A DNA stretch of 64,000 bases, taken from the NCBI GenBank assembly GCA_045544215.1, contig JAZPYM010000076.1, forward strand, positions 3,171-67,170. Direction: 5' to 3'. Positions 1 to 64,000 of the stretch are shown here, piece after piece. The notes beneath the pieces were generated by a model. It did not search any database. It was given only the letters and a program-made list of their open reading frames with translations, and was not told the origin of the DNA. The translations under genes and the position numbers were made by a program. The stretch is from Congzhengia sp. Lineage in GTDB: Bacteria > Bacillota > Clostridia > UBA1381 > UBA9506. The stretch's first letter is position 1. Each line of letters opens with the position of its first letter.

Positions 1-902
1 TTTTGACGAGGGTGTTTGCGTTTCAATATTTGCTTTTGTTTTGCAGTGGAAACATGGGTATATATTTCAGTTGTCGTTATTGAACTATGTCCTAAGATTT
101 GCTGTATATAACGAATATCTACATCTGATTCAAGAAGCATCGTGGCAAAAGTATGTCTAAACATATGCGGTGTTACGTGCACTGTGGATGAAATTTGATT
201 CACATATTTGTTTATCATAAAACGGACGGACTGATCGGAAAGGCGATTTGAAAGTCTGTTTACAAAAAAATATCCTGTATTATCAATTTCAGCCTTAAAG
301 CATTTTTTGTACTGCTTTAAGGCTGTTAGTACATCAGGAGTGCAAATTTGTATTATTCTTTCTTTTGATCCTTTTCCAAAGGTTTTTATATAACTATCCG
401 AAAGATTAACATCATCCGCTTTTAAATTACAGAGTTCCGATACACGAAGTCCGGTTGCGAAAAGAAGTTCTAATACTGCTATATCTCGGATGACGCACCT
501 TTCGGAATATACTGTCTTACATCTTTCTAAAGTATGATAAGCCTCATTCAAAATTTTTGTTAATATCTTTTCGGGAATGATCCGGGGCAGTATAATCGGC
601 TCTTTGATTTTAAGATGAATTTTACTGAATGGATTATCCTCGATAATTTCTTCAAAACTAAGATATTCATAAAAAGCCTTTAATGTGGCAAGTTTCCGTT
701 TAATCGATTTTGGTTTGTATTTTGAATGTAAACTTTCAAGATAACTACATATCAATTCTTTGCTAGAACCTTCTTCCTGTTCTTTTGCATAACTTTTAAA
801 TTGTGATAAATCTATCCGGTAAGCCTTTATTGTTTTTGGGTTCAAACCCTTTTGTAACTCGCAGTAAATCAAATATTTTTCTATTAAAGTATGTAAATTC
901 AT
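1..902 (-). CDS. Tyrosine-type site-specific recombinase/integrase (XerC/XerD-like); C-terminal end runs off the window
   Basis: Absent from the ORF track because it has no stop codon inside the window. My own translation from ATG at 902 (SD AGGAGG about 5 nt upstream) gives [32 protein letters not shown]...[12 protein letters not shown]...[16 protein letters not shown]...[15 protein letters not shown]. This shows the R / HxxR / Y catalytic signature and a core-binding N-terminal domain. Confidence 0.85.
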
Positions 903-919
903 AATATCCTCCTAAACTG

Positions 920-950
920 AAAAATCCGGCTCAGCTGAGCCGGATTTTTT
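920..950. terminator. Perfect palindromic hairpin flanked by A-run and T-run (bidirectional intrinsic terminator shape)
   Basis: The sequence is aaaaaTCCGGCTCAGCTGAGCCGGAttttt. It lies between the stop of the 973-1674 gene and the integrase start. Confidence 0.6.
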
Positions 951-972
951 GTAATGTATTTAATTTATTAAC

Positions 973-1674
973 TCAATTCAGTATTTCTTCAAATTCTTCG
1001 GCAGTAATTTCACCCTTTTTGTATTTCATACGATATTCCATAAGTTCCTTAAGTTTAAGATCAAGAGAATCTTTTTGTTTTTCATCAGCACACTTCTTAT
1101 GCTTGTAGTAGGTTGCCTGATATACTTTATCATATAATAAAAGAAGATTGTCTGCTTGTTTGCTTTCTTTTGAGCGCTTCTTTGCTCCGTACTGCCTGCA
1201 GGCTTCGTTATCGCAATATTCCATAGTAGGATTATCCGCAAGGAAGAATTTTGAGCAACTTCCGCATTTTACGATAGGCATATTATTTGTCAGGGCATAC
1301 ATCATTTCCAAACGAAGAAAATCAAAAAAATCACTCAAATAATACATATCAATGAATTGTATTGTTCCATCGTCATCGATGTTGCCTATGGTCTTAGTTA
1401 CAGAGAATTTTGTTTTGCTTAATTTAAATTCCTCATCGCACAATAAATAACCCTCTATCCTTTTCTTCTTATCCTTGCTTGAAAAACAACGCTCAAGCAT
1501 TTTAGTTGCTTCATCCTTTACTTTTTTCATATCAAGATCTGGAAAGATTGTTTTTAGGTGTGTAGGAGCATCATTGGAAAGAACGCAAGCCGCTCCACCA
1601 ATTGGTACAACATACGAGCCTTTTTCTGTAATGATTTTTTCTTCTCCATGACCAAATACAACTTCAAAATTCAT
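973..1674 (-). CDS. Hypothetical protein with C-terminal Cys cluster and Lys-rich coiled tail
   Basis: 233-aa ORF with motif CGSCSKFF...EYCDNEACRQYG, which looks zinc-ribbon-like. No family recognised by eye. It is co-oriented with the tyrosine recombinase. Confidence 0.6.
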   Translation of the reverse strand: MNFEVVFGHGEEKIITEKGSYVVPIGGAACVLSNDAPTHLKTIFPDLDMKKVKDEATKMLERCFSSKDKKKRIEGYLLCDEEFKLSKTKFSVTKTIGNIDDDGTIQFIDMYYLSDFFDFLRLEMMYALTNNMPIVKCGSCSKFFLADNPTMEYCDNEACRQYGAKKRSKESKQADNLLLLYDKVYQATYYKHKKCADEKQKDSLDLKLKELMEYRMKYKKGEITAEEFEEILN

Positions 1675-1721
1675 TTTTTATTCCTCACAATATTACAATA
1701 TAGTTACAAAAACAAAAATAC

Positions 1722-1781
1722 TTGACAAGATAATTTTAATATGTTAGAATATCTTTACAAGATAATTGACAAACATATAAT
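1722..1781 (+). promoter_or_regulatory. Two tandem sigma-70-type promoters with a duplicated -35 module
   Basis: P1 is TTGACA (1722-1727), 17 nt, TAGAAT (1745-1750). P2 is TTTACA (1754-1759), 16 nt, TATAAT (1776-1781). Both -35 elements are embedded in the direct repeat CTTKACAAGATAATT. Confidence 0.5.
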
Positions 1782-2011
1782 CCTGTAATTAGTATAGCAC
1801 AGAAAAGGATTGTTCGTCAAGAGTTTTGTGTATTTCTTTTGGAAGGAGAGGTTAAAATGTGGAATCAAAAATAAACAGTATTCAATTTTGCATTTACTTA
1901 TTATCTTAAATTTAAATAGTTAACTTTCGAACCATCATATAGAAATCATCAGTAGGAGTATTTACAGAATTGATATATCAAAAGCCAAATCTATAAGAAA
2001 GGAGCAGCAGA

Positions 2012-2170
2012 ATGGCAAGAACAGAAAGGGAGTTGCCCATAAACAATATATCTTATCAATTTGTGGGAACTGAAGAAGATTTGATTAAATTTTTGAAGGC
2101 AATTACCTTTGAGTATTTAACAGCAAATTATCCTGACACAGAGGATGAAATGCACAAAGTAAGTGCATAA
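2012..2170 (+). CDS. Small hypothetical ORF (52 aa) upstream of the serine recombinase
   Basis: Below the ORF-track cutoff. ATG at 2012 is preceded by AAGGAG at 7 nt spacing. Translation is MARTERELPINNISYQFVGTEEDLIKFLKAITFEYLTANYPDTEDEMHKVSA. Confidence 0.35.
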   Translation: MARTERELPINNISYQFVGTEEDLIKFLKAITFEYLTANYPDTEDEMHKVSA

Positions 2171-2251
2171 CTTTGGTTAGGTATTGCGGCTGGATATATC
2201 AAAATGTTTGTGGTAATGTTGTCTTCAGAAAAAATCTGGAGGTGATATTAA

Positions 2252-3874
2252 GTGAGAGGATTTGCATATGGTCGTCTATCAAGAGACGAAGACAGTGAAC
2301 AGGAATCCCTGAAAAATCAGGAAGATTTGGTCGTTGGATTTATGAAGAAAGGGAACCATATAGTTATCGAAATAGGAATGGATGATAACTATACAGGAAT
2401 GGATTTTGACAGACCGGGAATTAAGAGAATGTTCGAGCTTGCAAGAAATGGTGAGATTGATGCGGTATTCGTAAAAGACTTATCTCGACTCGGCAGACAC
2501 CGAACTTTGACTTTGGAATGTATCGATAAGCTCAGGCTCCTTGGAGTCAGGGTTATATCTATAACAGAAAATATTGATAGCTTCAACGAAGCAGATGATT
2601 TAATCATAGGATTCAAAGGACTTATCAATGATAGCTATTCCAAGGATATACAGAGAAAGGTTATATACGGATTCAGACAAAAACAACAAAAAGGTCTTGT
2701 AATGATTCCGCCAATGGGATATTTCAAAGACAAGAACACCAACGAGGTTGTAATTATCGAAGAGCCTGCCGAAATCGTTCGGACGATATTCAAACTTTAT
2801 CTTGAGGGCTACGGCTTAAAGGCAATAGCAAGAATACTGAATGAGAAAGGTATGAAATCCCCTGCATACTATCAGTTAAAGCTGATAGGTAAAAAACAAG
2901 GGCATAATAAACCTAAAATAACAAGCAGGTTCTTGTGGGATTACTCATCGGTCAAAAGAACTTTAAAAAACGAGTTCTACTGCGGAACGGTCGTAAATCA
3001 TCAAAATGAGCGTAGCAGAATTACAAAGCGACAGGTTGCAGTTCCGGTAGAGGAACAGTTCAGGCATGAGGATATGGTCCCGGCAATTATCCCCCGTGAA
3101 ATGTGGGAACGGGTTCAGGAATTCTTGAATGCAAAGGTAAAGAAAAAGGTTCGTGCAAGTGAGAACAAACCTTGCCATAAGTATTCAGGATTGCTACAGT
3201 GTTCGGACTGCGGATGCTCATTCGTAGCAAAGGTCAGAAAGACCAAAGGCAATCCCGACAGAGTTGAATATGTGTGTAATGGTTACCATCGGTACAGTGA
3301 GGTCAACTGCACATCACATAGAATTCGAGAAGAAATGCTCGACAAAATTGTACAAGCCGAGCTTGAAGGGATACGATTGGTATTCGATGACCTATGGGAG
3401 AATGTAGAGGCTGATGTCAAGAAATGGGCAGCAGGAAAATCTACAACAGAGAAAAGGCTCGGAAATCTGAAACAAAGCATTTCGGATACAGAGCTTGAAA
3501 TCCAAAAAATACTTATGGAAAGGATTGAGGATAAGCAGAATACTGATATGTACGATAAGATGATTGAGACAAGGCGAAATGACATTGAGAGCTTCAAAAA
3601 GGAAGTTCATGAGATAGAAAATCTTGATAAAACAATCAAGGATAGGAGATCTACTCTTAAACATTCCATAGAACTGCTCGATGACATCATAGCCGAGAAC
3701 AATATCAGTAATGCAAACCTGCACTTGATGTTTGACAAAATCATCATCGAAGAAACGGACGAAGGATTAAATCTTGACCTGAGATTAAAATCCCCGTTTA
3801 TCAGCAAAGCAAAAGAGTCTTTGCTCAAGAAATATATGATAGTAGATAACCAAGTTTTACAGGAAGGAGCGTGA
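2252..3874 (+). CDS. Large serine recombinase (resolvase/invertase N-terminal domain, recombinase domain, zinc-ribbon, coiled-coil)
   Basis: 540-aa ORF. N-terminus FAYGRLSRDEDSEQESL contains the catalytic Ser context. It also has DAVFVKDLSRLGR, the Cys cluster CSDCGCSF...YVCNGY...CTSH, and a long coiled-coil C-terminus. Confidence 0.9.
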   Translation: MRGFAYGRLSRDEDSEQESLKNQEDLVVGFMKKGNHIVIEIGMDDNYTGMDFDRPGIKRMFELARNGEIDAVFVKDLSRLGRHRTLTLECIDKLRLLGVRVISITENIDSFNEADDLIIGFKGLINDSYSKDIQRKVIYGFRQKQQKGLVMIPPMGYFKDKNTNEVVIIEEPAEIVRTIFKLYLEGYGLKAIARILNEKGMKSPAYYQLKLIGKKQGHNKPKITSRFLWDYSSVKRTLKNEFYCGTVVNHQNERSRITKRQVAVPVEEQFRHEDMVPAIIPREMWERVQEFLNAKVKKKVRASENKPCHKYSGLLQCSDCGCSFVAKVRKTKGNPDRVEYVCNGYHRYSEVNCTSHRIREEMLDKIVQAELEGIRLVFDDLWENVEADVKKWAAGKSTTEKRLGNLKQSISDTELEIQKILMERIEDKQNTDMYDKMIETRRNDIESFKKEVHEIENLDKTIKDRRSTLKHSIELLDDIIAENNISNANLHLMFDKIIIEETDEGLNLDLRLKSPFISKAKESLLKKYMIVDNQVLQEGA

Positions 3875-3878
3875 GAAT

Positions 3879-3989
3879 ATGACAAGAAGAAATGATATGA
3901 AATCAATAATTATTGAACTGATGGACAAGCTGTATCGCGAAGATATTAGCGGAAAAATCAAGCCGTGCAAAAAAGTGAACAAAAAATAA
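3879..3989 (+). CDS. Possible 36-aa ORF translationally coupled to the serine recombinase
   Basis: ATG at 3879 lies 5 nt after the recombinase stop, with GGAAGGAG 9 nt upstream. Translation is MTRRNDMKSIIIELMDKLYREDISGKIKPCKKVNKK. There is no other support. Confidence 0.25.
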   Translation: MTRRNDMKSIIIELMDKLYREDISGKIKPCKKVNKK

Positions 3990-4025
3990 TTGTTCGCATA
4001 GCGATACATCAACACCTAAAACAAC

Positions 4026-4058
4026 AAAACACTTATAGGGAAATCCTATAAGTGTTTT
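4026..4058. terminator. Bidirectional intrinsic terminator between the recombinase operon and tRNA-Leu
   Basis: Sequence aaaaCACTTATAGGgaaatCCTATAAGTGtttt has a 10-bp stem with an A-run on one side and a T-run on the other. Confidence 0.6.
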
Positions 4059-4061
4059 GGG

Positions 4062-4145
4062 TGGTGCGGCTGAAGGGACTTGAACCCCCACGTCATTGAC
4101 ACTAGATCCTAAGTCTAGCGCGTCTGCCAATTCCGCCACAGCCGC
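4062..4145 (-). tRNA. tRNA-Leu, anticodon UAG, encoded CCA
   Basis: The reverse complement reads GCGGCTGTGGCGGAATTGGCAGACGCGCTAGACTTAGGATCTAGTGTCAATGACGTGGGGGTTCAAGTCCCTTCAGCCGCACCA. It has a 7-bp acceptor stem, anticodon loop CTTAGGA, a long variable arm typical of Leu, and a GTTCAAGTC T-loop. Confidence 0.9.
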
Positions 4146-4269
4146 ATATTAAGTTTTACCTCTTAATTTTTACACGGTAGAGGTTGCCCGAGGAGGAGCA
4201 AAAACGCTTAATCCTCATCTATGAAAACGGAAAACCGTAATCAACAATAAATTCACCGAGGTGGATGAA

Positions 4270-4307
4270 CCTAAGTCTAGCGCGTCTGCCAATTCCGCCA
4301 CAGCCGC
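4270..4307 (-). pseudogene. Truncated tRNA-Leu copy (positions 1 to anticodon loop only)
   Basis: Identical to 4108-4145 of the intact gene. It ends inside the anticodon loop (CTTAGG). Confidence 0.8.
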
Positions 4308-4435
4308 ATATTAAGTTTTACCTCTTAATTTTTACACGGTAGAGGTAAACCGAGGAGGAGCAAAAACGCTTAATCCTCATCTATGAAAACGGAAAAACCG
4401 TAATCAACAATTCTTTCACCGAGGTGGATGAAGCA

Positions 4436-4470
4436 AAGTCTAGCGCGTCTGCCAATTCCGCCACATCCGC
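4436..4470 (-). pseudogene. Truncated tRNA-Leu copy (positions 1-35) next to the strong promoter; one acceptor-stem substitution
   Basis: Sequence aagtctagcgcgtctgccaattccgccacaTccgc differs from the intact gene (...cacaGccgc). The change at tRNA position 5 would not pair with the present 3' half. Confidence 0.8.
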
Positions 4471-4491
4471 ATTGTTTCTACAACAACATGC

Positions 4492-4521
4492 ATTATAGCA
4501 CAAGATTAAGGGTTATGTCAA
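4492..4521 (-). promoter_or_regulatory. Strong sigma-70-type promoter reading into the tRNA-fragment array and tRNA-Leu
   Basis: On the minus strand: TTGACA (4521-4516), 18 nt, TGc-TATAAT (4497-4492, extended -10). It lies about 20 nt upstream of the third tRNA 5'-half copy. Confidence 0.6.
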
Positions 4522-4635
4522 GTCTAACTTTGTTTGTTTTTATATTTTGGGAATACGATAAAATCTATTAAAAGCGACAATCAGCCCCATATTCTTTTCT
4601 TTTGTTAGAAAAATGTCTTTTTTTAGAAAAAACAC

Positions 4636-4664
4636 TTGATTTTTGAAACAAAATTTGGTATTCT
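4636..4664 (+). promoter_or_regulatory. Candidate promoter of the XRE regulator gene
   Basis: TTGATT (4636-4641), 17 nt, TATTCT (4659-4664). Confidence 0.45.
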
Positions 4665-4666
4665 AT

Positions 4667-4699
4667 AGTTAAAAGTTCAAGAAACTTGAACTTTTAACT
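4667..4699. promoter_or_regulatory. Perfect 15-bp-arm inverted repeat (operator or 5' UTR hairpin)
   Basis: Sequence AGTTAAAAGTTCAAG-aaa-CTTGAACTTTTAACT lies immediately after the -10 and 25 nt before the XRE start codon. Confidence 0.5.
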
Positions 4700-4724
4700 T
4701 AATCTTACGAATAAGGAGACAGAC

Positions 4725-5105
4725 ATGAGCCAGGAAGAATGTCAGATTTTTGCCAAAAAGTTAAGACAGCTGCGCGTATCAGCGGGGCTGACACAGGAGA
4801 TGCTTGCAAGGATGTTGAATATTTCAAGAAGTTGCCTTGCCAACTATGAGTCGTGCAACAGAATGGTCAACGATGAAATTGTGCAGGATGTTGCAAAATA
4901 TTTTGATGTAAGTGTTGCATATTTAACCGGAAAAGAGAGTGTTCCCACAATGCAAACAAATTCTCACATGCGGGAATTTTCTGAAATTTTATCCAAGAAA
5001 ACGCTGGATATTTCAAATATTTCCTCTGCGGCACGGATTGCCTTGTATGAATTTTATTGCTATTTAACCACGCAGAGCAATTGCAATAGAGAATGCGAGA
5101 GGTAA
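4725..5105 (+). CDS. XRE-family helix-turn-helix transcriptional regulator
   Basis: 126 aa. LRQLRVSAGLTQEMLARMLNISRSCLANYE is a typical Cro/C1 HTH. SD is AAGGAG. Confidence 0.8.
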   Translation: MSQEECQIFAKKLRQLRVSAGLTQEMLARMLNISRSCLANYESCNRMVNDEIVQDVAKYFDVSVAYLTGKESVPTMQTNSHMREFSEILSKKTLDISNISSAARIALYEFYCYLTTQSNCNRECER

Positions 5106-5112
5106 GACCCTC

Positions 5113-6030
5113 TTATAATCGCAACACAGCGTCTAAATTTTCCCGGAAAATTTTGTCGAACTGGGAAAGAGGCAGGGGGTTTTCTCCTTTTCCTACCTCA
5201 ATGGTAAAGGCGGGAATGGAAAATGTATTGATCACCCAGTCTTTGTATCCCGAGCAGTCGGTGATACCCTCGGCGCAAACAAGCTGATAGCCGGTGGCAC
5301 GGGAGAGGGTTTGCGCCAGATTTTGCGCGCCCCGGGGACAAACGCCATTGAAACTGTAGAAAATTTCTTCCCCTTGAGAATGATAGGCAATGACGACGTC
5401 GGGATTTACTTCCTTTGTCAGCTCCACTACAGCTTGTGTTTCCGGCTCGCTTTCTGGCGCTTCTCCGGAATATCGGCTGCTGCAAGGACCGTAAACGCCG
5501 TCTGCAAAAGCAAGGGCGCGCCCCTTTTCAAACAGGGCGTCGTAGTTGTGGTTTAAATCCACACCATCAATATTTGCCTGCCATTTGCCAATGAAATCTT
5601 CGCTTCCGCCATTCATTCCGATTAGTCGCGAACGCTTCATAACAGGAATGTCTTTGGTCAACCCGCGAATGCATAAGTTTACGCCATCGGGGTTTACCAT
5701 GGGGAGAATATAAATTGTGCGGGTGTTAAAAAATGCTACAATGTCGTGTTCGCCCAGTCGCTTTTTTTCAGCAAAAAGGTGGCAGAATGCCTCTGCAATC
5801 GCCATACAGAGCATGGCGGTAATCCATTCTTTTCCGTGGTGTGCTCCTGTTATCATGATTTTGCGGTCCCCTCGCCCCATTCGAAGAAATGGAATGGGTT
5901 TTCCCAATACAGAAAAGCCGGCATTTCCGCCTTCAATACAGGAATAACTGCCGATTAAACGCAAATAATCCTCTTTTAAAATTTCATATGTATATGGCGT
6001 GTTTGTATGTACAATTTGCAATTTCATCAC
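5113..6030 (-). CDS. M14-family zinc carboxypeptidase / gamma-D-glutamyl-diamino acid peptidase-like
   Basis: 305 aa with motifs ITGAHHGKEWIT, NPDG and AYHSQGE, typical of M14 peptidoglycan peptidases. Confidence 0.75.
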   Translation of the reverse strand: MMKLQIVHTNTPYTYEILKEDYLRLIGSYSCIEGGNAGFSVLGKPIPFLRMGRGDRKIMITGAHHGKEWITAMLCMAIAEAFCHLFAEKKRLGEHDIVAFFNTRTIYILPMVNPDGVNLCIRGLTKDIPVMKRSRLIGMNGGSEDFIGKWQANIDGVDLNHNYDALFEKGRALAFADGVYGPCSSRYSGEAPESEPETQAVVELTKEVNPDVVIAYHSQGEEIFYSFNGVCPRGAQNLAQTLSRATGYQLVCAEGITDCSGYKDWVINTFSIPAFTIEVGKGENPLPLSQFDKIFRENLDAVLRL

Positions 6031-6096
6031 CTCATTTTCAACTTATGTATAATGTTGTAAAACATGACAATAATAAGTGTGAAAGGATGGATGTGA

Positions 6097-6852
6097 ATGA
6101 AAAGAGCATATGTAAAAGTTAAAACACCAGGTACAAAAACAATTTTAAAGCGGCCCTACATAGCCGCAACGATAATTGGTGCAGCCGTTTGCGCCATTGT
6201 ACTGTCTGTTTCGTTTCCGCAAGGAAATGAAAATCAGATAGAAGAGCAGTCAAGCATTTCTGTTCCTTCGGCAGTACCTCAGGTAACCAATGCACCGCCC
6301 GAGCGTTTGCCTAAAGAACCAATACAAACACCAAACGAGGTTGAAATGCCCGCAAAGCAAGAGGTGACGCCTCCTCAAGAAACAGAGTTATCCACGGTGG
6401 CTGTTGAAGAAGAAAGCATATCGGCAGGGATGTTTACAATGGAAGCACCTTCGTTCATTTTGCCGGTGGCAGGGGAACTTCTTCATCCATATTCAGACCA
6501 AAAGCCGGTAAAGTCAAAAACCATGGGAGATTGGCGCATCCATACGGGAATTGATATTCGGGCGGAGCGTGGTGCAGAAATTAAGGCGCCTGCTGATGGC
6601 AAAATTGTTCTTTCCAAGGCCAATGGTTTAACGGGGAACACAATTTCCATTGACCATGGAAACGGCATCATCTCCACCATCTACAGCCTGGAAAATCTGG
6701 ACAAGGTGCCGGAGGGCAAAATGGTAAAACAAGGAGAGGTTATTGGGACGGTTGGCGCAAATGCACCCGTTGAAATGTCAGAGGATGCCCATCTTCATTT
6801 TGAAGTCAAAAAAGGGGATAAATGGTGTAATCCGCAGGAATTTTTAAAGTAA
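6097..6852 (+). CDS. Membrane-anchored M23 (LytM-domain) peptidase, possibly SpoIIQ-like
   Basis: 251 aa with an N-terminal TM helix and a Pro/Glu-rich linker. The M23 motifs are HTGIDI, IDHGNGIISTIYSL and HLHFEV. Confidence 0.8.
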   Translation: MKRAYVKVKTPGTKTILKRPYIAATIIGAAVCAIVLSVSFPQGNENQIEEQSSISVPSAVPQVTNAPPERLPKEPIQTPNEVEMPAKQEVTPPQETELSTVAVEEESISAGMFTMEAPSFILPVAGELLHPYSDQKPVKSKTMGDWRIHTGIDIRAERGAEIKAPADGKIVLSKANGLTGNTISIDHGNGIISTIYSLENLDKVPEGKMVKQGEVIGTVGANAPVEMSEDAHLHFEVKKGDKWCNPQEFLK

Positions 6853-6857
6853 AAAAT

Positions 6858-6891
6858 AAAAGGGTTGTAGCAGTTGCTACAACCCTTTTTT
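6858..6891. terminator. Bidirectional intrinsic terminator
   Basis: Sequence aaaaGGGTTGTAGCagttGCTACAACCCtttttt lies between convergent genes. Confidence 0.65.
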
Positions 6892-6898
6892 GATGCGA

Positions 6899-7132
6899 TT
6901 ATTGAATATAAGCCTTTATTTCTTCTGCAAAGGCATCTGCTTCTGCGTTGTCAGCATGTACATCCACCTTTATCGGCTTGCTCAGATCCAAACTAAAAAT
7001 ACCCATGATTGATTTTGCATCAACCACATATCTTCCGGATGTTAAATCCACATCAAAGGAATATTTGTTTACAATATTCACAAACGCCTTAATGTCGTTG
7101 ATGGAATTCAGTAAAATGTTAAATGTTTTCAT
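6899..7132 (-). CDS. HPr-like small protein lacking the His15 phosphorylation motif
   Basis: The region DAKSIMGIFSLDLSKPIKVDVHADNAEADA aligns by eye with the HPr Ser46 region (LKSIMGVMSLG...ADGSDE). The N-terminus has no GIHARPA-type His. I prefer the ATG at 7132 because of its 7-nt spacing from GGAGG. Confidence 0.55.
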   Translation of the reverse strand: MKTFNILLNSINDIKAFVNIVNKYSFDVDLTSGRYVVDAKSIMGIFSLDLSKPIKVDVHADNAEADAFAEEIKAYIQ

Positions 7133-7286
7133 TTTCATTCCTCCTTTTACTTGTATTATAATATAAAAATAAAATATTGTCAATTTATTCTTTGTTAAAA
7201 TTCCTTAAAAGATTTAGATTTTATTTGACATTTGTCAAGATTTTGTTTATAATTTATATAACAAAGTATAAGGGAGCTTGATTGTA

Positions 7287-7925
7287 ATGAGAAGAAACTT
7301 GAAAAAAACAATTATTTCTGTGATACTCGTTGCAGCAACATTTTTTACATATGGATGCTCTGGGGATGGGGATATCAAAAAAGCGGAAACAACGGCAAAG
7401 GCATACCTGACAGCTGTTTCTGGTTTTAATTTGGATGCCATGGAAACCTATCTTTCGGAGGGAACGAATGAGGATTTTGGCATTGATACCACTGCAATTT
7501 CTAAGGATTATCAGCAGACGGACACTTATAAAAAAGCGGTTGAGTCTATGTTCAAGGCCTTGGGCGGTACGATGGAGTACACCATTAATTCTTCTGAGAA
7601 AATAGATAAGGAAACAGTTGAGATTCGTGCGACCATTAAATATGCGGATGCGAATCAGGAGGCAGTGGACAAATACATGCAGCAGCGGGCAGATGAATAC
7701 GTACAGATGCATCCGGAGTTTTTTTATAAGACAGAGCTTGAACAAAGCGATGTTGGCATCACGGTAATGGCAGATGCCTATAAAACCTTTTTACAAATGC
7801 AGGGAAAACTTTCCCGGGATATTAAAATGACCCTGGTGAAAAAAGACGACATGTGGAAAGTATTAAACGGTGACGAGAATCGTGACTTGGTTAATCTTTT
7901 CTCAGATATATTTGGAACATATTGA
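7287..7925 (+). CDS. Putative lipoprotein
   Basis: The signal peptide plus lipobox is VAATFFTYGC. ATG at 7287 follows AAGGGAG. The ORF track starts it at an upstream TTG (7278). Confidence 0.7.
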   Translation: MRRNLKKTIISVILVAATFFTYGCSGDGDIKKAETTAKAYLTAVSGFNLDAMETYLSEGTNEDFGIDTTAISKDYQQTDTYKKAVESMFKALGGTMEYTINSSEKIDKETVEIRATIKYADANQEAVDKYMQQRADEYVQMHPEFFYKTELEQSDVGITVMADAYKTFLQMQGKLSRDIKMTLVKKDDMWKVLNGDENRDLVNLFSDIFGTY

Positions 7926-7930
7926 TATTA

Positions 7931-7961
7931 AAACGGGGACGGTGTTAGCCGTCCCTTTTTT
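7931..7961 (+). terminator. Intrinsic terminator
   Basis: GGGACGGtgttagCCGTCCC followed by TTTTTT. Confidence 0.7.
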
Positions 7962-8004
7962 GTTTTTCTTTTCCCTTTTATTTGCAATTTTCTCATAATT
8001 TATC

Positions 8005-8033
8005 TTGAATCGCTTGATGATTTATGATATACT
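8005..8033 (+). promoter_or_regulatory. Candidate sigma-70 promoter upstream of tgt
   Basis: TTGAAT, 17 nt, TGa-TATACT (extended -10). Confidence 0.5.
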
Positions 8034-8074
8034 GTTACTGTATGTAAATGTAATCATTTTTGGAGCGTATAGCC

Positions 8075-9199
8075 ATGTTTAAAATATTAAAGACCGAGGG
8101 TCGCGCCCGCCGGGGTGAATTTCATACGCCTCACGGTGTTGTGCAAACGCCTGTGTTTATGAATGTGGGCACATCGGCAGCCATTAAGGGCGGGATTTCT
8201 TCTCTTGATTTAAAAGAATTAAAGTGCCAGGTGGAACTGTGCAACACCTACCATTTGCATCTGCGTCCTGGAGATGATGTTGTTGCAGCTATGGGCGGTT
8301 TGCACAAGTTTATGAACTGGGATAAACCCATTTTGACAGACAGTGGCGGATTCCAGGTTTTTTCGCTTGCCTCTATTCGCAAAATCAAGGAGGAGGGCGT
8401 ATTTTTCCAGTCCCATATTGACGGACAAAAGATTTTTATGGGACCGGAGGAAAGCATGCAGATTCAGTCCAATCTTGCCTCCACCATTGCCATGGCGTTT
8501 GATGAATGTGCTGATTCCACGCTTCCAAAGGAATATATTCGTGAGAGCGTGGCACGAACAGAACGCTGGCTCCAGCGTTGCAAGACGGCTTTGGACCGCT
8601 TAAATCTTACTTCCATTAACAAAGAGCAAATGTTGTTTGGAATTAATCAGGGCGGTATTTACGATGATATTCGCATTGAAAATATGAAAAAAATTGCCAA
8701 GCTGGATTTGCCGGGTTACGCAATCGGCGGTCTGGCAGTGGGGGAAACAGCAGAGGAGATGTATCATATACTGGATGTAACACTCCCTTTTGCACCCGAA
8801 AACAAACCCCGCTATCTGATGGGCGTGGGCACACCCACCAATATCATAGAAGGCGTTGCCCGGGGCATTGACTTTTTTGATTGTGTTATGCCCAGCCGAA
8901 ATGCACGCCATGGGCATCTTTTTACATCAAACGGCATAATCAATATAATAAACGCAAAATATCAAAAGGACCCGTTGCCAATTGATGTTAATTGCGATTG
9001 CCCTGCTTGTCGGAATCATTCCAGAAGCTATATCAGGCATTTGTTTAAATCGGGAGAAATGCTGGGCATGCGCCTTGCAGTGATCCATAATCTTTATTTT
9101 TATAATCAGCTGACCGAAAATATCCGAAAAGCGCTGGAAGAAAATCGCTTTGAAGAATTTCGTCAGATTTATTCTCCGCTTTTAAGCAAGCGGATTTAA
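8075..9199 (+). CDS. tgt: Queuine tRNA-ribosyltransferase
   Basis: [33 protein letters not shown]...DSGGFQV...the Zn site CDCPAC..H. ATG at 8075 has an SD 9 nt upstream. Confidence 0.93.
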
Positions 9200-9216
9200 T
9201 GATTGAGGTATTTGCT

Positions 9217-9873
9217 ATGTTCAAACGATTGAGAGAGGACATTAGGACAATTAAAGACCGCGACCCTGCAGCAAGAAACGCAGTGGAGATTTTTTTCATG
9301 TATTCCGGCCTGCATGCAATTTGGTGGTATCGGGCAGCCCATTGGTGTTATTGCCACAAAATGTTTGGCCTGGCACGCTTTTTGTCCCAGAGTGGCAGAT
9401 TTTGGACGGGAATAGAAATCCATCCCGGAGCCACCATTGGCAAGGGACTTTTTATTGACCATGGAATGGGCGTTGTCATTGGCGAAACCACAGAAATCGG
9501 CGACAATGTTACCATTTACCAGGGCGTTACCTTAGGGGGAACGGGAAAGGATGTAGGAAAGCGTCACCCCACCATCGGCAACAATGTACTGATTGGTTCG
9601 GGAGCCAAGGTGTTGGGCCCCTTTACTGTGGGCGACAATTCCAAAATTGCAGCAAACGCGGTTGTTCTTTCAGAAATTCCACCCAATTCCACTTGCGTGG
9701 GTGTTCCTGCCCGTGTGGTTAAAATTGGCGATAAGCGTGTTTGCCCCGAAGATTTAGACCAGATTCACATTCCGGACCCTGTTTCTATGGAACTTTGCAA
9801 GCTGACGGCGCGTATTGACAAATTGGAAAAGAAATTGCGAGAGGAACAGACAACAAAGGAGGAAACTCTGTGA
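9217..9873 (+). CDS. cysE: Serine O-acetyltransferase
   Basis: DRDPAARN, hexapeptide repeats ([38 protein letters not shown]). It is adjacent to cysS. Confidence 0.9.
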
Positions 9874-11273
9874 AATTATATAACACATTAACCAGAAAAA
9901 AAGAAGAATTCATACCACTGGAGCCGGGAAAGGTAAAGATGTATTCCTGCGGACCCACGGTGTATAATTATTTTCATATCGGCAATGCTCGTCCTTTTAT
10001 CATTTTTGATTCTCTCAGACGGTATTTAGAGTACACTGGCTATGAAGTTACCTTTGTGCAGAATTTTACCGATATCGACGATAAGATGATTAAAAATGCC
10101 AACGAGCAGGGCATTACTGTCAAGGAATTGGCAGACCGCTTTATTGCAGAATATTTCAAGGATGCTAAGGGCCTGGGCATTAAAGAAGCAACCATTCATC
10201 CCAAAGCTACAGAAAATATAGATGCCATTATCAAGACGGTAAAAACCCTTGTAGATAACGGCTATGCATATGAATCAAACGGCGATGTTTATTTTGAAAC
10301 CAAAAAGTTTAAAGAGTACGGAAAGCTTTCCAAACAACCGTTGGAGGACCTGGAAGCAGGCGCACGGATTGATGTGACAGAAGTGAAGAAAAACCCCACT
10401 GACTTTGCACTTTGGAAAGCGAAGAAAGAAGGAGAACCCTTCTGGGAAAGCCCCTGGAGTGAAGGTCGTCCCGGCTGGCACATTGAGTGCTCTGCTATGG
10501 TTAATAAATATCTGGGTGAAACCATTGACATTCATTCCGGTGGACAGGACTTGATTTTCCCCCACCATGAAAATGAAATTGCACAAAGTGAATGTGCCAA
10601 CGGCAAGCCCTTTGCGCGCTACTGGTTGCACAACGGATATATCAATGTTGACAACGAAAAAATGTCCAAATCCAAGGGCAACTTTTTCACGGTTCGTGAT
10701 GTGGCAAAAAAATATGATTACGAGGTTATTCGTTTCTTTATGCTCAGCGCACACTACAGAAGCGTGATTAATTTTGCAGACGAATTGTTGGCGCAGTCCA
10801 AAGCAGGTCTTGCCCGGCTTTACAACTGCCTTTATAATTTAGAATTCATGGCAGAAAAATCAAAAAAACGGGAACTTACCGAAACAGAAGTTAAAATAAA
10901 GGAAGAAATTTTGGCATTTCAACAACAGTTCTGTCAGGCAATGGATGATGATTTAAACACGGCAGATGCCATTGCGGCAATGTTTGATCTGGTAAAATAC
11001 TTAAACAGTGCCGAAAAAGAAGTGTGGCCGAAAGATTTGTTTGATACAGCTATCGACCTGCTTCGTGAACTTGGCAATGTTTTGGGAATATTTCAGCGGA
11101 ATCAGGAGGATACTATTCCTGAAGAAGCAAAAGCCTTGATAGCGGAACGAAAAGCAGCCCGGGAAGAAAAGAACTGGGCAAAAGCTGACCAACTTCGTGA
11201 TGATTTGCTTGCCATGGGCATTGAGGTTGCAGACACTCGCCAGGGCATGAAAATCAGAGTGTTGGAGAAATGA
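9870..11273 (+). CDS. cysS: Cysteine--tRNA ligase
   Basis: 467 aa with HIGN and KMSKSKGN class-I motifs. Confidence 0.95.
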
Positions 11274-11686
11274 ATATCAAAACCATCTTAAAGGATGGAA
11301 ACATACCGGATGTGCGGGAGCTGTCCTCTCTTTCCCTGGCGTTTGTGGGGGACAGTGTTTACGAGCTGTTTGTGCGAACAAAAATTCTGCAGGGTGGAAA
11401 TCGCCCTGCAAACGAGCTACATAAAATTGCCGTAGGCTATGTAAAAGCAAAGGCACAGAGCATCGCAATTCGAGGAATTTTAGATGATTTGACAGAAGAA
11501 GAGGTTGCCATTTATAAACGGGGCAGAAATACCCACATTCATACAGTGCCAAAAAATGCCGATATGAATGACTACCGACAGGCAACGGGGCTGGAAGCTT
11601 TGGTGGGATATCTGTATCTTACCGGGCAGACCGAACGACTGGATGCGGTGCTGGAGGCCGCTTTTGCTGCAATTAGCCGGGCGTAG
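11270..11686 (+). CDS. mrnC: Mini-ribonuclease III
   Basis: 138 aa. LAFVGDSVYELFVR is the RNase III-like signature. It has the conserved position directly after cysS. Confidence 0.85.
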   Translation: MNIKTILKDGNIPDVRELSSLSLAFVGDSVYELFVRTKILQGGNRPANELHKIAVGYVKAKAQSIAIRGILDDLTEEEVAIYKRGRNTHIHTVPKNADMNDYRQATGLEALVGYLYLTGQTERLDAVLEAAFAAISRA

Positions 11687-11695
11687 CTCGGAGGA

Positions 11696-12562
11696 ATGAA
11701 TTTGAAACGCAAAAAGCTGCTTTATTTTCTTAGGATTTATGGAGAAATTGTGTTTGGCACGCTGCTTGCCGCCTTGGCAATCAACTTGTTTTTAAAGCCA
11801 CATGCGGTGGTGTCCGGCGGTGCCTCTGGTGTGGCAATTCTGGTGAATCGCTTAACCGGCTTTCCCATTGGCGTTTTTATGCTTTTGGTCAACATTCCCC
11901 TGTTCCTTTTGGGGATTATCTTTATGGGCAAGGGCTTTGGAATCCGCTCCTTTGTGGGCACGGTGCTGTTTTCCGCTTTTACGGATATGACGGCGGTGCT
12001 TCCCGGTCTTACTGAGAATATGATGATGGCATCGGTGTTTGGCGGCTTTTTGTTTGGTATTGGATTTGGCGTTCTTTTTGTGGCAGGTGCCACAAGTGGC
12101 GGCACAGATATTTTGGCAGTTTTAGGGCATAAGGCGGTGCCTGCTATTGATGTTGGAAAATGGATATTTTTTATAGACTTTGTGATTATTTCCGTTGGTG
12201 CATACTTTTTTCGCAACACTGAGTTGGTGCTGGCAGGTATATTAACACTGTTTATCAGTGTGACGGCAGTAGATTATGTGATTTCCGGTGCCAATATTGC
12301 AAAAATTGTATACATTGTTTCAGATAAAAGCGAAATCATTGCAGAGGAAATTATGAAACGGGTGGCGCGGGGCGTCACAGGGATTTATACCCGCGGGATG
12401 TATGTGAAGGAAAACCGAACCATGCTAATGTGTGTTGTGAAACGGTTTGAACTCCGGAAACTGGAGCAAATCGTAAACGAAAACGACCCGAATGCGTTTT
12501 TGATTTATGCACAGGCACGCCGTGTAGCAGGGGAAGGTTTTACGATAAATTCATCACAATAA
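11696..12562 (+). CDS. YitT-family membrane protein (C-terminal DUF2179-type domain)
   Basis: 288 aa, multi-TM with GGTD motifs, and a soluble C-terminal domain. Confidence 0.8.
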   Translation: MNLKRKKLLYFLRIYGEIVFGTLLAALAINLFLKPHAVVSGGASGVAILVNRLTGFPIGVFMLLVNIPLFLLGIIFMGKGFGIRSFVGTVLFSAFTDMTAVLPGLTENMMMASVFGGFLFGIGFGVLFVAGATSGGTDILAVLGHKAVPAIDVGKWIFFIDFVIISVGAYFFRNTELVLAGILTLFISVTAVDYVISGANIAKIVYIVSDKSEIIAEEIMKRVARGVTGIYTRGMYVKENRTMLMCVVKRFELRKLEQIVNENDPNAFLIYAQARRVAGEGFTINSSQ

Positions 12563-12581
12563 AGAAAGGAGCTGTAATTTC

Positions 12582-13430
12582 TTGGACAGAAACAGAATTA
12601 CAGAATTGAAGAAAATTGCTGCAAATGTAAGAAAAAATGCACTGACAGCTGTGCATGCTGCCGCTTCGGGACACCCGGGAGGCTCTCTTTCCATTGCAGA
12701 CATACTCACACTTTTGTATTTTGAGGTTATGAATATTGACCCGGAGAATGCAAAAAATCCTGACCGTGACCGGTTTGTTTTATCAAAAGGACATTGCGCC
12801 CCGGCACTTTACGGTGTTTTGGCAGAGCGTGGATTTTTGCCGAGAGAAGAAATGAAAAATCTTCGCAAAACCGGCAGCTGCCTGCAGGGACATCCTGACA
12901 TGAAAAGCGTTCCCGGTGTGGACATGTCCAGCGGTTCGTTGGGACAAGGTGTTTGCGCTGCGAATGGAATGGCACTGGCAGGAAAAATTGACAAAAAGGA
13001 CTATCGTGTTTACACCATTTTAGGCGATGGCGAATTGGAAGAAGGACAAGTTTGGGAAGCAGCTATGTATGCGCCCCATTACAAGTTGGACAACATTACC
13101 CTTTTTGTCGACTTTAACGGCTTGCAGATTGACGGAAACATCACAGATGTTATGTCGCCGCTTCCTATTGATGAAAAGTTTTTGGCGTTTGGCTGGCATG
13201 TAATTGTTTGTGACGGACATGATTATGAAGCAATGCTTGCGGCAATTCATGAGGCACAAAAAACCAAAGGAAAGCCCACGGCGATTATTCTGAAAACCGT
13301 TAAGGGTAAAGGCGTTTCCTTTATGGAAAACAACGCTGCATGGCACGGCTCAGCACCCAACGACGAACAGTATGCGCAAGCAATTTCAGAACTTGATGCA
13401 GAAATTGCGCGTTTAAAGGAGGAAGCATAA
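12582..13430 (+). CDS. Transketolase, N-terminal (TPP-binding) subunit
   Basis: SGHPGGSLS and GDGELEEGQVWEA. A split tkt is typical of Clostridia. Confidence 0.9.
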   Translation: MDRNRITELKKIAANVRKNALTAVHAAASGHPGGSLSIADILTLLYFEVMNIDPENAKNPDRDRFVLSKGHCAPALYGVLAERGFLPREEMKNLRKTGSCLQGHPDMKSVPGVDMSSGSLGQGVCAANGMALAGKIDKKDYRVYTILGDGELEEGQVWEAAMYAPHYKLDNITLFVDFNGLQIDGNITDVMSPLPIDEKFLAFGWHVIVCDGHDYEAMLAAIHEAQKTKGKPTAIILKTVKGKGVSFMENNAAWHGSAPNDEQYAQAISELDAEIARLKEEA

Positions 13431-13432
13431 TC

Positions 13433-14368
13433 ATGGCAAAAACAGCAACGAGAGAAGCTTACGGACAAGCGTTAGCAGAGTTTGGCGATACATATGATAT
13501 TGTGGTACTGGATGCGGATTTATCAAAATCCACCAAAACCGACACCTTTAAAAAGAAATTCCCGGACCGCTTTTTTAACACGGGTATTGCAGAAGCAAAC
13601 ATGATGTCTACAGCAGCGGGACTAGCTGCTTGCGGCAAAATCGTGTTTGCTAGCTCCTTTGCGATGTTTGCGGCAGGCAGAGCGTTTGAACAAATTCGCA
13701 ACGGCATTTGCTATCCCAAATTGAATGTTAAAATCGGTGCAACCCATGCCGGCATTTCTGTGGGTGAGGACGGTGCAACTCACCAGTGTTTAGAGGATAT
13801 TGGCATTATGCGCACCATTCCCAATATGGTCATTTTAAACCCTGCTGACAAGGCAGAATCCATTTTGGCAGTAGAGGCAGCGATCAAGCATGAAGGCCCT
13901 GTGTATCTCCGGTTTGGAAGATTAGCAGTGCAGGATATTTTTGACAGAGAAACTTACAAATTTGAAATCGGCAAAGGTGTTGAACTGGTTTCCGGTAGTG
14001 ATGTTACCATTATTGCAACAGGACTTATGGTGCCGGAGGCGCTTGCTGCTGCTGAACAGTTAAAAGCAGAGGGCATTTCCGCTCGCGTAATCAACATGGC
14101 AACCATTAAGCCGATTGATGCAGAAATTATTACAAAAGCAGCAAAGGAAACCGGTGCTATCGTAACCGCTGAGGAGCACAATGTTATCGGCGGCTTGGGC
14201 AGCGCAGTTGCAGAAGTGCTTTGTGACACATGTCCCGTTCCTATGAAACGCGTAGGTACACAGGATGTGTTTGGTCAATCAGGCAAACCGGCAGAGTTGC
14301 TGGAGCTTTATGGCCTGACGGCAGAAAACATTGTAAAACAGGCAAAAGAAGCAATTAAAATGAAATAA
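13433..14368 (+). CDS. Transketolase, C-terminal (pyrimidine-binding) subunit
   Basis: 311 aa with GIAEANMMSTAAGLA and THAGISVGEDGATHQ. Confidence 0.9.
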   Translation: MAKTATREAYGQALAEFGDTYDIVVLDADLSKSTKTDTFKKKFPDRFFNTGIAEANMMSTAAGLAACGKIVFASSFAMFAAGRAFEQIRNGICYPKLNVKIGATHAGISVGEDGATHQCLEDIGIMRTIPNMVILNPADKAESILAVEAAIKHEGPVYLRFGRLAVQDIFDRETYKFEIGKGVELVSGSDVTIIATGLMVPEALAAAEQLKAEGISARVINMATIKPIDAEIITKAAKETGAIVTAEEHNVIGGLGSAVAEVLCDTCPVPMKRVGTQDVFGQSGKPAELLELYGLTAENIVKQAKEAIKMK

Positions 14369-14374
14369 GAGCAA

Positions 14375-14407
14375 GAAAAAAGAGCTGCTAATTAGCAGCT
14401 CTTTTTT
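14375..14407. terminator. Bidirectional intrinsic terminator
   Basis: aaaaaAGAGCTGCTaattAGCAGCTCTttttt. Confidence 0.7.
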
Positions 14408-14412
14408 GCTTT

Positions 14413-15249
14413 TTATCGGTATACATGAAATCCGTTTCCAACAATTTGCTGGGATTCGGAAAAAATGGTAAATGCATTTTCATCCAGTTCGTCAATTTTC
14501 TTTTGAAATTCCGGCATTTCTTTTTCCTTAATAGCACACATCAGCATATACTTTTTTTCGTTTCTGTATGCGCCCTTAACATCAAACATGGTCACGCCGC
14601 GCGGGGAGGTGGAAATGAGGTGGTTTGCCACATCCGCGCCTTTGTCTGTGATAACAAAGGCAAGCTTTGAAATGTTTAGCTTGCGAATCAAATAGTCAAT
14701 GGAAAAGGATGAAACCATCAGTGCCGTAATGCCAAACAAAATTAAATTGGTATCGCGGAAGACAAACAGCGAAGCCAAAATAACCATTCCATCAATGATT
14801 AACAAAAGCTGACCAATGGACATGTGGGGGAAATAATGCTGAAAGATTCTGCCTACAATATCCGTTCCGCCGGTTGAAGATTTTTGGGAAAAGGTCAGTC
14901 CGATGCCAAAACCGTACAAAGCGCCGCCAAAAACTGTTGCCAAAAGAGGATTGTCGGTTAGGGGCGGCATCCAGGAAAAAACCTCAATAAAGCCGGAAAG
15001 CACCATGGCACAAACAAAAGAGTTTACAATAAACCGCTTTCCTAAAATACATGCACCAATAATGGATAGCAAAATGTTTACCACGGCATAGGTTACAGAA
15101 GCGGGAACGCCAAGCATATAATAAATAATGGTGGAAAAACCGGAAACACCACCGCTGACAACCTTGTTTGGCAAATAAAAAACACTGACTGCCAAGGCGA
15201 CTAAAATGATACCTGCCAATGTAGTCAACGCACTTTTTGTTCTTTTCAA
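14413..15249 (-). CDS. YitT-family membrane protein (paralog of 11696-12562)
   Basis: 278 aa with the same architecture and the shared motifs VVSGG.SG and STGGTDI. Confidence 0.8.
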   Translation of the reverse strand: MKRTKSALTTLAGIILVALAVSVFYLPNKVVSGGVSGFSTIIYYMLGVPASVTYAVVNILLSIIGACILGKRFIVNSFVCAMVLSGFIEVFSWMPPLTDNPLLATVFGGALYGFGIGLTFSQKSSTGGTDIVGRIFQHYFPHMSIGQLLLIIDGMVILASLFVFRDTNLILFGITALMVSSFSIDYLIRKLNISKLAFVITDKGADVANHLISTSPRGVTMFDVKGAYRNEKKYMLMCAIKEKEMPEFQKKIDELDENAFTIFSESQQIVGNGFHVYR

Positions 15250-15424
15250 TGAAATGCCCCCTTAAAAATCCTGTAATGTCTAATTTACAAAAAGCATTAT
15301 ACCACACAAGACAGCGGGATACAATCACTTTTTGTATTATAATCATCTGGTCTGCGCAAGGCAAAGGGAGGTCGTTTTTTTGCAATGCGCAGACACAGAT
15401 AGAGGGGGGCAAATTGTATAACAC

Positions 15425-16228
15425 TTAAATGGCTTTTTTCATTTTCAGTTTAATAGAATCTGAAATCATAGCAATAAATTCACCATTGGTAGGTTTTCCT
15501 TTGTTCGTGTCGATGGTGTAACCGAATATATCGGTCAGAATCTCTTCGCGACCGCGGTTCCAAGCCACCTCAATTGCGTGACGGATGGCGCGTTCTACCC
15601 GTGACGAAGTGGTGCTGAAATTCTTTGCAACAGTGGGGTATAGCATTTTTGTAATGGAATTGATAAATTCATCGTCATGAATGCAAAGATGAATGGCATT
15701 TCTTAAGTAATTGTATCCCTTAATGTGGGCAGGTACGCCAATGTCATGAATAATGTCTGTGATTACACTTTCCAAATTTTCTTCATCTACAGGAGCACGC
15801 ATGCTTTTGGAAACAGAGAGCACCGAAGAATTTCCCTGCAATCCGGCAGGAACATGTAATAGCCCATAGACCTGACGAATGCGTTCTGCAAGAAAGGAGG
15901 CATCGCTGGGTTTCATAATATAATAGTGTGCACCCAAAGAAATTGCTTTTTGTGTCACTTTATCATTGCCAATTGCACTATACATAATATAGCAGGTATT
16001 TTGCAAGTATGGCGTTTTGGAAAGCTTCTCTAAGAGGCCCAGCCCATCCAGCTTTGGCATGACGATATCTAAAATTGCTGCATCCGGTCTTAAGTCGCAA
16101 ATCAGCTGGTATCCGTCTGCTCCGTTGTCGGCAACACCTACCAGTTCAATATCGTCAACGCCTTTAAAATATTCTCTTAATTGATTTTGTACCTCCGGGT
16201 TGTCATCCACTACTACCAGTTTAATCAT
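15425..16228 (-). CDS. spo0A: Sporulation master regulator Spo0A
   Basis: Receiver domain (VVVDDN...DIVMPKLDG) plus the Spo0A-specific C-terminal DNA-binding domain ([19 protein letters not shown]...[16 protein letters not shown]). Confidence 0.95.
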
Positions 16229-16293
16229 GTTTCATTCCTCCTATAAATCTTTTGAATAAATGGAAATATTTTACAATTTTTTATCCTGAACAC

Positions 16294-16322
16294 ATTATAG
16301 CATGTTTATTTTTATATTTCAA
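16294..16322 (-). promoter_or_regulatory. Sigma-70-type promoter upstream of spo0A
   Basis: On the minus strand: TTGAAA (16322-16317), 17 nt, TATAAT (16299-16294). Confidence 0.55.
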
Positions 16323-16435
16323 GTACTTTTTACCATTTTTTGTAAATTATTTGGAAGAATATGGAATGTGTTTCACGATTCTACAGAATACAACGGGATT
16401 TGCCAAAAGTGATGTGACAATATGACACAAATTGT

Positions 16436-16476
16436 GACAAAAAAAGAGCACCCGGCACACATGCCAGATGCTCTTT
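16436..16476 (-). terminator. Intrinsic terminator after rpoD
   Basis: The minus strand reads AGAGCATCTGGCAtgtgTGCCGGGTGCTCT followed by a T-run. Confidence 0.55.
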
Positions 16477-16485
16477 CTTTATTGT

Positions 16486-17604
16486 TTACTCTAAATAATC
16501 CTTTAATTTTTTACTTCTGCTTGGGTGGCGCAATTTTCTTAATGCCTTTGCTTCAATCTGACGAATACGCTCGCGGGTTACATCAAATTCCTTGCCAACC
16601 TCTTCCAAGGTTCTCGCGCGACCATCTTCCAGGCCAAACCGCAGCTTCAGCACCATAGATTCTCTGGGAGAAAGGGTGTCTAAAACATTTCCCAGCTGCT
16701 CCTTTAATAGCATAAAGGATGCTGCCTCAGACGGTGCAGGTGCATCGTCATCAGGGATAAAGTCACCCAGGTGGCTGTCTTCTTCCTCGCCAATGGGCGT
16801 TTCCAGAGAAACAGGTTCCTGCGCAATCTTCATAATCTCGCGCACCTTGTCAATGGACATATTCAGTTCCTTTGCGATTTCATTGGGGTGGGGGTCACGG
16901 CCCAATTCCTGTACCAACTGACGAGAAACACGAATCAGCTTGTTGATGGTTTCTACCATGTGAACTGGGATACGAATGGTTCTTGCCTGGTCTGCAATGG
17001 CGCGGGTAATAGACTGGCGAATCCACCAGGTTGCATAGGTACTGAATTTATAGCCCTTTTCATAATCAAACTTTTCAACGGCTTTAATCAAGCCCAGGTT
17101 ACCCTCCTGAATTAAGTCCAAAAACAGCATGCCACGGCCAACATAACGCTTTGCAATGGAAACAACCAGACGAAGATTTGCCTCTGCCAAACGCTTTCTT
17201 GCGGTAACATCGCCCTCGGACATTCGTTTTGCCAAATCCATTTCTTCTTCTGCATCCAGAAGGGGCACCTTGCCGATTTCCTTAAGGTACATTTTAACAT
17301 GGTCGTCAATGGAAACGCCCTCTGCAGAGGAAATTTCCATGACTTCGGCATTGATATCCATATCCTCGGGGGGTTTAATTTCTTCAAACTCCTCTTCGAT
17401 TTTTTCCATTTCCTTGTCCAAATCGGAAACCACTTCAATGCCTTCCCGTTCCAAAACCTCATAGATGTTTTCAATCTGGTCCGGCTCCATCTCGATTTCG
17501 GACAATGAATCCATAATCTCCTTATAAGACAAAATACCGTTGACACGACCTTTTGCGGTTAGCTTGGAAACGGCATCCAATTTCTTTTGTTCCATCTCAG
17601 TCAA
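16486..17604 (-). CDS. rpoD: Primary RNA polymerase sigma factor
   Basis: 372 aa with an acidic region 1, region 2 [24 protein letters not shown], and a region 4 HTH. Confidence 0.95.
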
Positions 17605-19390
17605 TGTTGTTTCTCCTCTCGTTTTCCTTTTTGATTAAGCGATTAATTTCATCAATTTTGCCTTGCGCAGCAAGGGTATTAATCAATTGGTTTAAATGAT
17701 GCTTTTTGATTTTTTCAATATTATCCTTTATGGCGATAGCGGCATCCCCTGTATATTCCTTATATAAAATATCTGCTGCTGCTGATTTTAATTCCGCAGA
17801 AAGCGAAGACAAAAAAAGCGGTGCGGCGTTGTCGGCATTTTCTTCCTTAAAGCTTAAAACGGCGGAGAACAGTGCGCGACAGGTGGGGTCCGTCAATTCC
17901 TCTGCTGTAATTTCTGCCTTGGCAGTCCGAAAAGCTGTTTTGCTGAAAAACATTAAATTAATCAGCATCCGCTCTGCTTTGTATACCATGGTGGCAGCAG
18001 AAGCGTCTTTGTTGATATGGCTGGGCGGGGATACACTTTGTATCTTTCGCACCTCTTGTTTGATGTGCTTTCGGTTTTTATTGTAAATGTTCTTATTTAC
18101 CTGGGCTGAAATAGATTCCGGAGAGATATCGGTTTCTTTTGCAATTCGCTTGATATAGACCTCTCGTTCTACCGGATTGTCGTTTTGCGCCAGAATTTCA
18201 GCAGCTTTTTCTATAAATTCGACCTTTTGGTCAGATTCAACAAGATTATAGTTTTTCCGGACTTTTAAAATTCGATACTCTGTAGCAGAAAGCGCTTTTG
18301 CAAGCAATTGCTTAAAGGTTTCTACGCCTTTTGTTTTTAAAAGCTCGTCCGGGTCTTTTGCACCAGAATAGGATAAGACTTTTATTTTCACACCGGCAGC
18401 AGCCAAAATGTCAATTGCTTTATCTGCTGCTTTTTGACCGGCGTCGTCACTGTCGTAACAAACATACACAAAGGGGGCATATCGTTTTAGCAGGGCTGCC
18501 TGCCCATCCGTCAGTGCCGTTCCCAGTCCTGCCACTGCATTGGGAAAACCATGGACATGCAAGGAAACTGCGTCCATATAGCCCTCAACCAAAATCAGCC
18601 CGTCTTTTGCGCCATACGCCTTTGCTACATTTAGTCCAAACACATGGTCGCCTTTGTGAAAAACAGGCGTTTCCGGAGAATTCATGTATTTTGCTGGATC
18701 ATCGCCTAAAGCGCGACCGCCAAATGCAATTACATTACCTCGGACATCAATGATAGGAAACATCAAACGGTTGCGGAACTTGTCATACACATGCCCTTTT
18801 TCGTTTCGTACGGCAAGACCTGCGGCAACAATTTCATCGTTTTTGTATCCGTTTTCGTTTAAAAAGGTGGTTAAATCCGACCAGCTTTCTTTGGCAAAAC
18901 CGATGCCGTAGGTGGTAATAATTTCCCGGGAAAGACCACGCTTTGCAGCATATGTTCGTGCTGCAGCTGCCTCATTTTGTGACAAGTTTGCCACAAAACG
19001 CTTGGCGGCAAGCTTGTTCATTTTTAAAATACGCTCTTTCATATCGTGGCGCCTCTGGATTTCGGGGCTATAAACCTCTTCCTCCAGCGTTACGCCTGAC
19101 CGTTCTGCCAAAAATTTAATGGCATCCACAAAATCAAGATTTTCTGCTTTCATTACAAAATCCACTAAATTTCCGCCGGCACCGCAACCAAAGCAATAAT
19201 AAAGCTGCTTGTCTGCGCTGATGTGAAAAGAGGGGGTTTTTTCTCGATGAAAGGGGCAAAGGCCAACATGGTCAGAGCCGTTTCTGCGCAGAGTCACATA
19301 GGACGCTACAACTTCCACAATATCGTTTCTGCGAAGTACTTCATCTATGGAACTTTGTAAAAAACGAGCCAATGCAACAATCCCCTCCAT
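17597..19390 (-). CDS. dnaG: DNA primase
   Basis: Zinc finger [11 protein letters not shown]...CFGCG plus a TOPRIM domain (EGYMD). An alternative TTG start at 19372 lies 9 nt after GGAGGGG. Confidence 0.92.
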
Positions 19391-19473
19391 TAAAAACTAT
19401 CATTCTACTTATCGTATTCGACAAGAAAATCGTTTTTCCTTTTTTTATGGGAAGAATCTTTCTGTTGTGGATA

Positions 19474-19502
19474 TTGACTTTTTTTGGTGCATATGGTATA
19501 AT
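19474..19502 (+). promoter_or_regulatory. Sigma-70-type promoter of mntP
   Basis: TTGACT (19474-19479), 17 nt, TATAAT (19497-19502). Confidence 0.6.
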
Positions 19503-19534
19503 ATTCTCTAACTGATTTGAGGACGGTGAAGTGA

Positions 19535-20095
19535 TTGCAATTCTTTGAGATTGTCCTTGTTGCAGCAGGTCTTTCCATGGATGCGTTTGCAGTTTCTGTG
19601 TGTAAGGGACTATCAGTCAGTAAGGTGCAGCCAAAGCACATGTTGCTGGCAGGTTTGTATTTTGGCGGATTTCAGGCACTGATGCCACTGTTGGGTTTTT
19701 TTCTGGGCACACAGTTTCGTTCGTTGATTGAACAATGTGACCACTGGATTGTGTTTGCACTTTTGGCAGTGATTGGCATCAACATGATTCGGGAATCCCG
19801 GGGGGAAAGCGATTCGCTGAATAACTCTTTTTCCTTTGGTGCAATGCTTCCGCTGGCGATTGCTACCAGTGTTGATGCGTTAGCCGTAGGCATCAGTTTT
19901 GCTTTTTTAAAAGTGCAAATTGTGCCTGCTGTCAGTATGATTGGGGTCATTACCTTTGCGCTTTCCGCATTAGGCATAAAAATTGGTAACGCATTTGGTT
20001 TAAAATATAAGGCAAAGGCAGAGTTTACCGGCGGTTTGGTTTTGATTTTAATGGGTGTGAAAATTTTGCTGGAGCATTTAAACATCCTTACATAA
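19535..20095 (+). CDS. mntP: Manganese efflux pump MntP family
   Basis: 186 aa. It has six TM segments with duplicated DAFAV/DALAV motifs. TTG start with GAGGA upstream. Confidence 0.85.
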   Translation: MQFFEIVLVAAGLSMDAFAVSVCKGLSVSKVQPKHMLLAGLYFGGFQALMPLLGFFLGTQFRSLIEQCDHWIVFALLAVIGINMIRESRGESDSLNNSFSFGAMLPLAIATSVDALAVGISFAFLKVQIVPAVSMIGVITFALSALGIKIGNAFGLKYKAKAEFTGGLVLILMGVKILLEHLNILT

Positions 20096-20107
20096 TTTTA
20101 TATAGTA

Positions 20108-20240
20108 TGGGGGAGTAATTCCGCGTAAAAACGCGGGATAGTACCAACATCTTGATGCAAAGCAGCATCTGGACTATCCGTAATGAATGAGACTCATATA
20201 CAAATCTTGACAGAGGCGTATATGTGTCTTTCTTTTTCAT
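20108..20240 (+). ncRNA. Candidate cis-regulatory leader, possibly a yybP-ykoY-like Mn riboswitch, upstream of the P-type ATPase
   Basis: GGGGAGUA motif at 20109-20117. Hairpins are CCGCG/CGCGG (20121-20136), GGATAGT/ACTATCC (20136-20179) enclosing GATGC/GCATC, and CATATAC/GTATATG (20195-20224) followed by a U-rich tract. A UUGACA sits in the last loop. No covariance-model search was possible. Confidence 0.3.
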
Positions 20241-20273
20241 AAAATAAAATAAGTACTATTAGGAGGGAAAAAC

Positions 20274-22910
20274 TTGAAAGCATATTTAAAAGAGGCAAGC
20301 GAGGTTTTGCAGGAAGCAAAAACATCGCAAGTCGGGCTGACGCAGGACGAGGCATCCGCACGACTTTTAGAGTATGGTGCCAATAAGTTAAAAGAGGGCA
20401 AAAAAGTTTCGCTGATTGCACGGTTTTTTGAGGAACTATTAGACCCTATGACTTTGATTTTGATTGCCGCAGCCATTATTTCCGGTGTGACAGCAGTTTA
20501 TGCAAACGAATCCTTTGCAGATGTTATTATTATCATGATTGTTGTGCTGATTAATGCAATTTTGGGTGTTGCCCAGGAAAGCAAAGCAGAAAAAGCCATT
20601 GCAGCGCTCCAGGAAATTACCGCAGCGACCTCAAAGGTGATTCGTGATGGCAAGCAAATTATCATCAAAAGCGAAGAACTGGTGCCCGGAGATGTAATTG
20701 TGCTGGAGGCGGGGGATGCTGTTCCTGCAGATGCGCGAATCATTGAGTGTGCCAGCATGAAAATTGAAGAAGCGGCACTGACAGGGGAATCCGTTCCTGT
20801 GAACAAGATTGTTTCTGCTCTTACATTAGATGGGGAAAAAGACATTCCCTTAGGGGACAGAAAGAACATGGTTTACATGGGCAGCACTGTGGTATATGGC
20901 AGAGGCAAGGCCGTTGTAACCGGAACAGGTATGGATACAGAAATGGGAAAAATTGCAGACGCGCTGGCTTCTGCAAAGGATGATGAAACGCCGCTGCAGA
21001 AAAAATTAAACCAGCTGAGCAAAATTTTAAGCATTCTGGTTATCGGTATTTGCTTGTTTATTTTTGGTTTGGATACCATCCGTTCTTATCCCAATGTTAC
21101 AGGCACAGGCATGCTGGATACCTTTATGGTTGCGGTAAGCCTTGCGGTTGCAGCAATTCCGGAGGGGTTGGCAGCAGTTGTTACCATCGTGCTTTCCATT
21201 GGTGTTACCAGCATGTCCAAGCGTAACGCGGTTATCAGAAAGCTGACAGCTGTTGAAACCTTGGGTTGTACCCAGGTGATTTGCTCTGATAAAACCGGCA
21301 CGCTGACACAAAACAAAATGACTGTGGTAGAGCACGCAGGAGATGATATTCCCTTTCTTGCGACTGCCATGTCTCTTTGTAGCGATGCAGAACCGGGAGA
21401 AGATGGCGATGCAGTGGGTGAACCCACAGAATGTGCCTTGGTTAACGATGCACAAAAGCTGGGATTTTTGAAACCGGATTTGGAAAAGAAATACCCCCGT
21501 GTTGGAGAGGCCCCCTTTGATTCCAGCAGAAAAATGATGAGTACGGTGCACAAAACAGAAGACGGCACAATTGTGCAGTTTACAAAAGGTGCACCGGATG
21601 AGGTACTGAAGCGTTGTACACATGTTTGGGAAAACGGCGCAGCAGTCTTGCTTGATGATGCGGGACGCGAAAAGATACTTGCAGAAAATAAAGGCATGGC
21701 AGACAAGGCGCTTCGTGTGCTTTGCGGCGCTATGAAGCAGTATGACTTGCTGCCGGAAAGCTTTGAAGCAGAGGATTTGGAACAGAATCTGTGCTATTTG
21801 GGACTTTCGGGCATGATTGACCCTATTCGTCCTGAAGTAAAAGATGCGATTGATGCATGTAAAATGGCAGGCATTCGCCCTGTTATGATTACAGGCGACC
21901 ATAAAGACACCGCAGCTGCCATTGCCAGAGAATTGGGCATTTTGGCACCGGACGGGGAAGCGATTACCGGTGCGCAGCTCAACGAGATGTCTGATGAAGA
22001 GCTGCAGCAAAACATAGAAAATTACTCTGTTTATGCCAGAGTGCAGCCGGAACACAAGGTGCGCATTGTGCAGGCATGGAAGGCAAAAGAAAAGGTTACC
22101 GCTATGACGGGTGACGGCGTAAACGATGCCCCCTCCATTAAAAATGCCGACATTGGTGTAGGTATGGGTATTACCGGCACAGATGTCACAAAAAATGTGG
22201 CAGATATGGTGCTGGCAGATGATAATTTTGCAACCATTGTTTCTGCGGTGGAAGAGGGTAGACGCATTTATGATAACATTCGAAAAGCAATTCAGTTCCT
22301 GCTTGCTTCCAATCTTGCAGAGGTACTGTCTGTTTTCTTTGCTACCATTATGAGCTTTGTTATCTTAAAACCGGTGCACCTTTTATGGATTAACCTGATT
22401 ACCGACTGTTTTCCGGCTTTGGCGCTGGGTATGGAAAAAAGCGAGGACGACATTATGCGTCGTCAACCCAGGAATGCACGGGACGGCATTTTTGCCGGCG
22501 GTATGGGCGTTGATGTAGCGCTGCAGGGTATCTTAGTTACAGTGTTAACCATTTCGGCATACTTTATCGGACATTTCATTGAATCAGGCAAATGGGAAAT
22601 TGTCAACAGTGCAGACGGCATGACAATGGCGTTTTTAACGCTTTCAATGGTGGAAATTTTCCATTCGTTTAATATGCGGTCCCGCCGAGGGTCTGTGTTT
22701 AAATTAAACAGTCACAACAAATTTTTGTGGGGTGCAATGATTTTGTCCTTTATTTTAACAACTGCGGTAATTTATGTGCCGTTCTTGTCTGACGCCTTTG
22801 GCTTTGAGCATATTTCCCTTTTAGAGTATGGGATTGCCATGGCGTTGGCGGTTGTCATTATTCCGATTATGGAAGCTGCAAAATTTGTGCAAAGAAAATT
22901 AGGGAAATAA
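20274..22910 (+). CDS. P-type ATPase, Ca2+ (or Ca2+/Mn2+) transporting, P2A-like
   Basis: 878 aa with CSDKTGTLTQNKM (phosphorylation site), TGES, MITGDH, MTGDGVNDAPS and 10 TM segments. Confidence 0.9.
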   Translation: MKAYLKEASEVLQEAKTSQVGLTQDEASARLLEYGANKLKEGKKVSLIARFFEELLDPMTLILIAAAIISGVTAVYANESFADVIIIMIVVLINAILGVAQESKAEKAIAALQEITAATSKVIRDGKQIIIKSEELVPGDVIVLEAGDAVPADARIIECASMKIEEAALTGESVPVNKIVSALTLDGEKDIPLGDRKNMVYMGSTVVYGRGKAVVTGTGMDTEMGKIADALASAKDDETPLQKKLNQLSKILSILVIGICLFIFGLDTIRSYPNVTGTGMLDTFMVAVSLAVAAIPEGLAAVVTIVLSIGVTSMSKRNAVIRKLTAVETLGCTQVICSDKTGTLTQNKMTVVEHAGDDIPFLATAMSLCSDAEPGEDGDAVGEPTECALVNDAQKLGFLKPDLEKKYPRVGEAPFDSSRKMMSTVHKTEDGTIVQFTKGAPDEVLKRCTHVWENGAAVLLDDAGREKILAENKGMADKALRVLCGAMKQYDLLPESFEAEDLEQNLCYLGLSGMIDPIRPEVKDAIDACKMAGIRPVMITGDHKDTAAAIARELGILAPDGEAITGAQLNEMSDEELQQNIENYSVYARVQPEHKVRIVQAWKAKEKVTAMTGDGVNDAPSIKNADIGVGMGITGTDVTKNVADMVLADDNFATIVSAVEEGRRIYDNIRKAIQFLLASNLAEVLSVFFATIMSFVILKPVHLLWINLITDCFPALALGMEKSEDDIMRRQPRNARDGIFAGGMGVDVALQGILVTVLTISAYFIGHFIESGKWEIVNSADGMTMAFLTLSMVEIFHSFNMRSRRGSVFKLNSHNKFLWGAMILSFILTTAVIYVPFLSDAFGFEHISLLEYGIAMALAVVIIPIMEAAKFVQRKLGK

Positions 22911-22916
22911 ACAAAA

Positions 22917-22948
22917 AGAAAAAGGACTGTGAAAACAGTCCTTTTTTT
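22917..22948. terminator. Bidirectional intrinsic terminator
   Basis: aaaaaGGACTGTgaaaACAGTCCttttttt. Confidence 0.7.
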
Positions 22949-24908
22949 ATTTTGTATTTTCTGCAATTGTACCATTTTGGTATGCCGTCAATAGCAACTT
23001 CAAGTCGTTTATCTGTTCTTGCAGATCGTGGCCAATATCGGTATCTGCCACTTTCATGCGCCTGCTGGATCTTTCTACAATGACGGTGGTGGAGTGAATA
23101 TCCTGCTCCTTTTCAATTGCTTGTGTATGAGTTGAAAAGGGCTGGTGCGACGCCAAAAACATGCCCTGAGAATTAAAAATCAGCGTATAGCCGGCAATTC
23201 CGGTTTTGGACTGATATGCTTTGGAAAGTCCGCCGTCGATAATCAGGAGCTTCCCGTTGGCCTTGATGGGCGTTTCACCTTTTTTGCAGGCAACGGGCAC
23301 ATGACCGTTAATAATATGTGCAGATTCCGGATTCAAACCGAATTCCTGCAAAATGCGGTCTGCCATCGATACATCATTTAACATGGTGTAATAGGCATTT
23401 TTTGTTTCCGTCCATGTGCGCGCATCTTCTATAAAGTATCGTTCAAAGGTGGTCATCTTGTCTTTGCCAAACAAGGGGGAAGCACTTCCACACCACAAAT
23501 ACCACATAAAATCCAGTGCCCGTTGTTTGTCCGGGTGATTTTGAGGCAGGAAATAACCCTGTCGCATGGCTTTGTCCGCATAATCCAATAACTTCTTACC
23601 GGACAAAACCTCTCCGTTCATGGTGAGGCAGCAGAATGTTCCGTCTTTTTCCATGGGAATGCAGCCATGATACAACAAGTTGTGGTTAAAAATGGTATAC
23701 ATTCCTCCGTTGGAATATAAAAATTTAACATGTTTTTGCAAACGCTGACTATGGGAAAAGTTCAGGATGAGGCGTGACATTACCTCTTGCTCTTCTCGGG
23801 TTAAACCATAAGGATCTTTGGCGTTGCAGGTGGGAAACTGTGTGTCTTTTAATGGATATGCAGTGCCGTCTATATGTATGGTGCCTGCTTTTGCATCGAT
23901 TTTATCCAAAAACAGACGATGCTCCATACAAAAATCGGGATTTCTCAAAATCAGCTGCCCCTCCAGCTTAAAGGCAATGATTGCAATTGCCTTATGCATT
24001 TTTGCCAAAAGCGCAATATCCCTGTCTGTTTCATTTTCGCAGTTGGATTCCGGTAAAAAGGAAAGGCAGGGGTCATCGTAGTATTGGTCCATGGCGAAGG
24101 TAGCCAGGGGACGCAGGCTGATTCCATAGCCCTCTTCAATGGTGTCTAAATTATTATATCGTGCTGAAATACGAATTGCCGCAGCAATGGACAATGCGCT
24201 TCCTGCAGCAGCACCCATCCATAAGGCGTCGTGGTTGCCCCATTGAATGTCAACGCTGTGACAATGCATTAATTTGTCCATAATGATGTCCGGTCCGTTG
24301 CCACGGTCAAAGATATCGCCAATGATATGCAAGTGGTCCACCGCCAGCCGCTGAATCAGATAGCATAGCTGAATAATAAAAGCGTCTGCCCTGTCGGTAT
24401 CGATAATGGTGTCGATGATGCCGGCGTAATATTGTTGTTTATTATTAAAATCGTTGTGTTCGTGGAGCAACTCCTCCATGATATATTCAAAATCCTTGGG
24501 GAGCGCTTTTCTGACTTTGGAGCGGGTATATTTAGAGGCGGTCATACGGCAAATATCCACCAGACGATAGAGCGTTACCCTATACCAATCCTCTAAGTTT
24601 TCCTCGCCTCTTTTGATAATTTTCAGTTTTTCTTCGGGGTAGTAAATCAGTGTTGCTAAAGACTTTCTTTGTTCTGGCGTTAAAGTAGTGGCAAATCGTT
24701 CGTCTATTTTTCGCTTTAAAACGCCGGAGGCGTTGCGCAAAATGTGTTCAAAAGCTTCATGCTCGCCATGCAAATCACTTAAAAAATGTTCTGTTCCTTT
24801 GGGAAGATTTAGAATCGCATTTAAGTTAATAATTTCTGAGCTGGCAGCTTGAATGTTGGGATAACGCTTTGCCAAAAGTCTTAAAAACTTTTGTGTTTCC
24901 ATATGCAC
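22947..24908 (-). CDS. fbp: Fructose-1,6-bisphosphatase, class 3
   Basis: 653 aa. The N-terminus LRLLAKRYPNIQAASSEIINLNAILNLPKGTEHFLSDLHGE is characteristic of the Firmicute class-3 FBPase. Confidence 0.92.
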   Translation of the reverse strand: MHMETQKFLRLLAKRYPNIQAASSEIINLNAILNLPKGTEHFLSDLHGEHEAFEHILRNASGVLKRKIDERFATTLTPEQRKSLATLIYYPEEKLKIIKRGEENLEDWYRVTLYRLVDICRMTASKYTRSKVRKALPKDFEYIMEELLHEHNDFNNKQQYYAGIIDTIIDTDRADAFIIQLCYLIQRLAVDHLHIIGDIFDRGNGPDIIMDKLMHCHSVDIQWGNHDALWMGAAAGSALSIAAAIRISARYNNLDTIEEGYGISLRPLATFAMDQYYDDPCLSFLPESNCENETDRDIALLAKMHKAIAIIAFKLEGQLILRNPDFCMEHRLFLDKIDAKAGTIHIDGTAYPLKDTQFPTCNAKDPYGLTREEQEVMSRLILNFSHSQRLQKHVKFLYSNGGMYTIFNHNLLYHGCIPMEKDGTFCCLTMNGEVLSGKKLLDYADKAMRQGYFLPQNHPDKQRALDFMWYLWCGSASPLFGKDKMTTFERYFIEDARTWTETKNAYYTMLNDVSMADRILQEFGLNPESAHIINGHVPVACKKGETPIKANGKLLIIDGGLSKAYQSKTGIAGYTLIFNSQGMFLASHQPFSTHTQAIEKEQDIHSTTVIVERSSRRMKVADTDIGHDLQEQINDLKLLLTAYQNGTIAENTK

Positions 24909-24941
24909 ACCCCTTTGAAGCGATTACTATCTAATTATTTT

Positions 24942-25613
24942 TTATTGCTGTACTTTCCGTTTCACAATGTTTTTTTGGGTTTTTACAATGCAATCTGCAG
25001 GAAAAACGCCTCGCAGTGCATTCAAAGGATAAACGGAAGTGTTTTTCCCCAGAATTGTGCCCGGATTTAAAACACAGCCACAACCTACATCGGCGCCGTC
25101 TGCCAAAATACCGCCGATTTTACGAAGTCCTGTCTCGTAATTCACGCCACTGTGAATTACAACGGGTTTTCCGTCTGTTTTTAAATTGGAACAAATAGAA
25201 CCGGCGCCCAAATGGGATTTGTTTCCTAAAACGGAGTCCCCTACATAATTGTAATGGGGAACCTGAACACCGTTTAACAAAATGCAATTTTTAAATTCAG
25301 AGGAGTTACCAAGGACGCAATTTGCCCCTGTAATCACATTGCCTCTGATAAATGCCCCGGGACGCACTTCGGTGCCCTCGCCGATAATGGCGGGCGCTTC
25401 GATGGTTGTGTTGGGGTAAATTTTAACATTTTCTCCAACTAAAACGCCTTCTGCGATTTCGTGATAGCCCGGGATGCCTTCTTTGATTAATTCCAAAATA
25501 TATTCCTTAATTTTGGGCAACATTTCCCAGGGATATTCACAGGAGTCGAACAATGGCTTTAAATAGGGTGTTTCACATTGAAACAATTCTTTGGTGGTGA
25601 CACATCTATTCAA
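24942..25613 (-). CDS. Left-handed beta-helix (hexapeptide) acyl/acetyltransferase resembling the GlmU C-terminal domain
   Basis: Hexapeptide repeats run throughout (IIGEGTEVRPGAFIRGNVITGANCVLGNSSE...). The likely TTG start at 25613 overlaps the glmM stop by 8 nt. The longer ORF-track start at 25691 would overlap glmM by 86 nt. Confidence 0.7.
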   Translation of the reverse strand: MNRCVTTKELFQCETPYLKPLFDSCEYPWEMLPKIKEYILELIKEGIPGYHEIAEGVLVGENVKIYPNTTIEAPAIIGEGTEVRPGAFIRGNVITGANCVLGNSSEFKNCILLNGVQVPHYNYVGDSVLGNKSHLGAGSICSNLKTDGKPVVIHSGVNYETGLRKIGGILADGADVGCGCVLNPGTILGKNTSVYPLNALRGVFPADCIVKTQKNIVKRKVQQ

Positions 25614-27231
25614 TGCTATGACCTCTTTCCTTAATCTTATTTGTAATGCTGTCTGCGTAGGAAACGCAAAGCGCCTGGTCTTCGCACTCAATCATTACGC
25701 GGACAACGGGTTCTGTTCCGCTCTTTCTTAACAGAACTCTTCCTTTTCCGTTAATTTTTTCTTCAATGGCTTTTGCTTCGGCAAGGACTGTATCATCGTT
25801 TAAAACGGCATTTTTATCCTTTACGCGAACATTAACGGTGTACTGCGGATACAGTTTTACCGGCTCTGCCAGCTTGGCAAGGGAGAGCTTTCTGTCGCAT
25901 ACCTCTTCTGCAAGCATAATTGCTGTCAGCAAGCCGTCGCCGGTGGTAGCATATTTCTTTAAAATTACGTGGCCGGACTGTTCCCCGCCTAAACTATAGT
26001 CGTTTGCCTGCATACATTCGTATACAAAACGGTCGCCAACCTTTGTCTGCTCACACTTGATGCCTTCCTCGCTTAATGATGCAAAAAGGCCGCTGTTAGA
26101 CATGATGGTGGCAACGACGGTGTTGCCGTTTAACATTCCCCGTGCCTTTAACCGCTTTGCCAAGATATACATAATCTTGTCGCCGTCTACCACATTTCCG
26201 TTTTCGTCCACTGCAAGACATCTGTCTGCGTCGCCGTCAAAGGCAAAGCCCATGTCCAGATGCTGTTCTTTTACCAGCTGACAAAGGCGTTCCATGTGTG
26301 TAGAACCACAACCGTTGTTTACATTCACGCCGTCCGGCTCTGCGCCGATTACCACTGTCTGCGCCCCCAACGCGCCAAAGACTGCTTTTGCAATCATCCA
26401 GGAGGCGCCATTTGCGCAGTCAATACCGATTTTTAAGTTTTTGTAAGAGTTGGAAGCGACGGAGATCAGATATCCCACATAACGATTTCTGCCGGAAACA
26501 TAGTCTACAATGCAACCGATTTTTTCTCTGTGAGCCAAAGGCAAATCTGTTCCGTTTACACCCAAAAATTTCAAGTCGCCGTCAATGTATGCCTCTATTA
26601 AAGCGGTTGTGGCATCATCTAATTTTTCGCCGTGACGGTTGATGATTTTAATGCCGTTATCGTGGAAAGGATTGTGGGAAGCGGTTATCATAATACCGCA
26701 GTCAAACTCGTCCTGACGGGTTACATAAGATACGCTGGGGGTTGTGGTAACATGAAGCATATATGCATCTGCACCGGATGCTGTGATACCTGCAACCAGG
26801 GAATATTCGAGCATATAGCTGGAGCGTCTGGTGTCTTTACCAATCACAATGCGGGGGCGATAATTTGCTTTGTCGCAACCGGAGAGGGGAGAGGAAAAAT
26901 ACCATCCCAAAAATCGTCCAACCTGGTAAGCGTGCATGGAGGTCAGCTCTCTGTTTGCTTCGCCGCGGAAACCGTCTGTGCCAAAATACTTGTTGCCGGT
27001 GTGCCTCTCGGCAGGAGCGGCCTTAATAGTAATATCCTCCTGCAAAAGCTCATCTGTTGAAATTTCAAAAAGCTTGCACAACTGAATGATGTTTTCAATT
27101 TGGGGATAGCTTTGGTCCATTTCCCATTTCGAAATGGATTGTCTTGATACAAAAATTTTCTCAGCCAACTGTTCCTGGGACATGTTTTTTGATGTGCGCA
27201 ACTGCGCAATTTTTTCACCGATTGTCATCAT
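25606..27231 (-). CDS. glmM: Phosphoglucosamine mutase with an N-terminal XRE-type HTH domain fused in frame
   Basis: 541 aa. Residues 1-65 (IGEKIAQLRTSKNMSQEQLAEKIFVSRQSISKWE) form a Cro/C1 HTH. From about residue 80 it reads KYFGTDGFRGEAN...ITASHNPFHDNGIKI...DGDADR, which is GlmM. There is no in-frame ATG, GTG or TTG just before the mutase domain. Confidence 0.9.
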   Translation of the reverse strand: MMTIGEKIAQLRTSKNMSQEQLAEKIFVSRQSISKWEMDQSYPQIENIIQLCKLFEISTDELLQEDITIKAAPAERHTGNKYFGTDGFRGEANRELTSMHAYQVGRFLGWYFSSPLSGCDKANYRPRIVIGKDTRRSSYMLEYSLVAGITASGADAYMLHVTTTPSVSYVTRQDEFDCGIMITASHNPFHDNGIKIINRHGEKLDDATTALIEAYIDGDLKFLGVNGTDLPLAHREKIGCIVDYVSGRNRYVGYLISVASNSYKNLKIGIDCANGASWMIAKAVFGALGAQTVVIGAEPDGVNVNNGCGSTHMERLCQLVKEQHLDMGFAFDGDADRCLAVDENGNVVDGDKIMYILAKRLKARGMLNGNTVVATIMSNSGLFASLSEEGIKCEQTKVGDRFVYECMQANDYSLGGEQSGHVILKKYATTGDGLLTAIMLAEEVCDRKLSLAKLAEPVKLYPQYTVNVRVKDKNAVLNDDTVLAEAKAIEEKINGKGRVLLRKSGTEPVVRVMIECEDQALCVSYADSITNKIKERGHSIE

Positions 27232-27317
27232 GTGTTCAGAACCTTTCTATTGTTTAAATTATTGTTTTATTATTCTTTATTATATATAAAAAATAAAAAT
27301 TTACACTTACAAAGCTA

Positions 27318-27346
27318 ATCATATCAAACATTTCCAGTTTCTTCAA
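27318..27346 (-). promoter_or_regulatory. Candidate promoter of the HTH-glmM gene
   Basis: On the minus strand: TTGAAG, 17 nt, TGa-TATGAT. Confidence 0.4.
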
Positions 27347-27363
27347 GCAACTTCTCTATATAT

Positions 27364-27388
27364 TTTTCGCACCTATAGGTTGCGAAAA
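27364..27388. promoter_or_regulatory. Near-perfect 25-bp palindrome just upstream of the candidate -35
   Basis: TTTTCGCA-CCTATAGG-t-TGCGAAAA. Confidence 0.35.
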
Positions 27389-27525
27389 TAGAGAATACAC
27401 TCTATTATATGCACAAAAAACGGAAACATTCCAACAAAAATGTAAGCAAAGCATTACATTTTAATCGTCTTAAACAAAAACGAGCCTGCTGGTTCTGCAA
27501 TGACTCGTTTTAAGCGGATATTTTA

Positions 27526-28218
27526 TTATTTTTTGTATTCCTTAATATATAACAGCACCACAGCCGCAGCATTTTGAGCGGCTGCTTTTAAAAACTTCAT
27601 ATAATCCTTGGCACCTGTGCCGTCTGCACAATCAGAAATGGCGCGAAGAACACAAAATTTTATATTGTTCACATAGCACACATGACCGACGGCGCCTCCT
27701 TCCATTTCTCCTGCTAAAGCGTCAAATGTGTTGCGGATGGTTTCCTTTACTTCGGGAGATGCTAAAAATTTGTCCCCTGTGGCAACGGTGCCCACATAGC
27801 AGTTAATGTTCTGGGCACGAATAGCATTTTTAAGGGCAATACGGGTTTCCTCATCTGTCGGGAATTTCACCATGTTAATACCGGAAATCAACCCCGGCGG
27901 ATCGCCTAAAGGCGTGGTGTCCATATCGTGCTGCAAAACAGCGTCTGCCACAACAATGTCGCCGATGGTAAGCCGGTCAGACAGGGCGCCTGCCACACCG
28001 GTGTTAATAATAACTTCCGGTGCATAATTTAAAATCATTGTCTGGGTGCAGATGGCGGCAAACACTTTGCCCACGCCGCATACTGCCAACACAACCTCTT
28101 TTCCGTAAATGGTTCCTTTTGAATAGGTAATACCGCTGATTACCTGTGTTTCCCGATTTTCCAAAACGCCTAAAAGCGTATTGATTTCTACGCCCATTGC
28201 GCCGATAATTCCAATCAT
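27526..28218 (-). CDS. mtnN: 5'-methylthioadenosine/S-adenosylhomocysteine nucleosidase
   Basis: 230 aa with MIGIIGAMGVE...GVGKV...GEMEG, typical of Pfs. Confidence 0.9.
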   Translation of the reverse strand: MIGIIGAMGVEINTLLGVLENRETQVISGITYSKGTIYGKEVVLAVCGVGKVFAAICTQTMILNYAPEVIINTGVAGALSDRLTIGDIVVADAVLQHDMDTTPLGDPPGLISGINMVKFPTDEETRIALKNAIRAQNINCYVGTVATGDKFLASPEVKETIRNTFDALAGEMEGGAVGHVCYVNNIKFCVLRAISDCADGTGAKDYMKFLKAAAQNAAAVVLLYIKEYKK

Positions 28219-28222
28219 CTTG

Positions 28223-28693
28223 TTAGTCCTCCTTTGGATAGATAAATTGATTGTTGTCCTTTTGCAGTGCCTCTAAATACTGTGCGCACTCTTTTTTTGC
28301 GGCGTCTAAGCATAAGCTGGAGAAATTGCCACACTCAATTTCGCTGTTTCCAAAAACATCCTCTGTGTGCATCATAATATTTTCCAGCGTGTTTATAATC
28401 ACCTGGCGTACAAGATTGTGGTCTGCGTTTCTCACCAACAGATAAAAACCGGTTTGGCATCCCATGGGGCCAAAATACAAAACGGAATCTCCAATTTCAG
28501 AGCTGCGCACATAGGTTGCAAACATATGCTCCAGCGTGTGCATGGTGGCGTGGTCCATATAATCGTTGCAATTGGGTTTTCTGGTACGCAAATCATAGGT
28601 GGTTACATCATCATCTATACGGGAAATATAAAGTCCCGGCGTAATATAGCGGTGGTCTACCTGAAAGCTTGCAATTTTTTTGATTTCTTTCAT
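28223..28693 (-). CDS. luxS: S-ribosylhomocysteine lyase
   Basis: 156 aa with the HTLEHMFA metal site and GPMGCQTGFY. Confidence 0.93.
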   Translation of the reverse strand: MKEIKKIASFQVDHRYITPGLYISRIDDDVTTYDLRTRKPNCNDYMDHATMHTLEHMFATYVRSSEIGDSVLYFGPMGCQTGFYLLVRNADHNLVRQVIINTLENIMMHTEDVFGNSEIECGNFSSLCLDAAKKECAQYLEALQKDNNQFIYPKED

Positions 28694-28704
28694 TCCTGCT
28701 CCTC

Positions 28705-29667
28705 CTAAAGTATCGCTTCTGTTTCCGCAGAAACCAAAACGGGATGCGCAATTTGCAATTCCTTCCTATTTAAGTAGGAAAGAACGCCTGCATCTGTTTG
28801 AAAATTGAATTGTAGTTTGTATGCGATTAATGCTTGTCGATATATGGACAGTTCCTTATTTGGTTTACCATATTTGCCATCACCTAAAAGAGGGTGGCCG
28901 ATGTGCGCCATGTGGGCACGAATTTGGTGTGTTCTGCCGGTAATCAGTTCAACCTCTGCCAAGTCGTGTAACCGGTAGTGTTTTAGCACCTTATATTTGG
29001 TAATCATTTCTTTTGTACCGGGGGCAGGGCTGTCAAATACCCTGGCAAGCTTTGCAGTTTCATCCTTTTTGTGATAGGCGCGCAGTGTCTCTTGCTTCTT
29101 GGGTAGGTGGCCGCACACAATGCAAAGATAGAATTTTTGAATTTCTTTCTGCTTGATTTTTTCGCATAGCACCCGGAGCGCTTCAGCATTTTTTGCTGCC
29201 AACACCAATCCTTGCGTGTTTCGATCAATGCGATGGGCAAGAGTGGGAGCAAAGGTCAAATCCTCCTCCGGCAAATATTCGCCTTTATCATACAAATATT
29301 TTTGAATGCGATGAATTAAGGTGTCGGGGGAGCCGCTTTCGTCTGTATGTACGCTTAACCCCTGGGGCTTGTTGACGGCGATGATGTTTTCATCTTCGTA
29401 CACAATTTCCAGAGGTGCAGATGAGAGAGCCAGAAATTCGTAATTCTGTTTTTGCCCCTCAAAAAATTCGTCGTTGATATACGCCTCCAGTACATCTCCT
29501 GCACAAAGCATAACGCCGCCGTCTGTAATGCGCTTTCCGTTTACCTTGATTTTCTTTTTGCGCAAAGATTTATACACCAGGCTTTTGGGCATGGTTTTCA
29601 GCGTTTTCATTAAAAATTTGTCAAGACGCTGACCGGCATCATTTTTTGTAATGGTAAATACTTTCAT
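28705..29667 (-). CDS. RluA-family pseudouridine synthase with S4 domain
   Basis: 320 aa. HRIDRNTQGLVL is the catalytic Asp motif, followed by GRTHQIRAH. Confidence 0.85.
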   Translation of the reverse strand: MKVFTITKNDAGQRLDKFLMKTLKTMPKSLVYKSLRKKKIKVNGKRITDGGVMLCAGDVLEAYINDEFFEGQKQNYEFLALSSAPLEIVYEDENIIAVNKPQGLSVHTDESGSPDTLIHRIQKYLYDKGEYLPEEDLTFAPTLAHRIDRNTQGLVLAAKNAEALRVLCEKIKQKEIQKFYLCIVCGHLPKKQETLRAYHKKDETAKLARVFDSPAPGTKEMITKYKVLKHYRLHDLAEVELITGRTHQIRAHMAHIGHPLLGDGKYGKPNKELSIYRQALIAYKLQFNFQTDAGVLSYLNRKELQIAHPVLVSAETEAIL

Positions 29668-29696
29668 AGTTTCTTCCTTTTATATATAGTACCATC

Positions 29697-29725
29697 ATTA
29701 TATCATATAGAGGTCGTAGTTTCAA
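29697..29725 (-). promoter_or_regulatory. Sigma-70-type promoter of the rluA-luxS-mtnN operon
   Basis: On the minus strand: TTGAAA (29725-29720), 17 nt, TGa-TATAAT (29702-29697). Confidence 0.55.
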
Positions 29726-29827
29726 TGAATTTTGCGGTAATTTTTGTATGTGAAATATGCATAATAACGAAGGTGTTTTCAGCAAAAAGTTTGTGAAATA
29801 TTTTTTTCGCATTTTTGTTAAAAAAAC

Positions 29828-29856
29828 TTGCAAACACTGCACAATTATAGTATAAT
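29828..29856 (+). promoter_or_regulatory. Sigma-70-type promoter of the S10 ribosomal protein operon
   Basis: TTGCAA (29828-29833), 17 nt, TATAAT (29851-29856). Confidence 0.6.
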
Positions 29857-30174
29857 GTAAGGGCTGTGACATGGCATACGAGGAAGTGGGAGGTTGCCGC
29901 ACGCTTTGTGCGGGTTTTTCCATGGAGAATGTCCGATTCATGAAACCGGGCGACAGTCATACGCAAAACGGCTTACTTTGTGCAGTAAACGCTGCGGGTA
30001 TTATTATGCCTGTGGCATGTGTCCGTTTGTGCAATTTGGCTAATTTCTGAGACCCGGAGACCGAATGAATGGTTTTCGGCATTATTTATGAGCAGGCACT
30101 AAACGCCCGGCTCGGTGTCTTAGAAAAAAGTCGTTCCATCACAGACAAAAAATTGATTTAAGGAGGAAACACAA
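29857..30174 (+). promoter_or_regulatory. Long (~310 nt) structured leader of the S10 operon with an early terminator-like hairpin
   Basis: CCGCACgctttGTGCGG followed by GTTTTT at 29897-29919. Several further GC-rich hairpins follow. No annotated gene lies between the promoter and rpsJ. Confidence 0.4.
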
Positions 30175-30489
30175 ATGGCACAAGCAAACCAGAAGATGAG
30201 AATTCGTCTCAAATCCTACGACCATGTATTGCTGGATCAGTCCGCTGCAAAGATCGTAGAAACAGCCAAGAGAAACGGAGCAAAGGTATCAGGCCCTATT
30301 CCGCTTCCCACAAAGAAGGAAATTGTTACAATCCTTCGTGCTGTTCACAAGTACAAGGATTCCAGAGAACAGTTTGAGATGAGAACTCACAAAAGATTAA
30401 TTGAAATCGCAATGCCCACTGCAAAGACAGTCGATGCTTTGATGAGAATCGAGCTTCCTGCAGGTGTTGACATTGAGATAAAGAACTAA
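30175..30489 (+). CDS. rpsJ: 30S ribosomal protein S10
   Basis: 104 aa, [17 protein letters not shown]..., with SD AAGGAGG. Confidence 0.97.
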
Positions 30490-30617
30490 GCAATTTGCTT
30501 AGTGCAAGCTGCCGAGCGGCTTGACAAAAAGGCACTGCCGCAAGAAACACACACAGCGGCGGGTCATGTTCACCGGAAATGCTTGGTGAACCAATAACCA
30601 ATATTGGAGGTGCTTTT

Positions 30618-31247
30618 ATGAAAAAAGCGATTTTAGGTAAAAAGCTTGGCATGACACAGCTTTTCGGCGAAAACGGCGCTTTGATTCCCGTTACAGTCGT
30701 TGAAGCAGGTCCATGCAGAGTGATTCAGAAAAAGACAATCGACAGTGACGGCTATGAAGCTGTTCAGGTCGGCTTCGGTGAGAAAAAGGAAAAGCACACA
30801 CCGAAAGCAATGCAAGGACATTTTAAAAAGGCAGGAACCGGATATATGAAATATCTCCGCGAGCTGAAGCTTGAAAATTCCTCCGAAATGAATGTCGGCG
30901 ATGAAATCAAAGCAGATGTATTCGCTGCTGGTGATGCAGTTGATGTAACAGGCATCACAAAAGGTAAAGGTTATGCTGGCCCGATCAAAAGATGGGGCGC
31001 ACACAGAGGTCCTATGACCCACGGTTCTGGTTACCACAGAGGTCCCGGTTCCTTGGGCGCATGCTCCACACCTTCTCGTGTAATGAAGGGTAAGAAGCTT
31101 GCCGGACACTTGGGTGTTGAACGAGTAACAATTCAGAATCTTGAAGTCGTTTTGGTTGATGTTGAAAAGAATGTCATCGCAATCAAAGGCGCAATTCCCG
31201 GCCCCAAAGGCGGCATGGTTATCATCAAAGATTCTGTTAAGGCATAA
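30618..31247 (+). CDS. rplC: 50S ribosomal protein L3
   Basis: [16 protein letters not shown] from the ATG at 30618, after GGAGG. The ORF-track start at 30579 is an upstream alternative codon. Confidence 0.95.
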
Positions 31248-31277
31248 CAAATATCGGATACGAAAGGAGGAAGTGAA

Positions 31278-31901
31278 ATGCCTAACGCGAAATTATTTAA
31301 CATGGAAGGTAAAGAAGTCGGTACCTGCGCGCTGAGCGATGCAGTGTTTGGGATTGAACCCAGCAAATCGGCTATGCATACAGTAGTTGTTAGCTATCTT
31401 GGCAATCAAAGACAGGGCACACAGAGTGCGTTGACCCGTGCGGAAGTTCGTGGCGGTGGTATTAAACCTTGGCGCCAGAAGGGAACAGGTCGTGCAAGAC
31501 AGGGTTCCATCAGAAGTCCCCAGTGGACCGGTGGTGGCGTAGTATTCGCACCGAAGCCGAGAAGCTACAGAACAAGCGTAAACAAAAAAATCAAACAGCT
31601 TGCAATGCGCTCTGCGCTTTCTGCAAAGCTTGCTGATAATGAAATGCTTCTTTTAGATGCAATCCGCGTGGAAGAAGCAAAAACCAAGGCAATCGTTACA
31701 ATGCTCAAAAACCTGGAGGTTTCTGAAAAGACATTAATCGTTTTGGCTGACAGAGACGAAAGTGTATATCTTGCAGCTCGAAACATCCCCGGTGTTTCCG
31801 TATCTTATGTTGGAATGCTGAATGTATATGAGCTTCTCAAATACAAGAAGGTTATTTTAGCAAAAGACGCCGCCGATAAATTAGGGGAGGTGTACGCGTA
31901 A
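31278..31901 (+). CDS. rplD: 50S ribosomal protein L4
   Basis: 207 aa with ...[15 protein letters not shown]... Confidence 0.96.
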
Positions 31902-32194
31902 TGAAAAGTGCATACGATATTATTTTAAAGCCCGTCATTACCGAAAACAGCATGGATATGTTGGCAGACAAAAAGTATACTTTTAAAGTAGCAACCGATG
32001 CCAACAAAATCGAAATCAAAAAAGCCGTTGAAGAAATTTTCGGCGTAAAGGTTTCTAAGGTTACCACCATCAACATGGATGGCAAACTGAAGAGAATGGG
32101 CAGAAACGAAGGCAGAAGAGCCGCTTATAAGAAAGCTGTTGTAAAACTGACAGAGGACAGCAAAACCATCGAGTTCTTCGACAGCATGGTTTAA
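31901..32194 (+). CDS. rplW: 50S ribosomal protein L23
   Basis: 97 aa. [10 protein letters not shown]. Start overlaps the rplD stop (TAATG). Confidence 0.95.
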
Positions 32195-32224
32195 TTAACG
32201 ATTCAGAATTAAGGAGTGAATAGG

Positions 32225-33058
32225 ATGCCGATAAAAAAATATAATCCTACTTCCCCGGCAAGAAGATTCATGACGGTTTCCACCTTTGATGAAATCACAA
32301 AGACAGAACCGGAACGCTCATTGCTTGAGCCCATGAACAAAACCGGCGGTAGGAACAGCTATGGCAGAATCACCGTTCGTCACAGAGGCGGCGGCAACAG
32401 AAGAAAGTACAGAGTAATTGACTTTAAGAGAAACAAGGTTGGTATTTCAACCGTAATTGGTGTTGAATACGACCCCAACCGTTCTGCAAACATCGCATTG
32501 GTTGAGTACGAAGATGGCGAAAGAAGATACATCTTGGCTCCCTTGGGTGTGACAGACGGCGCAAAGATTGACACAAACCCCGAAGGCGCAGACATTAAGC
32601 CCGGTAACGCAATGCACATTGCCAACATTCCCGTTGGTACATTGATTCATAACATTGAGCTCCGTCCTGGTAAAGGCGGTCAGCTTGTTAGAACAGCTGG
32701 TGCTTCTGCACAGCTCATGGCAAAAGAAGGAAAATACGCACAGGTTCGTCTTCCTTCCGGCGAAGTTCGCTTGATTGCTATGAACTGCATGGCTACCATC
32801 GGACAGATTGGTAACTTAGACCATGAAAATGTATCCATTGGTAAAGCCGGCAGAAAACGCCACATGGGTTGGAGACCTACTGTTCGTGGTTCTGTAATGA
32901 ACCCCTGCGACCATCCGCATGGTGGTGGTGAAGGTAAGTCCCCTGTTGGTCGTCCCGGACCGGTAACACCTTGGGGCAAACCGGCACTTGGTCTTAAGAC
33001 CAGAAAGAAAAAGAACTTGAATGACAAGTTCATCGTAAAGAGAAGAAACGATAAGTAA
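32225..33058 (+). CDS. rplB: 50S ribosomal protein L2
   Basis: [14 protein letters not shown]...GGGEGK, from the ATG at 32225 after AGGAG. Confidence 0.96.
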
Positions 33059-33120
33059 TCACTGAAAGTGGATATCCGGGGGAGTTCCCCCGGGGAAATC
33101 TTCGGCGAAGGAGGATTAAG

Positions 33121-33396
33121 ATGGGTAGATCGGTTAAAAAAGGACCTTTCGTACAGGAAAGACTGTTGGCAAGAATCGTGAAAATGAACGAAGCCAATGA
33201 AAAAAGAGTTTTAAAGACATGGTCAAGAAGCTCAACCATTTTCCCTGAAATGGTAGGACATACCATCGCAGTGCACGACGGCAGAAAGCATGTGCCGGTG
33301 TTTATCTCGGAAGATATGGTTGGACACAAGCTCGGTGAATTTGCACCGACAAGAACATTCAAAGGTCATGCCGGAAATAAAACAAGCGGTAAATAA
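33121..33396 (+). CDS. rpsS: 30S ribosomal protein S19
   Basis: 91 aa, [10 protein letters not shown]... Confidence 0.97.
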
Positions 33397-33426
33397 TATT
33401 TCCTTTTAAAGAGAGGAGGAGTCATT

Positions 33427-33768
33427 GTGGAAGCAAGAGCAAAACTTAGTTACGCTCGGATTTCATCCAGAAAAGTAAAAATCGTAATCGATATGATTCG
33501 AAATAAAACGGTTGGCGAAGCATTGGGTATTTTAAAGAATACACCAAAGGCAGCAAGTGAGCTTTTAATCAAGTTGTTGAATTCTGCTGCAGCAAACGCA
33601 GTAAACAATCACAACATGGACAAAAACAGCCTTTATGTTGCTGAAATTTTCGCAAACCAGGGCCCCACACTTAAGAGGGTTCGCCCCAGAGCGCAGGGTA
33701 GAGCGTTCAGAATTAGAAAAAGAACAAGCCATATCACCATCGTGTTGAAAGAGCTTGAACAGAAATAA
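33427..33768 (+). CDS. rplV: 50S ribosomal protein L22
   Basis: 113 aa, GTG start after GAGGAGG, ...ARISSRKVK... Confidence 0.95.
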
Positions 33769-33791
33769 TAAAAGAAGGAGGTAGAGTCAGT

Positions 33792-34454
33792 TTGGGACAG
33801 AAAGTACATCCACACGGTTTAAGAGTTGGTATTATTAAGGACTGGGATTCCAAGTGGTTTGCAAATGACCGCGATTTTGGTGATTACCTGGTCGAAGACT
33901 ATAAATTAAGAAAATTCTTAAAGAAACAGTTATTTGCTGCAGGCGTTGCAAAAATTGAAATCGAGCGTACAGCAAAGAGAGTAAAGGTTAACATTTTTGC
34001 TGCAAAACCCGGTATCATCATCGGTAAAGGCGGCAGTGAAATCGAGAAGGTTAAAAAGCAGTTAGAGGACATGACAGGCAAGAGCGTTGCTTTAAACATT
34101 GAAGAAGTAAAGCAGCCCGACATGAACGCACAGCTGGTTGCAGAAAACATTGCAGGACAGCTTGAGCGCAGAATTTCATTCAGAAAAGCAATGAAGTCTA
34201 CCATGGGCAGAGCAATGAAACTTGGCGCAAAGGGTATTAAAACCACATGTTCCGGTCGTTTGGGCGGTGCTGAAATTGCACGGTCTGAGCACTATCATGA
34301 GGGTACAATCCCGCTGCAGACCTTAAGAGCAGACATCGACTATGGCTTCTGGGAAGCAAACACAACCTACGGCAAAATCGGTGTTAAGGTCTGGATTTAT
34401 AAAGGAGAAATCCTTCCCGAGAGTAAAAAGATTAAGACTGAGGGAGGTAAATAA
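33792..34454 (+). CDS. rpsC: 30S ribosomal protein S3
   Basis: 220 aa, [13 protein letters not shown]..., TTG start after AAGGAGG. Confidence 0.96.
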
Positions 34455-34457
34455 GAC

Positions 34458-34883
34458 ATGTTATTACCGAAAAGAGTGAAATACAGAAGAGTAATGCGTG
34501 GCAGAATGAAGGGTAAGGCAAACCGCGGTAACACAATTACCTACGGAAGCTACGGTCTTCAGGCTTTGGAATCCTCTTGGATTACAAGCAACCAGATTGA
34601 GGCTGCCCGTATCGCTATGACCCGTTATATCAAAAGAGGCGGTCAGGTTTGGATTAAAATTTTCCCCGACAAGCCCGTAACCGAAAAGCCGGCTGAAACC
34701 CGAATGGGTTCTGGTAAAGGTTCTCCGGAATACTGGGTAGCTGTTGTAAAGCCTGGCAGAATCCTTTTTGAGATTGACGGCGTTTCAGAAGAAATTGCAA
34801 GAGAGGCACTTCGTCTTGCTATGCACAAACTTCCTATTAAGTGTAAGTTTGTAGCCCGCGAAGCTGAAGAAATGGAGGGTTAA
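34458..34883 (+). CDS. rplP: 50S ribosomal protein L16
   Basis: 141 aa, [11 protein letters not shown]... Confidence 0.97.
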
Positions 34884-34886
34884 TCA

Positions 34887-35081
34887 ATGAAGGTAAACGA
34901 AATTCGCGAATTAAGCGGAACAGAACTGGAAACTACTCTCGCTGACCTGAAAAAAGAACTCTTTAACCTTAGATTTCAGAATGCTACAAATCAGTTGGAA
35001 AACCCAATGAGAATCCACGAGGTTAAAAAGACCATTGCCAAGATTAAGACAGTCATGGCAGAGCGGAAGCTTGCAGAGTAA
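34887..35081 (+). CDS. rpmC: 50S ribosomal protein L29
   Basis: 64 aa, ...[27 protein letters not shown]... Confidence 0.95.
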
Positions 35082-35106
35082 ATAATGCTTTGAAAGGAGT
35101 GTAATC

Positions 35107-35367
35107 ATGGCAGAAACCAGAAATTTCAGAAAACAGAGAATTGGTAGAGTTGTCAGCGATAAAATGGACAAAACCATCGTCGTTGCAATTGAATATAACG
35201 TTAAACACCCTCTTTACGGCAAAATCATAAAGAGAACTTACAAGCTGAAGGCGCATGATGAAAATAACACATGTGGCATTGGCGATAAGGTGTTGGTTAT
35301 GGAAACAAAACCGATTTCCAAGGATAAGAGATGGAGATTGGTAAGCATTTTGGAAAAAGCACAATAA
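35107..35367 (+). CDS. rpsQ: 30S ribosomal protein S17
   Basis: 86 aa, ...[16 protein letters not shown]... Confidence 0.96.
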
Positions 35368-35395
35368 TCGATATTAAGAAACGGAGGTAACCAAT

Positions 35396-35764
35396 ATGAT
35401 TCAACAGCAGACGCTTTTGAAGGTTGCGGATAACACCGGAGCAAAAGAACTGATGTGTATCAGAGTATTGGGCGGTTCTAAAAGAAGATATGCGGCAATC
35501 GGCGATGTGGTTGTTGCTTCTGTTAAAAAGTCAACGCCCGGCGGAGTGGTTAAAAAAGGTGATGTCGTTAAGGCAGTCATCGTAAGATCGGTTTCCGGCG
35601 TAAGACGAAATGACGGAACATACATCAAGTTTGACGAAAATGCAGCCGTTATCATTAAGGACGACAAGAACCCGAGAGGCACCCGTATCTTTGGACCTGT
35701 AGCAAGAGAGCTGAGGGAAAAAGAATACATGAAGATTCTCTCGTTAGCGCCTGAGGTACTCTAA
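35396..35764 (+). CDS. rplN: 50S ribosomal protein L14
   Basis: 122 aa, [18 protein letters not shown]... Confidence 0.97.
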
Positions 35765-35799
35765 GTTTTTAACCAGTTAAATGAAGGAGGAGCCGAAAA

Positions 35800-36123
35800 A
35801 TGGCAAAAATGAATATTAAATCCGGCGACGAAGTCGTTGTCATTTCCGGAAAAGATAAAGGTAAAAAGGGTAAAATCATTGAGGTTTTACCGAAGGTTGG
35901 CAAGGCCATTGTTGAAGGTGTTGCAGTTGCAACAAAGCACAAAAAGCCCAGAGCACAGGGACAGACCGGCGGCATTATCAAGCAGGAACTCCCCGTTGAT
36001 GCATCCAATCTTATGGTTGTTTGCAGCAAGTGCAAAAAAGCAACAAGAGCTGCACACAAAGTGTTAGAGGATGGCAGCATTGTTCGCTACTGCAAAAAGT
36101 GCGGAGAAACCTTTAACGACTAA
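35800..36123 (+). CDS. rplX: 50S ribosomal protein L24
   Basis: 107 aa with the KOW motif GDEVVVISGKDKGKKGKI. It carries a C-terminal Cys cluster (CSKC...YCKKCG). Confidence 0.95.
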   Translation: MAKMNIKSGDEVVVISGKDKGKKGKIIEVLPKVGKAIVEGVAVATKHKKPRAQGQTGGIIKQELPVDASNLMVVCSKCKKATRAAHKVLEDGSIVRYCKKCGETFND

Positions 36124-36149
36124 TTTTGCAAAAGGAGGTAAAATAGCAG

Positions 36150-36692
36150 ATGGCAAGATTGCAAGAAAAATACAGCAAGGAAGTTGCACCGGCTTTGATG
36201 GAAAAGTATTCCTACAAAAGCACAATGCAGATTCCGAAGCTTGAAAAAATTGTTATTAACATCGGTTGCGGCGAAGCAAAAGATAACGCAAAAGCGTTAG
36301 ACGGCGCAGTAAGCGATTTGGAACAAATCACAGGCCAGAAGCCTGTTATTACAAAGGCAAGAAAATCTGTGGCTTCCTTTAAAGTCAGGGAAGGCATGAA
36401 CATTGGCTGCAAGGTAACACTTCGTGGCAGCAAGATGTATGAATTTTTAGACAGATTTTTTAATGTTGCACTTCCGCGTGTAAGAGACTTCCGCGGAATC
36501 AATCCGGATTCTTTTGACGGACGCGGTAACTACTGCGTAGGTGTTAAAGAACAGTTGATTTTCCCCGAGATTGATTACGACAAAATTGATAAAATCAGAG
36601 GTATGGATATCATCATGGTAACAACGGCTCGCACAGACGAAGAAGCAAGAGAGCTTCTGAAGCTGATGGGTGCACCGTTTGCCACGAAGTAA
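36150..36692 (+). CDS. rplE: 50S ribosomal protein L5
   Basis: 180 aa, MARLQEKY...NIGCGEA... Confidence 0.96.
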
Positions 36693-36715
36693 TTCGTGTA
36701 GAGGAGGAATAACAA

Positions 36716-36901
36716 ATGGCTAAAAAAGCGATGGTTAACAAACAACGCCTGACGCCTAAGTTCAGCACAAGAGCATATAACAGATGCAAAATCTGCGGTC
36801 GTCCTCACGCGTACCTCAGAAAATATGGTATCTGCCGTATTTGCTTCAGGGAACTTGCTTACAAAGGTCAGATTCCCGGTGTGAAAAAGGCAAGCTGGTA
36901 A
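36716..36901 (+). CDS. rpsZ: 30S ribosomal protein S14, zinc-binding type Z
   Basis: 61 aa, [20 protein letters not shown]. Confidence 0.95.
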
Positions 36902-36932
36902 GGATTTTTAAATTCGGAAGGAGGTTATAAAG

Positions 36933-37328
36933 ATGCATACAACCGATCCTATCGCAGATATGCTTACAAGAATCAGAAATGCAAACTCTGCAAAGCATGT
37001 TTGTGTAGATGTTCCTGCATCCAATGTGAAAAAGGCAATCGCTGAAATTCTGTTGGAAGAGGGCTATATTAAAAATTATCAAATCATTGAGGACGGAAAA
37101 CAGGATATTATCCGAATCGCTCTTAAATACAACGGAAAAGAAAAAGCAATTTCCGGTCTTAAGAGAGTTTCAACACCCGGTCTCAGAATATATAAGAGCA
37201 AAGAGGAGCTCCCGAAAGTGCTCCGCGGCTTAGGTATTGCAATCGTTTCAACATCCAAAGGCATTATGACCGATAAAAAGGCAAGAAAAGAAAATGTTGG
37301 CGGAGAAGTTATGGCGTTTGTATGGTAA
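36933..37328 (+). CDS. rpsH: 30S ribosomal protein S8
   Basis: 131 aa, ...[13 protein letters not shown]... Confidence 0.97.
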
Positions 37329-37356
37329 GCCATATAAAATAAGGAGGTGCAAGTAA

Positions 37357-37902
37357 GTGTCAAGAATAGGTAGAATGCCAATCGCGGTTCCCGCAGGCGT
37401 AACTGTTACCATTGCAGACGGCAATGTGGTTACCGTAAAAGGACCGAAAGGCACGCTGACAAAGGAATTACATCCTGACATGATTATTAAGACAGAGGGC
37501 AACGAACTGACCGTTTCTCGTCCTTCTGAAATAAAGATGCACAAAGCGCTTCACGGTTTAACCAGAACATTACTCAGCAACATGATTGTTGGTGTTACAG
37601 ACGGTTTCGAAAAGAAATTGGAAGTAAACGGTGTAGGTTACAGAGCGCAGCTGCAGGGCAAAAAGCTTGTAATGAACTTAGGTTACTCTCACTCTGTTGA
37701 GATGGACCCTGTTGATGGTGTTACAATCGAAGTGCCTTCTGCAAACGAAATTATCATCAAAGGTATCGACAACCAGGTGGTAGGTCAGTTTGCAGCAAAA
37801 GTTCGTGAAAAGAGACCCCCCGAACCGTATAAGGGCAAGGGTATTAAGTATGCCACAGAACACATCAGACGCAAGGAAGGCAAGACAGGCGGTAAGAAAT
37901 AA
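37357..37902 (+). CDS. rplF: 50S ribosomal protein L6
   Basis: 181 aa, MSRIGRMPI..., GTG start after AAGGAGG. Confidence 0.96.
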
Positions 37903-37983
37903 TCTTAAGGCTCGTCTTTCCCGCATGTTAGAAATTATGGCAAAATCCATGATTTTAATGGCATTAAAAAGGAGTGAATCGAA

Positions 37984-38346
37984 TTGATTAAAAAGCAGTC
38001 AAGCAATGTTTCAAGACTGAGAAGACATAAAAGAGTCCGTAAAGCAGTTTCCGGTACGGCAAGCCGTCCCAGACTTTGCGTTTACAGAAGTCTTAAAAAC
38101 ATCTACGCACAGATTATCGATGACGATAAGGGCGTAACCTTGGTTAGCGCATCCAGCCTTGAGGGTGAATTGAAGGCTACCTACGGTGGCAACAAGGATG
38201 CAGCAAAAGCAGTTGGTGCATTAATTGCAAAAAAAGCAATTGAAAAGGGCATCGACACAGTCGTATTCGACAGAGGCGGATACATTTACCACGGCCGTGT
38301 ATTAGAGCTTGCAGAAGGTGCAAGAGAAGCCGGTCTTAAATTCTAA
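37984..38346 (+). CDS. rplR: 50S ribosomal protein L18
   Basis: 120 aa, ...[24 protein letters not shown]... Confidence 0.96.
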
Positions 38347-38364
38347 GAAAAGGAGGAAATCGTT

Positions 38365-38868
38365 TTGGCTCAACTGATTGACGCAAGCACATTGGATTTA
38401 AAAGAAAGAGTTGTAAACTTAAGCCGTGTTGCAAAGGTTGTTAAGGGCGGTAGAACATTCCGTTTCAGCGCACTGGTTGTTGTTGGTGACGAGAACGGAC
38501 ATGTAGGCTGCGGCACAGGAAAATCTTCTGAAATTCCGGACGCAATTCGCAAGGGAATTGAAGATGCGAAGAAAAACCTGATTAAGGTGAACATGGTTGG
38601 AACAACAATTCCTCATGAAATAACCGGTGAATTCGGTGCAGGTAGAGTATTATTAAAGCCTGCTGGAAAGGGTACAGGCGTTATCGCCGGCGGCGCAGCC
38701 AGAGCTGTAATTGAGCTTGCCGGTATCGCAGATATCAGAACAAAATCTTTACGCTCCAACAACCCCAGAAATGTTGTTAAGGCAACACTTCAGGGCTTAG
38801 CATCTTTAAAGAGTGCAGAAGGCGTTGCTCGTCTTCGCGGTAAGAGCGTTGAAGAAATCTTAAATTGA
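38365..38868 (+). CDS. rpsE: 30S ribosomal protein S5
   Basis: 167 aa, ...[22 protein letters not shown]... Confidence 0.96.
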
Positions 38869-38881
38869 GGAGGCAAAAGCC

Positions 38882-39061
38882 ATGGCTAAGCTTAAGGTTA
38901 CTTTGATGAAAAGTACAATTGGTAGAAAAAAAGACCATATAGCAACAGTTAAGGCACTTGGCCTTAAAAAGATTCGTGACGAAAAGATTCACGAAGCAAC
39001 CCCTACAATCTTGGGTATGATTAACAAGGTTGACTATATGGTAAAGGTAGAAGAAGTTTAA
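38882..39061 (+). CDS. rpmD: 50S ribosomal protein L30
   Basis: 59 aa, below the ORF-track cutoff. My translation is [61 protein letters not shown] is GAGGAGG. Confidence 0.9.
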
Positions 39062-39081
39062 TCCGAAGGAGGTGCCACAAG

Positions 39082-39525
39082 ATGAATTTGAACGAATTAT
39101 CCCCGGCAGCAGGTTCCAAGCACAAGGCATTCAGAGTTGGTCGTGGACATGGTTCGGGTAACGGCAAAACATCAGGCAAAGGTCATAAGGGTCAGAATGC
39201 GCGCTCCGGCGGCGGTGTAAGACCTGGTTTTGAAGGCGGACAGATGCCTATTTACAGACGTCTTCCGAAAAGAGGATTTACCAATGTCTTTGCAAAACAA
39301 TATACAGAGATTAATGTTAGCGATTTGAACAGCTTTGAAAGCGGTGCAGTTGTAAACGCTGAAAGTTTGAAAAATGCAGGCATTATTAAAAAGGTAAATG
39401 ACGGCGTTGTTGTTATGGGTCGCGGCGATCTGACAGCACAGAACTTAACCGTTCAGGCAGTGAAATTTACCAAAGCAGCAGCAGAAAAAATAGCCAATGC
39501 AGGCGGTAAGGCGGAGGTGATCTGA
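39082..39525 (+). CDS. rplO: 50S ribosomal protein L15
   Basis: 147 aa, [12 protein letters not shown]...[13 protein letters not shown]... Confidence 0.96.
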
Positions 39526-39527
39526 GA

Positions 39528-40823
39528 ATGCTTCAAACCTTGCGGAACGCATGGAAAATTCCGGATCTTCGTAAAAAAATGCTTTACACAATCCTGATGC
39601 TGATTGTTTTCAGATTAGGCTCGTTCATTCCTGTTCCGGGAATTAACGCAGAAATGATTAAGGAAATGATGGGTGGCTTTGATGCAGGTATTCAGGGACT
39701 TATCAATAACTTCTCGGGCGGCGCTTTAGAGCGTGCATCCATTTTTGCGATGAGTATCACACCCTACATCAACGCATCAATCATTCTGCAGCTTTTGACA
39801 GTTGCAATTCCCGCTTTGGAAAAATTAGCCAAAGAGGGAGAAGAGGGAAGAAAGAAAATTGCTTCCTACACAAGATATGTAACAGTAATCCTGGCATTTG
39901 TCCAGGCAACAGGTCTTTTCTTCAGCTTAAAGCCTGCAATGACAGGCGACAGTGGTATTTTTGCTTACTTTATCGTAACGCTTACCTTTACTGCTGGTAC
40001 CGCATTTTTGATGTGGTTAGGTGAAGAAATCACCGAAAAGGGTGTTGGTAATGGTATTTCCCTGCTTATCGTAATCGGTATTGTATCTCGCGGACCCCAG
40101 GTAATTCAGTCCATGAGAGCAATGGTTGAACAAGCAGGCGGCTTCACCATCTCTGCGGCAGCAACCATTATTGCAATTTTGGTAATTATGATTGTAGCAA
40201 TTGCAGCGGTTGTATTGATGAATGAAGCGGAACGCAGAATTCCGGTTCAGTATGCAAAACGCGTTGTAGGCAGAAAAGCATACGGCGGCCAGAGCACACA
40301 CATCCCGCTGAAAGTAATTATGGCAGGTGTAATGCCCATTATCTTTGCGGTATCCATCATGTCTTTCCCCAGAACAATTTCCATGTTTGTTCATGGAACA
40401 CAAACACCCACAGAAGGCGTTTGGGGTGCAGTACTCAGATGGTTCTCCGAAACACATCCGTTCTATATTATATGCTACTTCCTGCTCATTCTGTTCTTCA
40501 CATATTTCTATACTGCAATTCAGTTCAATCCAATTGAAGTTGCGAATAACATGAAGCGGAATGGCGGATTTATTCCGGGCATCAGACCGGGTAAACCCAC
40601 ATCAGATTATGTTGCAAAGGTATTGTCCAAGGTGACACTTTTAGGTGCATTTTTCTTGGCTGCCTTGGCATTGTTACCGTTGTTCTTAGCATTTATTCCG
40701 TCTTTGGGCGGCATTTCCATCGGCGGTACATCCTTGCTTATCGTAGTAGGTGTATCACTGGAAACTGTAAAACAGTTGGAATCTCAAATGCTGATGAGAC
40801 ACTACAAGGGTTTTCTTGAATAA
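39528..40823 (+). CDS. secY: Preprotein translocase subunit SecY
   Basis: 431 aa with 10 TM segments, at the conserved position after rplO. Confidence 0.96.
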   Translation: MLQTLRNAWKIPDLRKKMLYTILMLIVFRLGSFIPVPGINAEMIKEMMGGFDAGIQGLINNFSGGALERASIFAMSITPYINASIILQLLTVAIPALEKLAKEGEEGRKKIASYTRYVTVILAFVQATGLFFSLKPAMTGDSGIFAYFIVTLTFTAGTAFLMWLGEEITEKGVGNGISLLIVIGIVSRGPQVIQSMRAMVEQAGGFTISAAATIIAILVIMIVAIAAVVLMNEAERRIPVQYAKRVVGRKAYGGQSTHIPLKVIMAGVMPIIFAVSIMSFPRTISMFVHGTQTPTEGVWGAVLRWFSETHPFYIICYFLLILFFTYFYTAIQFNPIEVANNMKRNGGFIPGIRPGKPTSDYVAKVLSKVTLLGAFFLAALALLPLFLAFIPSLGGISIGGTSLLIVVGVSLETVKQLESQMLMRHYKGFLE

Positions 40824-40837
40824 ACCGGAGGGACACT

Positions 40838-41491
40838 ATGAAATTGGTTCTGTTAGGACCGCCGGGAGCCGGTAAAGGCACACAGGCGGAAAAATTAGCA
40901 GATAAATTTGATATTCCCGCAATTTCTACGGGACATATTATCAGAAATGCAATTGCAGAGAACACGCTCGTCGGGCAGGAAGCCAAAGGCTATATCAGCC
41001 GCGGAGAGCTTGTTCCTGACAAGATTGTGGTGGAAATCGTGCAGGAGCGCTTGAAGGAAAAGGATTGCGAAAACGGCTATATTTTAGACGGTTTTCCCAG
41101 AACAATTTCTCAGGCGGAAATCATGGAGGAAATACCAATCCCTGTGGATTTGGTAATTGAACTTCGTGTAGAGGAAGATGTGATTATATCCCGTCTTTCC
41201 GGTCGCCGCGTGTGTAAAGCTTGCGGGGCAACCTATCATGTTCATGATAATCCGCCACAAAAAGAGGGTATGTGTGACAAATGTAACATTCCTCTTGTCC
41301 AGCGCGATGATGATGTGCCGGATGTTATTAAAAAACGAATTCGAGTATACAGTGAGCAAACAGAGCCTTTAAGAGCATTCTATCAAAGCAGAGGTCTTTT
41401 GGTTTCCATTGAGGGGAAAGACAAGGTAGAAGATACCACAAAAGCGATGATGGATGCCATTGAGGCAAGAAATGTTGAGGCGGGCGTATGA
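40838..41491 (+). CDS. adk: Adenylate kinase
   Basis: GPPGAGKGTQ P-loop and a lid-domain Zn cluster CKACG...CDKC. Confidence 0.96.
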   Translation: MKLVLLGPPGAGKGTQAEKLADKFDIPAISTGHIIRNAIAENTLVGQEAKGYISRGELVPDKIVVEIVQERLKEKDCENGYILDGFPRTISQAEIMEEIPIPVDLVIELRVEEDVIISRLSGRRVCKACGATYHVHDNPPQKEGMCDKCNIPLVQRDDDVPDVIKKRIRVYSEQTEPLRAFYQSRGLLVSIEGKDKVEDTTKAMMDAIEARNVEAGV

Positions 41492-42234
41492 TTAAAATCA
41501 AATCTACCTATGAGGTTGAACAAATGCGAATTGCCGGCAGAATTACTGCTGAAACCTTTGAGGTATTAAAAGATTTTATCAAGCCCGGTGTTACAACAAA
41601 GGAACTTGATAAAATTGCGGCAGAGTATATCAACAAATGCGGTGCAGAATGTTCGTTTTATCAATACAACGGATATCCCGGACATATCTGCATATCCGTG
41701 AATGACGAGGTCGTTCACGGCATTCCCGGAAGACGAATTCTTCAGGACGGGGACATCGTCAGTGTTGATATCGGAGCATGCTACGGCGGATATCATGGCG
41801 ATGCGGCAAGAACCTATGCGGTGGGCACGATTTGCCCGGAAGCAGAACGGTTGATATCCATTACGGAGCAGAGTTTTTTTGAAGGCATCAAATATGCAAA
41901 ATTAGGCAACCGTCTTTTCGACATTTCTGCAAACATTCAGAAGATTGTGGAAGAGAACAATTGCTCAGTTGTACGGGCGCTTGTGGGGCATGGAATTGGT
42001 AAGCATCTTCACGAGGACCCCGAGGTTCCTAATTTTGGAACAGCAGGTCGTGGACCACGACTTGTGGCAGGCATGACCATTGCGGTTGAGCCAATGGTAA
42101 ACTTGGGTACGCACAAGGTAAATACGCTACCCGATGAGTGGACAGTGGTAACAGCAGATGGTTCGCTTTCGGCACATTATGAAAATACCATTCTCATTAC
42201 AGAGAAAGGTGTCGAAATCCTGACCAAATGCTAA
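41488..42234 (+). CDS. map: Type I methionine aminopeptidase
   Basis: 248 aa with metal ligands in VDIGA...GDAARTY...GHGIG...EP.... Confidence 0.95.
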   Translation: MIKIKSTYEVEQMRIAGRITAETFEVLKDFIKPGVTTKELDKIAAEYINKCGAECSFYQYNGYPGHICISVNDEVVHGIPGRRILQDGDIVSVDIGACYGGYHGDAARTYAVGTICPEAERLISITEQSFFEGIKYAKLGNRLFDISANIQKIVEENNCSVVRALVGHGIGKHLHEDPEVPNFGTAGRGPRLVAGMTIAVEPMVNLGTHKVNTLPDEWTVVTADGSLSAHYENTILITEKGVEILTKC

Positions 42235-42252
42235 TTTTGAGGTGATGATATT

Positions 42253-42525
42253 TTGAATTTCTGTGCCGGTGATATTGTAGTTTCAAAGGCAGGAAGAGAT
42301 AAGGACAAACATTTTGTAGTCCTGGCAACGGTTGACGAACAATTCGTTTTGGTTGCAGATGGGGACTTGCGCAGAGTGGATAATCCAAAACGAAAAAAAT
42401 GGAAGCATCTTGAGAACACGGGAAATGCGTCTTTGTTCATTCAGGAAAAACTCAGCGCAGGTGTTCGCGTTACCAATCCTGACTTAAAAAAGGAATTAGC
42501 GCAGTATAACCGAAAGGATGTATAG
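42253..42525 (+). CDS. KOW-motif small RNA-binding protein commonly found between map and infA in Clostridia
   Basis: 90 aa. [18 protein letters not shown] is a KOW motif. TTG start after GAGGTG. Confidence 0.7.
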
Positions 42526-42538
42526 GAGGTTTATCATT

Positions 42539-42757
42539 ATGGCAAAAGACGGCGTAATTGAGTTGGAGGGTGTTGTAACAGAAGCACTACCCAATGCAAT
42601 GTTTAAAGTAAAATTTGAAAATGGGCACGAGATTTTGGCTCACATTTCAGGAAAGCTCAGAACAAATTATATCAGAATTCTCCCCGGTGATAAGGTAACG
42701 GTTGAAATGTCACCCTATGACTTAACCAAAGGTCGTATCACCTGGAGAGCGAAATAA
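42539..42757 (+). CDS. infA: Translation initiation factor IF-1
   Basis: [24 protein letters not shown]... from the ATG at 42539, after AGGAGG. Confidence 0.96.
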
Positions 42758-42819
42758 TCAAATGAAACAAAATTGCCGCAAAATGGCGGTAAAGTTGCCA
42801 TGAAGGAGGTATTTACAAC

Positions 42820-42933
42820 ATGAAGGTAAGACCAAGTGTAAAACCTATGTGTGAAAAATGCAAAATTATTAAGCGTAAGGGTAAAATCATGGTTATCTGT
42901 GAAAACCCGAAGCACAAGCAGAAGCAGGGCTAA
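42820..42933 (+). CDS. rpmJ: 50S ribosomal protein L36
   Basis: 37 aa, below the ORF-track cutoff. My translation is [39 protein letters not shown] is GAAGGAGG. Confidence 0.93.
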
Positions 42934-43036
42934 TTTTGTAGAATTCCGGGAGAAGCGGCTGAAACGCAAATGATTTTGCGTTAACTTTCCCGGTGTGCTA
43001 TAAATCAAACACAAAAACAGGAGGTGCGAGACAAGC

Positions 43037-43405
43037 ATGGCCAGAATATCAGGCGTGGATTTACCAAGAGAAAAAAGAGTTGAGATTGGCTTGACTTATG
43101 TATTCGGAATCGGTCTTCCAAGTTCTAAAAAAATTCTTGCTGAAGCGGGCATTAACCCCGACACAAGAGTAAAGGACCTGACCGAGGATGAAGTTTCAAA
43201 GCTGAGAGAAATCATCGACAGAGATTATGTTGTTGAAGGCGATTTAAGAAGAAATGTCGCACTTGACATAAAAAGACTGATGGAAATCGGTTGCTACCGT
43301 GGCGTAAGACACAGAAAAGGTCTTCCGGTTAGAGGTCAGAAGACCAAGACAAATGCAAGAACCAGAAAAGGACCGAAACGCACAATCGCGAATAAGAAAA
43401 AATAA
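43037..43405 (+). CDS. rpsM: 30S ribosomal protein S13
   Basis: 122 aa, [15 protein letters not shown]... Confidence 0.97.
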
Positions 43406-43456
43406 GATTTACCCAATAGGGGACCTTATTCACTGTCGAAAGGAGGAACTATCGAA

Positions 43457-43849
43457 ATGGCAAAGGTTGCGAAAAGAAGTACCCGCAGAAAAGTTAAAAA
43501 GAATATCGAGCGTGGCGCAGTTCACATTCGTTCAACATTTAATAACACAATTATTACAATCACAGATGTTGCCGGCAATGCAATTAGCTGGGCAAGTGCA
43601 GGTGGTTTAGGTTTCCGCGGTTCCAGAAAGAGCACGCCGTTTGCAGCACAGTCAGCGGCTGAAACAGCAGCAAAGGCAGCAATGGAACACGGTTTAAAAA
43701 CAGTTGAGGTATTTGTAAAAGGCCCCGGCGCAGGTCGTGAAGCTGCAATTCGTGCACTTCAGGCTGCAGGTCTTGAGGTTACCATGATTAAGGATGTAAC
43801 CCCCATTCCTCACAACGGCTGCAGACCGCCGAAAAGAAGAAGAGTTTGA
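43457..43849 (+). CDS. rpsK: 30S ribosomal protein S11
   Basis: 130 aa, ...[16 protein letters not shown]... Confidence 0.97.
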
Positions 43850-43897
43850 TGGATATCGATATACATCGGTTTAAAATTTAAGGAGGTGTAGATTTAG

Positions 43898-44524
43898 ATG
43901 GCACGATATACAGGTGCAGTGTGCAGATTTTGTCGTAGAGAAGGCATGAAGCTTTTCTTAAAGGGCGAAAGATGTTACACAGATAAGTGCGCAATTACCC
44001 GTAGAAAGAGCGCTCCAGGCATGCACGGTCAGAGCAGAAAGAAGCTGTCTGAATACGGTTTACAGTTAAGAGAGAAGCAAAAAGCAAAGAGATATTATGG
44101 CGTTTTAGAATCTCAGTTTGCAAAATATTTTGAAATGGCAAACAAAAAGCAGGGTATCACCGGTGAAAACCTGCTCCAGATTATTGAAAGCAGATTGGAC
44201 AATGTGGTTTACCGTTCCGGTTTTGCAACATCAAGACCTGAAGCAAGAATTCTGGTTTCCCATGGCCATTTTGAAGTTAACGGCAAGCGCGTTGACATTC
44301 CGTCATATTTGGTTAAACCTGGCGATGTAATCACATTGCAGGAAAAGAGCCGTTCTTCTGAGAAATTCAAAGCAATTTTGGAAATCACAGCAGGAAGAAC
44401 CGTTCCCGCATGGCTTGATGCCAACCATGACACTTGCGAAAGCAAAGTTGTAACTTTGGCAAAAAGAGAAGACATTGACCTTGAAATTGAGGAACATCTT
44501 ATTGTCGAATTGTATTCGAAATAA
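43898..44524 (+). CDS. rpsD: 30S ribosomal protein S4
   Basis: 208 aa, [16 protein letters not shown]... Confidence 0.97.
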
Positions 44525-44632
44525 AATTTTGTTATTTCGCATTCAAAGCTTTACAATCAAGATTACCCTCGACGCAAACATGTTTGTTTGTGTGCGTGAA
44601 ATTTAACCGAAATATATGAGGGAGGGTTAACG

Positions 44633-45583
44633 ATGTTAGAAATAGAAAAGCCGAAAGTTGAGTGTGTAGAGATTAACGAAGACGGTACCTACGGCAAATT
44701 TATTGCAGAGCCTTTAGAGCGCGGCTACGGCACAACGCTGGGCAACTCCTTGAGAAGAATGCTTTTGTCATCTCTTCCGGGTGCAGCTGCAACCTCTGTA
44801 AAAATTGACGGGATACTGCATGAATTTTCGATAATACCCGGTGTAAAGGAAGATGTAACAGAAATTATTTTGAACATCAAACAGATTGCAGTAAAACTGC
44901 ACTGCGATACACCGAAAGTTGTTTACATTGAGGCAGAGGGCGAGGGCGTTATTCGCGCTGGCGACATCAAGTTGGATTCAGATATTGAAATCTGTAACCC
45001 TGACCTGAAAATTGCAACACTTGGTAAGGACGCAAAGCTCTATATGGAAATCACATTTGCAAAGGGCCGCGGCTATGTATCTGCTGAGCGTAACAAGCAG
45101 ATTAACCAAAACATTATCGGCGTAATTCCGGTTGACTCAATTTACACACCTGTTCACAGGGTGAATTATTCTGTTGAAAACACCCGTGTCGGAAACATTA
45201 CAGACTATGACAAACTCACACTGGAGGTTTGGACCGATGGTTCCATTACACCCGATGAAGCAGTGAGTCTTGCGGCTAAAATTATAAACGAGCATTTAAT
45301 GCAGTTTATTGACCTCTCGGAAGAAGCAAAGAATGCCGACATCTTAATTGAAAAAGAAGTTGGTCAGAAAGAAAAAGTGCTGGAGATGACCATTGAGGAG
45401 TTAGACCTTTCTGTTCGTTCCTACAACTGCTTAAAGCGTGCAGGAATTAACACAGTAGAGGATTTAACAAACAGAACAGAGGAGGACATGGTAAAGGTTC
45501 GTAATCTGGGAAGAAAATCCTTAGAAGAAGTTATCGGAAAGCTTCAGGCACTTGGACAGTCCTTTGCAAAGCGTGAGGACTAA
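44633..45583 (+). CDS. rpoA: DNA-directed RNA polymerase alpha subunit
   Basis: 316 aa, ...[20 protein letters not shown]...[17 protein letters not shown]... Confidence 0.97.
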
Positions 45584-45616
45584 CGAAAATTATTGAAATC
45601 AAGGAGGTAGTGACAG

Positions 45617-45958
45617 ATGCCAGGAACAAGAAAATTAGGTCGTCCAACCGACCAGCGTATTGCAATGTTCAGAAGCCTTACCACAGCACTTTTGGCAAAT
45701 GGTAAACTGGTTACCACAGTTTCTAAGGCAAAAGAACTTCGTGCAATCGCAGATAAAATGATTACACTTGGCAAAAAGAACACCTTACATTCCAGAAGAC
45801 AAGCATTGGCTTACATTACGGATAAAGAGGTTGTTTTCAAACTGTTCGACGAAATCGCTCCGAAATATCAGGATCGTAACGGTGGCTACACAAGAGTATT
45901 AAAGATGGGCCCCAGACGCGGTGACGCTGCTGAAATGGCAGTAATTGAGCTGGTTTAA
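45617..45958 (+). CDS. rplQ: 50S ribosomal protein L17
   Basis: 113 aa, ...[16 protein letters not shown]... Confidence 0.96.
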
Positions 45959-45989
45959 TCGACAAACTAATTTTGTATACAAAAATTAA

Positions 45990-46023
45990 AAAAAGAAACT
46001 GCCCTATGGCAGTTTCTTTTTTT
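45990..46023. terminator. Bidirectional intrinsic terminator ending the alpha operon
   Basis: aaaaAGAAACTGCCctatGGCAGTTTCTtttttt. Confidence 0.75.
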
Positions 46024-47071
46024 ATAGCAATTCACAAAATTGTCGAAAAGCAGTGGGAAGGGCAACCTGTGAAAAAAGAGTATCTTTGCTTACCCAGACA
46101 AAAGCGTCGTTTTCCTGCTCTACAGTAAAGCCGTAGCAAATCATGTGCCACTCAATGTGGGTAAAAATATGCTTTCGTTTGGAAGAATAAACCAGATCCG
46201 TTACAATCATTCCGCATTGTTTCATATGGTCTGCTGCCTGTTCCTTTGTAAGCGCTCCGGGGGTATTGGGAAATTCCCACATTCCCGCAAGCAATCCCTT
46301 TTGCTTTCTTTTTTTAATTGCGTATTTATCGCCGCACCTGATTAAAAATACGGTGTGGTGTTCTGTTTTTCGTGGCCTTTTCGCTGCCCGTTTTGGAAAG
46401 TCTGCTTGTGTGCCGGTTTTGTACGCACAACATAAGGATTGAACGGGACAAATATCACAATTTGGTGTTCCATTTGGCACACAAACCATGGCACCCAACT
46501 CCATTAAGGATTGGGTAAAATCGCCGCAATGTCCTTTTGGATAGATTTTTGCTAGGCTGCTTGCCACCTCTTTTTTAACAGATGGTAGGTCGATTTCCTC
46601 TTTCAAAGCTCCAACTCTTGCAATTACCCGCAGCACATTTCCATCAACGGCAGGCGTGGGCTGCTCAAAACAGATAGAAGCAATGGCGCCTGCAGTATAA
46701 TCACCAATTCCCGGCAAACTTAAGATATCTTCATATTGACGGGGAAACACACCGCCAAATTGAGAAATAATCATTTGGGCGGCTTTTTTTAAATTTCTCG
46801 CGCGGGAATAGTATCCAAGTCCCTCCCATAGCTTTAAAAGCTGCCCGTTATCTGCAGCTGCAAGGGAAGCAATATCTGGAAATGTCTCTAAAAAACGAAT
46901 ATAGTAACCTTTTACTGCCTCAACCCGTGTTTGCTGTAGCATAATTTCAGATAGCCATACACGATAAGGGTCTCTGTTTTCCCGCCAGGGAAGATGCCGC
47001 GCATTTTTTTCATACCACGGTAGTAATGCTTCAGGCAATTGTGCCATTTTTTCTTGAAGTTGCCGATTCAT
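46022..47071 (-). CDS. mutY: A/G-specific adenine DNA glycosylase
   Basis: 349 aa with an HhH-GPD domain, the Fe-S cluster C..C..C...C (CVPNGTPNCDICPVQSLC), and a NUDIX-like C-terminus. Confidence 0.9.
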   Translation of the reverse strand: MNRQLQEKMAQLPEALLPWYEKNARHLPWRENRDPYRVWLSEIMLQQTRVEAVKGYYIRFLETFPDIASLAAADNGQLLKLWEGLGYYSRARNLKKAAQMIISQFGGVFPRQYEDILSLPGIGDYTAGAIASICFEQPTPAVDGNVLRVIARVGALKEEIDLPSVKKEVASSLAKIYPKGHCGDFTQSLMELGAMVCVPNGTPNCDICPVQSLCCAYKTGTQADFPKRAAKRPRKTEHHTVFLIRCGDKYAIKKRKQKGLLAGMWEFPNTPGALTKEQAADHMKQCGMIVTDLVYSSKRKHIFTHIEWHMICYGFTVEQENDAFVWVSKDTLFSQVALPTAFRQFCELL

Positions 47072-47196
47072 ACGATACTCCTTGTTCTTCTTTCTTTCAC
47101 TATATCACAGAATTTGTAAGGTGTCAAACTTTTGCTTGCTTTCCATTGGCGGCTGTAATATAATAAGATTATAAAGATGTGAAATATCAGTAGGAG

Positions 47197-48138
47197 ATGA
47201 ATTTTATCATGGGAAACATTTATTATTCCATAGACGAATTAATTGGAAACACACCCATTTTGGAGTTATGCAACATAGAAAAACACTATGCACTTTCAGC
47301 AAAGCTTTATGCAAAACTTGAATATTTTAACCCTGCCGGCTCTGTGAAAGACCGCGTGGCAAAGGCAATGCTGGATGATGCGGAGGCACGGGGGCTGATT
47401 GATGAAGAAACCGTTATTATTGAGCCCACCAGCGGAAATACAGGCATCGGCCTTGCGTCTGTTGCGGCAGCGCGTGGCTATCGTGTGATGATTGTGATGC
47501 CGGAAACCATGTCTGTTGAGCGGCAAAAACTGATGCTCGCCCTTGGTGCAGAGCTTGTGCTCACAGAAGGGGCAAAAGGGATGAATGGCGCAATTGAAAA
47601 AGCAAACGAATTAAGCAAAACCCTTCCCAAAAGCTTTGTTGCGGGACAATTTATCAATCCTGCAAACCCTGAAATCCATTTTTTAACCACCGGACCTGAA
47701 ATTTGGCGGGATACAGACGGAAAGGTAGATATTTTTGTTGCGGGCGTTGGCACAGGCGGCACCATTACCGGCGTTGGAAGATTTTTAAAATCCAAAAATC
47801 CTGCTATACAGATTGTTGGTGTAGAGCCGTATTCTTCTCCCGTTCTTTCCGGTGGAAAGGCGGGCACACATGCGATTCAGGGAATTGGAGCAGGATTTAT
47901 ACCTGATGTACTGGATACAAAGGTAATTGACCAAATTATTCCCGTTAAAAATGAAGACGCCTATGCCATGGGAAATCTTATGGGAAAACGGGAAGGCGTG
48001 TTGGTGGGCATTTCTGCAGGTGCAGCACTTGCGGCTGCTGTTCAGCTTGGAAAAATGCCGGAGCATGCCGGAAAAAGAATTGTGGTGCTTCTGCCGGACA
48101 CGGGAGAGCGCTATTTATCTACAACCATGTTTGACTAA
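47197..48138 (+). CDS. cysK: Cysteine synthase A (O-acetylserine sulfhydrylase)
   Basis: NPAGSVKDR (PLP Lys), [10 protein letters not shown] and GTGGT. The start is ambiguous between 47197 and 47209. Confidence 0.92.
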
Positions 48139-48141
48139 AAT

Positions 48142-48180
48142 AAAAAAGCTGCTACAGGAACTCCTGTAGCAGCTTTTTTA
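48142..48180. terminator. Bidirectional intrinsic terminator
   Basis: aaaaAAGCTGCTACAGGaacTCCTGTAGCAGCTTtttt. Confidence 0.75.
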
Positions 48181-48184
48181 TTTT

Positions 48185-49072
48185 TTACACATTCAAGTGC
48201 TTCCTTACGGCGATAAAACTTCCCAGACCGCCCAAGACAACACCTAACCCAAAGGTGGAGGAAAGGATAAGAGAAGTAAGTTCCTCTAAAGGTTTTAAAC
48301 TAATAAATAGAATATTATTCTGCATTACGGCAACCAGGAAATTATACCCTATCAGAATCAAAAGGGCAGAGGCACAAGCGCCAATCAAGCCAATGATAAT
48401 TCCCTCAATAATGAATGGCCAGCGGATAAACCAATCGGTTGCGCCAACAAATTTCATAATGTTAATTTCTCTGCGTCTGGTATATACAGTTAGCTTAATG
48501 GTGTTTGAAATAATAAACACCGAAACAATTGCCAAAGCAATGATAATCCAGACACTGAATGAGCGCACATAGTTTGCAATTTTAACAAGGTTGCTGATGG
48601 CGTCTTCGTTCTGAATAACCTTTTCCACACCGTCAATCTGTTCCAACTTGCGAACAGTTTCAGAGGTGCGGTTTAAGTCGGCAAGCGTTATACGATACCA
48701 ATTTCGCAAGGGATTGTCGTCTTTGTATCGGTCAAGCAGGGAACCGTTTTCCCCGAACTTTTCTTTTAATTGCTCCAAACGGTCTGAATTGCGGTCCAGT
48801 GTGGCATCTGTTACATTTTCAACCTTTAAAATTTCTTTTCTAATTGCAGGGATGCCCTCTTCTGTGGTTTTTTCGTCCATAACCACAATGATTTCATAAT
48901 CCTGCTCCAAATCACCAACAATGCTGTTTAGGTTCAGGGACAAAATCATGAACATGCCCAGAATCAACAAGCTTGCCATAACGGTAAAAACAGAGGCAAG
49001 AGACATCCAGCCGTTAGCAAAAAGATTTTTAAATGCCTCTGTCATAAAATATCGAAATCCTCTAATCCTCAT
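48185..49072 (-). CDS. ftsX: Cell-division ABC transporter permease-like protein FtsX
   Basis: MRIRGFRYFMTEAFKNL..., with four TM segments. I prefer the ATG at 49072 (8 nt after GAGGAGG) to the longest-ORF start at 49126. Confidence 0.88.
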   Translation of the reverse strand: MRIRGFRYFMTEAFKNLFANGWMSLASVFTVMASLLILGMFMILSLNLNSIVGDLEQDYEIIVVMDEKTTEEGIPAIRKEILKVENVTDATLDRNSDRLEQLKEKFGENGSLLDRYKDDNPLRNWYRITLADLNRTSETVRKLEQIDGVEKVIQNEDAISNLVKIANYVRSFSVWIIIALAIVSVFIISNTIKLTVYTRRREINIMKFVGATDWFIRWPFIIEGIIIGLIGACASALLILIGYNFLVAVMQNNILFISLKPLEELTSLILSSTFGLGVVLGGLGSFIAVRKHLNV

Positions 49073-49748
49073 TGCCATACCCTCCTCGTGTTTCATCGCG
49101 GGCGATTTTGCCGTCTTCAATGGCAATGACGCGCTTTTTCATTTTGTCAACAATATCTTTTGCATGGGTTGCCATAATCACAGTGGTGCCGCGCTTGTTG
49201 ATATCGTCTAACAGTTCCATGATTTCCATGGCGGTTTTTGGGTTTAGGTTTCCGGTAGGCTCGTCTGCAATTAAAAATGCAGGATTGTTTACCAAAGCGC
49301 GCGCAAGCGCCACACGCTGCTGCTCACCACCGGAGAGCTCACTGGGGTATGCTTTTGCTTTGTGAGAAAGTCCTACCAGACTCAACACATTTGGCACCTG
49401 CCTTCTGATTTCCTTTCTGCTGGCACCAATAATGTCCATGGCAAAAGCCACATTTTCAAATACAGTTTTTTGGGGAAGCAAACGGAAATCCTGAAACACA
49501 ACGCCCATAGAGCGGCGAAGATAAGGAATTTCCCGGCGCTTCAGTTTTGCCACATCATTGTTATTAATGATGACTTGTCCGGAGGTTGCTACCTCCTCGT
49601 GCATCAAAAGCTTTATTAAAGTAGATTTACCCGAACCGCTGGGACCAACAATAAAGACAAATTCTCCTCGCTCAATGAAGAAACTGATGTCATCTAAAGC
49701 GGTAGAGCCGTTGGGATAAACCTTGGATACATTACTTAGTAAAATCAA
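49062..49748 (-). CDS. ftsE: Cell-division ATP-binding protein FtsE
   Basis: 228 aa with Walker A GPSGSGKST, the signature LSGGEQQR and Walker B FLIADEP. Confidence 0.92.
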   Translation of the reverse strand: MILLSNVSKVYPNGSTALDDISFFIERGEFVFIVGPSGSGKSTLIKLLMHEEVATSGQVIINNNDVAKLKRREIPYLRRSMGVVFQDFRLLPQKTVFENVAFAMDIIGASRKEIRRQVPNVLSLVGLSHKAKAYPSELSGGEQQRVALARALVNNPAFLIADEPTGNLNPKTAMEIMELLDDINKRGTTVIMATHAKDIVDKMKKRVIAIEDGKIARDETRGGYGNED

Positions 49749-49827
49749 TATAACATCCAGGCCTTTCTGCCCACAAAATCAGCTTGCTTGCACTGCGTGT
49801 GGGCACACAGAGCAACAATTTTGGTCT

Positions 49828-50904
49828 TTAAAATTTTGACGGGTTGGAGGTTAAATACTTTCCAACCAAAACTGCCACTTTAAATACCACGGCATCGTCA
49901 AATTTTCTTAGATCAAGACCGGTTAAACGCTCGATTTTATCAAGACGATAAACCAGCGTATTTCTATGCACAAACAGCTGACGAGAGGTTTCACTGACAT
50001 TCAAATTGTTTTCAAAGAATTTGTCAATGGTTTGCATGGTTTCATCATCCAAAACCTCTAAGCCTTCTTTTTTGAAAATCTCATCCAGGAACAGCTCGCA
50101 AAGCTTGCTGGGCAATTGATAAATCAAACGACCAATGCCAAGCTCATCATAGCTTAAAATATATTTATCTCCATCAAACACACGGCCGATTTCAATGGCA
50201 AGTCGTGCCTCGGAGAAAGAACGGGCAATGTCGTTAATTGAATCAACCGGAGTACCGATACCCACAAACACCCGCAGCATCAGCTCGGCATTAATGGTTT
50301 CTACAATGCTTTTTGCAGTTTTTTCAGCATAGTTTGCAGGATATCCCGGAGAAAGTGCCTTAATCAGCACAATGTTTTTGTTGTCGATGTTAATTACAAA
50401 ATCCTGGTCAGGAAACATATTTTGCAATAGCTGCACAACACCGGTTTCGTTCCCCGGAATTTGTACGATAAACACAAGACGGGAAACATCCGTGTCAATC
50501 TGCAGTTCGCCGGAGCGTAGATAAATATCACCGGGAAGTACATTGCCTTGCAGCACGCTTTTTAAATAGCTGATTTTATCATACCGGTCGCCACAGTGGA
50601 TTTGCAGGTTAGAAATGCTGATCGCCAATAGCGCACAAAGCTTTTGGTCCTCGCTCTCTGTCCCCTTTACATAAACCACAAACTCCATAATATTTCGCGT
50701 TCCAATGCCAACACAGGAGTAGCCGTTTATTACAAACGGACGACCGTTGCCCTGCACCGTGGAAACGATGGAGAAAGCATCGTCCTCCTCTATCGGCTCG
50801 CCTACATAAGAAACCAACACGGAGGTGCTGTTGATAACACCCATAGACTTACGGGTTACACCGCGCATTTGGTCTAAAACAGGCTGGAAAACTTCACTCA
50901 ACAT
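49828..50904 (-). CDS. PucR/CdaR-family transcriptional regulator
   Basis: The C-terminal HTH is VSETSRQLFVHRNTLVYRLDKIERLTGLDL. ATG at 50904 lies 9 nt after AAGGAG. Confidence 0.75.
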   Translation of the reverse strand: MLSEVFQPVLDQMRGVTRKSMGVINSTSVLVSYVGEPIEEDDAFSIVSTVQGNGRPFVINGYSCVGIGTRNIMEFVVYVKGTESEDQKLCALLAISISNLQIHCGDRYDKISYLKSVLQGNVLPGDIYLRSGELQIDTDVSRLVFIVQIPGNETGVVQLLQNMFPDQDFVINIDNKNIVLIKALSPGYPANYAEKTAKSIVETINAELMLRVFVGIGTPVDSINDIARSFSEARLAIEIGRVFDGDKYILSYDELGIGRLIYQLPSKLCELFLDEIFKKEGLEVLDDETMQTIDKFFENNLNVSETSRQLFVHRNTLVYRLDKIERLTGLDLRKFDDAVVFKVAVLVGKYLTSNPSKF

Positions 50905-51062
50905 ATGAATTCGCTCCTTTGTATAATAAAATAAATACAATTCCTTTATCTTATATCATACTCGATTTTTAATAAATTTGCAATAATTTTTTACAAATTT
51001 AACCGAAATTTAATTTTTTTTGATAAAATTTTTATTGAAATACCCAAATTTTTAAAATAAGG

Positions 51063-51091
51063 TTGCATATTTATTCAAATTAGTGTATAAT
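51063..51091 (+). promoter_or_regulatory. argD promoter overlapped by an ARG-box-like sequence
   Basis: TTGCAT (51063-51068), 17 nt, TATAAT (51086-51091). TGCATATTTATTCA (51064-51077) resembles the ArgR box core TGAATwwwwATTCA. Confidence 0.45.
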
Positions 51092-51125
51092 TATAACATG
51101 ACAGATGCAAATGGAGGAAATTTAT

Positions 51126-52313
51126 ATGATAACAAGTGATATTGCAAATCTGGACAAATTGCATTATATGAATACTTTTGGGGAGCGTATCCCCGTTTCC
51201 TTTACCAAGGGGGCGGGCATACACCTTTATACAGAGGACGGCACAGAATATACCGATTTTTTGGCAGGCATTGCGGTCAGTGCTGTGGGACATAGCCATC
51301 CTACCCTGGTGGATGCCATTTGCAAACAGGCAAAAAGTGTGTTGCATGTGTCCAATTACTATTATATTGAACAACAAGCACTTTTGGCGGAAAAGATTAC
51401 ATCAAACAGTGTGGCGGACAAGGTGTTTTTTGCAAACTCCGGTGCCGAGGCAAATGAGGGTGCACTAAAGCTTGCAAAAATTTATCATTACAAAAAGGGC
51501 AATGGCCATAAGTATCAGGTCATTACGCTTAAAAACTCCTTTCACGGAAGAACATTGGCAACAGCCGCAGCCACAGGACAGGAAAAATTCAGCGCACCCT
51601 ATCATCCATTAACGCCGGGGTTTGTTTATGTGGTGGCAAATGATATTGAAGCACTTAAGCAGGCAATGAATGAAAACACCTGTGCAGTGATGCTGGAAAT
51701 GATTCAGGGAGAAAGCGGCGTACATCCGCTGGATGCAGCATATGTTTCAGCGGTGGCTTCCATTTGTAAGGAAAACGATGTTCTGCTGATTTGCGATGAG
51801 GTACAAACAGGCATGGGCAGAACCGGAAAACTGTTTGCTTATGAGCATTATGGTATTCAGCCAGATATCTTCACCCTTGCCAAAGCTCTTGGCGGCGGCG
51901 TTCCCATTGGTGCGGTCTGTGCAAAAGATGCAGTAGCACAAAGCTTTTCGCCTGGAGACCATGGCTCTACTTTTGGAGGAAATCCGTTGGCATGTGCAGC
52001 CGGTCTTGCGGTATTTGATGTTTTTGAAAAAGAGCAGCTGGTGGAAAATAGCTGTCGGGTTGGTGCATATTTTGTAGATGAACTCAAAAAAATGGCAGAA
52101 ACAACGCCTTGTATCAAAGAAGTGCGCGGCAAGGGATTGATGATTGGTGTGGAATTTCAAGAAGCAATTGCAGGAGAAATCAAGCACAAGATGTTTGAAA
52201 AACGCTATTTAACAGGCGCAACTGCAACCACCTTGCGCATTTTGCCACCGCTCATTGTGACAAAAAGCGATGTGGATGCGTTTATACAGACATTGAAAGA
52301 AATTTTAAAATAG
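51126..52313 (+). CDS. argD: Acetylornithine aminotransferase
   Basis: Class-III aminotransferase with NSGAEANE, DEVQTGMGRTG and LAKALGGG (PLP Lys). ATG at 51126 follows GGAGG. Confidence 0.88.
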   Translation: MITSDIANLDKLHYMNTFGERIPVSFTKGAGIHLYTEDGTEYTDFLAGIAVSAVGHSHPTLVDAICKQAKSVLHVSNYYYIEQQALLAEKITSNSVADKVFFANSGAEANEGALKLAKIYHYKKGNGHKYQVITLKNSFHGRTLATAAATGQEKFSAPYHPLTPGFVYVVANDIEALKQAMNENTCAVMLEMIQGESGVHPLDAAYVSAVASICKENDVLLICDEVQTGMGRTGKLFAYEHYGIQPDIFTLAKALGGGVPIGAVCAKDAVAQSFSPGDHGSTFGGNPLACAAGLAVFDVFEKEQLVENSCRVGAYFVDELKKMAETTPCIKEVRGKGLMIGVEFQEAIAGEIKHKMFEKRYLTGATATTLRILPPLIVTKSDVDAFIQTLKEILK

Positions 52314-52325
52314 GAGAGCAGCAAA

Positions 52326-53252
52326 ATGAAACATTTACTTACATTACATGACTGGTCCACAGACGACATTTTAAGTACGCTTGATTTGGCGGATGTGTTA
52401 AAGCAAAAACAAAAGCAGGGGATTGAGCATCATATCCTGAAGGGGAAAACCCTGGGTATGATTTTCTCAAAATCTTCTACCCGTACCCGCGTTTCCTTTG
52501 AAGTGGGAATGTATCAACTGGGTGGTTCTGCGTTGTTTTTAAGTTCAAATGACATTCAGCTTGGGCGCGGAGAGACCATTTATGATACCGCCAATGTGCT
52601 CTCAAGATTTTTAGACGGCATTATGATTCGTACCTATAAGCAGTCCGATGTGGAGGATTTGGCAAAATACGGCACCATTCCCATTATCAACGGACTAACG
52701 GATTTGGTGCATCCCTGCCAGATTTTAGCCGATTTTCAAACCATTCGCGAGCATAAGGACGGAAAGCTCAAAGGCTTAAAACTTGCCTATATCGGCGACG
52801 GAAATAACATGGCACACTCTTTGCTTTATGGCGGTGCAAAGGTGGGCATGGATGTGGCAGTTGCCACACCTGCTGCCTATATGTGTGATGCGCAGGTGGT
52901 AGAAAATGCGCTGGAGGATGCAAAAGCAACGGGTGCAACCCTGACCATTACCAACGACCCGTGTGAGGCCATTAAAGATGCGGATGTGGTGTATGCAGAT
53001 ACCTGGATCAGCATGGGACAGGAAAGCGAAAAGGCAGAAAAAATTAAGGTGTTTAAAGACTATCAAATTAATCAGGAATTGTTTTCTATGGCAGCTAAGG
53101 ATGCAATTTTTCTGCATTGCTTGCCTGCATATCGGGGTTATGAAGTGACAGAAGATGTCATTGACGGACCGCAGTCTGTGATTTTTGACGAGGCGGAAAA
53201 TCGCCTGCATGCACAAAAAGCGGTTATGGTTAAATTGATGGGAGAACAATAA
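52326..53252 (+). CDS. argF: Ornithine carbamoyltransferase
   Basis: Motifs STRTRVSFE, HPCQ and HCLPA. Confidence 0.92.
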   Translation: MKHLLTLHDWSTDDILSTLDLADVLKQKQKQGIEHHILKGKTLGMIFSKSSTRTRVSFEVGMYQLGGSALFLSSNDIQLGRGETIYDTANVLSRFLDGIMIRTYKQSDVEDLAKYGTIPIINGLTDLVHPCQILADFQTIREHKDGKLKGLKLAYIGDGNNMAHSLLYGGAKVGMDVAVATPAAYMCDAQVVENALEDAKATGATLTITNDPCEAIKDADVVYADTWISMGQESEKAEKIKVFKDYQINQELFSMAAKDAIFLHCLPAYRGYEVTEDVIDGPQSVIFDEAENRLHAQKAVMVKLMGEQ

Positions 53253-53269
53253 AAAAGGGAGAGAAATCC

Positions 53270-53734
53270 ATGTTTGAGGTACGGAGAGCAAAATTAGAGG
53301 ATGTTGACAGCATTGCCAAGATTACGCACGAGGCATTTTTGAAATATATTGATTTAGCGGGTATTACAGACACCGCGGCGCTTCATGAAACCAAGGAGCA
53401 GATTATAGACGACATCAAAAACAAAATTGTGTATGTGGCATACATTAAAAATCAGGTGGTAGGCAGCGTCAGAATTGAATTGTTAGATGATGAAACAGCA
53501 TACCTTTCCCGTTTTGGTGTGAATATGGAGTTTCAAAATCTGGGAATTGGAAAATCCATGATGAATTCTTTGGATATGGAGCTGAAAGAGCTTCATGTTA
53601 AGCGGGTAATACTTCACACAGCGGCAAAAGCTGCCCCGTTGATGCGTTTTTATTATAATCGGGGATTTTATGTAGATTCCACCAGCAAGGATAAAGGATA
53701 TATCAGGGCGCTTTTGGTTAAGGATATCAAATAA
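53270..53734 (+). CDS. GNAT-family N-acetyltransferase
   Basis: 154 aa. LSRFGVNMEFQNLGIGKSMM is the acetyl-CoA binding motif. Confidence 0.8.
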   Translation: MFEVRRAKLEDVDSIAKITHEAFLKYIDLAGITDTAALHETKEQIIDDIKNKIVYVAYIKNQVVGSVRIELLDDETAYLSRFGVNMEFQNLGIGKSMMNSLDMELKELHVKRVILHTAAKAAPLMRFYYNRGFYVDSTSKDKGYIRALLVKDIK

Positions 53735-53736
53735 GT

Positions 53737-53771
53737 AAACGGCTGTAGCAGTGATTGCTACAGCCGTTTTT
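53737..53771. terminator. Bidirectional intrinsic terminator
   Basis: AAACGGCTGTAGCAgtgatTGCTACAGCCGTTTtttt. Confidence 0.75.
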
Positions 53772-54239
53772 TTATGAAGTGTAATCTTCCAAAAGAGCCA
53801 CTAAATCTTCCTCAGATTTTAAAATAATTCCCTGCTCCAAAAGGATGCGGTCTGCCTCAAGTAATGCGTCGGGAGAAATGGGCAAATCCTTTTGATACAC
53901 TTTTTCTCCCTGGGGCGTAATGGTGTAAAGCTCTACAATACCGTTTGTTGCCAGCACCAGATAATCGTTTTTATCGATGACAATCTGCACATCCTGTTTT
54001 GGTAGAGATGCTTGTGTGGTGTCGGATTGGGGAAGATTTGGAAATGCTTTGTCATGCGTGGTTGGCAAAGTACTTTCCCTTGCAGCATGATAAAACTCCG
54101 ACGGCGTTTCTGCACCATTATAGCGCACCACGCGATAGCCAAGCAATGCACAAATAAGCATTGCGCCGAATATTGACAGTGCAATTAATCCCAAATGCAG
54201 TAGATGGCGAATGTTTTTCGCACTCTGCTCCTTATCCAT
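53772..54239 (-). CDS. Membrane-anchored hypothetical protein
   Basis: It has a single N-terminal TM (LGLIALSIFGAMLICALLG) and no recognisable domain. ATG at 54239 is preferred. Confidence 0.55.
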   Translation of the reverse strand: MDKEQSAKNIRHLLHLGLIALSIFGAMLICALLGYRVVRYNGAETPSEFYHAARESTLPTTHDKAFPNLPQSDTTQASLPKQDVQIVIDKNDYLVLATNGIVELYTITPQGEKVYQKDLPISPDALLEADRILLEQGIILKSEEDLVALLEDYTS

Positions 54240-54436
54240 GTTATCAGACCCTTTAAAAATTTCTTTGTTTTTAGTATGCCAAATCAAGTTTTTGTCTATA
54301 CTTTCAATTAGAAAATTTTATAAAAAAAGAGTTTTCACAGCAAAGTAACCCTCGCGTAATAGTTTTGTAATAAGTTTAGGATAAAATAAAATTGAATCAT
54401 CATAAATACTCATTACCAATTCAAGAGGTGAGCAGT

Positions 54437-56728
54437 TTGGCAACAAATACATACAGAAAAGGGGCAAGACCCACACAGGAAAATGCAAAAAAAAGAAAAA
54501 AGAAGAAAAAAGATATGAAGGTTTTTGGACGCCTTTTGTTTATTCTTATTGTCATTGCTGCCTTGGTAGCGTCTGTTGCGGCAGGTGCTGTGGTGGGCTT
54601 TATTGACAACAGCATGGATTTGATTGCAGAGGAATACAATTTAGATTTTACCTCCATCATTTATTACATTGATGAGGAGACGAATCAGCCTAAGGAATTA
54701 GACCGTATTCACAGAAACGAAAATCGTGTTTGGGTGGATATTGCAGATATTCCGGAAAATTTAACCAATGCATTTATCTCCATTGAGGATGAGCGCTTTC
54801 GTGAGCATAAGGGCGTGGACTTAAAGCGTACCTTTGGTGCGTTTTTAAAATGGATGACAGGCAATGATTCTTATGGTGGCTCTACCATTACCCAGCAGTT
54901 GATTAAAAACATTACCGGGGACAGGGATCGTTCTCCTACCAGAAAAGTGCAGGAAATGATTCGCGCCATGAACCTGGAAAAGAAAATGAGCAAGGACCAG
55001 ATCATTGAAATGTATATGAACACCATTTATTTTGGTGGAGGCTGCCACGGTGTGCAAACGGCAGCAAACTATTATTTCAGCAAGGATGTTAAAGATTTAA
55101 CCTTGGAGCAGTGTGCATCCCTTGCGGGCATTGTAAAAGCGCCTACAACTTATAACCCTGCTACCAATTATGAAAAAAACAAGGAACGCCAAGAGGTTAT
55201 TTTAACGAAAATGGCAAATTTGGGACACATTTCACAACAGGAATGTGACGAGGCGAAGAAAAAGGATTTGAAGATCAAAATCGGAAAATCTCAGCAGCAG
55301 GATGTACCCGCAGATGTAAAGAGCTATGCGGTTGACGCCGTTGTTGCAGATGTAATACGGGATTTGATGGAAAAGGAGAACCTTTCTGAAAGTGATGCAA
55401 CCAATCGCCTCTACACCGGCGGGTTTAAGATTTATTCAACCATTGATCCCAAGGTGCAATCGGCAATTGATAAAGTTTTTCAAAACACGGCAAACTTCCC
55501 CGGGGCTGCAGGCAATAAACCTCAATCCGCCATGGTGGTGATGGATCCCTATACAGGACAGATTAAGGGTATGGCAGGCGGCATCGGCAAAAAAACAGTC
55601 AGCCGTGGCTTTAATATGGCAACCCAGGCAAAGCGCCAGCCCGGTTCTGCAATCAAGCCCTTGGCGGTTTATGCTCCTGCAATTGAATACAATGTGATTA
55701 CCGCTGCAACAGTTGTAAATGATTCTCCGTTAAAAATTGGTGATTGGGAGCCGAAAAACTCCGGCGGCGGTTATAAAGGCAAGCTTGCGGTAAGAAGTCA
55801 TTTGGAGCTTTCCCGCAACATTCCCGCTGTGAAGGTTATGCGGGAACTGACAGTGGAAAAATCCTTTGATTTTATGACCAAAAAGTTGGGCTTTACAACT
55901 TTAGTGGCAGGGGAAACCAGAAACGGAAAATTGGTTTCAGATAAGTCTCTTTCTACAGCGCTGGGTGGTCTGACCGATGGTGTTACAGTAAAGGAAATGA
56001 CTGCGGCATATGCCACATTTGTAAATAGCGGACGATATAATGAACCTATCACATATACAAAGGTGATTGATGCCAATGGCAAGGTTGTGCTGGAAAACAA
56101 GATGCAGAACAAGCGCGCCATGAGTGAAGAAACCGCATTTATCATGCAGAATATGATGAGCGGCGTTGTAAGAAGCGGTACAGGAACAGCAGCTTCTTTG
56201 GGTAATATCTATGCTGGTGGTAAAACAGGTACCACCAACGGCAACAAGGACCGTTGGTTTATGGGCTTTACGCCTAATTATGTTGGCGGCGTTTGGATGG
56301 GCTATGAAATTCCAAAGCCAATGAGTGGCGGAAATGCCTGCCCGAAAATCTGGAAAAATGTAATGAAAGAAATTCACGCAGGAGAAACCATCAAAACTAT
56401 CCCGGTACCTGATGATGTTGTAAAACGCACCATTTGTCAAATTAGCGGGCGTGTGGCATCGGAGATTTGCACTACCACCCGTGTGGATTACTTCAAAGAG
56501 GGAACGCAGCCTATGAAATATTGCTCATCCCACGATACAGGTCTGCCGGAGACTGAGGGTGAGGGAACAAGCACTGCCAGCCCATCTGCGACAGCACCAT
56601 CTGGTCCGGAAGAGGAATTGACAGAAAACAATACAGTCCCGCCGGAAACGGAGATACCCAACGGGGCGGCAACACCGGATGACTCTTCAACAGAGGGCTC
56701 CGAGGACACATGGTTCGGGGAAGAATAA
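54437..56728 (+). CDS. Class A penicillin-binding protein (PBP1A: glycosyltransferase plus transpeptidase)
   Basis: The GT51 motifs are EDERFREHKG and GGSTITQQL. The transpeptidase motifs are SAIKP, SRN and KTGTT. It has a Lys-rich cytoplasmic N-terminus and a Pro/Ser/Glu-rich C-terminal tail. The TTG at 54437 (6 nt after AGAGGTG) is preferred to the ORF-track start at 54392. Confidence 0.9.
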   Translation: MATNTYRKGARPTQENAKKRKKKKKDMKVFGRLLFILIVIAALVASVAAGAVVGFIDNSMDLIAEEYNLDFTSIIYYIDEETNQPKELDRIHRNENRVWVDIADIPENLTNAFISIEDERFREHKGVDLKRTFGAFLKWMTGNDSYGGSTITQQLIKNITGDRDRSPTRKVQEMIRAMNLEKKMSKDQIIEMYMNTIYFGGGCHGVQTAANYYFSKDVKDLTLEQCASLAGIVKAPTTYNPATNYEKNKERQEVILTKMANLGHISQQECDEAKKKDLKIKIGKSQQQDVPADVKSYAVDAVVADVIRDLMEKENLSESDATNRLYTGGFKIYSTIDPKVQSAIDKVFQNTANFPGAAGNKPQSAMVVMDPYTGQIKGMAGGIGKKTVSRGFNMATQAKRQPGSAIKPLAVYAPAIEYNVITAATVVNDSPLKIGDWEPKNSGGGYKGKLAVRSHLELSRNIPAVKVMRELTVEKSFDFMTKKLGFTTLVAGETRNGKLVSDKSLSTALGGLTDGVTVKEMTAAYATFVNSGRYNEPITYTKVIDANGKVVLENKMQNKRAMSEETAFIMQNMMSGVVRSGTGTAASLGNIYAGGKTGTTNGNKDRWFMGFTPNYVGGVWMGYEIPKPMSGGNACPKIWKNVMKEIHAGETIKTIPVPDDVVKRTICQISGRVASEICTTTRVDYFKEGTQPMKYCSSHDTGLPETEGEGTSTASPSATAPSGPEEELTENNTVPPETEIPNGAATPDDSSTEGSEDTWFGEE

Positions 56729-56796
56729 GATAGTTCTTATAAAGTGATTTTTTGCATATGATATAAGTGTATAAAAAAACCGAGGAGATTTGATAG

Positions 56797-58524
56797 ATGA
56801 ATTATCAAGAAAAATATGCCGCATGGTGTAATAGTGATGCAGTTGATGCAAAAACCAAGGCAGAACTGATTGCCCTGCAGGCAGATGAAAACGCAATCAA
56901 GGAACGATTTTTTCAGGATTTGGAATTTGGCACCGGCGGTTTGCGCGGTATTTTAGGCGCCGGCTCCAGCAGAATGAATGTGTATACTGTTCGAAAAGCG
57001 ACCCAAGGACTTGCAAGCTATATTTGCAGCATAGGTGATGCGGCAAAAAACAAAGGGGTTGCTATCTCCTATGACAGTCGCTATTTCTCGCCGGAATTTG
57101 CCATGGAAAGTGCCCGGGTGTTAGCAGCAAACGGCGTTAAGGCGTATGTGTTTGACAAACTACATCCCACGCCTGTGCTTTCCTTTGCTGTACGGGAACT
57201 TGGTTGTACCGCCGGCATTATGATTACCGCATCCCACAACCCGTCAAACTATAACGGCTACAAGGTTTATGGTGCAGATGGCGCACAACTGAATGTGGAA
57301 GATTCCGAAAAGGTAATGGCTTATATCAACAATATGGACATTTTCCGCGATGTAAAAACCATGGAAGAACAGGATGCAAGGGATTGTGGCCTTATTTCTA
57401 CCATTGGGGATGACATCCGCGAAAAATTTGTGAAACAGGTGCTTTCCTGCAGAAAAAATCCTGATGTAGCAGAAGATGCTGCAAAAGAAATAAAGATTGT
57501 ATATACGCCGTTTCATGGTACGGGATTGGTTCCTGTTACCGAGGTGCTTTCTCAGGCGGGGTACAAACAAGTGTATGTGGTAGAGGAGCAGGCAAAACCC
57601 GACCCGGCGTTTTCTACTGTAAAGTCTCCCAACCCTGAGGAAAAAGAGGGATTTCGCCTGGCAATCGCATTGGCAGAAAAGGTAGATGCAGATGTTATCT
57701 GCGGAACGGACCCGGATGCAGACCGCATTGGTGTTTTGGCAAAGGACGCAAATGGTAACTATCAGGTGTTAACCGGCAACCAAATGGGGCTTTTGCTGGC
57801 GGAATATATTTTGTCCTCTGCAGCAGAAAAAAATCTGCTAAAAGAAAATGACTACATTGTAAAAACCATTGTGACCACGGATTTGACAAAAAAAATTGCC
57901 GCAAATTACGGCGTTCGTATGTACGATGTTTATACCGGCTTTAAGTTTATTGCCGAAATCATAAAGCAACATGAGGCAAACGGTGACGGCAACTATTATT
58001 TCGGATATGAGGAAAGCTATGGTTGTCTGCCGGGGACCTATGCAAGAGATAAAGATGCTATTGCTGCAACCTTGTTGGTTTGCGAGCTTGTGGCAGTTTT
58101 AAAGCGCAAGGGACTGACGCTTGGGGATGCCCTTGATAACCTTTACAAAAAATATGGTTGCAGTGTGGAGCGCACTGTTTCTGTTTATATGGAAGGGTTG
58201 GACGGCATGCAGAAAATGGCGGATTTGATGGATAAAGTGGCAAAATCGCCGCTGCGCAGTATCGGAGGCACTGATTTTGTTGCGTTCCGAAACTACAACG
58301 AGGATTTCCGCCTGGATTATGAGACAGGCAAAAAAGAGCCGATTGGCTTTGCTCCGTCCAATGTGCTATATTTCGAGCTTGCCGGTGGCGGATTTTTCGT
58401 TATTCGCCCATCTGGTACAGAGCCAAAAATTAAATTTTACTATTCTGTTCCCTGCGGTACATTAGATGAAGGAAATGCAAAAATTGATCTATTAGATAAA
58501 GCAGTAAAGGAAGCGTTATTATAA
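56797..58524 (+). CDS. Phosphoglucomutase/phosphomannomutase family protein (PgcA-like)
   Basis: 575 aa with TASHNPSNYNGYKV (phospho-Ser loop), GTDPDADR and GYEESYG. Confidence 0.9.
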   Translation: MNYQEKYAAWCNSDAVDAKTKAELIALQADENAIKERFFQDLEFGTGGLRGILGAGSSRMNVYTVRKATQGLASYICSIGDAAKNKGVAISYDSRYFSPEFAMESARVLAANGVKAYVFDKLHPTPVLSFAVRELGCTAGIMITASHNPSNYNGYKVYGADGAQLNVEDSEKVMAYINNMDIFRDVKTMEEQDARDCGLISTIGDDIREKFVKQVLSCRKNPDVAEDAAKEIKIVYTPFHGTGLVPVTEVLSQAGYKQVYVVEEQAKPDPAFSTVKSPNPEEKEGFRLAIALAEKVDADVICGTDPDADRIGVLAKDANGNYQVLTGNQMGLLLAEYILSSAAEKNLLKENDYIVKTIVTTDLTKKIAANYGVRMYDVYTGFKFIAEIIKQHEANGDGNYYFGYEESYGCLPGTYARDKDAIAATLLVCELVAVLKRKGLTLGDALDNLYKKYGCSVERTVSVYMEGLDGMQKMADLMDKVAKSPLRSIGGTDFVAFRNYNEDFRLDYETGKKEPIGFAPSNVLYFELAGGGFFVIRPSGTEPKIKFYYSVPCGTLDEGNAKIDLLDKAVKEALL

Positions 58525-58526
58525 AA

Positions 58527-58560
58527 TAAAGAGCTGTGGCCAAAGCCACAGCTCTTTATT
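58527..58560. terminator. Hairpin between convergent genes (weak T-run)
   Basis: AAAGAGCTGTGGCcaaaGCCACAGCTCTTT. Confidence 0.55.
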
Positions 58561-59041
58561 CTTTACATAAATCAAAAATCTTTGCGCTTATAAATTCTAT
58601 TAAGGTGTTGCGGCAAAGCAGCAACTGACAACCTTTCACACCCGCACTGACTGTGATTTTTTCACAGTTTTCTACGGATGCATCAAAAAAAGTGGGAAAC
58701 TTTTTTTTCATCCCAATGGGAGAGCAACCGCCACGAACATATCCCGTCAGGGGTAACAGTTCCTTTACCGCCAAAAGCTCCACATTTTTATTGTTTGTGG
58801 CGCGGGCGGCTTTTTTTAAATCAATTTCCTTATCCACGGGAATGCAAAACACCACAGGACCGGTTTTGTCCCCTTTTGCCACTAAGGTTTTAAACACCAT
58901 GTGATAGGGAAGTCCCACGGAGTCGGCAATGTGTGTTCCGGAAAGGTCGTTTTCATCTACCTCGTATTCAATCGCTTCAAAAGGAATTTTTGCTTTATCC
59001 AGCATCCGCATTGCGTTGGTTTTCATCGGTTTTGCGGCCAT
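58556..59041 (-). CDS. ybaK: Cys-tRNA(Pro)/Cys-tRNA(Cys) deacylase YbaK
   Basis: 161 aa. ...TNAMRMLDKAKIPF...FKTLV...GGCSPIGMKK is typical of YbaK/EbsC. Confidence 0.85.
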   Translation of the reverse strand: MAAKPMKTNAMRMLDKAKIPFEAIEYEVDENDLSGTHIADSVGLPYHMVFKTLVAKGDKTGPVVFCIPVDKEIDLKKAARATNNKNVELLAVKELLPLTGYVRGGCSPIGMKKKFPTFFDASVENCEKITVSAGVKGCQLLLCRNTLIEFISAKIFDLCKE

Positions 59042-59045
59042 ATTC

Positions 59046-59978
59046 TCACGCTCCTAAAATTACGCCTGTATCAATTTGATTACCCTTAATATACGCAGAA
59101 ACGGGCATTTTTTTCTTTCCCTCAAACTGCACTTGGGTAATTAAAAGACAGCCTACGCCGCATTTTACCAAAACACCATCATCGGAAACAGACAGAATTT
59201 CCCCTGGCACACCCTTTGCTTCTTCCTGTATTGGCAATGCGCAAATAACTTTAAATCGCGTGTCGCAGTATGTGGTGCTGGCATAGGGATAAGAATTTAA
59301 ACCACGGACCAAATTGTAAAGTGCAGTGGCATCTTTTTTAAAATCTAAAATTCCTGTGGTTTTGTCTATCATGGGAGCGTAGCAGGATAATGCGTCATCT
59401 TGCGGCTCTTTAGAAAGTGTTCCCTGCTCGATCTGCAAAATGGTTTCCCGAATGGCATCAACACCTGCTGCTGCCAGTTTGTCGTGGAGTGTTTCGGCTG
59501 TTTCATCGGGCGTGATTACAACTTGTTTTTTCACCAGCATATCTCCGGTATCAAGTCCTGCATCCATCTGCATTGTGGTAACACCTGTTTCGGTTTCTCC
59601 GTTAATGATGCACCATTGAATGGGAGCAGCACCACGGTATTTCGGCAGAAGAGAGGCATGAATATTCACACAACCAAACCTTGGTATATCTAATATCCGC
59701 TGGGGCAAAATCTGACCATATGCAGCCACAACAAACAAATCCGCCTGAGCCTTTTGAAGATAGACAAAAGCCTCGTCTGTTTTCATGCTTTCGGGCTGAT
59801 ATACAGGAATAGCTACGCGCTCTGCCAACACTTTAACGGGGGGAGGCGTCAGCTTGTGTCCGCGGCCCTTTGGCTTGTCGGGCTGCGTAACAACCATAAC
59901 AATTTCATGCCCGTCTTTGATGAGTGCCTCAAGCGCCGTTGCGGCAAAATCGGGTGTACCCATAAACAATAATTTCAT
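59046..59978 (-). CDS. fmt: Methionyl-tRNA formyltransferase
   Basis: 310 aa, MKLLFMGTPDFA...NIHASLLPKYRGAAPIQ. Confidence 0.95.
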   Translation of the reverse strand: MKLLFMGTPDFAATALEALIKDGHEIVMVVTQPDKPKGRGHKLTPPPVKVLAERVAIPVYQPESMKTDEAFVYLQKAQADLFVVAAYGQILPQRILDIPRFGCVNIHASLLPKYRGAAPIQWCIINGETETGVTTMQMDAGLDTGDMLVKKQVVITPDETAETLHDKLAAAGVDAIRETILQIEQGTLSKEPQDDALSCYAPMIDKTTGILDFKKDATALYNLVRGLNSYPYASTTYCDTRFKVICALPIQEEAKGVPGEILSVSDDGVLVKCGVGCLLITQVQFEGKKKMPVSAYIKGNQIDTGVILGA

Positions 59979-59996
59979 GATTTCCCTCCCAATCGG

Positions 59997-60455
59997 TCAT
60001 TCCGTAATCTCTGCAATCATTTTATCAATATAAAGGGTGCCGTTTAGATGGTCAATTTCGTGGCACAATGCAATGGCAAGCAACCCTGTGCCCTCTAATT
60101 CAAATTCATTTCCGTTTCTGTCCAAAGCCCGAACGGTTACTTTTTCCGGGCGGGAAACGGTTCCGGAACGACCGGGAACAGAAAGACACCCTTCAGCATT
60201 GATTTGCTCGCCTTTTTTATAGCAAATCACGGGGTTAATCAGTTCAATCAGCCCCTCGCCGATGTCAATCACTACAACACGACGCAAAACACCCACCTGG
60301 GGCGCTGCAAGGCCTACGCCGTTTTCTACATAAAGTGTTTCTTTCATGTCATCTAAAAGTGTTAAAATTCTATCATCGATATCCGTTACCTCGCGGGATG
60401 TTTTTCTTAAAAAGTCGTTATCCTCAGGAATGGTAAGTAATTTTCTGATTGCCAT
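59997..60455 (-). CDS. def: Peptide deformylase
   Basis: Motifs [13 protein letters not shown] and HEIDH. Confidence 0.95.
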
Positions 60456-60473
60456 CTTTTTTTCCTCCTGTTT

Positions 60474-62732
60474 TTAAATTGCGCCATATGGATTGCTTTC
60501 AATCACCATGTTAATATGGGGATTTTTTTCATTGATATGATATTGCCGCAGACGGGCAAAAATGTCCTCTGTCTGCTGATTTAATGTACATTTTACCCAG
60601 ATTCTTTGACGGAAACGCCCGTTAATTCTCGTTACCGTTGTGTCAGCAGGACCTAAAATTTCATAAGGAGCATGATACTCTTTTTGCATCACAATGGAAA
60701 GAGCATGCCCGATTTTTTTTGCATAACTGCGTAGCCCGTTTTGCATGGGTGCCGTTAACAACACCGAAACAATGTCGCAAAATGGCGGGTAGTGCAGCTG
60801 TTTTCTTAGTAAAATCTCATTTTCATAAAAGGCAAGATAATTTTGTTGTTTTGCCTGCTCAATTACTTGGTTTTCCGGCATATAGGTCTGAATCAATCCT
60901 CGACCGCGCACATCGCCTCTGCCTGCCCTGCCACATACCTGTGTAATCAAATCAAAGGTACGCTCACCGGCGCGAAAATCGTCAATAAACAAGCTTTGGT
61001 CTGCGGCTAAAACGCCTACCAAGGTCACATTGGGAAAATCAAGTCCTTTTGCTACCATCTGCGTTCCCAACAAAATATCAATGTTTTCTTCCTCGAAGCG
61101 TTTTAAAATCATGCTGTGAGATGATTTGGCGCTGGTGGTATCTACATCCATGCGCAGCACAGACATATCCGGAAACAGCGTCTTTAACTCTTCTTCCACT
61201 TTTTGTGTCCCTGTACCGAATTCCTTAATAAAAGGACTGCTGCATTGGGGGCATGCGGTGGGCTTTTTAATGGTATAACCGCAAAAATGACAAGATAAAG
61301 AACCCTTTGCTTTGTGGTAGGTCAGGGAGACATCGCAGTTTTTACATTTTATCACAAAACCGCAGCTTCTGCAAGACACAAACGAGGAAAAGCCACGGCG
61401 GTTTAAAAACAAAATGGTTTGCTCGCCGGCGTCTTTATTTTTGCGGATTTCCCGTTGCAGCGCCGTTCCGATGCAGGAGCGGTTTCCGCTTTTCATTTCC
61501 TCCCGCATGTCACAAACAGAAACATCCGGCAGTGTTTGTGCCGTTGGTCTTTGTGTCAGGGAAACGAGCTTGTAGTCTCCTTGCTTTGCATGGTAAAAGC
61601 TCTCAATAGAGGGCGTTGCTGATGCCAAAATCAGTGTGGCATTGTGACAACTGCAACGAAAATCTGCCACATCTTTCGCGTGATAGGTAGGAGCATTTTC
61701 CGCTTTGTAGCTGGTTTCGTGCTCTTCATCAATCACAATGACGCCAATATTTTTCAAAGGTGCAAAAATCGCAGAGCGCGCCCCTACAACCACTTTGGCT
61801 TCCCCGGATTTAATGCGCTTATATTCATCTGCCCGTTCTCCCATGGAAAGTGCGGAGTGAAGCACCGCAATCTTTTTGCCGAACCGGGCGGCAAACCTTG
61901 TTACCATTTGGGGCGTCAAGGCAATTTCCGGCACCAGAACAATGGCGGTTTTATGAAGGGAAAGTGCGGTTTCGATGCAATTTAAAAACACTTCCGTTTT
62001 TCCGCTTCCCGTTACACCGTGGAGCAAAAAGGTTTCCTTTTTGCCTGCAGTTATTGCATCGTTAATTTGTTTTGCTGCTGCGGATTGTTCCGCAGAAAGT
62101 GGGGGAGCAACCGATGGAGCAATGGCGTCATAATCTATGGGCAGCCGCATAACTTCCACTTCTTCGTGACGAATCAATCCTTTGTCCTTAAGTGCTTTGA
62201 TAGCACCATAGCTTGCGCCGGTTAAAAATGTAATATCACTGTCTGCCACAAATTCATTTTGCACCAAAAGCTCCAATATTTTGCATTGCTTTGGTGCTTT
62301 GTCCCGCATTTTCTCAAGAGCATCAAATGCCTCGTCATATGGCACATTCAGTACCGAGCCACCAATCATTTTATCATTTGTTTTTTGTTTTCTTGTGCTG
62401 CCTGGTGGCAGAAGCGTTTTGATTGCGCTGATGTAGGAACAAAAATAGCGGCGCTTTAAAAAATCACAAACGGCAAGCAACTCTGTATCGAATAAGGGCG
62501 TCTTTTCTATTAAAGAAACAATGTCTTTTACCGTGCCATCAAAGTCAATATGATGGTCTAAAGACAGTACAAAGCCGTCAATGACATTGTTACCCTTTCC
62601 AAAAGGGACGGTTACATGACTCCCGATTGTAATGTTAACCAAAAGGGCATCGGGTATGTGATAATGAAAGATTTTGTCAATGTTAAGTGCCAGGCGGTTA
62701 ATGATAACCCCTGCAAAATTACCCTCCATCAT
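60474..62732 (-). CDS. priA: Primosomal protein N' (replication restart helicase)
   Basis: 752 aa with Walker A GVTGSGKTEV, DEEH and zinc-binding CxxC clusters (CRSCG...CKNC...CHFCG...CPQC). Confidence 0.95.
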   Translation of the reverse strand: MMEGNFAGVIINRLALNIDKIFHYHIPDALLVNITIGSHVTVPFGKGNNVIDGFVLSLDHHIDFDGTVKDIVSLIEKTPLFDTELLAVCDFLKRRYFCSYISAIKTLLPPGSTRKQKTNDKMIGGSVLNVPYDEAFDALEKMRDKAPKQCKILELLVQNEFVADSDITFLTGASYGAIKALKDKGLIRHEEVEVMRLPIDYDAIAPSVAPPLSAEQSAAAKQINDAITAGKKETFLLHGVTGSGKTEVFLNCIETALSLHKTAIVLVPEIALTPQMVTRFAARFGKKIAVLHSALSMGERADEYKRIKSGEAKVVVGARSAIFAPLKNIGVIVIDEEHETSYKAENAPTYHAKDVADFRCSCHNATLILASATPSIESFYHAKQGDYKLVSLTQRPTAQTLPDVSVCDMREEMKSGNRSCIGTALQREIRKNKDAGEQTILFLNRRGFSSFVSCRSCGFVIKCKNCDVSLTYHKAKGSLSCHFCGYTIKKPTACPQCSSPFIKEFGTGTQKVEEELKTLFPDMSVLRMDVDTTSAKSSHSMILKRFEEENIDILLGTQMVAKGLDFPNVTLVGVLAADQSLFIDDFRAGERTFDLITQVCGRAGRGDVRGRGLIQTYMPENQVIEQAKQQNYLAFYENEILLRKQLHYPPFCDIVSVLLTAPMQNGLRSYAKKIGHALSIVMQKEYHAPYEILGPADTTVTRINGRFRQRIWVKCTLNQQTEDIFARLRQYHINEKNPHINMVIESNPYGAI

Positions 62733-63355
62733 GCGTCCTCCTCTGCTTTTAATCTTCGGATTGCGCTATCAATATCGTCAAAGCTATAGCCTCGGTAGGC
62801 AAAATAGCGTTTTATTTTCATAATATTTTTCACATCAAAATTGCTGCCTAACTTTTTTTTGATCAAAGTGTAAAGCGTTTCCGCCTCGGTTTCTTTGCAG
62901 CCCAATTCTTCTAAGACCTCATTTGCCAGATTTTTTGAGATTCCTTTTTCCATCAGTTTATAAAGAATTTGCCTTGTGCCTAATTTTTTTAGATGGACAC
63001 AATCGGCAGCGTATCTTCTGGCATAATCTGCGTCGTCTATCAAACGGTATTCCTTTAAAAACGAAATGGTTTTTTCAATGGTTTCTGTGTCGCCTACATG
63101 GTCGGTCAGTTTTTTTCTGATGGCTTGTTCTGTGTAGCTTTTTCTGGAAATCAGGTTTGCCGCATAGGTTTTGGCACTTTCCAGCAAAACGGTATTTTTA
63201 ATTTCCAAAAGCCGTTTGCTGTCCAGCTCATCGTTTTCAGCAAGCTTTAGTGCATACAAACTAAAGGCGTCAATTCCAAAGGAAAAGGCGCCGTCTATGA
63301 AGACAGACATTCTGTTTTTATGCTTTTTTTGCGGCTCAATTTTTGTGATTTTCAT
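62729..63355 (-). CDS. recX: RecX-family regulatory protein
   Basis: MKITKIEPQKKHKNRMSVFIDGAFSFGI... followed by repeated three-helix units. ATG at 63355 follows GAGG. Confidence 0.8.
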   Translation of the reverse strand: MKITKIEPQKKHKNRMSVFIDGAFSFGIDAFSLYALKLAENDELDSKRLLEIKNTVLLESAKTYAANLISRKSYTEQAIRKKLTDHVGDTETIEKTISFLKEYRLIDDADYARRYAADCVHLKKLGTRQILYKLMEKGISKNLANEVLEELGCKETEAETLYTLIKKKLGSNFDVKNIMKIKRYFAYRGYSFDDIDSAIRRLKAEEDA

Positions 63356-63406
63356 AACTACCTCAGAGAGAAAAGCAGGAGCACCCACTGTGCCCCTGCT
63401 TCGTTA

Positions 63407-64000
63407 TTATTTATCTTCTTCTGTTTTGTCGCAGTACACGCCTAATGGATAATAGGGAATCATGTTTTCCTGCAGCCATTTAATCGCCTCATCAGGAGAT
63501 AAGCCCCAGTTGGTGGGACATGCGGAGAGCACCTCTACCATGGAAAAGCCCTTGCCTGCAAGCTGTGTTTCAAAAGCCTTTTTAATGGCTTTCTTTGCGC
63601 GATTCACATTTTTCACACAATCCACAGCAACGCGTTCAATATACGCTGCACCAGAGGTGGTAGCAAGCATTTCGCTTACTCTGATTGGGTTACCTTGTGT
63701 TTTTGTGTCACGACCATAAGGAGAGGTCTGTGTTACCTGGCCGGGCAGTGTGGTAGGTGCCATCTGACCGCCGGTCATACCATAAATAGCATTGTTGATA
63801 AAGATGATGGTAATGTTTTCGCCTCTTGCAGCTGCATGAACGGTTTCTGCCGTACCAATTGCAGCCAGGTCGCCGTCGCCCTGATAGGTGAATACAACCT
63901 TGTCAGGATGTACCCGTTTGATGCCTGTTGCAACTGCGGGTGCTCTGCCATGGGCAGCCTCCTGCATGTCACAATTAAAATAGTCATAAGCAAACACGGC
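63407..64000 (-). CDS. 2-oxoacid:ferredoxin oxidoreductase beta subunit (TPP-binding); N-terminus outside the window
   Basis: GDGDLAAIG (TPP motif) and [11 protein letters not shown]. The ORF remains open at the window end. Confidence 0.85.

Follow-up and report, generated by a model that had tools for sequence, protein, structure and literature searches.

How does a complete tRNA gene come to stand behind a row of its own 5′ halves? In the window, the 64,000-nucleotide stretch of Congzhengia sp. DNA analysed here, the minus strand carries in order one strong promoter, a 35-nt 5′ half of tRNA-Leu(UAG), a spacer, a 38-nt 5′ half, a second spacer and only then the complete tRNA. A sequence-only reading had described this array previously, and all of its array coordinates check out on the minus strand. 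The explanation that we favour, at a probability of roughly 80%, is that the array consists of stacked attL junctions left by integrative elements of a large serine recombinase (LSR), each of which would have brought along a complete spare tRNA-Leu(UAG).

All features of the array lie on the minus strand. The tRNA-Leu promoter (4492–4521; TTGACA-18-TGcTATAAT, a 12/12 match to the consensus) belongs to host DNA. The outer half (4470–4436) equals tRNA positions 1–35 except for C5>A, ends in the crossover dinucleotide TT (4437–4436), and is assigned by sequence comparison to the 5′ part of the original host tRNA-Leu, the B arm of the first junction (attL1). Junction and spacer comparisons assign spacer 1 (4308–4435), including its P′ arm TGCTTCATCCACCTCGGTGAA (4435–4415), to the last 128 bp of the element that arrived first, and spacer 2 (4146–4272), including the P′ arm AGGTTCATCCACCTCGGTGAA (4272–4252), to the last 127 bp of the resident element, the second to arrive. 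Between the spacers lies the 5′ part of the first element's spare tRNA-Leu (4273–4307, acceptor strand GCGGCTG), split by the second element at the TT in 4274–4273; this inner copy is identical to the tRNA over 38 nt (4307–4270) and reaches 4270 because the next P′ arm starts with AGG. The three bases beside the TT are TGC in one unit and AGG in the other, an observation that counts against the favoured reading. The complete, element-borne tRNA-Leu(UAG) with encoded CCA (4062–4145) was called by ARAGORN and matches the Rfam tRNA family with 57 bits. It serves as the working copy and at the same time constitutes an intact attB, with its TT at 4112–4111, and is followed by an intrinsic terminator of the element type (4025–4059; a 15-bp stem, then a T run). 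The tandem units measure 163 and 162 bp, ARAGORN calls no tRNA in them, and a 29-nt core of the half is present at exactly three places of the window as compared to 0 expected from 100 shuffles.

The module of half and spacer recurs in at least 13 Clostridia genomes with 0 to 4 spacers, and was seen in 11 species-level MAGs and in Congzhengia contigs. An 18-mer genome scan returned 59 loci, 11 of them real and the other 48 chance matches in unrelated genomes. One spacer is present at loci L001, L016, L036, L040, L057, L058, L060 and L068, two in the window and at L004, at least two at L029 where the contig ends, three at L019 and L044, four at L003 and none at L079. Contig breaks just after multi-unit arrays were considered as a sign of tandem elements, a criterion that was dropped since the numbers were too small. 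Beyond the 5′ boundary of the outermost half, homology between genomes stops: flank and consensus promoter are particular to each genome, and the acceptor or anticodon stem of the outer half is specific to the host. The element-type terminator is kept beside the LSR gene at L001, L016, L036, L044, L057, L058, L060 and L079. The same boundary is reflected in the comparison of the window with its syntenic relative L079, in which host genes are 68–72% identical and the side comprising tRNA, terminator and LSR 95.8%, and in a GC content of 36% on the element side versus 43% on the host side. The earlier suggestion that the working tRNA body was imported is borne out by this step from about 70% in the host flank to 96% at the tRNA.

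Phage and plasmid collections matched the tRNA itself only, and viral contigs held neither a spacer match nor a relative of the LSR. An empty site, with an intact host tRNA between both host flanks, was not found among the relatives of the host locus reached through M14 homologues, which counts against the favoured reading: L076 ends inside a tRNA-Leu 5′ half, L078 is without a tRNA at this place and L079 carries an element with zero spacers. A metagenome scan for empty-site strains with the window's own promoter and leader returned nothing. The comparison of the locus in relatives that had been proposed recovered the recurring module and the far ends of elements, but no clean empty site.

The sequence of the far ends was predicted from the P′ arm as revcomp(P′)-TT-AGGATCTAG, the latter being the tRNA 3′ half. 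The predicted junction was found three times, in L070/L073 and in the independent metagenome contigs L074 and L075; the 3′ halves differ, and every one has a terminator of its own. In L070/L073 it sits approximately 7.7 kb from the tRNA on the LSR side; the P arm, TT and 3′ half of L070 are at 4207–4238, the LSR gene at 10001–11623 and the tRNA starts at 11852, so that attL and attR flank the element. The displaced 3′ half of L070 ends with CATCCGCACCA, which pairs with the host-type outer half GCGGATG and not with the element tRNA GCGCCTG, and when the two host halves are rejoined ARAGORN calls a tRNA-Leu(UAG). The outer half of the window, whose acceptor strand GCGGATG is not complementary to the CAGCCGC of the present 3′ half, also pairs with this displaced half from L070. 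That the promoter-proximal half with C5>A is ancestral host sequence, and that a mobile element to the left should carry the displaced 3′ half at its far end, had both been anticipated; pairing with the L070 half and the stop of homology at the outer half agree with the former, and the far-end junctions in relatives with the latter.

The attB (GAC-TT-AGG) and the attP (GCA-TT-TGC) have TT alone in common, and attL and attR read GAC-TT-TGC and GCA-TT-AGG, respectively. The crossover is most plausibly placed at the TT that occupies tRNA positions 33–34 within the anticodon loop, and the proposal that the breaks in the anticodon loop mark a recombination crossover agrees with the far junction found and with the shared TT. 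The P′ arm does not resemble the 3′ half of the tRNA. The reconstructed attP, with arms combined from two different element copies, is symmetric at 19/21 positions around the TT; a circular form of the element was not found. Array architecture, junctions and the boundary between host and element are documented by these comparisons at the level of sequence.

The presumed integrase is an LSR of 540 amino acids encoded on the plus strand (2252–3874) and converging on the tRNA. Its three domains, the N-terminal resolvase catalytic domain (Resolvase, PF00239), Recombinase (PF07508) and the zinc ribbon Zn_ribbon_recom (PF13408), and the catalytic-serine motif YGRLS at residues 6–10 are intact, and its length equals that of its homologues. 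LSR homologues of 45–98% identity adjoin the tRNA in 8 of the 11 loci of the first scan, the other 3 loci ending earlier, and wherever a locus extends far enough the gene points towards the tRNA, as it also does in the loci anchored on the LSR. The LSR presumably catalyses the recombination that forms the arrays. Directly 3′ of the recombinase gene is a small ORF of 36 amino acids (3879–3989, plus strand), and L060 and L068 also have a short ORF in this position. A DUF6076 gene (973–1674, minus strand), a frequent neighbour of the LSR, is also part of the element; in PADLOC neither the DUF6076 protein nor the LSR had a match. The window covers 4 kb of the resident element, on the attL side only; its far end, and with it attR, may lie on the roughly 14 kb of the 78.5-kb source contig outside the window. 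Copies of the same LSR are found with swapped cargo, restriction enzymes and a RES toxin versus Rep, MobL and AbiE; a DnaD-like Rep and a MobL relaxase accompany it in L070 and L073, and defence-type cargo only was seen within 10 kb in L060 and L068. Such cargo is typical of mobile islands.

According to the favoured reading, the LSR would recombine a quasi-palindromic attP (TTCACCGAGGTGnATnAAGCA-TT-TGCTTCATCCACCTCGGTGAA) with an attB located in the tRNA-Leu(UAG) anticodon loop. Because this attP shares only 2 bp with attB, the element could not rebuild the tRNA as tyrosine-integrase islands do, and it would carry, about 128 bp inward of its P′ end, a complete tRNA-Leu(UAG) followed by a terminator of its own. 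The expected order after integration is host promoter, host 5′ half, the 128-bp element end, spare tRNA and terminator, and beyond these the LSR, cargo, P arm and displaced host 3′ half. Since the spare tRNA is an intact attB, a second related element could insert there, nested in the first. Each new arrival would then add one unit of 5′ half and spacer and push the older element body further away, and since each newcomer enters the spare tRNA of the previous element, 5′ halves would collect towards the promoter. The spacer is on this account the stretch between the P′ end of an element and the tRNA that it carries, and the excision scars previously considered are not needed.

Applied to the window, the outer unit (4470–4308) would consist of the host half and the end of the first element, and the inner unit (4307–4146) of the first element's tRNA half and the end of the resident element, to which the tRNA at 4145–4062 and the LSR at 2252–3874 belong. 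The older element presumably lies beyond the left window edge or has since been deleted. One may expect attP variants AAGCA-TT-TGCTTCATCC or AGGTTCATCC. At its far end, the element of the window should read GGTGnATnAAGCA-TT-AGGATCTAG with a host-type 3′ half ending in CATCCGCACCA. The older element, if still present, would show a second junction with a CAGCCGCACCA-type half followed by terminator and LSR. The internal junction of a nested element (P arm, TT, element-type 3′ half, terminator, LSR) was not found in the sequences searched, which weighs against the favoured reading.

The second unit could also have arisen locally, after a single LSR integration, by unequal homologous recombination or replication slippage at the 35-nt repeats. 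Direct repeats of 35–38 nt that are 163 bp apart are good substrates for such events, the zero-spacer state at the syntenic L079 locus is the reciprocal product expected of unequal exchange, and at L044 a window-type LSR lies beside a type-B spacer, so that the types of spacer and LSR need not go together. If fresh, however, a local duplication would have left near-identical units, whereas the spacers of the window have 9 aligned differences. Spacer 1 differs by only 1–2 nt from spacers of other species (L016 and L001), and the nearest relative of spacer 2 is L029_u1 with 5 differences. The inner halves of L003, moreover, carry four different acceptor stems, and its spacers alternate between types A and B. 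As far as sequence comparison can tell, the two spacers of the window are of independent origin, and we consider local duplication an improbable source of the second unit. Amplification of the 163-bp unit, as raised in the sequence-only reading, is likewise not favoured, since the nearest matches of each window spacer are found in other genomes and not in the adjacent unit. Arrays are nevertheless also reshaped by homologous recombination at the 35-nt repeats, as judged from the zero-spacer L079 and from L044, in which the tRNA has a host-like body and an element-type terminator; this counts against the favoured reading.

The promoter at 4521–4492 was the only promoter-like site in a consensus scan of 3900–4750, and inside the spacers the scan detected no terminator and, on either strand, no promoter, including the unrecognised spacer promoter that had been suggested. 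Candidates picked by hand in the spacer, TTGATT-17/18-TAGATG and TGTAAAAAT, were weak. Because the spacers are without a promoter, transcription of the spare tRNA probably starts at the captured host promoter and runs through a leader of about 325 nt, from which normal tRNA processing would release it. Short ORFs antisense to spacer and half were noticed by eye.

With a consensus promoter upstream and no terminator before the tRNA, transcription of the array is almost certain, and one may speculate that it is a selected functional RNA locus, in which 5′ halves and structured spacers serve in regulation, divert anticodon nucleases as decoys or provide a platform for processing. Conservation is high in the spacer, which holds an invariant ACGG/CCGT hairpin with a variable loop, and the whole leader folds slightly better than shuffled sequences (z = -2.35). 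Nonetheless, the conservation of the spacer is no higher than that of neighbouring recombinase DNA, and the Rfam search proposed earlier for the spacer, run at a permissive threshold, matched the tRNA itself only. Compensatory change was seen in only 1 of 22 predicted pairs and tracked the split between lineages A and B; a conserved RNA structure of the spacer was rejected on this absence of covariation. Copy number varies from 0 to 4, the inner half L044_u3 is substituted at D-arm positions that are invariant in all other copies, and recombination sites explain all features. A functional array of 5′ tRNA halves, which the sequence-only reading had entertained, is in our view very unlikely.

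Even less probable is that the halves are scars of tyrosine-integrase islands, created for instance by the partial gene at 1–902 through an identity segment in the anticodon loop. The anticodon loop is the commonest sublocation used by tyrosine integrases (PMC4383910), and a tyrosine recombinase gene fragment is indeed present at the left window edge, outside the conserved module. Tyrosine systems are, however, typified by an overlap of at least 7 bp and a block of tRNA identity as compared to the 2 bp shared here, and the replacement tRNA is a separate complete gene and not the split gene restored by a fragment that the element carries. The stretch homologous to L001 and L036 does not reach the tyrosine recombinase gene, and the 10 kb beside the tRNA in L060, L068 and L070 are without a tyrosine recombinase, the LSR being constant. 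The earlier proposal of a tRNA-targeting integrase acting at the anticodon loop holds as regards recombination at this site, but the shared 2-bp TT points to an LSR and not to a tyrosine integrase. That the array is a repeat mis-joined or expanded during assembly is scarcely credible even though 160-bp tandem repeats are often mishandled by short-read assemblies and many related contigs end inside or just after the array, because the units are distinguishable by their 9 spacer differences and C5>A and the same ordered architecture recurs in many independent assemblies; the exact copy number in this genome rests on one assembly.

Serine-recombinase elements that interrupt genes are familiar from A118 in comK, SPbeta in spsM and skin in sigK. 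According to a review, known LSR cases disrupt dispensable genes or genes that are restored only on excision, and serine-recombinase IMEs of Firmicutes insert in rumA or ICE genes (PMC5704250). The elements described here resemble serine IMEs and prophages in having an LSR, a 2-bp crossover at a specific site within a gene and very short end repeats; L070 in addition has a Rep/Mob module, as small mobilizable elements do. They are unlike them in that a tRNA is disrupted, is compensated for by the element's own copy, and this copy then serves as a portable attB.

A close parallel may be drawn to the ssrA islands of Dehalococcoides, in which a DsiB/CcrB-like serine recombinase directs insertion into the T-loop of the tmRNA near the 3′ end of the gene, the tmRNA gene is restored via a 20-bp direct repeat, 3′ fragments accumulate downstream and a second, small serine recombinase, DsiA, is encoded (PMC3146451). 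Both systems combine a serine recombinase with a small structured-RNA gene as target, stacking, serial repeats of gene fragments and variable cargo, the ssrA islands being IME-like (PMC3146451). The differences are that in the present elements the anticodon loop of a tRNA is cut, the repeat is 2 bp, nothing is restored and a whole spare tRNA is carried, that 5′ halves together with a 125-nt element end accumulate upstream, and that a single LSR was seen with no DsiA-like small serine recombinase.

In tyrosine-integrase islands a tRNA fragment in attP rebuilds the gene, usually its 3′ part (3760 of 3919 islands; PMC4383910). The tRNA target, the crossover in the anticodon loop, tandem arrays formed by reuse of the site and a displaced fragment at the far end are shared with such Islander-type islands, but the enzyme family is another one and attP here is without tRNA identity beyond the TT. 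Composites of ICEs and IMEs in gut Firmicutes can be tandem ('accretion') or nested ('matryoshka') (PMC12084326). As in these, repeated arrivals at one att site build islands in which remnants and deletions are common; in contrast, the newcomer in the composites uses an att site flanking the resident, whereas here the complete target gene is inside the resident and each event leaves a fixed 163-bp footprint.

Whether carrying a whole spare tRNA is a selected strategy, combining tRNA hostage, promoter capture and a portable attB, is a tentative suggestion that we regard as rather doubtful. If true, and with tRNA-Leu(UAG) in single copy, any loss other than precise excision by the LSR would remove the only working copy, and the element would act like an addiction module without a toxin. 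By promoter capture it would gain a strong host tRNA promoter, and as a portable attB the tRNA would recruit more elements, yielding nested composite islands of defence and mobilization genes that travel together and whose stacked 5′ halves would record the order of arrival.

In a large survey of LSRs and their att sites, the main text makes no mention of tRNA (PMC10083194). Island finders and tRNA annotators would reject or misread arrays in which 5′ tRNA halves are set apart by fixed spacers of about 125 nt, though such arrays may be read as a chronological record of integration. An LSR family with an attP of about 45 bp and a natural attB in a conserved tRNA could also aid the genetics of gut Clostridia that are hard to engineer.

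Genes for tRNA are the classic landing sites of tyrosine-integrase islands, and the habit of targeting them now appears to extend to large serine recombinases. The disruption of a needed gene would be solved differently by these, in that a full replacement is brought and not a matching fragment. In the Clostridia that carry them, the array loci would mark places of cargo exchange, involving restriction-modification enzymes, RES toxin, AbiE and other defence-like cargo.

On the minus strand, the array at window 4521-4025 opens with a consensus extended -10 promoter (4521-4492; score 12/12, upstream TG), the sole promoter-like site in 3900-4750. A 35-nt copy of the tRNA 5′ half carrying C5>A (4470-4436) lies 21 nt downstream of it and is followed by an outer spacer of 128 nt, a 38-nt copy of the half (4307-4270), an inner spacer of 124 nt, the complete tRNA-Leu(UAG) (4145-4062; found by ARAGORN, 57 bits in Rfam) and a terminator with a 15-bp stem (4059-4025). 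The repeat unit is 163/162 bp, and a 29-nt core of the half is present in exactly three places across the 64 kb (none expected from shuffles). The array's promoter, halves, spacers and complete tRNA were all re-located as the sequence-only reading had described them.

The explanation favoured here, with a probability of about 0.8 on sequence evidence, is that elements encoding a large serine recombinase (LSR) stack at the anticodon loop of tRNA-Leu and carry a spare tRNA. Such an element would cut the tRNA gene without rebuilding it, and would bring a complete tRNA-Leu(UAG) with terminator ~128 bp inside its P′ end. One integration would give promoter, host 5′ half, 128-bp element end, spare tRNA, terminator, LSR, cargo, P arm and host 3′ half. 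The spare tRNA would be an intact attB, and a second element inserting into it would add a promoter-side [half + spacer] while itself being nested within the first. This model accounts for the break in the anticodon loop, the duplication of the 5′ and not the 3′ part, the short fixed spacer and the acceptor-stem mismatch of the outer copy.

The boundary between host and element is sharp. Similarity between genomes ends at the 5′ end of the outermost half (~window 4472), upstream of which every genome has a distinct flank and its own strong promoter; the outermost half itself has acceptor or anticodon-stem bases specific to each genome. L079, a relative sharing the M23-M14-XRE synteny, is 68-72% identical to the window in the host genes but 95.8% on the tRNA-terminator-LSR side. 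These observations indicate that the promoter and outer half are host DNA, and that the spacer and everything leftwards is horizontally moving DNA. GC content is 36% left of 4472 versus 43% to the right, where ordinary chromosomal genes lie, including tgt, cysE and those for an XRE regulator and for M14 and M23 peptidases. The region separating the start of the XRE gene from the host tRNA promoter contains a perfect inverted repeat of 15 bp (AGTTAAAAGTTCAAG/CTTGAACTTTTAACT, 4667-4699), likely the XRE operator; L076 and L079 have a similar TTCAAG(T/A)(T/T)TCTTGAAC motif at the equivalent position.

The LSR gene (2252-3874, plus strand; 540 aa, with Resolvase, Recombinase and Zn_ribbon_recom domains and an N-terminal YGRLS motif) converges on the tRNA from the left, the side that also holds a DUF6076 gene. 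Immediately 3′ of its stop codon lies an ORF of 36 aa (3879-3989, plus strand) that has a good ribosome-binding site; a short ORF is called at the matching position in the Congzhengia contigs L060 and L068, and its product may act as a directionality or accessory factor. A tyrosine recombinase gene (1-902, minus strand, start at 902; Phage_int_SAM_1 and Phage_integrase) runs off the left edge and is only partly contained in the window. Since similarity to the elements in L001 and L036 ends at ~1006, this gene is variable cargo or another nested element.

At type-A junctions, tRNA identity ends in ...GA(C/T)TT followed by TGCTTCATCCACCTCGGTGAA in 16 of 17 [half + spacer] units, and L068 has the variant TGTTTCCACCACCTCGGTGAA. 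Type-B inner spacers start with AGGTTCCGTCCTGTATGTGA, while an intermediate start (AGGTTCATCCACC...) is seen in the window's inner spacer. In an LSR attP site a quasi-palindrome surrounds a 2-bp crossover, and the far element end could therefore be predicted beforehand as revcomp(P′)-TT-(tRNA 3′ half). Exactly this junction, TTCACCGAGGTGTATAAAGCA-TT-AGGATCTAGTGGTACTCCCGTGCAGGTTCAAGTCCTGTCATCCGCACCA and then a terminator, is present in the related loci L070 and L073, ~7.7 kb from the LSR-side tRNA, bounding a small element with a DnaD-like Rep, MobL relaxase, AbiEi/AbiEii, DUF2971 and LSR. The displaced 3′ half pairs with GCGGATG of the host-type outer half (as in L060, L068 and the window) and not with the element's own tRNA (GCGCCTG...CAGGCGC); joined in silico to a host-type 5′ half, it is called as tRNA-Leu(UAG). 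A metagenome scan with the pattern CACCGAGGTG-N9-TTAGGATCTAG gave two further independent junctions, L074 and L075, with differing 3′ halves, each with its own terminator and host-like genes beyond. The displaced half was thus found at far element ends in relatives and metagenomes, and the earlier proposal that the tRNA was imported, leaving the ancestral 5′ half as a scar, was right in substance, supported by this pairing and by the boundary. In L075 (2760-5190) the far-end junction, with the same P-arm core, lies beside small-terminase-like and radical SAM genes; the site may also serve phage-like or satellite elements. Between attB (GAC-TT-AGG) and attP (GCA-TT-TGC) only TT is common, and 19 of 21 positions in the reconstructed attP show symmetry; as read from these sites, both features are hallmarks of serine recombinases, not of tyrosine integrases.

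A scan for exact matches to the first 18 nt of the spacer, run on one genome per species, returned 59 loci, 48 of them chance matches in unrelated genomes and 11 Clostridia MAGs with the whole module. All 11 align in register as [5′ half + ~125-nt spacer] x n and then the complete tRNA-Leu(UAG). An LSR homologue (45-98% identity) adjoins the tRNA 3′ end in eight; L003, L029 and L040 end earlier. Across all related loci, there is one spacer in L001, L016, L036, L040, L057, L058, L060 and L068, two in the window and L004, at least two in L029 (where the contig ends), three in L019 and L044, and four in L003. One L019 unit (u2-u3, minus strand, ~2170-2450 in plus coordinates) is 279 nt long with a ~240-nt spacer, in which a type-B P′ arm precedes unrelated sequence containing a short cysteine-rich ORF; this end evidently stems from another element family.

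That only one element arrived and the second unit formed locally by duplication is unlikely. Homologous exchange between the 35-nt repeats clearly also happens, to judge by two loci: L079, where the element is present with zero spacers, and L044, which has a window-type LSR beside a type-B spacer and whose host-like tRNA body is followed by an element-type terminator. The complete tRNA of L044 (u1-u4) shares its anticodon stem with the outer halves and resembles the displaced host half of L070 in its T-arm, and this mixture suggests that tRNAs of host and element have recombined or undergone gene conversion. However, the window spacers differ from each other at nine positions and are each nearer to spacers elsewhere, the outer being 1 nt from that of L016 and 2 nt from that of L001, and the inner closest to L029_u1 (five differences). 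Moreover, the four inner halves of L003 have different acceptor stems, and its spacers alternate between types A and B. These patterns favour independent arrivals.

A functional array making 5′ tRNA halves found no support: the 22 distinct spacers align nearly gap-free, yet of 22 pairs predicted by RNAalifold one has a compensatory change, which tracks the A/B split; Rfam matched only the tRNA itself; the leader folds modestly better than shuffles (z = -2.35); spacer number ranges from 0 to 4; and the L044_u3 inner half is changed at D-arm positions identical in all other copies. Conservation is high over the ~100 nt that follow the P′ arm. In L070 the rep ribosome-binding site begins 33 nt from the P arm, which would place the spacer just upstream of rep in the circular form, and a circularization-dependent promoter or accessory site is a possible reason for the conservation. 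An ACGG/CCGT hairpin (alignment columns 35-48; window 4401-4389 and 4238-4227) is invariant in 22/22 spacers, although both the sequence and the length of its loop vary, and is followed by a T run; possible roles are those of a weak attenuator or a protein-binding site.

The array belongs among two known kinds, LSR elements and islands that integrate site-specifically into tRNA genes. According to the Islander work, tyrosine integrases were the only enzymes known to use tRNA and tmRNA genes as targets, and islands restore the target by a fragment, mostly its 3′ part (PMC4383910). Serine-recombinase IMEs sit inside host-dispensable genes with very short flanking repeats (PMC5704250), gut Firmicutes commonly harbour tandem and nested composites (PMC12084326), and tRNA goes unmentioned in the main text of a large LSR/att survey (PMC10083194). 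The nearest precedent is the Dehalococcoides ssrA islands, likewise serine-recombinase islands stacked at a small RNA gene, which insert near the 3′ end of the tmRNA gene and restore it by a 20-bp repeat (PMC3146451), whereas the window-type element leaves the tRNA split and brings a full spare. In the open-access literature we found no description of an LSR element splitting a tRNA anticodon loop and carrying a full spare tRNA, an absence that is not proof of novelty.

A consensus scan found no promoter on either strand of the two spacers, and no terminator precedes 4059-4025; the spare tRNA is thus most likely transcribed from the captured host promoter. It would be released by normal 5′ processing from a precursor with a ~325-nt leader. 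In the 10 kb left of the LSR, quite different cargo accompanies the same or nearly the same recombinase: type ISP/IIG restriction enzymes and a RES toxin in L060, FHA, radical SAM, AAA, PP2C and DUF4236 genes in L068, and Rep, MobL, AbiE and DUF2971 in L070. The analysis now specifies the enzyme class and how the array grows, and the differing cargo indicates that the att/LSR/tRNA module acts as an integration cassette shared by defence and mobilization genes.
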